Below the pieces are notes generated by a model, which worked only from the letters and a program-made list of their open reading frames with translations, was not told the origin of the DNA and did not search any database. A stretch of DNA of 64,000 bases. Origin: Octopus sinensis. Taxonomy: Eukaryota. The DNA is taken from NCBI RefSeq assembly GCF_006345805.1, contig NC_043003.1, forward strand, positions 96,038,001 through 96,102,000, written 5' to 3'. Positions 1 through 64,000 of the stretch are shown piece by piece. A program made the position numbers and the translations under genes. Position 1 is the first letter of the stretch. Every line of letters starts with the position of its first letter.

Positions 1-570
1 CACCATGCATTACCCCTCTCTCGATATCCTACGTTCTAATTGCCTAGAACCTGTCCTCTGAACCCACTGGTGCTTCCCTATATTTCTGCACCCCCCCCCA
101 CCACCATTATAGGTGTCTACTCTTTGAACCCCCCTCTTCAATACGCTATTTCACCATGCATTACCCCTCTCTCGATATCCTACGTTCTACTTGCCTAGAA
201 CCTGTCCTCTGAACCACCCCTCCCACTGGTGCTCCTCTATATTTCTGCACCCCCCCCACCACCATTATAGGTGTCTACTCTTTGAACCCCCCTCTTCAAT
301 ACGCTATTTCACCATGCATTACCCCTCTCTCGATATCCTACGTTCTACTTGCCTAGAACCTGTCCTCTGAACCACCCCTCCCACTGGTGCTCCCCTATAT
401 TTCTGCACCCTCCCCACCACCATTATAGTGTCTACTATTTGAAGCCCCCTCTTCAATACGCTATTCACCATGCATTACCCCTCTCTCGGTATCCTACGTT
501 CTACTTGCCTAGTACCTGTCCTCTGAACCATCCCTCCCACTGGTGCTCCCCTATATTTCTGCCCCCCCCC
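1..570. repeat. Tandem repeat, ~151-158 bp unit, ~3.6 copies (runs off window start)
   Basis: CACCATGCATTACCCCTCTCTC recurs at 1, 152, 310 and 466 with near-identical intervening sequence. Confidence 0.9.
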
Positions 571-806
571 ATAAAAAGCACCATCCGAACGTGGCCGATG
601 CCAGACCCCTCTGGCACCTGTGCAGGTGGCACGTAAAAAACACCCACTACACTCGCGGAGTGGTTGGCGTTAGGAAGGGCATCCAGCTGTAGAAACACTG
701 CCAGACTAGACTGGAGCCTGGGGCAGTCCCGAGCTCCCCAGACCCCGGTCGAAACCGTCCAACCCGTGCTAGCGCGGAAAACGGACGTTAAATGATGATG
801 ATGATT
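571..806 (+). mobile_element. RTE-LINE 3' UTR/tail fragment (SINE-like), ends in (GAT)n
   Basis: TGGCACGTAAAAA module, GGAGTGGTTGGCGTTAGGAAGGGCATCCAGCTGTAGAAAC core and GATGATGAT tail; the same tail is attached to RT coding sequence at 39271-40829. Confidence 0.8.
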
Positions 807-814
807 TATATTTA

Positions 815-858
<44 letters not shown>

Positions 859-964
859 TGTAAATTTAAAATAATAAGGGTGAAAAATTTAATATTAATT
901 TGATTAATATCAATTTAAAACCAGCGGTCTAGCATATTGCAAAATCTGAAGATTCAGAAAAATT

Positions 965-1132
965 ATATTACATACATAAAAGAGGGATGACCACTAAGTG
1001 GACATCCATTATGCTAGGAGTAGACACCCTATGGATTGTTCTCAAGAAAATTAGCAAACGCCAGAATGTAAGCTCGCTTTTAGCATAATGGATGTCCACT
1101 TAGTGGTCATCCCTCTAATATGTATGTAATAT
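965..1132. repeat. Inverted repeat: perfect 36-bp arms (981-1016 / 1081-1116), extendable to 52 bp with 2 mismatches
   Basis: AGAGGGATGACCACTAAGTGGACATCCATTATGCTA and its exact reverse complement, 64-bp spacer. Confidence 0.9.
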
Positions 1133-1143
1133 ATATATGTATA

Positions 1144-1185
<42 letters not shown>

Positions 1186-1291
1186 TATATATATATATAT
1201 ATATAATATATGTGTGTGGTGTGTGTGTGTGTGGTGTGTATATATATGTGTGTATATATATATGTATGTAATATATATATATATATATATA

Positions 1292-1325
<34 letters not shown>

Positions 1326-1530
1326 ATCTCATCGTCATCGTTTAACATCTGCCTTCCATGGTGACATGGGTGGGACAATTTGACAGCAGCTGGCCAGGTA
1401 GAAGCCAGCACCAGACTTCTGTGACTGTTTCTGCAGGATTTTTACAGCTGGAACCCTTCCAAACACCAACCACTTTACAGTGTAAACTCGATGCTTTTTA
1501 AGTGGCACTTGTACTGACAGGGTCACCAAG
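1326..1530 (-). mobile_element. Degenerate RTE 3' tail fragment
   Basis: Reverse complement of the tail core, beginning with (CAT)n-TTTAAC. Confidence 0.6.
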
Positions 1531-1534
1531 TACC

Positions 1535-2398
1535 TTAAAAGATAAAAAGAAAAATCTTTTGAGCGGGACGGAGCATTGAAGGAGATGATCTTGTGTCAGA
1601 TGATGAAAGGTTATAGTGAGACAGAGAGACAAAAACAGGTGTCTTGCTGTAGAAGAGGTACAAGGTTACCTGGCCAGGGAGAGAGAGAGAAAGGGAGATC
1701 AGGAATGAAGACAGAAACAGGTGTGCTACTGCAGATATAATACATGATTACCCAGCCTGAGGGAAGAGCAGGAGAAACAGAGAGAGAGTGGAAGGCAGTG
1801 GGATAGAAATGGTGGCACAATGCCAGGTATACTTACAAGGGATAGGGATCAGAATATAAATGGGATGGTTGAGTAAAGGAAGAGAGAAGTATAGATGGTG
1901 GCAAGTGCCAGAGCATGCCCTTGAGGTTCAAATGTCATGATATAAGTGGCAGGATATTGTGAAAGAAGTGTGATCAGAGAGTGCGGAGGGGGAGGGGAAA
2001 GTGAGTGGTGAAAACTTGGGTATACATAGAGTAGGCAGGGGGCAGGGGGCTACCAGATAGCAACGATACAGAGAAACAGGGCTGTGAGGACAGGATTGGG
2101 GAGTGAGATGTAGAAATGAGAAAAAGAGAAGGGATGTAGAGATGTAGATTGATTTGTTAGGGTAAGGTGTGTGAAAAGTTTTCTTTTTATGTGTGGGTGT
2201 AATACACAGGTCGGGGCTTGTGGATAGCAACGATTCAGTGAGACAGGGCCAAGAGGATCGAATTGGGGAGCAGGAGGTAAGCATAGTGCATAAAGTGGAA
2301 ATGCAAAAAAGAGAAGAGATGTAGAGATGCAGTTTGGTTTGTTGTGGTAGGGTGTGTGAAATGTTTTCTTGTTAAGTGTGGGTGGGACACACAGCACT
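1535..2398 (-). repeat. Pyrimidine-rich (minus strand) retroelement-like relic with internal ~165-190 bp tandem duplication
   Basis: TAGCAACGAT...GTGTGTGAAA block at ~2058 and ~2225; family not determined (Penelope-like composition only). Confidence 0.35.
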
Positions 2399-2399
2399 T

Positions 2400-3235
2400 C
2401 TAGAACTCAGTTTCACTGACACGGGTGGGTCTTCTCAAGAAACTCATATTGCCAGACATCTCGGTCCATTATCATTTCCTCCATAAGGCCCAACAACCTG
2501 AGATCAGTCCTTGCCATTTCATACTATGTTTTCCTGTGTCTCCCTCTTCTGTGGGTACCAGCCACTTTCCGTGATCGGCACTTCTTTATGCAGCTGTCCA
2601 CATTCATACACATCACATCTCCAAACCAACATAGTCTTCTCTATTGCATACATTTGATTCCTCTTATGCCCAACTTTTCTCACATACATTTGCACTTTGT
2701 CGTACATGTGCACTGATGTTGAACATCCAACAGAGCATACTACCTTAATTTTTCTCCAGTCTATGCATGTCCTCTGCATTTGGAGTCCATGTTTCCCTAC
2801 CATGAGTATAGTTGTTTACATACAAACATCATGCAGTCTACCTTTCACTCTAAGAGAGAGAGTCCTTTTGTTTCCAACAGAAGTAATAGCCCTCTGAACT
2901 TCATCCTATTCTTATTCTAGAAACAATACTCCATTGCTAATTTGGTCATATAGGTAACAGAAACTATCTACAACCTCAAGAGAGCTTCCTAGGCATTTGA
3001 GAGAATCTAAGTCCTATATGCTCTTATTGTTCCTGCACATCTTCCACATACAAAGATGACTTTATCTGTTAATCTACCTGTGATTCCACAGCACCTCTTA
3101 TGTGTCCATAGTTTACACTGGGTGCAGCGAATGGAATTTCTTTCAGCTCCTTTCCTGTATATTGAGCAGAACTATTTACCTGACAGAAAGAAGGCTTTAT
3201 CTTCTTTCCTACTAACAACAGCTTTGGTCTTACAC
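2400..3235 (-). mobile_element. Degenerate RTE LINE, C-terminal ORF fragments
   Basis: Minus frames give SIYRKGAERNSIRCTQCKLWTHKRC and LEVVDSFCYL..KFRGLLLLLETKGLSLRVKGRL, colinear with the copy at 16-17 kb. Confidence 0.8.
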
Positions 3236-3345
3236 ACACACACACACAAATGCATGCACATAAATTAATATAAACAGCTAGGTGCAATACCATAAAGAAA
3301 AATTTTATTGTCACTAAATGTGACTGAGGGTGTCAAAGCACTTAC

Positions 3346-3379
3346 ATCACTAGAAATAAGAGTTAAAAAGCTTTTAATT
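3346..3379 (-). CDS. Candidate 34-nt internal exon of an unidentified minus-strand host gene (IKSFLTLISSD)
   Basis: Minus strand ctctttttacag|AATTAAAAGC...AGTGAT|gtaagt; only one frame is open; no homology recognised. Confidence 0.25.
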
Positions 3380-3638
3380 CTGTAAAAAGAGCACAATATA
3401 TACACACTGACAGTGGAGGTAACTGCCCCATGACCATCTCTAGAGTCACTAGACTTGATTAGTTTTACCCCTATTTTGTGTGTATATATATATATATATA
3501 TTTTCAAAATGTGACCTCGTGTGTACCGTTGGCAATTTTTTTCCTCTGTCTTCCCTTCTCTGGATCTTTCCTTCGCCTATGTTTCCGACGAAACGTCCTC
3601 GTGTTGCTGTGTTTGTTTGTGCTTTCTTGTTTAGATTA

Positions 3639-3685
<47 letters not shown>

Positions 3686-3695
3686 TCATCATCAT

Positions 3696-3733
<38 letters not shown>

Positions 3734-4056
3734 AAAAGCACACCTTAAAAGAGAATTTGAACAGTTATATTTTTATATTGTTGAGTAGTATATTCCTAGT
3801 TATGGCATATAATTAGTCAGAAAGTTACCATTGGTTTCGAAAATTTGTTGCTGGTAGAAAGGGTGTCCAGCAGTAAAAAACTATTCCAAAGCAGATAATG
3901 GAGCTTGGTACAATCTTCTGGCTTACCAGATCCTGTCAAACCATTTAAGCCATGACAGCATGGAAGATAGACATATGATGACGACAATGACGACGATGAC
4001 GATGATGATGATGATGATGACGATGATGATATATATATGATGATGATGATATATAT

Positions 4057-4091
<35 letters not shown>

Positions 4092-4664
4092 ATATATATG
4101 ATGATGATGAAGATATATGATGATGAAGATGATGATGATGATGATGATGATGATGAAGATGATGATATATGATGGGCTTCTCTCAATTTCTGTATGCCAA
4201 ATCTACTCACAAGGCTTTGGTCTACCAGTGACTGAAATCAAAGACCCCTTCCCAAGGTGCTCTGCAATGGGACTGAATCTGAAACCAGATGGTTGGGAAA
4301 TCCGTTAATTTTATCCTTGGCTCCCCCTTTAGCTATTTGCTATTCACAAAAAGATAGCCTAAAGCATTGAAACATTTTTCTACTAGATTATGATGAGACA
4401 TTGTGTAATCCAAGTGTCCAAAGACTTAAACAACGATTTATATATGTGTAGAATGGGAGGGAAGAAAAAAGATAATTTAAATGTAAAACTGACAGATGTG
4501 CTGAAATTAATTAGTTGAAATTAATGAGTTACATTACCTGGAAGCAATTATTTATTGAAATATTCAAAGTAAAGTTTTTCTTTATTTGCAACAATATATA
4601 ATGATAATAAGATGTGATTAAAATTTAGTAAATGTATATATTTAGCCAAAATGTAGGCTCTATA

Positions 4665-5285
4665 TTGTGAAGTCTCATCATTGTCATCATCGTCATTGTT
4701 GTAGTCGTCATCGCTGTTATTGTCACTGTCATCATTTTCATCATTATCATCGTCATCGTCATCATCATCATTGTTGCTATCATCGTCGACGTCGTCGTCA
4801 TCATTGTTGCCATCATTGTCGACGTCGTCATCATCATCTTCGTCATCGTTGCCATCGTTGTTGTTGTCGTCGTTATCATCACCATCATCGTTGTCGTCAT
4901 CATCATCAACATCATTGTCGTCGTCATCATCTTCATCATTATCATCCTCATTGTCATCATTGTTGTTGTTGTGGTCGTCATCGGTGTTATTGTGGTCGTC
5001 ATTGTCATCATCATCATTGTTGACATCATCGTCGTTGTCATCATCATCAACATCATTGTCATCGTCATCATCCTCATCATTATCATCATCATTGTCATCA
5101 TCATCAACACCATCGTTGTCATCATTGTCATCGTTGTTGTTGTTGTTGTCGTTGTCATCATTGCCGTCATTGTTGTCGTCGTCATTATCCTCATCATCAT
5201 TGTCATCATCATCAATCATCATCAACACTATCGTTGTCATCGTCATCGTCGTTGTCATTGTCATTGTCATCATTGTTTTAATGTC
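4665..5285. repeat. Long degenerate (CAT/CGT/TGT)n triplet low-complexity tract
   Basis: Direct inspection; explains the Asp/Ser/His/Met-rich ORFs in several frames. Confidence 0.9.
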
Positions 5286-5784
5286 CACTTTCCTCTGCTT
5301 GTTTGGGTCAGACAAAGTTTGGTAAGGTAGAATTTCTGTAGCTGGATGCCCTTTCCATTGCCAATGCCATTCCTGTTGCTAAAAATCAACGGTGGCCGAA
5401 AAGAGGAACTCATGAATCATGTGACCAAAACCTAGCACAGATGTCTGATTAAATTTTGGGATATGATATCTTGTTCTTAGAACCTTTGTTCACCTAGTTG
5501 ACATGAATAAGTAACATACTTGGTACATAAACAGTCAGTAATACAATCAAATAAATGACTAATAGTTTTCTAGATGCAGGTGTGGTAAGAGGCTTGCATC
5601 CCAACTACGTGGTTTCAGGTTCTGTCCCCACTATGTCGTACCATGGGCAAGAATTTTCTACTATGGTCATAGCCCTTTGTGAGTAGATTTGGTACATGGA
5701 AACTGAAAGAAGTCTATTGTATGTATGTATGTGTATGTGTGTGTGTGTGTTGTGTGTGTGTGTGTGCGCGTGTGCATATACATA

Positions 5785-7451
5785 TCTCTTATTATAAAAG
5801 GCAGATTTTATCTGCCTCCCTTTGTAACTTATAGAAATCTACAATATAGGATTTCTTCAATTACAATTTACCTAGCATCTTTAAGAGTAGAATGCATCAG
5901 GTCATACCAGGTCCAGTTTTTAAAATTTAAACTCCAATTAAGCAAAATTTACAGAAAACTCACATTCTGGTGTGTATGTCAAATGCTTTTCTTAATGTGG
6001 TTTACACCACACGCACACGCACACACACAGTGTGCAACGAATAAAATGAAAGTAAATAGCGACAGAGTGATTTGAGGAAGACTAAACTGAAAGTATTTAA
6101 ACCACTACTCAAAAAATAAAAAAACACAGCAAACAGAAACAAATAAATACATAACGATTTACTCCTCATACAATTTCTTCAATTAGAGTTTACCTAAGAT
6201 TTTTCAAAGTACTCCATTCGGTCATGCCATAATATATTTCTTTCAATTTCACCCCCCAATTAAGACAAAATTCGAGAAAACTCAATATTTTAACATTTCA
6301 CTCCGAAAGCATTGATGTACATGTGTGCGTGCGGGAGTGTGTGTGTGTGTGTGTGTGTGTGTTTGATGGGTTGTGCGACACAGAAAGTGTGGTGTGTAAG
6401 TGAAGTGCTTTTGTTAGTGTGTGTAAAGAGACAGACAGAGTGAAAGACAGAAATAACTGAACTTTTTTATTCACTTTTTGTAGTGAGTGACTGAGAGAGA
6501 AAAGAGAGAGAGAGGTTATGTATGTATAATGTATGTATGGCTTCAGTGACACACACACACAAAAACACATACCTACGTACACCTAAAGCACGCACACACA
6601 CACACACACACAAGCGGAGCGCGAACTTCAAAATTTGGTATATTAATTTGCGAGCGTACTTCTAAGCACGCGTAATTGAAAGTTTTCACTATGATATCAT
6701 CACGTGCGAAAAAATTCGAAGGGTTTTGAACAATTGAGATACAGATGTCACGCCTGTATTGAAACCATTGCTAAGCTGCCGTAATTGCTTAATTAAGACT
6801 TTGTTTAAATTGAAAGGGACAAATATGTGACGAGGTTGAAAAAAAATACCCCAGAAAAAAAAATGTACTGCTGGTATTTATATAATTCACTACTATTTTG
6901 CTACAATGTCATGAAAAAGAAAAAATTTAGGTATGTAAATCGAATTCGCCACCCCCTTTTCCCCGTTCGCGTTTGTGTAAAAAAATTATTATTTAAGTTT
7001 TAAAAATTATTTACTTTGTTCAAAAAATATTAATATTAATTAATTTTCAAGAATTATTTAATTTTATTCTGTAAAATAGTAATTAATTCATTTATCTGTA
7101 AATCCGCGAGGTTGTTACTCAGGCACCTAGAATGGTAACCTTCAACTAACACTATCTCCTCCGAGACCCTGCGGCGCAAGTTGACCAAAATTGAGAGTAT
7201 GGTAGAAGAAGGGTTGCTCTTCCTTCCGTAGAACATAAAATTCAAATCGGACCATGTTAACACCAAAATTTATTTACATCAAAAAGATGCTTTTTTCTAT
7301 GAAAATCCCTATTTTTTACGATTTTTTCACTGCTGTGTCACCACTTTTCGGTGTATTTCGACCAGAAAAATGTTCACAAAATTTTTACTTTTCAAAATTA
7401 CAATTCCAGCGGGTCGAAACAAACCCGAGCAACGCCGGGCGATACTGCTAG
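5785..7451 (+). mobile_element. Non-autonomous Helitron (complete ends)
   Basis: A|TC 5' end (TCTCTTATTATAAAAGGCAG), subterminal hairpin AGGCAGAT-TTT-ATCTGCCT, 3' GC hairpin CCCGAGCAACGCCGGG then CTAG|T; no TSD. Confidence 0.75.
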
Positions 7452-7721
7452 TATATATATATATATATATATATATACTACAAGCACTCCCAGCTGCAAG
7501 TTACTTGAAGACCCTGTCAGTGCTGGTGCCACATAAAAAGCACCCAGGACACTCTGTAAAGTGGTTGGCTTTAGGAAGGGCACCCAGCTGTAGAAACCAT
7601 GCCAAAATCGACAGTGGTGCCTAGTGTCGTTCCTGGCCATACCAGCTCCTATCAAACCATCCAACTCATGCTAGCACGGGAAACAGACATTAAATGATGA
7701 CGATGATGATAATGATATACT

Positions 7722-7756
<35 letters not shown>

Positions 7757-8046
7757 ATATATACACACATATATATATATATGTATGTGTGTCTGTATAC
7801 TTATTATTATGAGTATACGTAAATAAGTCTATGTATATGTATGTGTATGTGTGCATTTGTGTGTCCTACTGTCTCTTTACCTGGACATCATGTAAATGAA
7901 TGTCACTATCCTGCAAGTGATATCCTTCATTTCCAGTCTTCTATGGGAACATGGCTGGTCATGGGGAAATATTACCTTGCCTGGAAACAGGTGAGGTTTG
8001 GCAATAAGAAATTCACTCTCAGCTCATGGAAAAGTGAACATTGAAT

Positions 8047-8100
<54 letters not shown>

Positions 8101-8183
8101 CGATGATGATGATGACGATAATGATGATGATGGTGTTGATGATTTTTAACTTTGTGAGATGAATAAGCATTTGTCCTATTTCT

Positions 8184-9760
8184 TATATCAGGTCGTTAAG
8201 AATGAAATATCTGACTTTCTTATACACCAGGTTTGACAGTCGTTAACTCTAACATTTTATCCTGACAATTCTTTGTTTTACAACGTTGATGAGTTACAGC
8301 ATCACTTTTTGAAATGCAATTCATGGTGTCCGATTATATTGTGAATTTTCTCTTGTAAATCAATTGTTGTGAACCCATGGATAGATAAAAAATTTGTATT
8401 GTTTATGAATATGAGTTCCATCGTGGAGCCCATGCATCCCAACAGCTCGAAACATCAATGAGGTGTTTGGTGAATATGTGGGGAATGAGTGTACTGTACA
8501 TCAATGGTTTGAGAAGTTCCGGTCTGGTGACTTTACTCTTGAAAATCAGTCCCATGGTAAGACCTGAGACCAAGGTGGATAATAATGAGCTGGAAACTAG
8601 TGGAAGTGGATACATCTCAAATTATGCATGAGTTAGCAGCAAGGTTTGATGTTTTGATTCCAACTGTATTGGACCATCTGAAACAAATTGGCAAGGTAAA
8701 GAAGCTGTACAAGTTGGGTACCACACAAACTGAACAAGCATCAAATGACACATTGCCTTGAAACTTGCTGTTCTTTGCTGCCACAGTATTTAAAAGCAAA
8801 CCATTTTTGTATTGTATTGTTATGTGTGATGAAAAATTGATTCTTTTCAATAATAGCAAGCATTCTGCAAGGTGGTTGGATAGAAACAAAATCCCATAAT
8901 ACAATCCAAAAGAGAATATTCATCAGAAATAGAAAATGGGAAATGGTGTCTGTTATGTGGTACAGTGCTGGGGTCATCCTCTACAGCTTCATCATCATCA
9001 TCATCATTGTTCGACCGTGGTCGAGACAATGGAATTTACCATGCTACGCCAGATTTCACAGTTCATCATAGCATTACGGAGGTCCTGTTGCTGGATGCCT
9101 GTATCTCTGGAGATTACATCAGGGTAGGAGAGTGTGCACCCTTTGGTATTGTGAGAAGATGGCTTCCAGAGGAGAAGAGTAGAAATTGCCTCGTTTTCAG
9201 CTCTACAACAATTTCCAGCAAACTGGACTCTCCTACCTTTCACAAGAGATGACACAGGTGGTAGTTTCCCATGTATTTGCATTTTGGTTGGATGACGCTT
9301 CCTGGTAAGACAATTACAGTGGATGTATACATCAACCAACTGGATGAAATGATGAGTGAACTTGCAATTAAACAACTGAGATTGCTTGATATGCTTACCA
9401 CATATTGCACAAAGAACGCTACTCAAGTTACAGGAACTGAACTTGGAAGTACGCTGTCATCCATCATATTCACCAGACCTTGCGCCAACTGACTCTCACG
9501 TTTTCCAGGCATTAGACAACTTTTTGCAAGGTAAAAGCTTCAAATCTGAAGAAGATGCAAAAACAGCCTCTTGTGATTTCATCACCTCTTGCTCTCCAGA
9601 ATTCTTTACTGCTGGCATAAATAAGCAACTGATAAAATGGCAAAATTGTGTTGATAATTTAGGTGCATACTTTGATTAACTGCATTGCTTTTTGTTGAGA
9701 TAAAGTAAAATAAACTTTCAGTTCAAAATCGGACATTTCATTCTTAATGACTAGATAATA
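8184..9760 (+). mobile_element. Full-span decayed mariner (DD34D-type) transposon
   Basis: ~30-bp imperfect TIRs (8184-8214 / 9729-9760); translated pieces YEFHRG..ARNINEVFG, WVPHKL, CDEKLILF, PGKTITVDVYINQLDEM, HPSYSPDLAPTDSHVF; many stops and frameshifts. Confidence 0.85.
8991..9296 (-). mobile_element. 5'-truncated RTE-X-like LINE nested in the mariner ORF
   Basis: GKLPPVSSLVKGRRVQFAGNCCRAENEAISTLLLWKP...YPDVISRDTG..WRSMV; stop codon runs straight into a (TGA)n tail; possible GCTTC TSD. Confidence 0.75.
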
Positions 9761-9829
9761 GAGAGGGATTACGGCTATAATTTATATATACATGCCTCTT
9801 TTATCAATGGAGATAAATGTGTAGCAATA

Positions 9830-9878
9830 GCCATCTTAGCCATTTTGAAATGTGGCGCGAATTGGCAATATGACGTAA
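9830..9878 (-). promoter_or_regulatory. Putative housekeeping-type promoter/start region (YY1, E2F, CRE-like motifs)
   Basis: GCCATCTT 9830, GCCATTTT 9839, TGGCGCGAA 9853 and TGACGTAA 9871 within 50 bp; minus-strand ATG at 9843 (MAKMAIATHLSPLIKE). Confidence 0.35.
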
Positions 9879-10613
9879 TGTCTTTGCCGAAGAAATATCA
9901 TTTTCTACAAATATCATTTTCCATTGGTTAATATAACTACTCATATAAAGATTCTAGAAGTTTCGTAAAGAATATCTGTCATGAATTTCGATTCTTTTTG
10001 AGTCAAGTGAGCAGTTATAAAAACCCTGGATTTTGGAAGATATTTCAGTGTTCGTTCGGTAGTCATTCAACTCCATGACACTCACTCTTTTGGAGATATC
10101 GGTAAATTTTTATGCCATGTTCAAGTTAATCACAAATCTATTTTGATTTGTTGGTTAACGTATTAGATAGAAAGAAGAAATTAGCTAAGGAATTTAAAGT
10201 CGTTTTTCTTCACGACTAAGTTATCTTTCTTCTTGTAAATAAATACAAAATGTTATATTTATATGAATAAAATAATTAAAAAGAAAATGTTTCTCTTCAC
10301 GTTTGTTTTTCAAATGAGCATAGATAAATATGCATTTCTGTAATCTTTGTTTTATGTTTCTTATAGCGGTTTAAAGGACACGATTAAAATATTCAACATA
10401 CATGGTCGTTGATGTAGCGTTCCATGCGTATATGTCTATATGACGTTACAACTGCAGTTAGGGTTAAAGATACAATGATAACACTTTAGTATAAGTGACG
10501 ATAAATCATTATATTCTCCCTAGCTTCAAGAGAAAAGCCTAAATAAATAATATAACCTAAGAGAAAGCTTAAGGTAGAAATAACAGAAAAACGCCGTAGG
10601 AAAAATGCAAGAA

Positions 10614-10647
<34 letters not shown>

Positions 10648-12345
10648 AGTAGTAGTAGTGGTGGTGGTGGTGGTGGTGGTGGTGGTGGTGGTGGTAGTAG
10701 TAGTAGTAGTATAAAGTTGTTTATTTCAACAAAGCTTTAAGTTAGCTATGATGCCACATTTGTTTAGAGACGTGTGTACTTTGTTTTGCAAAGTACAACA
10801 TAATTTTTTAACCCCACAGCTTTTTAGCTTCTCACAATTAATTTTACTTTTGATTTTTGTTGTATATTGGGAGGGTCATTTTTGCCAATAATAAACACAT
10901 GTATTGGTTTCATTTGACTTCTTTTATTATTATTACTTGTCATTTCATTAACACTTAACCAGTTAACCAACTGATTGTTTGATTAACCATTTGTAAATGT
11001 CCTTGCATTGCCATTTGCAACCTATTCAATGATGTGCTCTCTCTGCTCTGCTCTAGGTCTCTTTCAGGTCTGTCTTATTTTCATTTTTTTCAAATTTTCA
11101 AATGAGATAAAACTGTTGCAAAATGTAGACAGATATTGTGAGACAAAATTTAAGACAATTATCCTCTTAATTATAATTAAACTTGCAGCTACTAATTTCT
11201 GAATTGAGATTTTTTCACCCAATCTTTTCCCTTCTCCTTCTCCTTTCTCTTCTGTCTGTCTCTCATATTTTTTTTTATATAAACTCTATTTTTCTTTGCT
11301 TTTGGCTCTTTACTATATTTATGTGAAATAATTATATTATTTTTCAGTTGTCCCATTTGTACTGTGTTTCCATTTCACTGCCAAATGCGACTGTGTGCTT
11401 TGAGTATATGTAATCTTTTGGTTTGATTTGGTTTGGGTTGGCATTTTTTTCCCATTGTGTTAAAATTGCTTCATGTAATCTATGTGTGATGCTTACCAAT
11501 TCTATTTTCTTTATGTTGTGCATAGTTGTAACTCCTGGGGTTATATATTTGTCTGCATGTTTTTTTAATCAATCTCAAGGCTCCTGTTATTTAGGAATTA
11601 TTTCTTATTTTCAGCCCCTACATTCTGTTTATCTCCTTTTCCAGCATAGGAATGAACAAAAGCTATGGACAGCAGCACCCTTTCATCATTTGGTTGTGAT
11701 AGGTGTGTGGGGGGAGGAGGGGCTAGAGAAAGTTGAGAAATTGTTGAAGATGTGCACATTTATATTTAACATAGTTCTGTACACTAGAACATAGAAGTTT
11801 TTTTTTATCATTGTTACTTTTATGTGCACATTATATATATTAATTACAGCTTCACTACATCAACAAATATTTTTCTTTCCTATTATTCACATGAAATAAC
11901 AAAACTTCTTACCAAATGATTGAAATGACCTACCAGTCACTGAGGAGGCAAAATCATACCAAAACATATGTCTGGCAAACCTCTGATTTAGAGCCTAGTT
12001 CTAAGATCTGTAATTTTCTTTGAGATAAAAGTACAGTAGCAAACACCTTTCATGTTCTAGTGTACAAGAGCACATCAAATACAAATATACACATTGTTTG
12101 ATATGTTTATATATTAGGTAGTGATATAAATTCGCCCCACCCCCATTAATTTCTATCCTTTTCAGTGTTATTTGAATTAAGAAAAAATATTTGTTTTTGT
12201 GCTTTATAGTCTTTTGTAGTTCTAGTCTTCCTCTACAAATTTTGTTTATCAATTTTGAAATTTGAATAAATTTTACCTCTTTTCAGACATATGATGATGG
12301 ACTGCCAAATAAAATAAAGGGAACTAATTTATTTATCTGACAACC

Positions 12346-12409
<64 letters not shown>

Positions 12410-12589
12410 TGTGTGTGCAGTGGCTCAGCAACAAAATTTGCTAAGGGGGTGCAAACCCAGGTCCGAATTTTTTAATGAAAAATGTCATTTTTCCAATGCA
12501 GATATAATAATAATTTTTATTAGTATGAGGGCCAGCTGAAATGTTCATAATCTGAGCAAGACACTCTCAATGGAATGTGACCAAATGAA

Positions 12590-12965
12590 GCTCATTTTCT
12601 AACATAGTTCTTCTTACTGTCTACATACTTCCATTCGTAGTTGCAGTGCTTGGGTCGCACTGGTGAAGAAGCTTTTCTGTTGATCAACAACAGATAAGAT
12701 GTTCTCAACATAGTGATACTGGTGCTCAGCCGAGTGTTTTTCTATGTTGGGAAACAGATGATAACCAGAAGGAACCAAATCACTAACATAGGGAGGATGA
12801 TCAACCAGTTCAAAGCATTGTCCTAATGAAACAAGACCCCATTCATCAGTTTTCCGGGGTGTTTGGTCTTAATAGCCTTTCATAACTGCCTTAGGAAGTT
12901 GGTATTGAAATTTTCCATTGATGGTGTGGTCATTTTGAAGATAGCCAATAAACACAATATTTTTT
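12590..12965 (-). mobile_element. Mariner transposase C-terminal remnant
   Basis: Minus-strand translation: INGKFQYQLPK, KAIKTKHPGKLMNGVLFH*DNAL, then a degenerate HPPY..DLVPSGYHLFP-like segment. Confidence 0.65.
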
Positions 12966-13204
12966 GCATTAATGCATAGTATATATAATAATGTGAAGTA
13001 TATTTTGCATATTAAAATGTTTAATTTTGGAAATGTTTCAAGCAGAGTTAAAATGAGCAGTAAAAATACAAATTGCAAGTATTTCAAAATGTGGGACACT
13101 GCATGACAAAAACTAACAAAAAAAAAGGAAGAAAATAGTGGTGCTTGTGTTCCAAAGGTACAATGAGAAGGCTCGGGAGAAGGATAGAGAGATTGGGTAG
13201 AGGG

Positions 13205-13650
13205 AAGTTCTAAGGATGTCCTAACTTCCTGGAAAATTGGTCGAAATCTTCCTGGAGAGTTCGGAGTTTTTTCTAACTTCCTGGAAAATAGGTCAAAAAC
13301 TTCCAGGAAATTTCCGAGTATTTCATGGGAAGTTCCAAGGATTTTCTAATTTCCTGGGAAATTTGTCGAAAACCACCTGGAATGTTTCAAGGATTATCTA
13401 AATTCCTGGAAAATTTGTTGAAATCTTCCTGGAACCTTATGAGGATCTCATAGAAATTTCCAAGGATGTCTTCACTTCCTAGAAAATTGGTAGAAAACGT
13501 CCTGGATATTTTCGAGGATTTTCTAACTTCCTAGGAAATTGGTCGAAAACTTCCTGGAAAGTTCCGAGAATTTTCTAACTTCCTGGAAAATTGGTATAAA
13601 CTTCCTGGAAAATTGGTATAAACTTCCTGGAAAGTTCCGAGGATTTCCTA
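13205..13650. repeat. Minisatellite, ~50-bp degenerate unit rich in TTCCTGGAA
   Basis: Repeated TTCTAACTTCCTGGAAAATTGGTCGAAAACTTCCTGGAAAGTTCCGAGGA-like units. Confidence 0.85.
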
Positions 13651-15225
13651 ATTGCCTTGCAAGTGGGACCCAGTTAGAATTTTTTTTAGGTTGAGTAGCC
13701 CATCACACTCAAAGGATCCTTGAATAAGGGTTGTTTAAGGATGTTGAATGAAACACATATGTTTCCAAAGGTGAATTATTCTAACACCAAAGAATTCCTC
13801 TCAACACAAGGCTATGATATTCTTCCACTACTTCTGCTCATTATCAGAGATGCACATATCGTCAGCCACTAAGAGACATACTTAACTGGTTAAGGTCAAG
13901 CAACTAACAAGCAAATTTGGTTTTGCACAGAGTATTGTTCTAGAGAATATCTGTTAAAACACAAGTAAATTAGCAGTTCGTTTTAAAGGTAATTTGACAA
14001 AATGATAGTCTGATGTTAAGCTGACAGTAAAAGGTGTTTGCTGTTATGTACATTTAAAAATATTTTGAAAGTTTACAGTTTAAAATATTTTGGGGATTAC
14101 ATAGACAATATTTTATTTAGGATATGGGCAGTTCCCATGAGTGCTATTTTTTGCATTAAGGTGACTGCATCGATCCAAGTACTCAACTAGTATTTATTTT
14201 ATTAACTTCAAAAGGATGACAGGTAAAGTCGAACTTGGCAGAATTTGAACTCAGAATGTAAAGATGAGTAAAATGTTGGTATTTTTCCTGGCATGCTAAC
14301 AATTTTTGCCAGCTTGTTCCCTTCAACTTTACCATTATTAAGCCAGTGTTGGGAACATAAATTAAAACAAAATTCTGATGAGAAGTTTTTATTTAGATCA
14401 CTCTAAAACAGGAAGTATGTATCATAAAACTAAGGGAGATTTCAGGAAGACTGATATCAAAAAAGGTTAAATCAATGTATACTTGCTTTATCAGTGATTC
14501 TTGGAATGATTTATTTACTAGTTCAATATTTATACTTCCAGAGTTCACTGATAATTTAGTTTTGTTTCATTGATCAATAATTTTAGTGAATATTTTTTTT
14601 TATATCTTTCAGACATTATTGTTAAAAAATTCCCATCTGCGTCTTTTCAGACTTTATACATTATAACAAGAATCCTTCGTTTCATTACCAATAATCCACA
14701 GTCTTTTAGAAACTCTACCATGCTAGATTAAAATTCTAGTGTTTTGGTATTGTTAGTATTAATTTTTCTAATTTATGGTTACTTTTGATCAATTTTATCC
14801 CATTAATTAATACATTCATTTTATGTTTTCCTGAGAGACACTCCTTTATAGTACAATAACATTGATCTTTATTGTAATAAGCAAGATATTGTTGTTGTTG
14901 TATTGGAAGTTGGTGATGAACTTAAAGGAAATATAATGTTGATTTTTTAGGCTTTTTCATAGATTGGACTGTTTAATTTAGCTTTAGTGTTTTTCGTCAC
15001 AACATTAGTCTAAAGATTTTCATTTTGCTTGTAGTCAATAGTTGGTTTATGTTTTGTTTTTGTTATTGTTTAACCGGTTGATGTGTTTGGTGAGGTTCTT
15101 TAATGTTGTTGCTATGTCCTGCTCTAGTTTATTCAATTTAGTCATAAAATTTTTATTTGCTTTAGTGCACAAAATGCTTGTCATTTATGCAAGCCTGCTT
15201 TGTTAAACATTATAAATAACTTACC

Positions 15226-15277
<52 letters not shown>

Positions 15278-15491
15278 AAGAAATAAATGCCATACACATA
15301 TGTAGGTGCAGGAGTGGCTATAGTTGCAGGCATAAATGTGTGATAAGACGTTTACTTCTCGGCCACATGGTTCCAGGTTCAGTCCTATTACATAGCACCT
15401 TGAGCAAGAGCCTTCTACTATTATTCATGGTCAGCAAAAATCTTGTGAGTGAATTTGGGAGATGGAAACTAAAAGAAGACTGTTGTACATG

Positions 15492-15525
<34 letters not shown>

Positions 15526-15969
15526 TGTATGTATGTATGTATGTATGTATGTATGTATGTATGTATGTACGTATGTATGTATGTATGTATGTATGTATGT
15601 ATGTATGTATGCATTATCTAAAGCAACTGGATTAGGTTCCATGAGACTCCAAGTTTCACAGGCCTCTAACAGGAGCTCATCTCTTTCAGGATTTGGCAAT
15701 CCAAAGCCTGAAAGAAATGGTCTCCTGTTAGGGGCCTGTGAAACTAGGATTTGCAAAGGAGTGAATCAAACTGTTTTAAAAACAACACATGTAACTCTTT
15801 CTAAATGTGTTGAGTACCCTTTTCTTTTGTCTGTCCCATCACTCATATATATATATATATTTTAAAAATATAAATATATGCATTTTGATGTTGACATAAG
15901 TTCCTTGCTTTTCCTGATGAGAAAGCGGCATAATGTACTCCTTATTCCTTCGCAATTAGGAATATGCAG

Positions 15970-17762
15970 CCTTCGAAACATATGTCGAAAATAAAGGAAT
16001 TTTGTTAATTCGTCGTTCAGCTCCATTCGTCTTCTCACACATGGCATATTTCCAAAGGTCTCGGTCACTCGTCATTTCCTTGGTGAGGCCAAAAGTTCAA
16101 AGGTTGTGCTTCACCACTTCATCCCAGGTCTTCCTGGGTCTACCTCTTCCACAGGTTCCCTCAACTGCTAGGGTGTGGCACTTTTTCACACAGCTGCCCT
16201 CGTCCATTCTCGCCACATGACCATACCAGCGCAGTTGTCTCTGTTGCACACCACATCTGATGCTTCTTAGGTCTAACATTTCTCTCAAGGTACCTACACT
16301 CTGTCGAGTAAGTACACTGACATTACACATCCATCGGATCATACAGGCTTCATTCCTTGTGAGCTTACGCATGTCCTCAGCAGTCACAGCCCATGTTTCA
16401 CAGTCATGTAGCATGGCTGTTCATACACAAGCATCATACAGTCTACCTTTTACTCTGAGCAAGAGGCCCTTTGTCGCCAGCAGAGGTAGGAGCTCTCTGA
16501 ACTTTGCTCAAGCTATTCTTATTCTAGCAGCTACACTTTCAGCGCACCCTCCCCCACTACTGACTTGGTCACCTAGGTAACGGAAGCTGTCAACTACTTC
16601 TAGTTTTCCTCCCTGGAATGTGGCGGAAGTTGGTCTCTGTGCATTTTCAGTGTTTATTGCTCCCGAGCATCTGCCACATACAAAAACTTTCTTCCCCATT
16701 AGCCTCCCTTTGATATTACTGCACCTCTTATGTGTCCATAGCTTACACTGGGTGCATCTTATAGAGTTTCTATGTACGCCTCTACTACAGATTGAGCAGG
16801 GCCATCTACCTGAAGGGATTTGTGGTTTGCCTACCTTCCTACATATTAGGACTTCGGTTTTAGCTAGGTTGATTCTAAGGCCCTTCGATTCTAATCCTTG
16901 TTTCCACACTTGAAACTTCGCCTCTAGTTCTGATAGTGACTCAGTAATTAGAGGAAGGTCATCAGCATAGAGTAGTTCCCAGGGGCATCCTGTTTTGAAT
17001 TCCCCCCGTATTGCCTGGAGGACTATGATAAATAGGAGGGGGCTGAGGAGTGAACCTTGGTGGACTTCTACCTCTACCCTGAATTCTTCAGTGTACTCAT
17101 TGCCAACCCTCACCTTACTTACAGTGTCCCTGTACATGGCTCACACAGCTCTCACTAACCATTCATCTATCCCTAGTTTCCTCATTGACCACCAGATAAG
17201 GGATCGGGGGACCCTGTCAAAGGCTTTCTCCATGTCAACGAAAGCCAGGTACAGGGACTTATCTTTGGCTAGGTATTTCTCCTGCAGCTGTCTTACCAGA
17301 AATATGGCATCAGTGGTGCTTTTCCCTGGCATGAAACCAAACTGCATCTCATCCAAGCTGACTCTCTCCCTAATCAGTTGGGCTATGACCCTCTCCGTAA
17401 CCTTCATTACCTGATCCAACAGCTTGATACCTCTGTAATTATTTGTATCTACAGCATCACTTTTACCTTTGTAGCAGTTGACTATTATGCTGCTACACCA
17501 GTCATTGGGTATGACTCCTTCGTGTATCACCTGGTTAACTATACAGGTGACTAGGCTATAGCCGACACTGCCAGATATTTTGAGCATCTCTGCAGTAATT
17601 CTTGATAGGACTGGGGCTTTCCCTGTCTTCATTCTCTTAATTGTTTTATCTACCAGGTACTGTTAATTTGGATAGCTGTTGGGTCGACATTTGGCAGACT
17701 CTCATTCTCTCATTCATTTTCTTTATTCAGCAACCTTTCATAGTGGTGTCTCCAAACCTCTC
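15970..17762 (-). mobile_element. RTE-clade LINE, 5'-truncated; reverse transcriptase + PHD-like finger + C-terminal domain, disrupted
   Basis: ORFs 17141-17632, 16508-17137 and 16097-16414: NYRGIKLL, QFGFMPGKSTTDAIF, AFVDMEKAFDRVP, VHQGSLLSP, LLYADD, YLG, RLRWYGHVARM, GRGRPRKTW. Confidence 0.95.
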
Positions 17763-17790
17763 TATAGATAGATAGATAGATAGATAGATA

Positions 17791-18450
17791 ACTTTTTATT
17801 GTAGCCACACAGGGCTAAACACAGAATAAAAATGGACGAAATACAATGTAGAATTTTTTCTTTTCGAGGTGGGATGGGTGGGGCACAAAAAAAAAACCGT
17901 TTGATCAATAGGGATCTGTGGGTTGTGTGGTGTATAAAAAAGCAATATATATATATATATATATATAAGGTTCACAGTTTAGGTGTAGCCTTGGAAAGAA
18001 AAACCTACAAAAAAGACCAAGGTCACCTCAGACAGTTCGCAAAAGAACACATGAGTAAGTCACCTTACTTCTCGTTGTCTCTTTTGGTTACAGATTTATG
18101 CTTAAAATAGTGTCGTCTTTCATACTAACCATTTTTGCCACTTTTATCCACTTTTTATTAAAACATTCTTTCGACACAGCCTTCCTCTCTATTCTCATCC
18201 TCCTTTTCAAGTGGTACTTGAAAAAGTTGACGAGAGATTGACCAGAGAGGAAGGTGTTTGTTTGCAGTCCTTTCAAATGCATCCACCACACACATTCTTT
18301 CGCCATAGCAATCAGCGTAACGAAAACCGTTTTCCCTTCCCGTTTAAAGGAAGGTGGTGGAACAATATTGACGATAGACTCGGCTGATAGGCGGGCCCGG
18401 CCTACACGTGACAACAGCTGTTCGACGAAGGTCCACAGCTCTGAAATATC
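17791..18450 (-). mobile_element. Tx1/L1-clade LINE 3' fragment flanked on both sides by (GATA)n
   Basis: ORF 18088-18414 plus upstream DISELWTFVEQLLSRVG resembles the L1/Tx1 ORF2 C-terminus; AATAAA precedes the (TATC)n on the minus strand. Confidence 0.6.
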
Positions 18451-18542
<92 letters not shown>

Positions 18543-18948
18543 CAACTAACTAGATAGATTGATACATGGATAGATATTGATGGAATTGAAGATAGAATTC
18601 CTCAAAGTAACTGACCAGCTTCATTTCAGTTGAGAATCATCAGACTGTGAGAATAAAGGAAGTTAGAAATGTATTTACGTTCAGTTTGGTCAGAGTTTTA
18701 AGAGTGTGTGTGTGTGTGTGTGTATGTGCGTGCATGCGTGTGTGTGTGTGTGTGTGTTTGTCTATGTATTTGTGGTGGTAATTTATATGGGAGAGAGGAA
18801 TTTTCTTTACAATTGAGAAAGGTACAATGCTTAATAAAGAATGGTTAGCAGGTGTTTCTCCTTTTTCTTTCTGCAGAGAACCAGTTTCAAAATACTTCAA
18901 GAATAGTTTCAAAACTGGGTCAAGACCAAGAAACACACACACACACAC

Positions 18949-19014
<66 letters not shown>

Positions 19015-19291
19015 GCATACATACATACACACATGCACACACACACATGTATATATATATATATATATATATCCTTTTATCTTTCTTACTTGTTTTAGCC
19101 AAATAAATCGACCACAGTACTTACTTCTTTTTAAGCCTGGTGCTTATTTTATTAGTCTCTTTTTGGTGAACTGCTAAGTTACAAAGATGTTACCACACTA
19201 ACACCAGTTGTCAAGAGGTGGTGGGGTACAAACACAGACATAAAGACATACAGTTTCCATCGACCAAATCCACAAGGCTTTGATTGGCCAT

Positions 19292-19325
<34 letters not shown>

Positions 19326-20984
19326 TATGTATAAGTGCAGGCATGACTGTGTGGTAAGAAGCTTTCTTCCCAACCACATGCTTGTGGGTTCAATTTCACT
19401 TGGGCAAGCGTCTTCTACTATAGCTTCGGGCCAACCAAAGTCTTATGACTAGCTTATTCTAACAGCCAATTTACCTATGGGTTTCATTCAAAGAATTGAG
19501 AAAATTCTGAAAGGAATGGTATGGCATGGGATCTCTTCTACATGAGATCTGAAAGTGTCACATCACGTTTATTGGTTTTATGGCAGTTGAAAAAACCTGG
19601 AATGAAATCACATAAGACTTGCCACTTCTAACTGTGATATATATACATACATACATAAATATATATATAGATATATATATTGTTGCATTTTGGGATGGTG
19701 ATTTATTATTTCTGCCATATAAGTACGTGCACTATATATATTTTTTTCTTCACTCGTTTATTATTGTTTTTATTTTATTATTTTAACTCATGTCCATTGT
19801 CCAGAAATCTTTCATCACACATCTGTGACCTCTTCAGCAACACTTTTCACGTGTGTTCTTGCTCATATATATATATAAATTTTATTTCGTAATGAGATAA
19901 AAAAAACAAGGCTGTGTAGATAATAGAACATTTATATATAGAAGGTCTTGCAGTTGTTTCCAAGATATTTATTATATCCCTTCATGGGAGATGGTGTGAG
20001 AGGATGGTTAAGAAACAGTTAATTTAGATACGATACAAAATAGAGAGTGAGGTGGAGGAAATAAAAGAAAATAGATGTGAGATATGTAGGGATGTTGTAT
20101 TTGTAGATCCTTTTTTTTTTTAGGCAGAATGGTATACATATAAGATTCCAATACCTTATGAGTAAAATACAATAGAATTTAAAATTGGCCATTCCAATTT
20201 AAAATTGGTCATTCCAAGTATAGAGTTGATACACAGTGTTATTGAATCCAGGGTTGTGTTTAAAGTGACCTAAAAATAGGGAGTGTATTGTAAGGTCAAA
20301 TCGAAAACAGGAAGAGAGGAATGGAGAAAGAGAAAAAAAGAAGAGAAAAAAGAGAGAATAAGGAGAAGAAATTAAGAAGAAAAATAATAAAATAATAACA
20401 TAATATAATAAAAAATAAAAAAGCAAGAAGAGAGGAATAAAGGAAAGAAAGAAAAAGGAAAAAGGAAAAGAAAGATATAGATAAGGGAAAATGTATCATT
20501 TAATGGTCAGTAGAGATAATTTGAAAGTAGCAGTGGGGAGATAAAGGGTGATAGAGAGAAAAAAATATTAAAGTGTAAGAAGATAGAAGGAATGAGGTGG
20601 GGTAATGAAAGATAAAGGAGTGACAAATGTGTAGTGATAGAGTTTAAATGATGGGGCGGAGATAGGGTTAGTAGTAAAGAATGAAGAATTTAGGAATTTA
20701 GATGGTTTGGCAGGTCAGTGCTTAGTAATATAAGAAAATATATATGTGAAGATGTATACATATGTATATATTAGATATGTATATATATATATTTATACAG
20801 ATGTTTATACATATCAATATCCACACATACAACTCTTAGTCATATGTATATGCATACATGGGCACCCACATATATGTGCATCTGCATATATTATCACCCC
20901 TGTATACGCAGGTATATACACCTTGCATACCTACATACATTCACACATACATATATGCATACACACATTCATACATATACATTA

Positions 20985-21147
20985 GGCGCAGGAGTGGCTG
21001 TGTGGTAAGTAGCTTGCTAACCAGCCACATGGTTCTGGGTTCAGTCCCACTGCGTGGCATCTTGGGCAAGTGTCTTCTGCTATAGCCCCAGGCTGACCAA
21101 TGCCTTGTGAGTGGATTTGGTAGACGGAAACTGAAAGAAGCCTGTCG

Positions 21148-21208
<61 letters not shown>

Positions 21209-21425
21209 GTATGTGTGTGTGTGTTTGTGTGTCTGTGTTTGTCCCCCTAGCATTTCTTGACAACCGGTGCTGGTGTGTTTACGTCCCCGTCACTTAGCGG
21301 TTCAGCAAAAGAGACCGATAGAATAAGTACTGGGCTTACAAAGAATAAGTCCCGGGGTCGATTTGCTCGACTAAAGGTGGTGCTCCAGCATGGCCATAGT
21401 CAAATGACTGAAACAAGTAAAAAGA
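20985..21425 (+). mobile_element. tRNA-derived SINE family 1 (internal (TA)n(TG)n), full length
   Basis: A-box TGGCTGTGTGG, B-box GGTTCAGTCCC, CTTGGGCAAGTGTCTT core, tail ...GGTGCTCCAGCATGGCC; partial copies at ~5575, 15310, 19085, 19335, 31770, 36236, 50205 and 58820. Confidence 0.8.
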
Positions 21426-21559
21426 GTATACACGCACATATGGATGGATGCACATACATGCGAATATAATTAGATGGTTGTGATATTCGAGTATGAGTGA
21501 GGAATTAGACTGGGATTAGGAGTTAGAATGTAGACTTATAGGGTTATTGGGATTACCTA

Positions 21560-22060
21560 GTGGGTATTGTGGAAATGTACTGTATGGTTGCTTAGGCATT
21601 TGGATTTGTGGTAGAATTTGAATGTGTGAAAAAAGCGGTGGTTGCATGTGCTTAGTGCCTCATTATGTTTATTTAGCAGTGCTGGAGAGTTGTGCTTTAA
21701 TATATGAAGTGCCTCCTTCAGGCAAAATTTGCAGGTTGAGAATTGACCTCAGTAGGGAAGTCCTGAGTCCAGTATGGACCATGATAGAGTATAGGGTATA
21801 TTTGTATTTTTGAGTTGATGTATGTGGTTGGCGAGTGTTGTAGATTTACTATGTTTGTCGTATCTAAAAGAATGGAGGTGAGTGGCATATCGTTGCTTAA
21901 CATTTTTGGCTGATCCTATGTATATGGCTGTAGAGTTGTGTAATAGATTAAGGACTGTGCACTTGTAAATTACATTATATCTTCTGCAATGGGTTTGTAA
22001 CGGGCTGATGGTTCCAGGACAGCAATTACAATTAGGTGAATTTTGGGGATTGTGTTCATT
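21560..22060 (-). mobile_element. Penelope-like element GIY-YIG endonuclease end
   Basis: Minus frame: CNCC..SPLQTHCRRYNVIYKCTV...IYIGSAKNVKQRYATHLHSF...CKFCLKEALHIL..LLNKHNEALSTCNH; one in-frame stop. Confidence 0.8.
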
Positions 22061-22386
22061 AATAGAGGAGGTAGTATCATCAGAGGAGGGGTTATAGAAG
22101 TGTGGAAAAGTCTATATTATTATAATTATTAACGTTATCATTACTATCATTGCTATTACTACTATTGTTATTAATTGTACTATTTGTAAAGATGGTGCAC
22201 AGCCTTGGTTTTTTTATCTCACTATGAAATAAAATTTTTATATACACATGCTGACATATGACCACCGTTGAACCCCTTATTCACATAATCACCGAACCTG
22301 GAACTTAACTGCAGTCCATCTATAGCACTTATTCAGCATTACCTGACACCTTTGGGTCTCGATGACACCATTACCTCTCATAACAT

Positions 22387-22429
<43 letters not shown>

Positions 22430-22653
22430 TATACATATATATGTGTGAAGAAGTGCCGCTCCCAAACAGTTGAAGGTATCAGGGGGAGAGGTAGACCCAA
22501 GAAGACATGGGATGAGGTGTAGAAACACTGCCAGATCAGATTGGAGCCTGGTGCAGCCTCCTGGCTTCCCAGACCCTGGTCGAACCGTCCAACCCATGCT
22601 AGCACGGAAAATGGACGTTAAACGATGATGATGATACATACATATATACATAT

Positions 22654-22694
<41 letters not shown>

Positions 22695-24539
22695 CATACA
22701 TTGTACTCAAGAAAACCTGTCCACTACAGCAGAATTGATACCAGTGCTGATGCCACATAAAATGAGCTCATGCTTGTGACATGTAAAAAGCGACCATACC
22801 AGTGCTGTGCAGAAGCACCCAATACACCCTGTGGAGTGGTTGGCATTAGGAAGGGCATCCAGCAGTAGAAGCCATTTAAGAACTGACAATGGAGCCTTGT
22901 GTGGTCCCTGGCCTTACCAGCTCCAATCAAACCATCCTACCCATGCCAGCATGAAAAACGAATGTTAAATGATGATGATTCTGTTCAGGCCTGCCCCTCC
23001 CACACTCTAACCTCTCATTCCCTAGCACTAAGCTGCCTTTCACTCTCTCTACTGTAGCCTGACTCAGTCAAAGGGGATCTTAGTCTTGCAGGTTGATATG
23101 GCAACCTCATTACTGTTGGTATCTTGCAAAAAAGCACCCAGTACATGCTGTAAAGTGGTTGACATTAAAAAGAGTATCCAGCCAGCTATGTCATGCCAAA
23201 GCAAACAGTGGAGTGTAATGCAGTCTTTGACTCTTTTGGATCCTGTCAAACTATCAAACCGTCTGACTTATGCCAGTGCAGAGGACAGACATTAAATGAT
23301 GACACATGTATGCGTGTGTGTGTGTGTGCGTGCATGTGTGTGTGTGCATGTGTGTGTCTGTACGTGTGTGTATACACATATGTATGTATATATATATGCA
23401 TAAAGAAACCTGTGTGCATGTGTGTATATGTATGTGTGTGTGCATGTATGTGTGTATGTGTGTGCATTTGTGTGTGTGTGTGTGCACATGTACATATATA
23501 TATATATGTAGTTGTCTTATTTCCAAGTTTGCTTTATAATCATGCATTTTTGGGGTTATCCCGACTGCACATCTCCATGAGCTATTGTTTCTTGCTGTAC
23601 CCACAAGCTGACCAATGTTCTGTGATCAGAATTTGGTCGATGTAAACTGTATGGAACTTAACAAAATGTATGTGTGTGTGTGTGTGTGTGTGTGCCTGGG
23701 TCTGTGTCTGTGCATGTGTGTATGCGTGTAACGATATCTCTATTGTTGTGTTAAGTTGCAGCACTTTTCATCAACAACATAACTTAATCATTAGATAAAT
23801 AGAGAATAGAGAATAGAGAATGATAGATTAAAATAAGTGTAAGACTGAACTATGCTCTGGAGTTTTAGTCTTTCAATGAAACCAGCACAAAACAAAAAAG
23901 ATGCTCATTTACTGACAACATAAGAATTTATAAACTTCAAGATAACATGCATGAATTAATTCTATTTTGGAATGTTGGCTCTGGAAGCAGATAAGTTATA
24001 AATAATCCTTTCTTTTATAGATGCAAGGCCTGAAATCTGTGGAGAAAGGGGCTAGCCGATTACGTTAACCCGACTACTTGACTGGTCTGTATTTTATCGA
24101 CCCTGAAAACATGAAAGGCAATGAAGACCTCAGCAGAATTTGAACTCAGAATGTAAAGATGGAAGAAATACAATTAAGCATTTTGTCTGGTATACAAATG
24201 ATTCTGACAAGCTAAAATTAATTGTGTACAAATGATGGATTAAAATCCTTTTGGATTAAGTATCAAGAGCAACTTTCATTTTTTTTCCCTCTAAAGGTTC
24301 TTTTTAACCTTTGGATGGAATTATTCACATGCTAATATTTATAGTTTATCTGCTTTAGGATCCAACGTTCCAAACAATAATTACTCTTTTATTAGTTTTA
24401 TTTAGCCGACTGTGACACACTGAACAGCTAAGATTTTAACATAAACAGTATCAAATATCATACCTATATAAGACTTAAGGATTAAACTATAATATCAAGC
24501 CTACTGACAGAATTTAAGCTTCATGTGTTTACTGGTTAG

Positions 24540-24800
24540 ATAAATGTTACAAGTTATAATAAATACAAGTATCCATAATTTCACTGGTCCCAGCATCATG
24601 TTACATGCATCCATGCTGGGGTCAGGTGCATTTCACTTAGTGCTACACATATTGTCTTCTCGCTGTGCAAGATCTCTAAGGTATGATACTTTTCTTCGAT
24701 TTGTGAAGTGTGTAAGACCTTGTACATTCAACATTATTATTGAGTTGAGATTGTGGGTTAATGAATGAATTTGCACTGGGGTAGAAGCACTGGCTAATGC
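24540..24800 (-). mobile_element. LINE APE-endonuclease N-terminal remnant (CR1/L2-like)
   Basis: SIIMLNVQGLTHFTNRRKVSYLRDL resembles the first EEP motif. Confidence 0.45.
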
Positions 24801-25351
24801 TGTATGAGAGCTAGAAGTTTTTTTAAAATTTCTTTTGCCAGATTCATCATCACTAAAAAAGAATTTTCTTGTTTTGGGAGGGTTTGCTTTCTGGAGTTGA
24901 ATATAGTTATAGTTATATGGTTTGCAACCATTGATTTTACTATTGTATCCAGTAGATATCTGGGTGACTTCCAATGAAAGTTTGGACCAACACTGCTCTG
25001 GAAGGGATGTTTCTACTGTGAATTTGATGGTGGCTTGGAGTCATGATTCTACTAGTGCACTGAGTCCCTGGAAGATGAGTGAAAGGACAGTCACACATCA
25101 GACAATCGTTTTGTGTTGGGGATAGCAACAGATTTTAGGATTCTGGGTTACATGTGTAGAAGCTGTTAAGTGTGATTTAGCATTTAGTGGTAGTGTTGTA
25201 AGATGTGTGGTTTGGCATTGGCTGTTATTACTTGTATGAATTGTGTGTCTTGTCCCAGGTAAATGGGTGAAGTTAGTCACTGCACATGCATAGTCTCTCG
25301 TGTTGAGAATAGCAGCATATTTTTGTGATCATAATTTTCTTTTATTTACAG

Positions 25352-25378
25352 TTGACAAATTTATGATGGAGCTGTCAG
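25352..25378 (+). CDS. Candidate 27-nt symmetric (phase 1-1) micro-exon (DKFMMELS)
   Basis: ttttcttttatttacag|TTGACAAATTTATGATGGAGCTGTCAG|gtatac; open frame; no homology recognised. Confidence 0.25.
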
Positions 25379-25861
25379 GTATACATTCAGATTAAGGTGG
25401 ACAGTGGGGGGGGGGGGAAGAAAGGAGCGATTCTTCACTAATAGGAGTAGTAGTAGTAGTGATAATAGTAGTACAGTAGAATAGGATGATGATAGTAAAG
25501 ATGGATCTCTTTTGTTATTCTGAGAAGAATTTCAGTTGCTTGACTGTGGAGAAGAGCTAGAGACTGTGTTGTTTAATAGGTTGTCAATTGTTCTAGTATT
25601 GATGAGTGACTGCCAATGCTAATCTTGTTGTTGCTATTGTTCAGTTGTGGTAAGGGTAGTAGCAGTAGAACATGATGGCAATGATGATGATGATGGGCCA
25701 GTTATAGTATACAGAGGAAATGAGGAATTGGATAGCTACACTGTGAAGGGCATTTGATTGTGAAGTTTAATAGTTCATCAATTGTGCTAGTATTGAGAGA
25801 GTGGCCATAGTTGTTGTTGTTGTAGTTATATATGTTGTTGTTGTAGTTATATATATATATA

Positions 25862-26294
25862 GGATCTTTTCGGTTTGAACAGTAGCTTTTAACATAATTT
25901 CTAGGTAACTAAAAAATTTTAAACTTCGTATACTAGTAGAATGTGTTTATAAAACATCTTTTTCTCTTGGCTTTATTGAGAAAATTCTATAGTTTGTAAG
26001 ATATTTGGTCATTAATTTCTTGCATTTCGGCAATTTCAACCAATCAATGACCGTCTATTGAGGTGAAAACATTCTGTGCCATATGAATATGTCCCTTGTT
26101 TAAGAAACCGATTGGGTTTATTTACACTTGTGAAGAAAAAAAGATACCCTTCTCCCTACCCCTAACCCTAACCCTAACTAACCCTAACCCTAAAATAGAT
26201 TGAAATGCAATAGATCGATACTAGGGTCATAATTATGGGTGACAATTTCATATGACACCGCTAGAAAAAACTGCCGTTCAAACCGAAAGGATCC
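25862..26294. mobile_element. TA-flanked MITE with ~20-28 bp TIRs, carrying (CCCTAA)n
   Basis: TA|GGATCTTTTCGGTTTGAAC ... GTTCAAACCGAAAGGATCC|TA inside (TA)n. Confidence 0.75.
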
Positions 26295-26405
26295 TATATA
26301 TATTTTTATATATATATATATAGCGGTGTCATATGAAATTGTCACCCATAATTATGACCCTAGTATCGATCTATTGCATTTCAATCTATTTTAGGGTTAG
26401 GGTTA
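26179..26405. repeat. Perfect 85-bp inverted duplication (26179-26263 / 26321-26405)
   Basis: Base-by-base reverse complement; 57-bp spacer contains the MITE end and (TA)n. Confidence 0.9.
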
Positions 26406-27297
26406 TATATATATATAGATATATATATAATTTTCATTCAAATGTTGAGGATGCTTTAGTTCAGTAATATATCTTTCAAGAGATTTGGGGGAATTTTCTT
26501 TTTATTTATTTTAGTTCTTTGTTCTTATTTTGTGAAGAAACCTAACTTCAACCAAATTTTTACAAATCAATTTTTAAACACTATTTTGTAAGCTTGAGAA
26601 AGGTATGTAGGAGGTGCAATATTGAATTAGTGCACCCCCCCTGCACCCTCTATTTCGAGGCCCATGAGTGCATATAGTATATAATATTCATGTAGGTAGT
26701 TTAACCAGTCTTTTCTATTCATATAATTGTTATGTTAGTAAACCAGACATCTGTTCACCAATCTCATGTGACAAATATAGATCAGTTAAAATAAAACAAA
26801 AATTTAAAAAAAAACATATAAAAGTACACACACACACAAAGTGGTATTTGAATTTAGAATTTGGGATTGAGGGAATGGCAGGAGTTCTGCTGTGTGAAAA
26901 GCTAATGATTCATTCTTGTATTTATCAAGGTTTATCTAAGTTCCTCATTGTGTGTGATCATCTACATGATAAAACTATGAGACAGAAATGCTTCAAGTCT
27001 TTTGTTTTTCACCTGAATGATCAAATGTCATAAAAAATTTAGTGGTTTTCCACTAAATAAACTCTACTACATTCGGTAGGGCCTCCCCTGTTTCTAATCC
27101 AAATAATGTGAATACATATGTACACACACACACACACACACACAATTTAAATAATATGAATACATGTGTACATTCATACACACACATTCTATTGACAGAT
27201 ATATGAGTGAATTTTTTCCCTGACACATGGACTTTTAGACAACTTACACACACACACATGTGTGTGTGTGAGAGAATTGTAATGTTGTAGGAGAGAA

Positions 27298-28960
27298 ATG
27301 TGTCTGCATGGATGATGGCTCACTTGCATTTAATGATGCTGCGAAGAGAGAGACTTGGAGAAACCACTATGAAAGGTTACTGAAGGAAGAAAACGAATGG
27401 GAGAAAGAGAGTCTGCCAAATGTCAACCCAGCAGAGGGACCAGCTATTTGAATTGACAGTACCTTGGTAGATAAAGCAATTAAGGGTATGAAGACAGGGA
27501 AAGCACCCAGCCCATCAGGAATCACTGCTGAGATGCTTAAAATATCTGGTAGTGTCAGCTATAGTCTAGTCACCCAGGTGACACATAAAGGAATCATACT
27601 CAATGACTGGTGTAGCAGCACCATAGTCAACTGCTACAAAAGTAAAGGTGACACATTGGTTAGGAATAATTACAGTGGTATCAAATTGTTGAATCAGGTG
27701 ATGAAACTCATGGAGAGGGTCATAGCCCAACTAATTAGGGATAGAAGCACCACTGATGCTATATTTCTGGTATGACAACTTCAGGAGAAATTCCTTGCCA
27801 AAGATAAGCTTCTGTACTTGGCTTTCATTGACATGGAAAAAGCTTTTGACAGGGTCCCCCTGATCCCTTATCTGGTGGTCAATGCAGAAACTAGGGATAG
27901 ATGAGTGGTTGGTGAGAGCTGTACAAGGATTCTGTCAGTAAGGTTAGGGTTGGCAATGAGTATAGTGAAGAATTCTGGTTAGATGTAGGGGTTCACCAAG
28001 GATCAGTCCTCAGTTCCCTCTTATTCATCACAATCCTCCAGGCAATATCAGAGGAATTCAAGTCAAGCTGCCTGAGAGCTCCTCTATGCTGGTCTAGCAA
28101 AAAAAAGTCTTAGTAAGTAGGAAGGCAGATAAATCACAAATCCCTTCAGATAGATGCCCTCCCACACACACACACACTTGATCTGTAGAAAAGGCATAGG
28201 TAGAAACTCCATAAGATGTACCCAGTGTAAGTTATGGACACATAAGAGGTGCAGCAATATCAAAGGAAGGCTAACTGGGAAGATAGTATTTATGTGTGAC
28301 AGTTGCACAAGGGCAATAAACACCAAAGATGTGCAGAAAACAGATTCTATCACATGCCAGGGGGAAAACCTAGAAGTAGTTGATTGTTTCCATTACCTCG
28401 GTGACCAAGTCAGTAGTTGGGGTGGATGCTCTGAGAGCATAGCTGCTAGAATAAGAATAGCCTGGGCAAAGTTGAGAAAGCTCCTACCTCTGCTGGCAAC
28501 AAAGGGCCTCTTGCTCAGAGTAAAAGGTAGACAGTATGATGCATGGGTGCGAACAGCCATGCAACACAGCAGTGAAACATGGGCTGTGACTGCTGAGGAC
28601 ATGTGTAGGCTTGAAAGAAATGAAGCTAGTATGCTCCGTAGGATGTGTAATGTCAGTGTGCATACACAAGAGTTTAAGTGCCCTGAGTAAAAAGTTGGAC
28701 ATAAGAAGCATCAGATGTTGTGTGCAAGGGAGGTGAATGTGCTGGTATGGTCATGTGTTGTGTATGGATGAAGACAGTGTCACACCCTAACAGTAGAGGG
28801 AACCTGTAGAAGAGGTAGACCCAGGAAGACAAGGGATGAGGTGGCGAAACACAACTTTTGAATGTTGGGTCTCACAGAGTCAATGCCAAGCAACTGAGAC
28901 TTTTGGAGATATGCTGTGCTTGAGAAACCCAGCAAGTCAAGCAAGATCGTAGCTATGGCC
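27298..28960 (+). mobile_element. Degenerate RTE LINE (RT to C-terminus) with deletions
   Basis: ORFs 27464-27775 and 28154-28690 colinear with the 16-17.7 kb copy. Confidence 0.9.
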
Positions 28961-29217
28961 AATGCTAGTCTTGCATAACTGGCCTGTTTAAAAATACCTT
29001 TCAATCATCAGGCAATATGCTTCATAATTTCTCTGAGACACATGAGATGTCAACATTCAAGCACATTTACACATGCACATACACACACATATATACATAT
29101 ATGTGTATATGTATGTGTGTGATTGTACATATATGTAGATATACATATGTGTTTATATATATACATGTATGCATGTGTGCATACATGTGTGTGTGTGTGT
29201 ATGTGTGTGTGTGTGTT

Positions 29218-29255
<38 letters not shown>

Positions 29256-30789
29256 CACATATGATAGATTTTCTACTGCTCCTACAGTTTCTGTGTTCCG
29301 AAGTCACTCATAAAACCTTGGACGACCTATGAAATATTGCAGAAAACATTTGTCTGAGTTGTCATTGAACTTAAAATCCCATGCTTACGAAGCAAACTTC
29401 TTAGCTACATATCCACACTTGAGCCGATACAACCAACTCTCTCTTCTTGCAGAACGTGTAGCTATATCAATACAAATCAGTAATAGCACTTAAAAAGAAA
29501 CAGTGCACCAACAATGTCTAACGATAGACATTTATTCTGGTAATGTTTTAAGTATTAACCACACAAATGTGCTACATACATGACACACACATATTGATTG
29601 ATTGATTGATTGATTGGTTGGTTCATTGATTGATGTATAACTCTTGAGTATTGATGATCTGGTATTTTATTACTGTAATTGTTATCTCAGCAAATAAAGT
29701 TATCAATTTGGAACCAAAGCTATTTGCTGTTACTAACTTACGTAATGCTTTTCGACACCACAAAAAATTCTGTCTCTGCTAGTAAAATAAATATGTTCTC
29801 TTGGTCTCTCTTAACAATTAAACTTTATTTTTGTCGTTCATATTGCTCTAAATTAGTGTTCTTTTTCTTCACGTGCTCAGGTCACCACAGTCACCTTAGC
29901 AGATAACCTCATTCTGTTTGGGTGGGAATATTCACAAGATATTTGACTTGCTGAAAATTAATTAAAAGCGAAGAAGTTAGGGAATAAATGTAACAAATAT
30001 AGTTTAACAGTAACAGTTTGAACTTGCAACACCTCTTGTGTGTATGTATGTGAGCGTGAGAAAGAGAGAGAAAGTGTGTGTGTGTGTCTGTGCGATGAGT
30101 GTGCGTGTTTATGAATAAGTACATGTGCATACAATTACATACATGTCCATACATGTACATATATATATATAATTATATATATATGGAGATGTACTTGCAT
30201 AGCAAGTGATTTGATCTCAGATCGTGTGCTGAAACGAAAACAATTGCAGCGTGGAAAGTGTTTGTAAGCCATTTAAGAAACACACAAAAGCCGTTCGATT
30301 CACTTCAACATTTAAGTTAATTTGTCAAAATATTTTCTGCGCTTTAAGACCGCGACCTGTTCACTGACAAAAATCGAACAATCGTAGGCTCATAGAAGTA
30401 CTGCTTGAAGCATCTGATGGGAAGGAAGACCATATTGGGAGAGAAAAAAACTAGCAGATTCTATGAGACAACCTTCTGAAGGCCCAAGGTTAAGATATAA
30501 GTTTGATACAAAGCCCCAAACTGATGTAATTGAATATGGGAGTGTAATAGTGTAATAAATAGGTCCATAAAAGATAAGAGATAGGCCTGGGCAGACTTGA
30601 AGGAAGCATGAATCAAACAACTATAATACAGTCAGAAGGGAAGTTAGACAGCAGATATACTTGGCTAGCGGAGAAGGAGAAAGAAAGAAGTTTGCTCATG
30701 CTATGTGGTGAGAGGATCAGAGGCAAAAGGCATACAGAATAGTGAAACCATGTACTAAAGGGAATTGAGATGTCATTAGGAAGAAGTAT

Positions 30790-31100
30790 AATGACTCAGT
30801 GGTTAGAGTGTCGGGCTCACAATCATGATGTATTAAGTTCAATTCCTGGGCTAGGCTGTGTGTTGTGTTCTTGAGTAAGACACCTTATTTCATGTTGCTC
30901 CACTCCACTCAGCTGGTGCCAAACTGTATTGATTGGCCTTTGCCTTTCCCTTGTATAACATCGGTGGCATGGAGAAGGGAGACTGGTATGTATGGGTGAC
31001 TGCTGGTCTTCCATAAACACCCTTACCCAGACTTGTGCCTTGGAGGGGAACTTTCTTAGATGCAATCCCATGGTCATTCATGACTAAAGGAGGTCTTTAT
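30790..31100 (+). mobile_element. tRNA-derived SINE family 4 variant
   Basis: GACTCAGTGGTTAGAGTGTCGGGCTC head, TTCTTGAGTAAGACACC core; related to 62584-62908. Confidence 0.55.
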
Positions 31101-32049
31101 CCTTATATACAGGGTGATGGTGGTGCAGTTATTCTCACTGACATTAAAAAGAAAGAGCTATTATGAGAGATGGCTGAATGTTGATAAAGCATAGGAGAGA
31201 GTGAGAGCTTGATCTCAAGTAGACACGAAAGCGGGACCAACCATTCAAGTAGGGTAAATTGGGTGATTGTGGATATGAATGCAGGGAAAGCGGCGGCCCA
31301 TTAGAAATGACAGATATGCTTGAAATATTTCGGTGAAGTAGGAGATACATTAATCAGTCAAACTCAGAGAGAGAGGAAGAGAGAGAGACCAGAGTTAGGC
31401 TGGTCAAAGACAGAACACAAGGAGACGGAATTTTGTGATTTAGGGTAACATAACTGAACGAATGGGTTTAACATTGCCACTGCTGGAGCAAAAGAATAGT
31501 AATTCTGATAATGAGATATAATTGGGCACCACAAAACAGCAAAACCTCAGACTGCCAGGGTGAAAGAATATTAATGATAATAATGAGACAGAATTGGGCA
31601 TTTGCATACTTAACTAGAGCTATAACCAACAGGTTTTGGTCAGCCAAACTGTGACAAAATTATATAAATGAATGAATAAATGACAATAATAAATGAGTGT
31701 GAAAGAGAGGGAGAAAGAATATATATATATATATATGTATGTATGTATATATATGGTTTTGTGTGTGTATCTTTGTGTCTGTGTTTGTCCCCCTCACTAC
31801 CGCTTGACACTTGATGTTGGTGTATTTGTGTCCCCATAACTTCATGGTTCAGCAAAAGAGACCAATAAAATAAGTACTAGGCTTACGAAGAATAAGCCCT
31901 GGGGCCGAATTCTTCAACTAAAAAAATCTTTTAAAGAGTTGTTCCAGCATGGCCACAGTCAAATGACTGTAAAGAATAAAACAATATATATATTTATAAA
32001 TTGTTTTTTAACCACTGGTAGAATATATATACATACATATATATATATA

Positions 32050-32235
32050 TGATAGATCGCTAGCCACTACACATTCTTTATTTTCTCTCCTTATTTCTCT
32101 CTGTATTCCTTTCTGTGGAAGAGTGTAGGCTCGAAATGTTAAAGACTTTTTCACTCCCCGAGCGTTAAACTAATACATCTGTTTGTTGTCTATACAAACT
32201 GTCTTTGCCTTTTGTTTTTTTGTAAATTCTCCCTA
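32050..32235 (+). repeat. Penelope pseudo-LTR-like repeat with degenerate hammerhead-like motif
   Basis: CTGTGGAAGAGTGTAGGCTCGAAA then GAGCGTTAAACTAATACATCTGTTTGTTG; second copy on the minus strand at ~54570-54690. Confidence 0.5.
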
Positions 32236-32263
32236 CAAAAGTTTGTGACTTAAGTTTATATAT

Positions 32264-32267
<4 letters not shown>

Positions 32268-32298
<31 letters not shown>

Positions 32299-32830
32299 TT
32301 AACGTCCGTTTTCCATGCTAGCATGGGTTGGACGATTTTGACTGAGGGGAGGCAACCAGATGGCTGCACCAGGCTCCAGTCTTGATCTGGCAGAGTTTCT
32401 ACAGCTGGATGCCCTTCCTAACGCCAACCACTCCAAGAGTGTAATGGGTGCTTTTTACGTGCCACCTGCACAGGGGCCAGTCAGGCGGTACTGGCAATGA
32501 CCTCGCGTGAATCCTTTTACACGTGCCAGTGAAACGACATTGGTAACGATCACGCTCGAATGGTGCCCTTTTATGTGCCACGAGTATGGAAGCCAGTTGG
32601 CTGCTCTGGCAATGATCACGCTCGGATGGTGCTCTTGGCACCCTACTAGCACAGGCATAAGTGCCAGTAAGGCGACGCTGGTAACGATCATACTCGAATA
32701 GCCGTTCTGTCAACGATCACACTCGTATGGTGCTCTTTGCACCCCGCTAGCACAGATGCCAGTCATCGAAATGATTTTGATTTTGATTTTGATTTCACTT
32801 GCCTCAACAGGTCTTCGCAAGCAAAGTTTA
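32268..32830 (-). mobile_element. RTE 3' UTR/tail with expanded ~50-bp modules
   Basis: (CAT)n-TTTAACGTCCG tail, core, several GTGCCA..GGTGC modules, CTTGCCTCAACAGGTCTTCGCAAGC. Confidence 0.75.
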
Positions 32831-32919
32831 GTGACCAAAGAAGGAAAAGCTACGCATAAGCGGGCTCGTTATGCTCCCGGCATAGGCCACAGGTTATGGT
32901 TTCATCTGGCTTGCTGGGT

Positions 32920-32962
<43 letters not shown>

Positions 32963-33718
32963 AAACTTAAGTCACAATATATGGATTCAGATAATCCAGT
33001 AGTACTCATAAAGAAAGGTCTTTAATCTATCATTCTTCCAATCAGAATATATAGTGCAATGCAAGAGAAAATGATGAGTGTATAAAGGCATAAAGGACAG
33101 AGAACTAGCTTGATGAAGTATATTTAACAATAAGAAAATTCAAATATTACGACAAATTGTTTCATTACTTAAAAACATGTATATAATTTATATTATTATA
33201 TTTAATAATAAATATATTACTTAGAGGTCTGTATTAATGCAAAATGCAAAAAATCTTTCAAAATAATGCAGAATTTAAGCTATGTCCTCAGGCGAAGGAA
33301 AGTTTTTGTTAAATAGTAAATTCTCAACGTAATATTTAAGAGATTATGGAAGACAATATTAATAAAATTGATATAAAATAATAAAATGTTTGTATAATAA
33401 ATGGAAGGGAATTTTAGTAATATAATTAAAAAATAACTATTATTAGTACAATGAAAGAAATTTTATTTATTACTAAAAATCTAGAAAATAAATGATTGTA
33501 AAAATAGAGACAAAATAACTGAAACTAAATAAAAGTATGTAGAGATAATATTTATGAAATATAGGGATTGATATCAACAAGAAAATATGAATAATATCAT
33601 GCCATTGTAGTTGCCCCCACCCTCTCTCTCTCCCTCTCCATCCCCCCCTCTCTCTCTCGCTATATATATATATATATGCATATATATGTATATATATGTA
33701 TATATATGCATATATATG

Positions 33719-33808
<90 letters not shown>

Positions 33809-34385
33809 AGCTTTACAACCATTTGAAACACAGAGAACTGAATATTCCATTTTGAAATGAGCACTTTGCAAACTTGACCTCAATCCCAGATAATCCTTGG
33901 CCTAAACATGTTTATAATGTTTGCAGTAGACTGCCTGTTTATCTAAAGTTGGACTTGCTAATCATATGAGATCTCATGGCAGCAATTACTAATTAAAGAT
34001 AGGACTTTCTTCTGTAAAGGAAAAGAAACTACACACACACACACATGCAAGTAAGTGCACAGGCACAAAACAAAGTGGAAAAATAGTACTCAAATAGTAA
34101 AGGCAGAGTAAAATACTGTTTTATTGAAACCATAACACCCCCTGAGGTTCACATAATCATTCATCCCAAAGAATATATATGATATATATTATGTATTATA
34201 TTATTCTATATTATATTATGTATTATATTACATTATATTGCATAGTTATATTATATCACATCACATAATGCGTTATATATTATATATTATATTACGCACA
34301 CACACACACACACGTAAATATGTGTACATATATATATAAATCCAAATAAGAATAGAAGAAAGATTTTATCACCTCTTTATCACCT

Positions 34386-35530
34386 GAGGGAGCAACTACC
34401 TGAATTGACAGTAGCCTGGTAGATAAAGCAATTAAGGATATGAAGACAGGGAAAGCCCATCAGGAATCACTGCAGAAATGCTTAAAATATCTGGCTGTAT
34501 GGGTTCTGGTTTAGTCACCCGTATCATAAATCATGTAGTTCATGAAGGAGTCAAACCCAATGACTGGTGTAGCAGCACCATAGACAACTACTACAAAGGT
34601 AAAGGTGATGCTTTAGACAGAAATAACTACAGGGGTATCAAATTGCTGAATGAGTTGATGAAAGTTAAGGAGAGGGTCATAGCCTAACTAATTTGGGAGA
34701 GAGTCTGCTTAGATGAGATGTAGTTTGGTTCTGTGCCTGATAGAAGTATGGCTGATGCTATATTTCTAGTAAGGCAACTGCAGGATAAATACCTAGCCAA
34801 AGATAAACTTGGCTTTTGTTGACTTGGAGAAAGCCTTTGACAGGATCCCCTGATCCCTTATCTAGTGGTCATTGCAGAAACTTGGGTTAGACAAGTGGTT
34901 GGTAAAAGCTGTACAAGCCATGTATAGGGATGCTGTCAGTAAGGTGAGGGTCGACAACGAGTGTAGTGAAGAATTCTAGGTAGCAGTAGGGGTTCACCAA
35001 GGATTAGTCCTCAGCCCCATGTAATAAACCCCATTCGAGCGTGTTTTGATGCTAGTGCCGTCTGACTGGCTCCCATGCCGGTGGAATGTAAAAAGCACTA
35101 TGCGAATGTGGTCAATGCCAGTGCTCCCTGACTGGCTCCTGTACTGATGGCATGTAAAAGGCACCATATGAACGTGGTCGAGACCGCTGCACCCTGACTA
35201 GCTCCTGTGTTGGTGGCACACAAAATGCACCATCCAAATGTAGTCGATGCTAGTGCCCCTTGACTGGCTCCTGTGCTGGTGGCACATAAAAAATACCATC
35301 CATATGTGGTTGATACCAGTGCTGCCTGACTGGCTCCCATGCTGGAGGCACATAAAAAGCATCCACTATACTCTCAGAGTTGTTGACGTTTGAAAGGGCA
35401 TCCAACTGTAGAAATCTTGCCAGATCAGATTGGAGCCTGATGCAGCCTACTGGCTTTCCAGTCCTCAGTCAAACCATCCAACTTATGCCAGCATAGAAAA
35501 CAGGCATTAAACGACGACGACGATGATGAG
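34386..35530 (+). mobile_element. RTE LINE fragment: RT N-half joined by internal deletion to the 3' UTR/tail
   Basis: ORF 34478-34687 (NYRGIKLL); AFVDLEKAFD and VGVHQG motifs, then modules and tail. Confidence 0.8.
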
Positions 35531-35548
35531 GATTTAATGACCAGAGGC

Positions 35549-37396
35549 TAAAAAAATTTAATTGATCAGCCATTAAAAAAAGGGTGCCTAGCAAACTAAC
35601 AAACAAAGGTAAGTGTGGTCCTTTTTGAGATGAAAGATTTGGTTGCTATTTCTAGCTGGTCAAGAGAACGGCTCAAAATATCATGCAGTAATTAGTTACA
35701 GCCTTTACATTTTGACCAGAAATCCCATTATTGTCAACTCTGCAGTTTATCATTCCAGGAACATTAAAGCAAAGTATTGGGAAAAAAATGTACTTAATAC
35801 ACTCTGTGAAGTGAATTGTGTTAGGAAGGGTATCCAGTTGTAGAAATGAAACCCTAATGAAACTTACAAATAAGATGAGTGTGTGAAATATGGTATAGAC
35901 AGTCATGAGACCTAGCCTCAGAATCAAGTGGATTTGCAAAGGTTAGAGAGAAATGAGGCAAGCATTCTTCACTAAATGTGCAATGTCAGTATGCATAAAC
36001 AATATAATACCAATTATCTGAGAGAAAAAGCTGTATATAAGAGGAAATAGATATAGTTTGCTAAAGATACAGTTTGTTAATGTGGGAAAGAGGTGCATAT
36101 GGATGGTGACAACTGCAAAAGACATTGCCGAGTGCTCAAAGTCGATGGTGCCTGTAGAGGAGGAAGACATAGAATGAAGTGGTGAAAACTGATTTCAAGG
36201 CGCTTGAACCTTACAAAAGAGATTACAAGTAGGCTTAGGAGTGGCTGTGTGGTAAGTAGCTTGCTTACCAACCACATGGTTCCAGGTTCAGTCCCACAGC
36301 GTGGCACCTTGGGCAAGTGTCTTCTACTATAGCCTTGGGCCGACCAAAGCCTTGTGAGTGGTCGTTTTTCTTCTCGCACTAACTTAAGCTGCTCAAGCTG
36401 CTGGCAGTAGATCTCCTTTATTATCGTTTGGTTTGGGTTTAAAAGTTTAAACTGGACTAAACCTTTCATATCTCACCAAACAGATATCAGCACCTTATGT
36501 GGGTGAAGACCTTTTTTAGCCTGGGGTATCAGTGTTTCTCCTTTCCCTATCCACTGTCATCAGCGCTTGACATTTTTATAGAGATCCCATTTTTCCTCAC
36601 CAGTCACTATTCAGTCAAAACAAGGTTCATTCATGAGATGTGATAGCAAAGAAGAGCATAAATTCACTTGCTATGCATGATTAGACTCAGAAAGTTTGTG
36701 AGGAATCCATTGACCCAATTTGCTGACTTTTCCGATAACACATAGGTGTCAATGAATGGTTGAATGACCAAATCCAAGCTTCTCTGCTAGTTCTTCAACA
36801 GTTACAATGGGATTTTGCTCCACCAGGGTTTGCAGGACATCTTTGTAAAGCTCTACAGATCTTCCAGAATGAAGCTTGTCCTCTAGGCTGTAGTTTCCAG
36901 CTCATAATTTCTGGAACCACCATTGACATTGGCTTATGCTTATTGTCCTATCCCCATATACTGTATTAATATTCCTCACACTTTCTGTTGTGTTGTTGCC
37001 TTTATTGAACTCATAAAGCAAAATATGCTGGATGTGCACCTTTGTCATTTCTATTATAGTTTTGAAAAAATAAATGTTAAAATCAAACTGCATTAAGAAT
37101 AAGAAAGTAAAATTACCACCTGTTTTTATAGCAAGTTCACGCAGGCAGTTTATCCCTTCCCCTCTGACTTTTACTTCATGCAGTTGAAATAACTGCATTA
37201 TTTATGGGATGACCCAATGTATAGTACTGTGATCTACTTATATTAATTACAGTGGCACAAAGATAAAGCAGATAAAAGAGTGCTGGAAGGCTGAGCACTA
37301 AGGTGACAAATGGGAAAACAGGCGTAGATTAGATAGGGACATATTTGGTAAGTGACCCAGACATGGGCATACACATTATGCTTCCAGTCTTCATCA
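35549..37396. repeat. Left outer arm (A) of a large inverted duplication; partner 49169-51017
   Basis: Mirror ORF pairs (e.g. 36902-37198- / 49367-49663+, 36077-36469- / 50096-50488+) differ by only a few residues; endpoints align by eye. Confidence 0.95.
36365..37222 (-). mobile_element. Mariner 5' half (TIR + transposase N-terminal two-thirds), truncated by a SINE
   Basis: MTKVHIQHILLYEFNKGNNTTES.RNIN, WIPHKL, VTGEEKW, PHKVLISVW, QTIIKEIYCQQLEQL. Confidence 0.85.
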
Positions 37397-40300
37397 CGTC
37401 AGCTTTTATTTTGTATCAACAATTTTTTGCCTAGAGTTTTCATTGCCTACTTTTTCCTATATTTTTAAAAACACTTTTGGCCTACATTGTTTTATTAACT
37501 ATTTTTTGCCTATATTTTGTATCAACTGTTTTTCACCTATATTTTTCTCAACTATATTTTGCCTACATCTTTTCTCAACTATTGCTTGCCTACTTCTCAA
37601 CTAGTTTTTGCCTATAGTTTTGTCTATATTTTTGCCATTTCATAGAACATGAAAAATTAGGCAACCAAGTAGCAAACATAGTTGACAAAAAATATAGAGG
37701 CAAAAAATACATAAAACAATATACGCAAAAATAGTTGATAAAAATGTAGGCAAATATATATTACATTGGCAAAGTTCAGTTCATAAAACGATATAGGCTA
37801 AAACCATAAGCAAAAACTAATAGGCAAGAAAGAGTTCACATTTCATAAAAAATACCGGCATAACTATAGACAAAAATATAGGCAAAACTATAGGCAAAAA
37901 TCTAAAGGGTACTACATGCTAAAACTATAGGTGGCAAAACTATAACAGCAAAAAAATTGACTTAATATAGGCTGAAACTTCAGCCTATAGTTTTTGTCAC
38001 CTATAATTATCAACTATATTGTTTTATGATATAATATATATTTTCATCAGCTTGTCTATAGGTCTGCCAATAGTTTTTTAGTCTATAGTTTTTTGCCTAT
38101 AGACTATAAGTCTGCCTATAGCTTTGCCTATAGTTTTAGCCTATTTATTTATTAGTCCTACCTAATTTTAGCCTATAGTTTAGCCTATAGTTATGCCCAT
38201 ACTTTTCCTATAGATTAGCCTAGTTTTTACATCTATAGTTTTGTCGCCTATAGTTTTTCACCGAAATTTAGACTGTAGTTCTGTCTATAGTTTTAGCCTA
38301 TAGTTTGCCTATAGTTTTGTCACCTAAATTTAGACTATAGTTCTCTCTATAGTTTGCATAGTATTTTCAGCCTTTGCCTATAGTTGTTCACCTATACTCT
38401 TGTCGCCTATAGTTCTTCACCTATAATTAGTTTAGCCTAGTGTTGCCTATAGTTTTTTGGTCTATAGTAATTTTCTATATCTGCCTATAGTTCTGTCTAT
38501 ACTTTGTCTTATAGCAATTTCATCCTATAGTTTGCCGATAGTTTTTTAACTATATAGTTTTACCTATAGCTTTAGACTATAGTGCTGCCTATATTTTTAG
38601 CCTATAGTACATTCTGCCTATATTTTTAGCTATCATTTGCCTATCGTTTTTATCACCTAAAGTTTTGCGTATAGTTTTTGCCTATAGTTATTTATCAAAC
38701 GTGAACTTTTCTTCCCTATAGATTTTAGTCTATAGTTTGCCTAGACGGTTTCACGTATAGCTTCAGCCTATAGTTGGCTTTAGTTATTCATATATTATTT
38801 ATCAAAACTGAATTTTTCTTCCTTATATATTTTAGCCTATAGTTTTGCCTATATTTTTATCGAATGTGAATCTTCTTGCTTATATATTTTAGCCTATAGT
38901 TTTGCCTATAGCTTTTAGCATATAGTTTTTGTGATTTTTAGCCTATTTTTTATCAACTATATTGTTTTATGATATAATATATAATACTGTTTTATGAATT
39001 TTCGCCTATATTTTTATAGCCTTATATTTTCTTTCCTTATATTTTTAGCTCTATATTTTTTGTCAACCATGTCTGCTACTTGGTTACCTATTTTTTCATG
39101 AACTATTTTTTTGTCTATAATGTTTTATGAAATGGCAAAAAATATAGACAAAACTATAGGCAAAATGTAGTTGAGTAGGCAAACAACAGTTGAGAAAAGA
39201 CGTAGGCAAAATATAGTTGAGAAAAATATAGGCGAAAAACAGTTGATACAAAATATAGTTAATAAAACAACATCATCATCATCATCATCATCGTTTAACG
39301 TCCGTTCTCCATGCTAGCATGGGTTGGACGGTTCGACCGGGGATTGGGGAAGCCAGAAGGTGCACCAGGCTCCAGTCTTATCTGGCAATGTTTCTACAGC
39401 TGGATGCCCTTCCTAACGCCAACCACTCCGTGGGTGTAATGGGTGCTTTTTACGTGCCACCTGCACAGGTGCCAGGCGAGGCTGGCAACGTCCACGGTCG
39501 GATTGGTGCATTTTACATGCCACCAGCATGTAAGCCAGTCGAGGCGGCACTGGCACCGGCCACGATTCAGATGGTGCTTTTTACGTGCCACCAGCACGGA
39601 AGCCAGTCAAGGCGGCACTGGCATCGGCCACGATTCGGATAGTGCTTTTTACGTACCACCAGTTCAGGGGTCCTGGCATCTGCCGGGTGCCAGTCATAGG
39701 ATTGGTTCAATCTCGATTCCGAATTTGATTTCACTTGCCCCAACAGGTCTTCGCAAGCAAAGGGGGGTTGGCATGGGTGCCTGTCGTCGGATGAGGTTCT
39801 ATATCGACTTCGCTTGCCTCAACAGGTCTTTGTGTGTCCAAGGGAGGAAAGGCATGCATAAGTGGGCTGGACTCACTTGTCCTGCCTGGTCTTCTCATGC
39901 ACAGCATATTTCCAAAGGTCTTGGTCACTGGTCATTTCCTCAGTGAGGCCTAAAGTTCAAAGGTCGTGCTTCACCACCTCGCCCCAGGTTTTCCTGGGTC
40001 TACCTCTTCCACGGGTTCCCTCAACTGCTAGGGATTGGCACTTTTTCACATACCTATCTTCATCCATTCTTGCCACATGACCATACCAGCGCAGTCGTCT
40101 CTCTTGCACACCACAACTGATGCTTCTTAGGTCTAACATTTCTCTCAAGGTACTAACGCTCTGTCAAGTATGCACACTGACATTACACATCCATCGGAGC
40201 ATACTGGCTTCATTCCTCGCAAGCTTATGCATGTCCTCAGCAGTCACAGCCCATGTTTCACTGCCATGTAGCATGGCTGTTCGTACACAAGCGTCATACA

Positions 40301-40918
40301 GTCTGCCTTTTACTCTAAGCGAGAGGCCTTTAGTCACCAGCAGAGGTAAGAGCTCCCTGAACTTTGCCCAGGCTATACTTACTCTAGCAGTTATACTTTC
40401 AGCGCACCCACCCCCACTTCTGACTTGGTCACCTAGATAACGGAAGCTATCAACTACTTCTAGTTTTTCCCCCTGGAAAGTGACGGAAGTTGTTTTCTGC
40501 AGATTTTCAGAGTTTATTGCTCCGGAGCATCTGCCACATACAAAAACTATCTTCCCAGTTAGCCTTCCTTTGACATTGCTGCACCTCTTATGTGTCCATA
40601 GCTTACACTAGAGTTTCTACCTACACCTTTTCTACAGATCGAGCAGGGCCATCTTCCTGAAGACATTTGTGGTTTGTCTACCTTCCTACTTATTAGTACT
40701 TTGGTTTTAGCTAGGTTGACTCTAAGGCCCCTCGATTCTAATCCCTCCTTCCACACCTGGAACTTCTCCTCCAGTTCTGATAGTGACTCAGCAATTAGAG
40801 CAAGGTCGTCAGCATAGAGGAGCTCCCAGGTAGGCCAAAAATGTTTAAAAAAAATATAGGAAAAATAGGCAATTAAAACTCCAGGCAAAAAATTGTTGGT
40901 ACAAAATAAAGGCCGACG
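37397..40918. mobile_element. Foldback-like TIR element (X1) built of CTATAG sub-repeats, 8-bp TSD CTTCATCA, interrupted by an RTE
   Basis: Termini CGTCAGCTTTTATTTTGTATCAAC... / ...GTACAAAATAAAGGCCGACG are inverted; CTTCATCA(C) at 37389 and 40919; long internal arms are mutually inverted (e.g. 37489-37660 vs 39120-39270). Confidence 0.75.
39271..40829 (-). mobile_element. 5'-truncated RTE LINE with complete 3' UTR inserted in the right TIR of X1
   Basis: WELLYADDLAL..., RLRWYGHVARM, GRGRPRKTW, then UTR modules, core and (GAT)n; splits AATAAAACAA|GTAGGCC of the TIR. Confidence 0.9.
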
Positions 40919-41690
40919 CTTCATCACTTCATCCGAAAGCCTCTCTTGCAGATGTTTCACATAGCTGGTGGTTTCTCTCCTTCCCGGTAGTCTTCCCATC
41001 AACAGATCAACCGGGAGCCTTACTTCATGGCCCAATTCAGCATTGCAGGTGTATAGCCAGTACTCTCACGTGTCACCAAACGATAAGCGAGCAATAACGA
41101 AGGTAACTTCAAATCCCATTCCAACTGTCCTTCTACGCAATATTTGGCTAGTTCTTGTTCTAGTGTCCAGTTAAACCTTTCCACCCTCTCGTCCTACTGT
41201 GGTCTCATTGGGGTTGTTCTGGTCTTCTTAATCTCAACAGCTTACAGCACTCCTGGAACACAGCTGATACAAAGTTCCTACCTTGATCGGAATGCAACTC
41301 CTGGGGCACCCCGAACCGACAGAAGAACTGATTTACTAACACTTGTGCAACAGATGTGACTTCCTGATCACGGATGGCATAGGCCTCAGGCCACTTTGTG
41401 AAGTAGTCCATGGTCACACATATGTACTTATTTCCTCTTTCCGTGAGTGGCAACAGTCCAGCAATATCCACAGTTACCCTTTCCATGAGCAACCCATCTG
41501 GTATAACTGCAGAGGGGCACCATTCTTGGACGTCCTGACACAAGCCCATCCAATGGAATATGTGCTGCAGCTGATTCAACGTTTTCTTTATCCCCAGATG
41601 TCCACTTGTAATTTGGATGTGAGCTTCTTCCAGCAGCTCAGGTCTCATCTTCTTGGGTATCACCAACTGCCAGTTCACACTGTAGTTCTA
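40919..41690 (-). mobile_element. Gypsy/Ty3 integrase fragment
   Basis: ORF 41205-41678: AH..SGHLG..KT, VDIAGLLP, MDYFTKWPEAYA, FGVPQELHSDQGRNF. Confidence 0.9.
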
Positions 41691-42016
41691 ATGAAAACTT
41701 AGATATTTTTTGCAATTTCAAATATCAGAGTGACACTAATTCAGACCTGCATCAAATGTGTGCTCTTACATTGTGCATCTGCCAGGCTTTGTGTTTTGCT
41801 TAGCGTTAAAGATGTGCTAAAATCTTTCTTTGTCTTCTAATTTGGATTATATATTTTACTCTTTACTAAACCCACACAACGTTTTTATTGTTTTGACACC
41901 TGGATTTTCTACACCTGACTATAATCTGAGAATGCAGATAGCCTAAAGGTCAGGTTGAGCGCTATGTTGGAAATACCTCATCTTTCTACTCTCTCAGGAC
42001 CTTATATATATATGCA

Positions 42017-42064
<48 letters not shown>

Positions 42065-42065
<1 letters not shown>

Positions 42066-42572
42066 AATCAAATCAAATCAAATCAAAACAAATCAAATAG
42101 ATGAACATAAATGGAATTTGTATCTTTGTGGTACCAGTGCCGGTGGCACACAAGAAAATCATCCGAACGTGGCCGTAGCCAGTACCGCATAGACTGGCCT
42201 CCGTGCTTTGGGGACGTACAAACACCATCCGATCGTGGCCGTCCGCCAGCCTCATCTGGCACCTGTGTCGGTGGCACATAAAAACACCATCCGAGCCTGG
42301 CCGTCTGCCAGCCTCGTCTGGCACTGTGTCGGTGGCACATAAAAACACCATCCGAGCGTGGCCGTCGCCAGCCTGTCTGGCACCTGTGTCGGTGGCACAT
42401 AAAATCACCCACTACACTCTCGGAGTGGTTGGCGTTAGGAAGGGCATCCAGCTGTAGAAACACTGCCAGATCTGACTGGCCTGGTGCAGCCTTCGGGCTC
42501 CCCAGACCCCAGTTGAACCGTCCAACCCATGCTAGCATGGAAAACGGACGCTAAATGATGATGATGATGATG
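42065..42572 (+). mobile_element. RTE 3' UTR/tail with several tandem ~57-bp modules
   Basis: Repeated GGTGGCACATAAAAACACCATCCGAGCGTGGCCG units, then core and (GAT)n. Confidence 0.8.
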
Positions 42573-42710
42573 ATATATATATGTATATATATGTATATAT
42601 GCATGAATATATATGTATGTATATATATTTGGATTAATTATATATATATATTTGGATTAACTATATATATATATGAATTAACTATACATATATATATAAT
42701 ATAATATAAA

Positions 42711-43112
<402 letters not shown>

Positions 43113-43237
43113 ATATATACATATATTTATATGTGTGTATATATATATATATATAATATATATATATATATTCATATATATATATATTTATATATGTATA
43201 TATATATGTATATATTTATATATGTATATATGTATAT

Positions 43238-43309
<72 letters not shown>

Positions 43310-43538
43310 TATGCCGGTGGCACGTAAAAAGCACCCACTACACTCACAGAGTGGTTAGTATTAGGAAGGGCATCCAGCTGTAGAACGACTGCCAGATCAG
43401 ACTGGAGCCTGGTATAGCCTTCTGGCTTCCCTGATCCCAGTCGAACCGTCCATCCTATTCTACCATGGAGAATGGACGTTAAACGATGATGATGATGATG
43501 ATGATATATATATATATGCATATATATATACATATATA

Positions 43539-43570
<32 letters not shown>

Positions 43571-43831
43571 ATCATTTAAAAGAATAAGAAAATGGAGAAT
43601 GGGAAGTTAATAATTGTTTATTATTAACAGTAGTTTGGTCATCTTCACTTATGACTGTTTCTATTAATACTAATTAAACATTAAACTTAAACTCATGTGA
43701 CATGCCAAAATGAATTTACAAGCACACATTTAGCATCCAAAGGTACATCTTTTTACCTCTGATGATATTATGGTCATGTCACATAAATGTAAATTTAATG
43801 TTTATTGGGTATTAATAGAAACACCTGTAAT

Positions 43832-44057
43832 GAAGGCGGCAAGTTGGCAGAAATGTTAGCACACCTGGTGGAATGCTTAGCAGTATTTCATCTGGTGTTA
43901 TGCTCTGAGCTCAAATTCTGTCGAGGTCGATTTTGCCTTTCGGGGTCGATAAATTAAGTACTAGTTATGCACTGGGGTCGAAGTAATCGACTTAATAGCC
44001 TTGTTTGTCCTTGTTTGTCCCCTCTGTGTTTAGCTCCTTGTGGGCAATAAAGAAATA
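43832..44057 (+). mobile_element. tRNA-derived SINE family 3 with 14-bp TSD
   Basis: AAGGCGGCAAGTTGGCAGAA head, GGGGTCGATAAATTAAGTAC core; AGAAA(C/T)ACCTGTAA at 43817 and 44058; other copies at 58121, ~55370, ~14160(-) and ~24020(-). Confidence 0.8.
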
Positions 44058-44269
44058 AGAAATACCTGTAAGTGAAGCTCATTCTTCATTTTCCTCTTCT
44101 TTTGAATGAATATAAACTCTATGTTTTTATATATATCAATTATTTTAAGGAAATTCATTCCCCCAAAATACTAGGTATTGAACCAGTATTTCCTTGGATG
44201 AAACCATCCCTTCATGAGGTTAACACAACCTCTAATTAAAGGCGGATGTTAAACAATGCTGATGATGAT

Positions 44270-44325
<56 letters not shown>

Positions 44326-44455
44326 TATATGTATATATATGTGTGTGTGTATATATATATATTCTATTCTATTATATATTATATATATTATATATATATA
44401 TATTATATATATATTATATATTATATATATATATATTATATATATATATATATTA

Positions 44456-44489
<34 letters not shown>

Positions 44490-44729
44490 CTATTCTATTA
44501 TTCTATTTATTCATTTATCTACTTTATCACTGATTCTTTTGACCACTCCCCTAAGAAAGACAGTTTGCGCCATGCCTACCCCCAAAAAAGTCCCCCACCA
44601 CCACCCCTTTAAATCTGCCTAAATGTATAAATGCCAAAACTATTCTTGACACAAAGCTTCCTGATGATTTCATTTGAATGAAACAGTTCTAGTCCTGTTG
44701 AAGCTCCTTCTATAAAATAAAATTTAAAA

Positions 44730-44779
<50 letters not shown>

Positions 44780-44949
44780 TATGTCCACCACATCTCACAC
44801 TAAATCATGGCCCCACTATACATGTTTACACCTGTCTCTGACATCTTGACAGTCACATTACTCTCTGTGTATAAAGTACAATAACGATTGTGAAATGAAC
44901 AAAAAGACAGTTTGTATGAAGCTCTTCTGGAGCCTCAATGTCAAATGTT

Positions 44950-45630
44950 ATCAACCTCATTATTGTAGGTGGTAACTTCAATGAGCATGTTGCATAAAAC
45001 CTGGTTGGCTTTCAAAGTGTGAGATGTGGTGGACATAAGTTTATATATGAATATGGCATGAGGTATGAGGTAGGATTAAGTTTCCTGGAGATTTTTTGAA
45101 GCAAATGATCTAACTATTTATTATGCTGAGTCTTTCTTTGGTGAAGCATAAAATACCTAAGAGATTAGTGATTATTGATTTCAGAATCAGAGCTACATGG
45201 AACAAGAGGCTGCAGACAGCTTGGACGATATGGAAGCACAAACAGATACCAAAAAGTTTAAGTTTACAGAGGTACTACTTGGAGCATTTAATGCAAGGGA
45301 AGAGTTGATACAGACTTATAATATAGAGAAAACTGGAAGTTTCTATGGAGAGAATTGTTGAAGGCCACAAATCAGAGATGTGGTTGGTGCATGACCTCAT
45401 CCAGATAAAAAGGGATGAGAAGAATGGGAGAAAAGTGGGGAGCAAAGAAAATTATTATACAACTAAAAGGGACGCTAGATGTTAAGTATATTTAACAACA
45501 AGAGAGTGGAAAGAAAGAGGCTTTCAAGTTCAGCAGGGAGAGGATCAAAAGCTTGAGATAACCAGAACAGCAAAACAATATACTAGAAAGAATAGAGATG
45601 TCATTGGAAAGAATTGCACACATTACACTT
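44950..45630 (+). mobile_element. RTE LINE endonuclease/linker remnant
   Basis: LIIVGGNFNEHV and a G.R.EVGLSFLE..EANDL-like segment; heavily decayed. Confidence 0.6.
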
Positions 45631-46020
45631 ACTTTCTCTTACTGACTCCGAAAGGAAAGAAGCAAGCAAGGGCTAGTGAGAGAGATGGCTGAATGTGGAG
45701 AATATCTGCAAGAGAAGAAAATATACTTCGAGCTGACCAACTAAAGGTCAATCTATTTAGGATAACTGCAGTATAGTAGATAGGGTGAATAAGGAGATGA
45801 AGAAACTGCAGAAGCATTAAAATGTTGGGACAGATTATGAAAGTTGCAGAAAAAAATTATTGCAAAATTGTAAAAATATCAAAATTGAAAATAATAAGTG
45901 GCCCTCAATAATTTTTTATCTATTGATTCCTTTGATTCTTATTTTGCTGACAGTTTGAGTTGTCCTTATGAACCGAACTGCAAGCATTGTGCAGGAAGAG
46001 AAGAGCACATAATAAGTGCA

Positions 46021-46656
46021 TAGCCTATAGTTTTTGTCACCTATGGTTTTAGGCTATTGTTTATTTATAGTCCTGCCTATAGTTCTTCTGTCCATACATT
46101 GCCTATAGATTTAGTCTATAGTTTTGTCTTACAGGAATTTCAGCCTATAGTTTTTTCACCTATAGATTTTGTCACCTATAGTTTTACCTATAGCTTTAGA
46201 CTATAGTTCTGCCTATAGTAGTTTTAGCTATCGTTTACCTATAGTTTCTATCACCTAAAGCTTTGCCTATAGTTTTCCTATAGTTATCATTTATCAAACG
46301 TGAACTTTTCTTCCCTATAGATTTTAGCCTATAGTTTGCCTATATGGTTTCACGTATAGCTTAGTTATTCATATATTATTTATCAAAAGTGAACTTTTCT
46401 TCCTTATAGATTTTAGCCTATACTTTTGCCAATATTTTTATCGAATGTGAATCTTCTTGGTTACATATTTTAGCCTATAGTTTGGCCTATAGCTTTTAGC
46501 GTATAGTTTTATCGAATTTTAGCCTATTTTTTATCAACTATATTGTTCTATGATATAATATAATATATATTTTTATCAACTATTTTTGTGTATATTGTTT
46601 TATGAATTTTTGCCTATATTTTTATAGCCTTATATTTTCTTTCCTTATATTTTTTT
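46021..46656. mobile_element. Foldback element fragment X3 (internal/right-arm sequence)
   Basis: Direct match to ~38550-39050 (TTATCAAACGTGAACTTTTCTTCCCTATAG etc.). Confidence 0.75.
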
Positions 46657-47341
46657 ACATAGCTGGCAGTTTCTCTGGGCAGCTCCTCCTGCGGTGGTCT
46701 TCACATCAACAGATCAACCGGGAGCCTTACTTCATGGCCTATAGGCAGAAGGACTAAAAGGTGGGTGTGTTCATGGAAAGGGTAGCCGTGGATATTGCTG
46801 GACCGTTGCCACTCACGGAAAGAGGAAATAGGTACATATGTGTGACCAATGGACTACTTCACAAAGTGGCCTGAGGCCTATGCCATCCGTGATCAGGAAG
46901 CCACATCTGTTGCACAAGTGTTAGTAAATCAGTTCTTCTGTCGGTTCGGGGTGCCCCAGGAGTTGCATTCCGATCAAGGTAGGAACTTTGTATCAGCTGT
47001 GTTCCAGGAGTGCTGTAAGTTGTTGAGATTAAGAAGACCAGAACAACCCCAATGAGACCACAGTAGGGTGAGAGGATGGAAAGGTTTAACTGGACACTAG
47101 AACAAGAACTAGCCAAATATTGTGTAGAAGGACAGTTGGAATGGGATTTGAAGTTACCTTCATTATTGCTCGCTTATCGTTTGGTGACACATGAGAGTAC
47201 TGGCTATACACCTGCAATGCTGAATTGGGCCATGAAGTAAATCTCCTGGTTGACCTGTTGATGGGAAGACCACCGAGGGAGGAGAGAAACTGCCAGCTAT
47301 GTGAAACATTGCAAGAGAGGCTTTCGGATGAAGTGATGAAG
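46657..47341 (+). mobile_element. Second Gypsy integrase copy (46761-47341, +), preceded by a short inverted piece (46657-46740)
   Basis: ORF 46849-47055 nearly identical to part of 41205-41678; 46657-46740 matches 40959-41030 directly. Confidence 0.85.
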
Positions 47342-49168
47342 CGTCGGCTTTTATTTTGTATCAACAATTTTTTGCCTAGTTTTCATTGCCTATTTTTTCC
47401 TATATTTTTAAAAACATTTTTGGCCTACATTGTTTTATTAACTATTTTTAGCCTATATTTTGTATCAACTGTTTTTCGCCTATATTTTTCTCAACTATAT
47501 TTTGCCTACATCTTTTCTCAACTATTGCTTGCCTACTTCTCAACTAGTTTTTGCTTCTAGTTTTGTCTATATTTTTTACCATTTCATAGAACATGAAAAA
47601 TTAGGCAACCGTGTAGCAAACATAGTTGACAAAAAATATAGCGGCGAAAAATACATAAAACAATATACGCAAAAATAGTTGATAAAAATGTAGGCAAATA
47701 TATATTATATTGGCAAAGTTCAGTTCATAAAACAATATAGGCTAAAACCATAAGCAAAAACTATATGCTAAAAGCTATTGGCAACACTATAGGCAAAAAG
47801 GAGTTCACATTTCATAGAAAATACAGACATAACTATAGGCAAAAATATAGGCTAAAATCCAATAGGTGACAAAATTATAGCCGCAAAAATATTGGCAAAA
47901 TATAGGCTGAAACTAGAAGCAAAAACTATAGGCTGAAAGTATAGACAAATTATACCTGGCCTAGTTTTTGTCTCCTCTTGTTTGCCTATAGATATGTCTA
48001 TAATTTCAGCCTATTGTTTTTGTCACCTATAGTTTTGCTTATAGCTTGTCTATAGTTCTGCCTATAGTTTTTACCTAAACTTTGCCGTAGTAATTTCAAC
48101 CTATAGTTTGTGTATAGTTCTTATAGCTTTAGCCTATAGTTTTGCCTATAGATTTTAGTATCAACTGTTTTTCGCCTATATTTTTCTCAGCTATATTTTG
48201 CCTACATCTTTTCTCAATTGTTGCTTGCTTACTTCTCAACAACATTTTGCCTATAGTTTTGTCTATATTTTTTGCCATTTCATAAAACAATATGGACAAA
48301 AAATAGCTCATGAAAAAATAGACAACCAAGTAGCTGACATGGTTGACAAAAATATAGAGCTAAAAATATAAGGCTATAAAAATATAGGTGAAAATTCATA
48401 AAACAATATACGCAAAAATAGTTGATAAAAATATATATTATATCATAAAACAATATAGTTGATAAAAAATAGGCTAAAAATTGCAAAAACTATATGCTAA
48501 AATATATAAGCAAGAAGCTTCACATTCGATAAAAATATAGGCAAAACTATAGGCTAAAATCTACAAGGAAGAAAAGTTCACTTTTGATAAATAATATATG
48601 AATAGCTAAAGCCAACCGGCTTTTGTTATTCATATATTATTCATCAAAAGTGAACTTTTCTTCCTTGTAGATTTTAGCCCATAGGCTGAAGCTATACGCA
48701 AAACCGTATAGGCAAACTATAGGCTAAAATTTATAGTGAAGAAAAGTTCACGTTTGATAAATAATAACTTTAGGCTAAAACTATAGGCAGAACTATATAG
48801 TCTAAAGCTATAGGTGAAAAAACTATAGGCTAAAATTACTATAGACAAACTACAGGCGACAAAAACTATAGGCAGAATGTACTGTAGGCAAACTATAGGC
48901 AGAACTAGCCAAAATATAGGCGACATATAGGCTGAAATAACTATAAGACAAACTATAGGCAGGACAAACAATAGACTAAAGCTATAGGCGACAAAAACTA
49001 TAGGCAGACTATAGTTCTTTAGCCTATATAATTTGTCTTATAGTATTTCAGCCTATAATTTGTCTAGAGTTTTTTCACCTGCCTATAGTTTTTTCACCTA
49101 TAGTTTTTCTCTATAGTTTTTTCACCTATAGTGTTACCTATATTGACTGTTTTTAAAAATGGTGAGAG
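47342..49168. mobile_element. Foldback element copy X2, internally rearranged, one terminus eroded
   Basis: Starts CGTCGGCTTTTATTTTGTATC; TGATGAAG at 47334 and 49169; 47342-47850 is direct to the X1 left arm, 48150-49000 is inverse to the X1 right arm. Confidence 0.75.
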
Positions 49169-51017
49169 TGATGAAGACTGGAAGCATAATGTGTATGCCC
49201 ATGTCTGGGTCACTTACCAAATATGTCCCTATCTAATCTACGCCTGTTTTCCCATTTGTCACCTTAGTGCTCAGCCTTCCAGCACTCTTTTATCTGCTTT
49301 ATCTTTGTGCCACTGTAATTAATATAAGTAGATCACAGTACTATACATTGGGTCATCCCATAAATAATGCAGTTATTTCAACTGCATGAAGTAAAAGTCA
49401 GAGGGGAAGGGATAAACTGCCTGCGTGAACTTGCTATAAAAACAGGTGGTAATTTTACTTTCTTATTCTTAATGCAGTTTGATTTTAACATTTATTTTTT
49501 CAAAACTATAATAGAAATGACAAAGGTGCACATCCAGCATATTTTGCTTTATGAGTTCAATAAAGGCAACAACACAACAGAAAGTGCAAGGAATATTAAT
49601 ACAGTATATGGGGATAGGACAATAAGCATAAGCCAATGTCAATGGTGGTTCCAGAAATTATGAGCTGGAAACTACAGCCTAGAGGACAAGCTTCATTCTG
49701 GAAGATCTGTAGAGCTTTACAAAGATGTCCTGCAAACCCTGGTGGAGCAAAATCCCATTGTAACTGTTGAAGAACTAGCAGAGAAGCTTGGATTTGGTCA
49801 TTCAACCATTCATTGACACCTATGTGTCATCGGAAAAGTCAGCAAATTGGGTCAATGGATTCCTCACAAACTTTCTGAGTCTAATCATGCATAGCAAGTG
49901 AATTTATGCTCTTCTTTGCTATCACATCTCATGAATGAACCTTGTTTTGACTGAATAGTGACTGGTGAGGAAAAATGGGATCTCTATAAAAATGTCAAGC
50001 GCTGATGACAGTGGATAGGGAAAGGAGAAACACTGACAACCCAGGCTATAGAAGGTCTTCACCCACATAAGGTGCTGATATCTGTTTGGTGAGATATGAA
50101 AGGTTTAGTCTACTTTGAACTTTTAAACCCAAACCAAACGATAATAAAGGAGATCTACTGCCAGCAGCTTGAGCAGCTTAAGTTAGTGCAAGAAGAAAAA
50201 CGACCACTCACAAGGCTTTGGTCGGCCCAAGGCTATAGTAGAAGACACTTGCCCAAGGTGCCACGCAGTGGGACTGAACCTGGAACCATGTGGTTGGTAA
50301 GCAAGCTACTTACCACACAGCCACTCCTAAGCCTACTTGTAATCTCTTTTGTAAGGTTCAAGCGCCTTGAAATCAGTTTTCACCACTTCATTCTATGTCT
50401 TCCTCCTCTACAGGCACCATCGACTTTGAGCACTCAGCAATGTCTTATGCAGTTGTCACCATCCATATGCACCTCTTTCCCACATTAACAAACTGTATCT
50501 TTAGCAAACTATATCTATTTCCTCTTATATACAGCTTTTTCTCTCAGATAATTGGTATTATATTGTTTATGCATACTGACATTGCACATTTAGTGAAGAA
50601 TGCTTGCCTCATTTCTCTCTAACCTTTGCAAATCCACTTGATTCTGAGGCTAGGTCTCATGACTGTCTATACCATATTTCACACACTCATCTTATTTGTA
50701 AGTTTCATTAGGGTTTCATTTCTACAACTGGATACCCTTCCTAACACAATTCACTTCACAGAGTGTATTAAGTACATTTTTTTCCCAATACTTTGCTTTA
50801 ATGTTCCTGGAATGATAAACTGCAAAGTTGACAATAGCAGGATTTCTGGTCAAAATGTAAAGGCTGTAACTGATTACTGCATGATATTTTGAGCCGTTCT
50901 CTTCACCAGCTAGAAATAGCAACCAAATCTTTCATCTCAAAAAGGACCACATTTACCTTTGTTTGTTAGTTTGTTAAGCACCCTTTTTTTAATGGCTGAT
51001 CATTTAAATTTTTTTTA
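49169..51017. repeat. Right outer arm (A') of the inverted duplication (includes mariner 5' half ~49346-50205, +)
   Basis: Reverse complement of 35549-37396. Confidence 0.95.
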
Positions 51018-51207
51018 TCCTATGTAAAATGTTTCACATTGTTCTGGGCTCCTCTGAAATTGGGTAAACGTCATACTTGGAATTTGTTCAATTATGTATC
51101 TGCTTGGTAAAAGCTGACTTGAATCTAATGTTTAGACTCTAAACCAATGGTTTTCCAACTGACAAATGAGAATTTTCTTTTTGTCCCACTTTTCCTCTCA
51201 TTATTAA

Positions 51208-52058
51208 CCCCTTAATGAATCGATTATTTTGACATGGCATTTCATTTCAGAGCATATTTTTTATACTTCCTTTTTTAATTATATACACTGTTAATTATAA
51301 AAAAAAGTTTTTTTATCTTGTTTCCTTTATTTTTTATTATAGAAATTAAAATGTACTTTTGCTCACTTGGATTTAAATGAGTTAACACGGACATTGAAAA
51401 AATACATATAACTTAACTATCTTCGAATTTTTATAAGATGTATTGCTTTTAAATCAAAGGAAAATATTTTTAAAATGAGATGGACAGTTTATTTAGAATG
51501 ATAATTTTTAAAACAAGGAGTTACACACAAAGTTATCTTGCAGACATCACACATGTATCTGCTTTCTCTTCAAATCTTCTTTCCTTTAGTGTCTGTCTTC
51601 TCTGCGCATTTTGCACACTGTCTTGTAGGGTTCTTCTTCTTATCACTTGGTGGTATTTCCATGGGAAAGTGACCAGCTGGGGCAAATTTTGTTGGATGTG
51701 GGATTGACGATGGTCTTCCTGGTTTCGTGGGAGGCAATAAAGGCCTATATTTTTCAATAATCTTGGTGATAATTTGCATTCTAAATTTCAGCGGTTTCAT
51801 AGCAGAAGCTGAAGTTTCCAAAGATGCTTTATACAAAACATAAGCATTCCAGATAGCCAAATCCACCAAATGAAAAAATACTTATTTTTTTTAAACAACG
51901 CGAGTTAATTTGTGATTGCTTAAAAATAAAATGACACAAAACAAATAAACTTGTTTGAGTGCTAAAATTAAAAGTTAATTTTGACCGAGTATACTCGTCT
52001 GGTTCTAAAAAGATATATTTGCGATGCACGAATAAACTCAGGATAATCCATTAAGGGG
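51208..52058 (-). mobile_element. piggyBac internal-deletion derivative retaining the transposase C-terminus
   Basis: TTAA|CCCCTTAATG ... CATTAAGGGG|TTAA; FFHLVDLAIWNAYVLY..HFP..PTRQCAKC..(R)ESRYMCDVCKITLCVTPCFKNYH. Confidence 0.9.
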
Positions 52059-52276
52059 TTAATGAAAAGACAAAAGATAAAAATTCTTATTTTCATATAT
52101 AACATATAAATATGTACATCTTTTAGAACATAGTCATTTTATAAGATTTTACTGGCAAATTCTTAAATTAACATAAACATTTATTTACATGAAAGAAAAT
52201 TACTGAAGAACTTTCATCCAATTCTTCCAAATTTTTCTGTCAAAACTGTATTAAAACCATTTGTGGGAAATTGCTT

Positions 52277-52790
52277 TTTTTTTTTTTATCACAGCAACTG
52301 GTTGCACACCTCAAGGTTCAACAGAACCTACAGAAGCAAGCCAGCATGCTTGTAGCATTACTAGGGGCGATGGCAAGGCTAAAGCATTGAGAAAGTCAAG
52401 TGTCCTCAAGGGCATCACCTGACACCTCAGTGAAGTGAGCTGCTAACATTGACAAGAACTTCATAGTTAGTGTCCCAATCCTTCTGAACGTCTCAAATGC
52501 TACAGGTTAGAAGAGATAGTTTACCGTCAGGTCCTGACAGTTTTCTTCCATTTGGCTACGGAAGCAGTGACACTCCCATTAACTGCAGCATCCAGGATGT
52601 GGGAGGGAGCAAAAGTGTCGCAGACTGTAGCATCGCAAATGAGGCGTCTACCTCTAACCCAGGGGCAGGGGGTAAGACCATTTGGTCTCTTTCCATCACT
52701 TCTGGACTGGATAACCCCAACGGCTCCAGAACTGAGGGGATATTAATCCAAATGATTAGGCTTAGCTCAGTGTGATGAGCAAAACAATGG
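52277..52790 (-). mobile_element. CRE-like (restriction-like endonuclease) non-LTR retrotransposon 3' end with poly(A)
   Basis: Across frameshifts: HHTELSLII..IPSVLEPLGL..DGKRPNGLT..PWVRGRRLICDATVCDTFAPSH..PVAFET; T-run at 52277-52289 is the minus-strand poly(A). Confidence 0.75.
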
Positions 52791-52849
52791 CAAAATAAAA
52801 TTTGCATCCATTTAATTTCCCTTTTTTGGCATGATGTTGGACAAATTTA

Positions 52850-54443
52850 AAAAGTTTACAATAACCTTCATTTTATAAAGCTTCCAGAAAAATGGATACT
52901 TTTTAATGGAATTTTCAAAAAGTACTGCTCAGATGCTGTGGATTCAGAATATATAGGGATCAATAGGAAACAATTTTTCGGGGGTGGGGAGTTTCGGAAA
53001 ATTCACACGATCCACCTTTTTTCCCTCATAAATTTCTGGAAAATGGGTATCTTTTAATGAAATTTTATACAAATTTCTTTCCAACGGCATATATTACGAT
53101 TAAAAGAAATTTGCTGGGAAAAATTTTTCCTAAGGGGTGAGGAGAGGAATTTCAGAAATCGGAGTTTCGGATCAAGAAGACCAAATAAGTCGAAGCTACT
53201 CCGTCCTGACGGTGATTTTCCCCCCTTTTTTGTCTCACCACAGCCTTCGAAATGATGGGGAGGGGGGGCATTTTTTTAATGAAAAAAGTTTTGAAAATGT
53301 TTTGTACAACCTCTCCCATCATCCTACTCTGGATCGATTTTGGCCAATTTGTTGTTGCACTTCAAAACCATAGGGGGAGGGGCCTTTACAGTAAAAAAAA
53401 TATTTTAAAAAATTGTTAATATTTTCAAAGAAAAAAGTGATTTCGCTGTTGTTTCTAGCACATTCTAAGACAACTCGCCTTGTTTCTTTCTCACTCTCGA
53501 ATGTATTGACGTTTTTCTATATTTTTATCCCTATAAATACATTTATATGCTATTAAAAAATTTGAAAAATTATGATATTTTTGCAACCTCATCCCCCCGC
53601 CCCGATTGTTTCTGTTTATGATTTAAAATTTTGGAGAGCCTGAGAAGGTCATTGCTGGCATTTATCCACAGTGATTTTAAAAAAGAGCTACGTAAAAGAT
53701 AATTCATTTTAATAGCATACTTTTCTGTTAGAAAATGTTTTTTCTTACACACACACACAGAGCTTTGTTTGATTGAGGTGGGGGTAAAAATTTAAATGAC
53801 AATTTTTGTTTTGGTTTTTGGTGCTTATATTTCACCAATGGACCACGTATGTGTTACTTCGGCATCATCATTCCATAAAATGTTTAACAGGAGAAAAATA
53901 TTGAAAAAACAACAAGTGTGAGAGTGAAAACGGAGGGTGGTTTGGGACGTGCTAGAAACAACAGACAAATCTCTGTTGAATCGTACACCTTTTCCTCTGA
54001 AAATATTTACATTTGGCGATCTTTCGTCTCTAGTAGACCTTTCCGTCGATTTCCGTAATTTTTTTTTTTTTTTTTACATATGTGCTTGCGGGAACTTTTG
54101 AAGTAATATACATACATATACACATACACCGAGTAAAAAATTTCAGTTATCTCTTTCTTTCACACATTACTCTGTCTCTTCACACACACTAACAGAAGCA
54201 CTTCACTTACACAACATACTGTCTGTCTCCCACACCCCATCAAACACACACACACACACACAAATGTACATCAATGCTTCACATGCACGGTAACTTCAAA
54301 AGAACTTCCCTCGTCATACAATCGCTTTCTCTTAGTCTCTTTCGCTCTCATTACTTCAAAAGTTCCCGCAAGCCCATATGTAAAAAAAAACAAACTTTTT
54401 TACGGAAATCGACGGAAAGGTCTACTAGAGACGAAAGATTGCC
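52850..54443. repeat. Composite non-autonomous repeat with internal inverted repeats; shares a module with the Helitron at 6.3-6.5 kb
   Basis: IRs ~53445-53500 / 53915-53965 and 54015-54107 / 54350-54443; ~54130-54290 is inverse to ~6305-6480. Confidence 0.5.
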
Positions 54444-54900
54444 TTACATTTTTTTTTTTACTGTAAAGGCTTCTCCCATGGTTCTGAATCTGTAGTTATG
54501 CCGTAAAAGTTAAACCTGATTGAGTAATTCAAGTAAATGTTTACCCAGCGTATGTAAGTAAATAGTGACAATTTACAAAGAAAAAGAAAAAACCAAAGAC
54601 GAAGACAGGTGTGTAAACAACAAACAGACGTATTAGTTTAACGCTTGGGAAGTGAGAAATTCTTTTACGTTTCGAACCTATGCTCTCGGTGCTCCATTCA
54701 TAAAATAGAAAAGCACAAACCGCTAAAGTTCGTGTTTAATCCTTCCTTTGAATGAGTTTTTGATTTTCTAGAATAATCTAAATTAGTTCCACGGACTCTT
54801 TTATTTTTTCCTTTTTGTTGGAGAAATAACTGAGGGTATTTTGACAGATAAATAAATAGCAAGACACGTTCGCACCGAGAGAAAAAAACTGCTTTGTTTT

Positions 54901-55146
54901 GGTCACGTGAACCAACTCATGCAGAGAAGGCGAGAATAAATAAGGGGAGAAGGAAGAGTAGGTTAAGTAGTAGTAAATAGCTGTAGTGGTGGTGGTGATG
55001 GTGATAGTAGTAGTAGTAGAGAAAGAAGAGGTAGAAGGCGGAGGAAGTAAACACAGTAGAACTTTACTTCTATTCTGCCGGTGATACTTCTTTATAGGAT
55101 ATCGGACAAATTTCGCGCTTCATATAATAACTATTTGCAGGTAAAG
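54901..55146 (+). promoter_or_regulatory. Possible promoter/first exon with 5' splice donor
   Basis: GGTCACGTGAACC 54901, GGAAGTAAACA 55043, TTTCGCGC 55111, CAG|GTAAAG 55141; non-repeat context. Confidence 0.25.
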
Positions 55147-56230
55147 GAAAAAAAACTTCATTATTTTATTATTATTATTGTTATTGTCTCTATTTCATCG
55201 GTACTTGGTTGTTTATTTTACTAGCCTCTTCATTCTCGTTAAAAAGGTATGAACACCACACAACCTCATTCGTTCCTCTCCTCTCTTATAAAACTAAACG
55301 TCTTTTACGTAATCCTAAAAACTAATCATTATTATAAATACCGCAATGACTTGCGGTGTATTTCTTTCGGCTATTCATGGTCCGAGTTCAAATCTCGTGG
55401 AGGTCAGCTTTGCCCTTCGTTTAATCGAGATCAATAAAATCAAGTACCGGTTAAGTACTGGGGGTCAATAGTGTGAACTAACCCTTTCATTTCAAAACTG
55501 CTAGCCTTATTATACCTATGTTTGAAACAGTTATTATGTGTAATAGTAGTGGTAATAAAACTACAATGAAAGATATTCAAGATCGGTTTTGATCCTTGTA
55601 TAAGCACTTGTACATAACAACATTAACCCCTGTCAGATGTCTTCAGAACGTTATTTTACAGTATTTTTACTTTCTTCACTAGAGTTCAAATCCTTCCAGG
55701 ATCAAATGAAGTATCGCATCTTCTAGATCAAAGAAATTATTTGCCGATTATATACGGCTATATTCCGGTACCTATATTCCTCTCTTACAGGACTACGCTT
55801 ATGCCTAGTTAAACAAACTTTTTATTATTAAATCTTCCTTATCCATAAAACAATTATTTTTATGTGTTCATTTTGCTTTAAATCTTTTATTTTTGTAAAT
55901 TAACCCCCTCACTCCCACCAGTTTCCTTATTAATTTCGAGGTGAAGGAGGAGGAGGAGGAATAGCATGGTTGGTTTTATAGTGTTGCCAAAGCAGACGAA
56001 GTTCCATCTGTCTGTAAACATCCTTCGCCAATGGAAACCGATGTCAACAAAACACGAACACTATCCGATAACTAGCGGCATTATTATATAATAGGAATAG
56101 ATTCTTTGAAGATGATGTATATTCACTTATTATTTAATATCGATATTTTCTTCGAAGATCTATAAACTTTTTTTTATTTAATACGAACATTTCTTTGGGT
56201 AAAATTACAGATTAACACCCGCACGATTTT

Positions 56231-56332
56231 AATATGCTGGAAATCCCATATTTTGGTTCGGAATTTGTCCGGAGGTGTGGGGGTTCCCCTCCGGACCAAA
56301 TCCTAACCAAAATATGGGATTTCCAGCATATT
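56231..56332. other. 102-nt near-perfect hairpin (MITE or pre-miRNA-like)
   Basis: 45-bp arms with few mismatches, 12-nt loop, TA at both outer edges. Confidence 0.8.
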
Positions 56333-57103
56333 AGGAGGTCAGGGTACTTGATTCCACGCAAAAAATCCAAGTTTTTTTTTTTTTTAGTGTTTTCTAACTA
56401 TTTGTTAGATAATCTGCTTTACTCATTATTTACTTATTCAGTAAAACATTTATTTCGTTAATATTATTCCTGAAAGAACACACTCGAACAAAATCTAAAC
56501 GAAAAGATAAAACCACACATTTCAGAATTCGTATAAAGCATCCTTCTTTTGACTGAATTCTAATAGAAGATAGTGACAGAAGAACTAAGACTTGATGCTT
56601 TCATAATTTGTTTATATATATATATATATATTATATATATATATGTATGTGTGTGTGTGTGCACCTGAATGGACGCAACCGCCCTAATGGTAAAGAAGGT
56701 CGCAGTAAATGGCGTGGTCGCGGATTGGATTCCATTACATGGCATTTTCAGCATTTTTTGTTTTTTTTACCGTAACTTCGTGTCAATCCCAAACCATGTG
56801 AATGCAATCAGTTTCACGGAAACTGTTTGGAAGCCTGCGAAGGGCGAGATTGTGATACACTATGTCTCGTAGATTCTTTCTGACAGTTACGTTTAGGGTA
56901 CACGTGTCTGCGGAATACTCTGCTACATCACAGTTTAATTGAAAGAGGTCGTTCAGTTGATCGAACAACTGAACTCATCGACGAAATAAGTGCAGGATGC
57001 AGACACAGGCATACGTGCACACACGCACGAGTGTGTGTATGTATAAATGTCTGTCTATCTATCTGTCTGTCCTTCCGACAGTCTGTCTGTCCGTCCGTCC
57101 GTA

Positions 57104-57134
<31 letters not shown>

Positions 57135-57356
57135 TTGTCCGTTCGTCTACCTATCTATCTATCTGTCTGTCTACACCAACGTTTGTGTAATTGTCTCAAC
57201 TCGTAAGTAAGACTGAAGTTCCGCTTCGATTGAGAAGAAGAATAGGAAAGAAGGTAGTGGTTTTATGTGAGGTGTTGTTTTGCGTTGAAGCAGCAGTTTT
57301 TAACGTGGGGAATGCCAATACTTTGATGCGTATGAGATTTTGGAATGGAGTACAAG

Positions 57357-57495
57357 CTCTAGCGTAGCTAGAGTGTGTGCCACCCGGGGCGGCCTTTCTG
57401 CTTGTCGCCGGACCCCACAAAAAACTCATCGCCTACAGCAGACCCAAAACTGTCGCCCGGGGCGGATCGCCCCTGCCTTACTAGCTACACTAGTG
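57357..57495. mobile_element. hAT-like MITE, 139 bp
   Basis: 15-bp TIR C(A/T)CTAG(T/C)GTAGCTAG; 8-bp TSD AGTACAAG at 57349 and 57496. Confidence 0.7.
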
Positions 57496-58120
57496 AGTAC
57501 AAGTATGTAACAAGTGAATAAAACTTGCAATAAAGTTTTAATTAAAACTACTTTTGGAGACATATTATGCTATATACCTTGTTCATAGCGGAGAATGTTG
57601 TTTTTTTGGAAAAATGAATTTGAAAAATTATAGATTAAAATATGATTCAAGGTTTACTGTTTTGAAAGTGATTCATGGCTAATCTACATTTTATACGGAT
57701 GATACAGGGGAATAAATGGGACGGAATGATAAAGGGAGATGGTGATTAGTTATGATAAGGTGTTAGAGCATACCCTGAAGGTACAAGAATGTGAATAGAA
57801 GAGAGCATGGGAACTAAAAGATCAGGAAGAGTGGATGGGTAGAGGTTACAAGAGTGTAGGGACTGAGTTAGAGGGGTAGGGTTGTGCTAAACATAACGAA
57901 TGGTGAACAAGGAAGGACGCTAGTTTGTTGATGGTAATTACAAATGATGGTGGTGATAAGAATGCAGGATGACTATCAATACAAGTACCTTAGGTGGGGC
58001 AAAGTGATGTCTGGCAGTATAGAAAAAGAGTTATGAGCAGCAGAATAACATGACAGGGGAGGAATGAAAGTGCGGTGATAGAAAGATGAAGGGTGGCTGT
58101 GGATGCATAAAAGGTATAAA

Positions 58121-58355
58121 AGGCGGCGAGCTGGCAGAAACGTTAGCACGCCGGGCGAAATGCTTAGCGGTATTTCGTCTGCGTTACGTTGTGAGTTCAA
58201 ATTCCGCCGAGGTCGACTTTGCCTTTCATCCTTTCGGAGTCGATAAATTAAGTACCAGTTACGCACTGGGGTCGATGTAATCGACTTAATACCTATGTCT
58301 GTCCTTGTTTGTCCCCTCTGTGCTTAGCCCCTTGTGGGTAATAAAGAAATAGGTA
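58121..58355 (+). mobile_element. tRNA-derived SINE family 3, young-looking copy
   Basis: CpG-rich head AGGCGGCGAGCTGGCAGAA, GAGTTCAAATTCC B-box, CCTTTCATCCTTTCGGAGTCGATAAATTAAGTACC core. Confidence 0.8.
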
Positions 58356-58648
58356 TAAAAGTGGCATGAGTGTTGGTTGAGATTGAGAAGGAGAGCTAAC
58401 GGTGGAAGTGGCCAGATGTGTATAGCAGTGAGTTCATTGAGGGGTGAAGAAGGGTGGGTAAGTGGTTGATGCTAGTATGAATGGGGAATGTTGTTGACAA
58501 GGAAGGAGGGATGGATGTCAAAAAGAAGTAGTTCGCAAGAGAGGGAGAGATAACTGGCAATAAATAAAATGGCAACAGTATGACATGTACATATATAAGT
58601 TGTATATATATGTGTGTGTGTGTGTATTACACATTTATAAACAGTATA

Positions 58649-58697
<49 letters not shown>

Positions 58698-59227
58698 TAT
58701 GTGTGTGTGTGTGGTGTGTGTGTTTATATGTGTGTGTGTGTGTGTTTATATGTGTGGTGTGTTTATATGTGTGTGTGTATGTGTATATATATATATATAT
58801 ATATTATATACATATATATATTCTTTTATCTTTTACTTGTTTCAGTCATTTGACTGTGGCCATGCTGGGCCTTGTATAATTTGTTTCAGTCGAATAAATC
58901 AACCCCAGTGTTTTATTTTTTTTTTTGTTAAGCCTGATACTATTCTATTGGTCACTTTGCTGAACTGCTAAGTTATGGGGATGTAAACACACCAACACCA
59001 GTGGTGGTTGGGGGACAAGCAAAGTTACACATAGATATATATACATGACTGATTTCTTTTAGTTTCTGCCTACTAAATCCACTCACAAGACTCTAGTCAC
59101 AAGTCAGCTTGAGACTATTGTAGAAGATGCTTGCCGAAGATGTCACACAGCAGGACTGAACCAGAATCATGTGTTTGGGAAGCAAGCTTCTTACCGTGCA
59201 GCTATGCCTGGGCCTATACATATATAT

Positions 59228-60503
59228 ACAGGGTGCGATGAATAAACTGTTGTCTGAATTATGCAAAAATGAAAATAACATTGACATCTCATTTTAACAG
59301 ATATACTCTTTACTCTCTCTCTCTTTTACTTGTTTCAGTCATTTGACTGCGGCCATGCTGGAGCACCACCTTTAGTCGAGCAAATCGACCCCGGGACTTA
59401 TTCTTTGTAAGCCCAGTACTTATTCTATCGGTCTCTTTTGCCGAACCGCTAAGTTATGGGGACGTAAACACACCAGCATCGGTTGTCAAACAATGCTAGG
59501 GGGACAAACACACACACGCATATATATATATATATATACATATATACGACGGGCTTCTTTCAGTTTCCGTCTACCAAATCCACTCACAAGGCTTTGGTCG
59601 GCCCGAGGCTATAGTAGAAGACACTTGCCCAAGATGCCACACAGTGGGACTGAACCCGGAACCATGTGGTTGGTAAGCAAGATACTTACCACACAGCCAC
59701 TCCTGTGTAATTTACCAAAATTACATAAAAACATCTTGAAATACTAAAGAGTCAATCTATTCAATAAAATCGCAATTGGTATCAACCATGGCCTTCAGAT
59801 GACTTTGGAATCTCCAGCAACTCTTCTGGACGTTCTCCTTGTTTAAGTTGGTGAATGCTGCCATAACCCTTGCCTTCAGTTCATTTTTGGTGTTACAAGG
59901 AATTTTGTTGGTCTCTCACTCAACTGCACCCCACACATAATAATGAAGTGGGTTGCAGTCTAGGGAGTTAGGTGGCCAGATTTTAGGGGTGATGGAGTTA
60001 CAGAAATTGTCTGACAGCCATGACTGGGTTCACCTGCTAGTGCGGCATGGTGCAGTCCTGTTGCCAGACATAGGGTCTTCTAGCAGCCACCCTCTTCACC
60101 CAGGGCAACACTAGCTCCATCAGGCACTTGATATAGGCTTCCATGTTGAGCTTGAGGCCATGTGGAAAGATGAATGGAGGCATAATATCGCCATCACTCC
60201 AAACGCTATGATGTTGACTGGATTTTTGATTTTTATCACTCTTGGTACATGTCCTCAGATTGCACTATCCTCAGACTGACACCCAAACACTCTGAAATGT
60301 TCATACTGGAGCTTCTGTGCGAATACCAAGCAGTACAGCATGTTGTTTCCAAATTTCTGCCTGAGTGAATTGCGTCATGGTGCTGTTTTTCTCACAGGTG
60401 GTGCCCAACTGACCCTACTATACTGTGTAGTTGACAAAATCAAAAACAAACAATGCACAAAATTAAAAATATAAGGTGGTGACAATTAACCCATTGCACC
60501 CTG
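59228..60503 (-). mobile_element. maT/DD37D-like Tc1-mariner deletion derivative, interrupted by a SINE
   Basis: CAGGGTGC.ATG TIRs at both ends; minus frames GDIMPPFIFPHGLKLN..WQQD..WPPNSLDCNPL.YYVWGAVERETNK. Confidence 0.75.
59321..59704 (-). mobile_element. SINE family 1, full length
   Basis: Inverse of 20985-21425 with a shorter internal microsatellite. Confidence 0.85.
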
Positions 60504-60949
60504 TGTGTGTGTGTGTGTGTATATATATACACACACACACATATTTGTATATAGAAGTGGTGCAGGGAAACTTGGAGTGGATGTGGAGTCAAAAAACTGG
60601 ATTCAAAAGTTGCAGATGAATTTATCTCTTAATGGAAGTATGGATGAATGGAAGGTGAGAGAGCATGGAATCTGATCTGTAGTGTGCATAAAGAGGGTAG
60701 GAGACTAGTGATGTAGTAAATGTCCTAAACCTGGCAGAGTGTAAAGATCCAACTTAAGGGCTTCTTCTACAATAAAAGTCTAGATAACATGATTGAGGAC
60801 AATTTCATTAACATGAAAAAACACAAAGTCTAACTGGACACCAAACCTAGGAGTACAGCTCTTGGTCGATTTATTTGTCAATATATGCTGTTTTGATTTG
60901 CACATTTCAATTGCAACAAATGACCAAAACGATCAGACTCTCTATCAAT

Positions 60950-61425
60950 GGATCTCAACTCTCTTTGGAAGCTCCACCAACAACGAGGCATCATTATGAA
61001 CTTGTCTCTCATCTGGCTCACTTCTACTCTCTGCCACTATCCTCATAGTAATCATACCCACAAATCTCTATCATCTACTTTTTCACCAAACAAGACAATC
61101 TTAGCTGCCCTATTATCATCACTGGTACCTGCAATACTTAACAGTGTACTTTAACAAAATACTGCCACCTCTTGTCACTGCCTTACCCTCACACATTAAA
61201 GACACCAACCATGCCCTAAAACTTTTTATCTTATCCTTTTTTTCCAGCACTAAATCCCTCTATACAGTCTTCTCTCACAACAATAGCCCATCAACCCTTA
61301 GATGTTTTCTAAACCGCCTGCCCCTATCTTTACCCAGCACTACAACACTCCTCTGCTTATCTGAGCTCATCATAACCCTTTATTGCTTTTCCTTTTCTGA
61401 AGAATTTTATAAACAAATCTGCTGA
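60950..61425 (+). mobile_element. Penelope-like reverse transcriptase fragment
   Basis: KILPPLVTALPSHIKDTNHALKLF..KSLYT..PSTTTLLCLSELIITLYCFSFSEEFYKQI. Confidence 0.8.
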
Positions 61426-61542
61426 GCCCAGAGTTGTACAATCCTGGGGTTGATTTCTTCGACTAAAGGTGGTGTTCCAGCATGGTCACAATCACATGAC
61501 CAAAACAAATAAAACAATAAAAAAAACCCATGCCATTTTAAT

Positions 61543-61570
61543 CCCGAACAACGCCGGGTATCTCTGCTAG
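61543..61570 (+). mobile_element. Solo Helitron 3' terminus
   Basis: CCCGAACAACGCCGGG hairpin + CTAG|T, same as 7423-7451. Confidence 0.6.
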
Positions 61571-61587
61571 TATTATATATATATATA

Positions 61588-61872
61588 TCACGTGACTGAC
61601 CAGACCATCAGATGTTGTTACACATCGCTGGTCACAATGCGTTCGCATTGTTTTAGCCTTCGAATGACGCCACCCCGCTGGCTAAGCAAGCAAGCCAACA
61701 GAAGAAAGAGTGGTGAAAGAGTACAGCAGGGATCACCACCCCCTGCTGGAGCGTCGTGGAACTTTTAGGTGTTTTCGCTCAATAAACACTCACAATGCCC
61801 GGTCTGGGAATCGAAACCGCGATCCTGCGACCGCGAGTCCGCTGCCCTAACCACTGGGCCATTGCGCCTCCA
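61588..61872 (-). mobile_element. SINE family 2
   Basis: Inverse of 42811-43112. Confidence 0.85.
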
Positions 61873-62141
61873 TATATATATATATATATATACATATATA
61901 CACACACATAAATATATTACATATGTATGTAGTATGGATATATATAAATGATAGAGGGAACAGCTGTTGGCTAATGAACTTGGTAACATAATTTCTATTC
62001 CCTTGTTATTCAATTGATTTAAATTATGCTCTGTTTTTGTCTACAACTTTATTCTGCTTCAGATAAGTTATTATCACTATGTCTAACACAAATCATAAAA
62101 TATGTATTCACATACATACATACATACATGCATGCATGCAT

Positions 62142-62234
<93 letters not shown>

Positions 62235-62583
62235 CATGCATGCATGCATGCATGCATGCATAAGACACAGCATGAAAAATTGTCATTTTAGATCATTTCA
62301 TATTTCTTTATTGTGGTAAATTTGACTTACAGTTGTTTCCAGTGGTCATTATAGGTTCATTATTGATAGGTTTACTCAATCGAACCATTGATTTGTTGAT
62401 TTACAATAAAGATTGATGATGAACTATAATGTGTGACTGCCACAAGAACATGCTGAGCTCTTTACTTACCTCAACATTATTGTTAGTCTGGTGTACTAAC
62501 AGAGAGCTTGTTAAGTGTTTTGCCTGAATTGATAACCCCTCACTAATTAGTCTGTTGTGTGTGTGTGTATATTTATATATAGT

Positions 62584-62908
62584 GAAGGTGCGTGGCTTAG
62601 TGGTTAGGGCATTCGGCTCACGATTGTAAGATCGTGAGTTCGATTCCAAGCGATGCGTTGTGTCCTTGAGCAAGACACTTTATTTCATGTTGCTCCAGTC
62701 CACTCAGCTAGCAAAAATGAGTTGTACCTGTATTTCAAAGGGCCGGCCTTGTCACACTGTGTGTCACGCTGAATCTCCCTGAGAACTACATTAAGGGTAC
62801 ACGTGTCTGTGGAGTGCTCAGCCACTTGCACGTTAATTTCTCGAGCAGGCTGTTCTGTTGATCGTATCAGCTGGGACCCTCATCGTCGTAACCGACAGAG
62901 TGCTCATA
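62584..62908 (+). mobile_element. tRNA-derived SINE family 4
   Basis: GGCTTAGTGGTTAGGGCATTCGGCTC..GAGTTCGATTCC head, TCCTTGAGCAAGACACTT core; partial copy at ~56780-56960. Confidence 0.75.
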
Positions 62909-62909
62909 T

Positions 62910-63164
62910 TTATATATATATATATATATACATACATACACACACACACACATACATACACTACATACATAAATACATATATACATACACACACATACAT
63001 AAACATACATATGTACACACACGCACATACACACATACACGCATGCAAAAATACATACATACACACATATGTACATACATACATACATACACACACACTT
63101 ACACACATACACACACATACATACATACGTACGTACATACATACATACACACACATACATACAC

Positions 63165-63201
<37 letters not shown>

Positions 63202-63640
63202 TACATACATACACACACATACATACACACATACACACACACATACACACATACATACATACACACACGCATACATATACATACATACACACACATACAC
63301 ACATACATACACACATATAAGCCCCTACATTGTACACACACGCACACATATATACATACATTCACTCGCACGCACGTACACACACACATTTACATATATA
63401 TATACTATACACTCACACACACATACACACGTACAAACACACACAAACTCACATACACACCGACAGATATACATACACAATATACACCTATCCGCGCATG
63501 CACACATACACACAAACACATACAAACGCACACATACACGCACACACATACACGTACATACATACACTCTCGTACAAATGAACTCACATATACATCCCTA
63601 CACACACACACACACGCACGTACAAGCACCCACGTACTAG
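62910..63640. repeat. Long compound (TA)/(CA)/(CATA)n microsatellite
   Basis: Direct inspection; source of the His/Thr- and Val/Cys-rich ORFs. Confidence 0.95.
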
Positions 63641-64000
63641 GTTAAACAGTTTCTTGCCACACACCCACACTCTACGCATACACACGAACACACACATGCA
63701 CACACACACACACTACAAACAACACACACACATGATACATATAGCCCTTTGTTTTTTGTTTTTTGACCCGGCTTTGACCTGGCTTGACACAAACAGCTAG
63801 TGGTCATCATCACAGCTGGCTTTGTCATTGCTTTTATTCACCAAAAATACACACACACACACACACACACACGCACAAACACACTTGTCATCTTGCACAC
63901 ACACACACACACACACACACAGGCATTCCTTTTTTTGGAACTCTCTTGCATTATAAAACCATATTTCAACTACCTTCAAATTCTGTTCTTTCAACATGTG

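What the first reader, a model, noticed from the sequence alone, without database searches (positions are those of the whole stretch)
37389..40926. Candidate new foldback-type transposon made of CTATAG sub-repeats (CGTC...GACG ends, 8-bp TSD)
Seen: after removing a nested RTE (39271-40829), a ~2-kb element remains that is essentially one imperfect palindrome. It has an outer T-rich domain, a middle domain, and arrays of a ~12-mer AAAACTATAGGC whose orientation switches near 37980. The ends are inverted (CGTCAGCTTTTATTTTG / CAAAATAAAGGCCGACG) and are flanked by CTTCATCA at 37389 and 40919. The repeat could be read as 9 bp, since it overlaps one TIR base. Removing the element restores a continuous flank. 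Established: long modular TIRs with 8-10 bp TSDs characterise Drosophila FB, Mutator/Phantom foldbacks and P-family Galileo. Inference: this is a non-autonomous cephalopod foldback family, with CTATAG cores as transposase binding sites. I do not recognise its CGTC terminus from common superfamilies.
Basis: partly seen in the sequence, partly recalled or inferred. Interest (0 to 1): 0.8.

Follow-up and report, generated by a model that had tools for sequence, protein, structure and literature searches.

The report
Foldback-type transposon in an octopus genome
A 2-kb non-coding DNA element built almost entirely of inverted arrays of a 12-base repeat sits in a dead retrovirus-like gene of an octopus genome with the signature of a cut-and-paste transposon insertion; it is a probable new family of a known kind, seen here at only one insertion site.

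Summary
Window 37397-40918 is a 1,963-bp imperfect palindrome, plus a nested 1,559-bp non-LTR retrotransposon fragment at 39271-40829. It has CGTC...GACG termini, about 580-bp modular inverted arms, a 16-nt centre palindrome at 37970-37985, dense GCCTATAGTTTT sub-repeats, and an exact 8-bp (possibly 9-bp) flanking direct repeat, CTTCATCA(C). It has no coding capacity. It lies in a Gypsy-type integrase pseudogene in an octopod genome.

These are not independent insertions. They lie in an inverted and partly rearranged segmental duplication of the same site (35550-41499 versus 46759-51015). Everything therefore traces to one insertion event. Dispersed paired ends with their own target-site duplications, which would define a family, could not be tested because no octopus assembly was searchable by DNA.

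My best reading is a non-autonomous foldback-type TIR transposon of unassigned superfamily. Mutator-like and Merlin both fit the duplication length, but the Merlin 5'-GG terminus is absent. The idea that CTATAG cores bind a transposase is untested. The "restored flank" is unproven, because integrase homology stops at the junction. Verdict: a new member of a known kind, of moderate to low interest.

The parts
37389..37396 (.). Left copy of the putative target-site duplication, CTTCATCA (9 bp if 37397 is included)
37397..37640 (+). Left arm, outer domain: CGTC terminus, T-rich, about 9 units of a 25-27-bp sub-repeat alternating TCAAC and GCCTA cores
   Evidence: (I1, I2, I7)
37641..37850 (+). 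Left arm, middle domain: A-rich and less repetitive, aligns with 38931-39124 in reverse complement
   Evidence: (I3)
37851..37969 (+). Left arm, inner array of 12-mers in the AAAACTATAGGC orientation
37970..37985 (.). Centre of the palindrome, GGCTGAA-AC-TTCAGCC, where the sub-repeat orientation switches
37986..38930 (+). Long inner array of GCCTATAGTTTT-type 12-mers (right-arm side, about 8 times longer than the left inner array), bracketed by a perfect 34-nt direct repeat at 38007-38040 and 38950-38983
   Evidence: (D6, D18)
38931..39270 (+). Right arm: middle domain and the inner part of the outer domain
   Evidence: (I1, I3, I7)
39271..40829 (-). Nested 5'-truncated non-LTR retrotransposon: RVT_1 domain, 68-bp tandem repeats, (CAT)7 tail at 39271-39292. 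It is absent from the left arm and from copy 2
40830..40918 (+). Right arm, terminal 89 bp ending ...GGCCGACG
   Evidence: (I2)
40919..40926 (.). Right copy of the putative target-site duplication, CTTCATCA (followed by C, then TTCATCC)
40919..41700 (-). Host sequence: Gypsy-type integrase pseudogene (Integrase_H2C2 plus rve domains). It reads ...YVKHLQERLSDEVMK up to the junction with the element
47342..49168 (+). Copy 2 at the same site in the inverted paralogue. The left terminus CGTCGGC is intact and there is no nested insert. The interior is rearranged, with two arms in the same orientation. The right terminus is missing, but GTGATGAAG and the flank beyond it are retained
46023..46654 (+). 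Copy 3: a fragment (array plus middle domain, 78% identical to 38405-39046), followed by 87 bp of integrase flank at 46653-46739
35550..37396 (.). Left flank, duplicated in inverted orientation at 51015-49168 (98.7% identity). It contains a mariner-like pseudogene

Best explanation
This is a non-autonomous, foldback-type class II (TIR, cut-and-paste) transposon that inserted once into the 3' part of a Gypsy-type integrase pseudogene in an octopod genome.

**Inferred mechanism.** A transposase encoded elsewhere recognises the CGTC termini. It probably also recognises the repeated sub-terminal motifs (GCCTA[T/C]A and TCAAC cores in 25-27-bp units, then 12-mers). It makes a staggered cut of 8 nt, or possibly 9 nt, at the target. 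Repair of that cut produced the CTTCATCA(C) duplication.

**Internal arrays.** The long arms are built from one sub-repeat family, which expands, contracts and recombines. This would explain the 8-fold asymmetry of the inner arrays and the different internal structure of the paralogous copies.

**Order of events after insertion.**
1. A roughly 4.4-kb block (mariner pseudogene, element and integrase) was duplicated in inverted orientation.
2. A non-LTR retrotransposon then landed in the right arm of copy 1.
3. Copy 2 was rearranged, and part of it flipped relative to its flanks.

**Shown versus inferred.**
- Shown: structure, termini, flanking duplication, absence of coding capacity, nested insert, duplication of the locus.
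- Inferred: transposition in trans, the binding-site role of the sub-repeats, the superfamily. The superfamily is unassigned. Mutator-like fits best on published precedent for foldbacks, and Merlin, hAT and P are not excluded by duplication length.
For: - **Arms.** The arms reach both ends, with identical CGTC/GACG tips. They are 94% identical over the outer 245 bp and 88% over about 500 bp.
- **Flanking repeat.** An exact 8-bp direct repeat abuts both tips. The 8-mer occurs about 10 times per 128 kb of both strands, so the chance of finding it at one given position is about 1e-4.
- **Domain architecture.** There are three domains (outer, middle, inner) and a spacer-less centre. This matches the published foldback scheme (PMC4079207).
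- **Sub-repeat enrichment.** The 12-mer occurs 74 times against 0.52 expected, and CTATAG is about 100-fold denser than in the rest of the window.
- **No coding capacity.** The longest ORF within copy 1 is 53 aa (up to 84 aa in copy 2), and no ORF tested gave a significant Pfam hit.
- **Host gene.** On the right flank the element abuts a recognisable integrase pseudogene, whose homology ends at the junction. The left flank is not recognisably integrase.
- **Age relative to the nested insert.** The RT-bearing insert is younger than the arm structure, because the left arm and copy 2 preserve its empty site.
- **Literature.** Foldbacks such as Tetris have 8-10-bp target-site duplications, are non-coding, and show many rearranged forms.
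Against: - **One insertion site only.** Copies 2 and 3 share copy 1's flanks.
- **No other copies found.** There is no other arm or terminus in the rest of the 64-kb window or in 21 kb of O. vulgaris DNA.
- **No empty site recovered**.
- **Left flank unidentified.** Integrase-profile homology ends at the junction and the left flank is not detectably integrase, so pre-insertion continuity of the flanks is unproven.
- **Tandem-like target.** The target region reads CTTCATCA-CTTCATCC, which slightly weakens the duplication argument.
- **No partner and no matching terminus.** No candidate autonomous partner is in the window. The CGTC terminus matches no superfamily motif that I could check: Merlin's 5'-GG and, from my own knowledge, hAT's YARNG.
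Confidence: 0.6

Rival explanations
1. This is a locally generated palindromic minisatellite, not a mobile element. A 12-bp repeat array expanded in situ and was turned into a palindrome by template switching or hairpin-primed repair. The flanking 8-mers would be residues of a pre-existing CTTCATC[A/C] tandem, or of microhomology-mediated repair.
For: - Only one site is known.
- The flank is tandem-like, reading CTTCATCA-CTTCATCC.
- The locus is demonstrably prone to inverted duplication and rearrangement.
- Integrase homology stops at the junction.
Against: - The outer 245 bp and the middle domains are not simple arrays. They are structured and largely unique sequences, mirrored at both ends, and they finish at identical CGTC tips that exactly abut the 8-mers.
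- A third CTTCATC unit would place stop codons in the integrase frame ...SDEVMK.
- The three-domain layout is the one published for foldback transposons.
Confidence: 0.15
2. The element is mobile, but its copies here and elsewhere spread mainly as a passenger. In this view the Gypsy-integrase-plus-foldback composite is the unit that multiplies, either by segmental duplication or by retrotransposition of a defective Gypsy that carries it. Alternatively, the element targets this integrase sequence specifically.
For: - Three copies of the integrase-foldback composite lie within 15 kb, at very different divergence.
- Flank substitution identity between copies 1 and 2 is 98.7% (left flank) and 96.2% (right flank). 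The copy 3 flank is 94% identical to copy 1 by substitutions, or 84% counting gaps.
- The copy 3 array is 78% identical to copy 1.
Against: - Copies 1 and 2 share sharp duplication boundaries outside any LTR-like structure. They also include a mariner pseudogene, which points to plain segmental duplication.
- Copy 3 has lost its junction, so an independent insertion cannot be assessed.
Confidence: 0.15
3. This is a Helentron/Helitron-associated element carrying tandem repeats, of the DINE-1/HINE type. Such elements are common in molluscs.
For: Tandem-repeat-bearing non-autonomous elements are frequent in molluscs (my own knowledge; the Pearl family is cited in the reference list of PMC4079207).
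Against: - From my own knowledge, those elements have short sub-terminal inverted repeats, no target-site duplication, and insert at T-T.
- Here the arms are about 580 bp, reach both tips, and are flanked by an 8-bp duplication in a non-TT context.
Confidence: 0.03
4. This is an assembly artefact: palindromic chimeric long reads or collapsed haplotypes.
For: Palindromes and a nearby 98.7% identical inverted duplication are classic artefact shapes.
Against: - The arms differ by 6-12% plus several indels of 11-28 bp.
- One arm carries a 1.56-kb retrotransposon that the other lacks.
- The paralogues differ by 1.3-4% and by large rearrangements.
Confidence: 0.03

Closest known systems
Foldback elements as a structural class (Drosophila FB, sea-urchin TU, Chironomus TFB1, D. 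virilis Tetris; described in PMC4079207)
   Same: - Very long inverted arms make up nearly the whole element.
- The arms are modular, with outer, middle and inner domains built from tandem sub-repeats.
- There is no coding capacity.
- The target-site duplication is 8-10 bp.
- Rearranged forms are common.
   Different: - There is no sequence relationship that I could test.
- The sub-repeat here is a 12-mer with a palindromic CTATAG core, and the terminus is CGTC.
- Only one insertion site is documented, whereas those families were defined from many copies.
Mutator-like elements with long TIRs (Phantom/Muta, Spectre, Tm1; PMC6446971, PMC3169594)
   Same: - The 8-11-bp target-site duplication range includes 8 and 9.
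- TIRs are hundreds of bp long.
- Most described foldbacks are assigned to this superfamily.
- MULEs occur in Mollusca.
   Different: No MULE transposase is linked to this element, and no terminus could be compared. The assignment would rest on duplication length and precedent only.
Merlin superfamily (PMC8101967)
   Same: - The 8- or 9-bp target-site duplication matches the ambiguity seen here exactly.
- TIRs reach up to 462 bp, and some families have imperfect TIRs and internal tandem repeats.
- Merlin is unusually abundant in Octopus bimaculoides, with 191 sequences.
   Different: The conserved terminal 5'-GG is absent, since the element starts with CG. No DDE_Tnp_IS1595 ORF is in or near the element.
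Galileo (P superfamily foldback of Drosophila buzzatii; as cited in PMC4079207)
   Same: It is foldback-like, with tandem repeats inside the TIRs that carry secondary transposase (THAP) binding sites.
   Different: From my own knowledge, Galileo has a 7-bp target-site duplication and different termini. Autonomous Galileo copies encode a P-like transposase, and none is seen here.

Membership tests
Foldback-type TIR elements (structural class) | Inverted arms occupy most of the element and reach both termini | tested here: met
   Arms run 37397-~37975 and ~38700-40918 (minus the insert). Identity is 94% over the outer 245 bp and 88% over ~500 bp
Foldback-type TIR elements (structural class) | Arms are modular and built of tandem sub-repeats | tested here: met
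   The outer domain has 25-27-bp units and the inner arrays have 12-bp units. The 12-mer occurs 74 times against 0.52 expected
Foldback-type TIR elements (structural class) | Target-site duplication of constant length flanking the termini | tested here: met
   CTTCATCA(C) is exact at 37389 and 40919. This is a single event, and the length is ambiguous between 8 and 9 bp
Foldback-type TIR elements (structural class) | Multiple dispersed copies at unrelated sites, each with its own duplication (evidence of mobility) | tested here: inconclusive
   All three copies share one site through segmental duplication. None was found in the rest of the window or in L001. Pattern scans and a pseudo-ORF protein search found no relative; the few 20-mer matches were chance. 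No octopus assembly could be searched by DNA
Mutator superfamily | Target-site duplication of 8-11 bp | tested here: met
   8 or 9 bp. The range is taken from PMC6446971. This feature is compatible but not specific
Mutator superfamily | Related autonomous copy encoding a MULE DDE transposase | not testable with these tools
   No transposase is in the element and none in the window apart from mariner. Genome-wide copies are unavailable
Merlin superfamily | Target-site duplication of 8-9 bp | tested here: met
   The definition is from PMC8101967
Merlin superfamily | Conserved terminal 5'-GG-3' | tested here: not met
   Both termini read 5'-CGTC
hAT superfamily | 8-bp duplication plus a terminal YARNG-type motif (motif recalled from my own knowledge) | tested here: not met
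   An 8-bp duplication is possible, but the terminus is CGTCAG/CGTCGG, not CAG/TAG at position 1
P superfamily / Galileo | 7-8-bp duplication and THAP-domain transposase binding sites in the TIR | not testable with these tools
   Duplication length is compatible if 8 bp. No transposase or binding data are available
Helentron-associated tandem-repeat elements (DINE-1/HINE-like) | No target-site duplication, insertion at T-T, short sub-terminal inverted repeats (from my own knowledge) | tested here: not met
   There is an 8-bp duplication, about 580-bp arms that reach the tips, and the insertion is not between T and T

The most novel reading that the evidence does not exclude
The element could represent a cephalopod-specific foldback lineage whose CGTC terminus and CTATAG-core 12-mer arrays belong to a transposase clade not yet linked to foldbacks, for example a Merlin-derived or wholly new group. 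Its long inverted arms might also actively drive local inverted duplications and in-place flipping. That would fit the arm swap between the two paralogues and the one-ended loss of a terminus with the flank kept exactly.
Probability: 0.12. Interest if true: 0.6.

Novelty: new member of a known kind. Interest (0 to 1): 0.3.

Why it matters
- **Gap in the literature.** In the searchable literature I found no description of foldback elements in cephalopods. Octopus genomes are unusually repeat-rich and rearranged.
- **What a verified family would offer.** It would add a marker for structural instability, since foldbacks are implicated elsewhere in inversions and in seeding satellites (PMC4079207). 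It would also give a handle for identifying the responsible transposase.
- **What this locus adds.** It holds three differently rearranged derivatives of one insertion. That is a small natural experiment on how long inverted repeats evolve.
- **Limits.** It remains one more TE family of a known architecture, and it does not open a new biological question by itself.

Tried and rejected
1. **Pseudo-protein search.** I translated a stop-free frame of the TIR to fish spurious ORFs from other assemblies. No hit.
2. **Metagenome scans.** I scanned with the terminal 24-mer and with the 27-mer conserved in all four arms. Both returned 0 matches.
3. **Scans of prokaryotic genomes and viral contigs with the 12-mer dimer.** These gave only isolated chance 20-mers with no arrays.
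4. **Exact-protein look-up of a window ORF, to locate the source contig.** Not on record.
5. **Reaching octopus DNA through the best RT homologue.** This gave one 20.9-kb O. vulgaris locus with the same RTE/SINE families but no foldback copy.
6. **Testing flank continuity through integrase homologues.**
   - tblastn of 6 homologues against a reconstructed empty site found no HSP crossing the junction.
   - A low-stringency tblastn of 120 homologues gave only a weak match, DW-KHNVYAHVWV, at E 0.02 per query.
   - A 34-sequence profile HMM stops at position 214-215 of 313 and finds nothing in the left flank.
   - I therefore rejected my initial impression that the EVMKT/HVW motifs prove continuity.
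7. **Empty-site search in the window.** None found.
8. **Rfam and tRNA scans of the window.** Nothing found.
9. **Literature search for the motif itself.** It returned only unrelated primers.
10. **Single-strand DNA folding of 37397-38600.** Not informative beyond the repeat analysis.
11. **Pfam scans.** The scan of 138 window ORFs looking for a partner transposase found only mariner, RT/PHD and integrase domains. A separate scan of 8 ORFs from within the three copies gave no significant hit.

Full report
**Observation**

- The element starts with CGTCAGCTTTTATTTTG at 37397 and ends with CAAAATAAAGGCCGACG at 40918.
- CTTCATCA lies immediately outside both ends, at 37389-37396 and 40919-40926. 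The next base is C on both sides, so the repeat can be read as 9 bp at the cost of a one-base offset in the terminal inverted repeat.
- This 8-mer occurs 10 times on both strands of the window. Four of those are the flanks of the two full copies. A chance match at one defined position has a probability of about 1e-4.
- One caveat is that the right flank reads CTTCATCA-CTTCATCC, so the target is itself tandem-like.

**Anatomy**

After removing 39271-40829 the element is 1,963 bp.
- A global alignment with its own reverse complement, the repeat finder and pairwise arm comparisons give 94% substitution identity over the outer 245 bp. Identity is 88% over about 500 bp, with indels of 11, 22 and 28 bp.
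- A polarity map shows four blocks:
  - a T-rich outer domain at 37397-37640;
  - an A-rich middle domain and short inner array at 37640-37969;
  - a 16-nt centre palindrome, GGCTGAA-AC-TTCAGCC, at 37970-37985;
  - a long T-rich array and middle domain at 37986-39110, followed by the A-rich outer domain at 39110-39270 plus 40830-40918.
- The outer domain consists of about 9 units of 25-27 bp that alternate TCAAC and GCCTA cores. The inner arrays are 12-mers of the GCCTATAGTTTT type.
- The 12-mer (at most 1 mismatch) occurs 74 times against 0.52 expected. CTATAG is 15-27 per kb inside the copies and 0.21 per kb elsewhere.
- The inner arrays are strongly asymmetric, about 120 bp on the left and about 950 bp on the right.
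- The longest ORF within copy 1 is 53 aa (up to 84 aa in copy 2), and no ORF tested from the three copies has a significant Pfam match.

**Nested insert**

- The stretch 39271-40829 carries an RVT_1 domain on the minus strand, a 68-bp tandem repeat and a (CAT)7 tail. It is 87.6% identical to another copy at 16029-16983.
- The uninterrupted left arm and copy 2 both read GGCCTACATTGTTTTATT across its insertion point. The insert is therefore secondary, made no target duplication, and removed one base.
- I did not verify that it belongs to the RTE clade specifically.

**Host and species**

- The right flank is a Gypsy-type integrase pseudogene on the minus strand (Integrase_H2C2 plus rve domains). 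Its best homologues are 64% identical proteins from decapod crustaceans.
- The left flank contains a mariner-like pseudogene (HTH_48 and Transposase_1).
- The window's RT ORFs are 79% identical to an Octopus vulgaris protein. The O. vulgaris locus encoding that protein shares the window's RTE/SINE families at 74-89% nucleotide identity.

- The terminus 19-mer occurs a third time at 47342, and sub-repeat arrays fill 46023-46654 and 47342-49150.
- Self-BLAST shows that 35550-37397 matches 51015-49168 at 98.7% identity, and 40830-41499 matches 47428-46759 at 94.8%. Both matches are inverted.
- Copy 2 (47342-49168) therefore sits at the same insertion site in an inverted segmental duplication. It is not an independent insertion.
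- Copy 3 (46023-46654, 78% identical to 38405-39046) is followed by 87 bp of the same integrase flank, but it has lost the junction.
- An nhmmer profile of the four arms finds nothing else in the window or in the O. vulgaris locus.
- All the evidence for mobility thus comes from one event.

**Rearrangement of the paralogues**

- The arm of copy 2 that abuts the integrase flank is of the copy-1 left-arm type. It is 95.9% identical to that arm and shares all its indel states, but it is only 89.6% identical to the positionally equivalent right arm.
- The right-arm-type sequence of copy 2 (48140-48616) is internal and points the same way as the arm at 47342.
- Copy 2 lacks the last ~57 or more nucleotides of its other terminus, yet it keeps GTGATGAAG and the flank beyond it exactly.
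- Recombination between inverted arms or sub-repeats would explain a flip relative to the flanks. I could not derive the full structure from a single event, so I leave it as unexplained.
- The order of events is: insertion of the element, then duplication, then the RT insertion into copy 1 and the rearrangement of copy 2.

**Was the flank continuous?**

- On the right flank the integrase reads ...YVKHLQERLSDEVMK up to the element.
- tblastn of six homologues against a reconstructed empty site gives no HSP that crosses the junction.
- A profile HMM built from 34 homologues aligns up to position 214-215 of 313 and finds nothing in the left flank.
- A low-stringency tblastn of 120 homologues gives one suggestive match, DW-KHNVYAHVWV against DWHSREVKYNVGDHVWL. 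Its E-value of 0.02 per query is at noise level.
- No empty site exists in the window.
- Continuity is therefore plausible but unproven.

**Interpretation**

- Long modular arms that reach identical tips, an exact 8/9-bp flanking duplication and the absence of coding capacity match the published description of foldback transposons. Tetris is an example: an 8-10-bp target-site duplication, non-autonomous, and many rearranged forms (PMC4079207).
- That paper also states that most foldbacks are assigned to Mutator, with Galileo (P superfamily) as an exception.
- MULE target-site duplications are 8-11 bp, and MULEs occur in molluscs (PMC6446971).
- Merlin elements have 8-9-bp duplications, sometimes carry internal tandem repeats, and are strikingly abundant in O. 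bimaculoides. However, they have a conserved 5'-GG terminus that is absent here (PMC8101967).
- No transposase other than mariner is encoded in the window.
- I therefore file the element as a non-autonomous foldback-type TIR element of unassigned superfamily.
- The idea that the CTATAG-core repeats are transposase binding sites has a precedent in Galileo, but it is untested here.

**Searches elsewhere**

- The pseudo-ORF protein search, two metagenome scans, and one genome scan and two viral scans gave nothing beyond chance 20-mers.
- Literature searches for foldback or fold-back together with octopus or cephalopod found nothing relevant.
- No eukaryotic assembly, Dfam or Repbase could be queried by DNA, so I could not test whether the family is uncatalogued.

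**Verdict**

- It is most likely a new family of a known kind.
- Interest is moderate to low unless genome-wide copies reveal an unexpected transposase.

Noticed in passing
35550-41499 versus 46759-51015: An inverted segmental duplication with a 5.3-kb spacer. Left-flank identity is 98.7% and right-flank identity 96%. The outer boundary is sharp and falls at an A7 run, AAAAAAATTTAA.
   Followed up: partly
47342-47860 and 48140-48616: In copy 2 the arm next to the integrase flank is of the copy-1 left-arm type. The right-arm-type sequence is internal and points the same way. The element, or about 800 bp of it, is therefore flipped relative to its flanks in one paralogue.
   Followed up: partly
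49130-49176: The right end of copy 2 lacks the terminal ~57 or more nucleotides of the TIR and has GGTGAGA in their place. GTGATGAAG and the flank beyond it are kept exactly, as in a one-ended deletion.
   Followed up: no
46653-46760: A head-to-head junction. An 87-bp minus-sense integrase fragment attached to copy 3 abuts the plus-sense integrase of copy 2 at about 46739/46740.
   Followed up: partly
38007-38040 and 38950-38983: A perfect 34-nt direct repeat, TTATCAACTATATTGTTTTATGATATAATATATA, brackets the long inner array of copy 1. The proximal copy has no counterpart in copy 2, which suggests a recent conversion or duplication.
   Followed up: no
35950-37200 and 49364-50620: A mariner-like transposase pseudogene (HTH_48 plus a partial DDE domain) lies in the duplicated left flank. 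No inverted terminal repeats of at least 18 nt were found.
   Followed up: partly
39275-39660; also 572-805, 32272-32636, 35100-35533, 42076-42574, 43312-43505: The 3' ~400 bp of the nested retrotransposon, with 68-bp tandem repeats and a trinucleotide tail, recurs as many short SINE-like copies in the window and in the O. vulgaris locus.
   Followed up: no
protein P0122: A protein labelled as coming from a Herbaspirillum MAG is 71% identical to this octopus-type RT-PHD retrotransposon ORF. It sits on a 1.5-kb contig, which probably reflects animal DNA contamination of the MAG.
   Followed up: no
4548-5330, 62800-63650 and many other places: Long microsatellite or low-complexity tracts generate spurious ORFs of 150-280 aa. 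No Rfam family or tRNA was found in the whole window.
   Followed up: no
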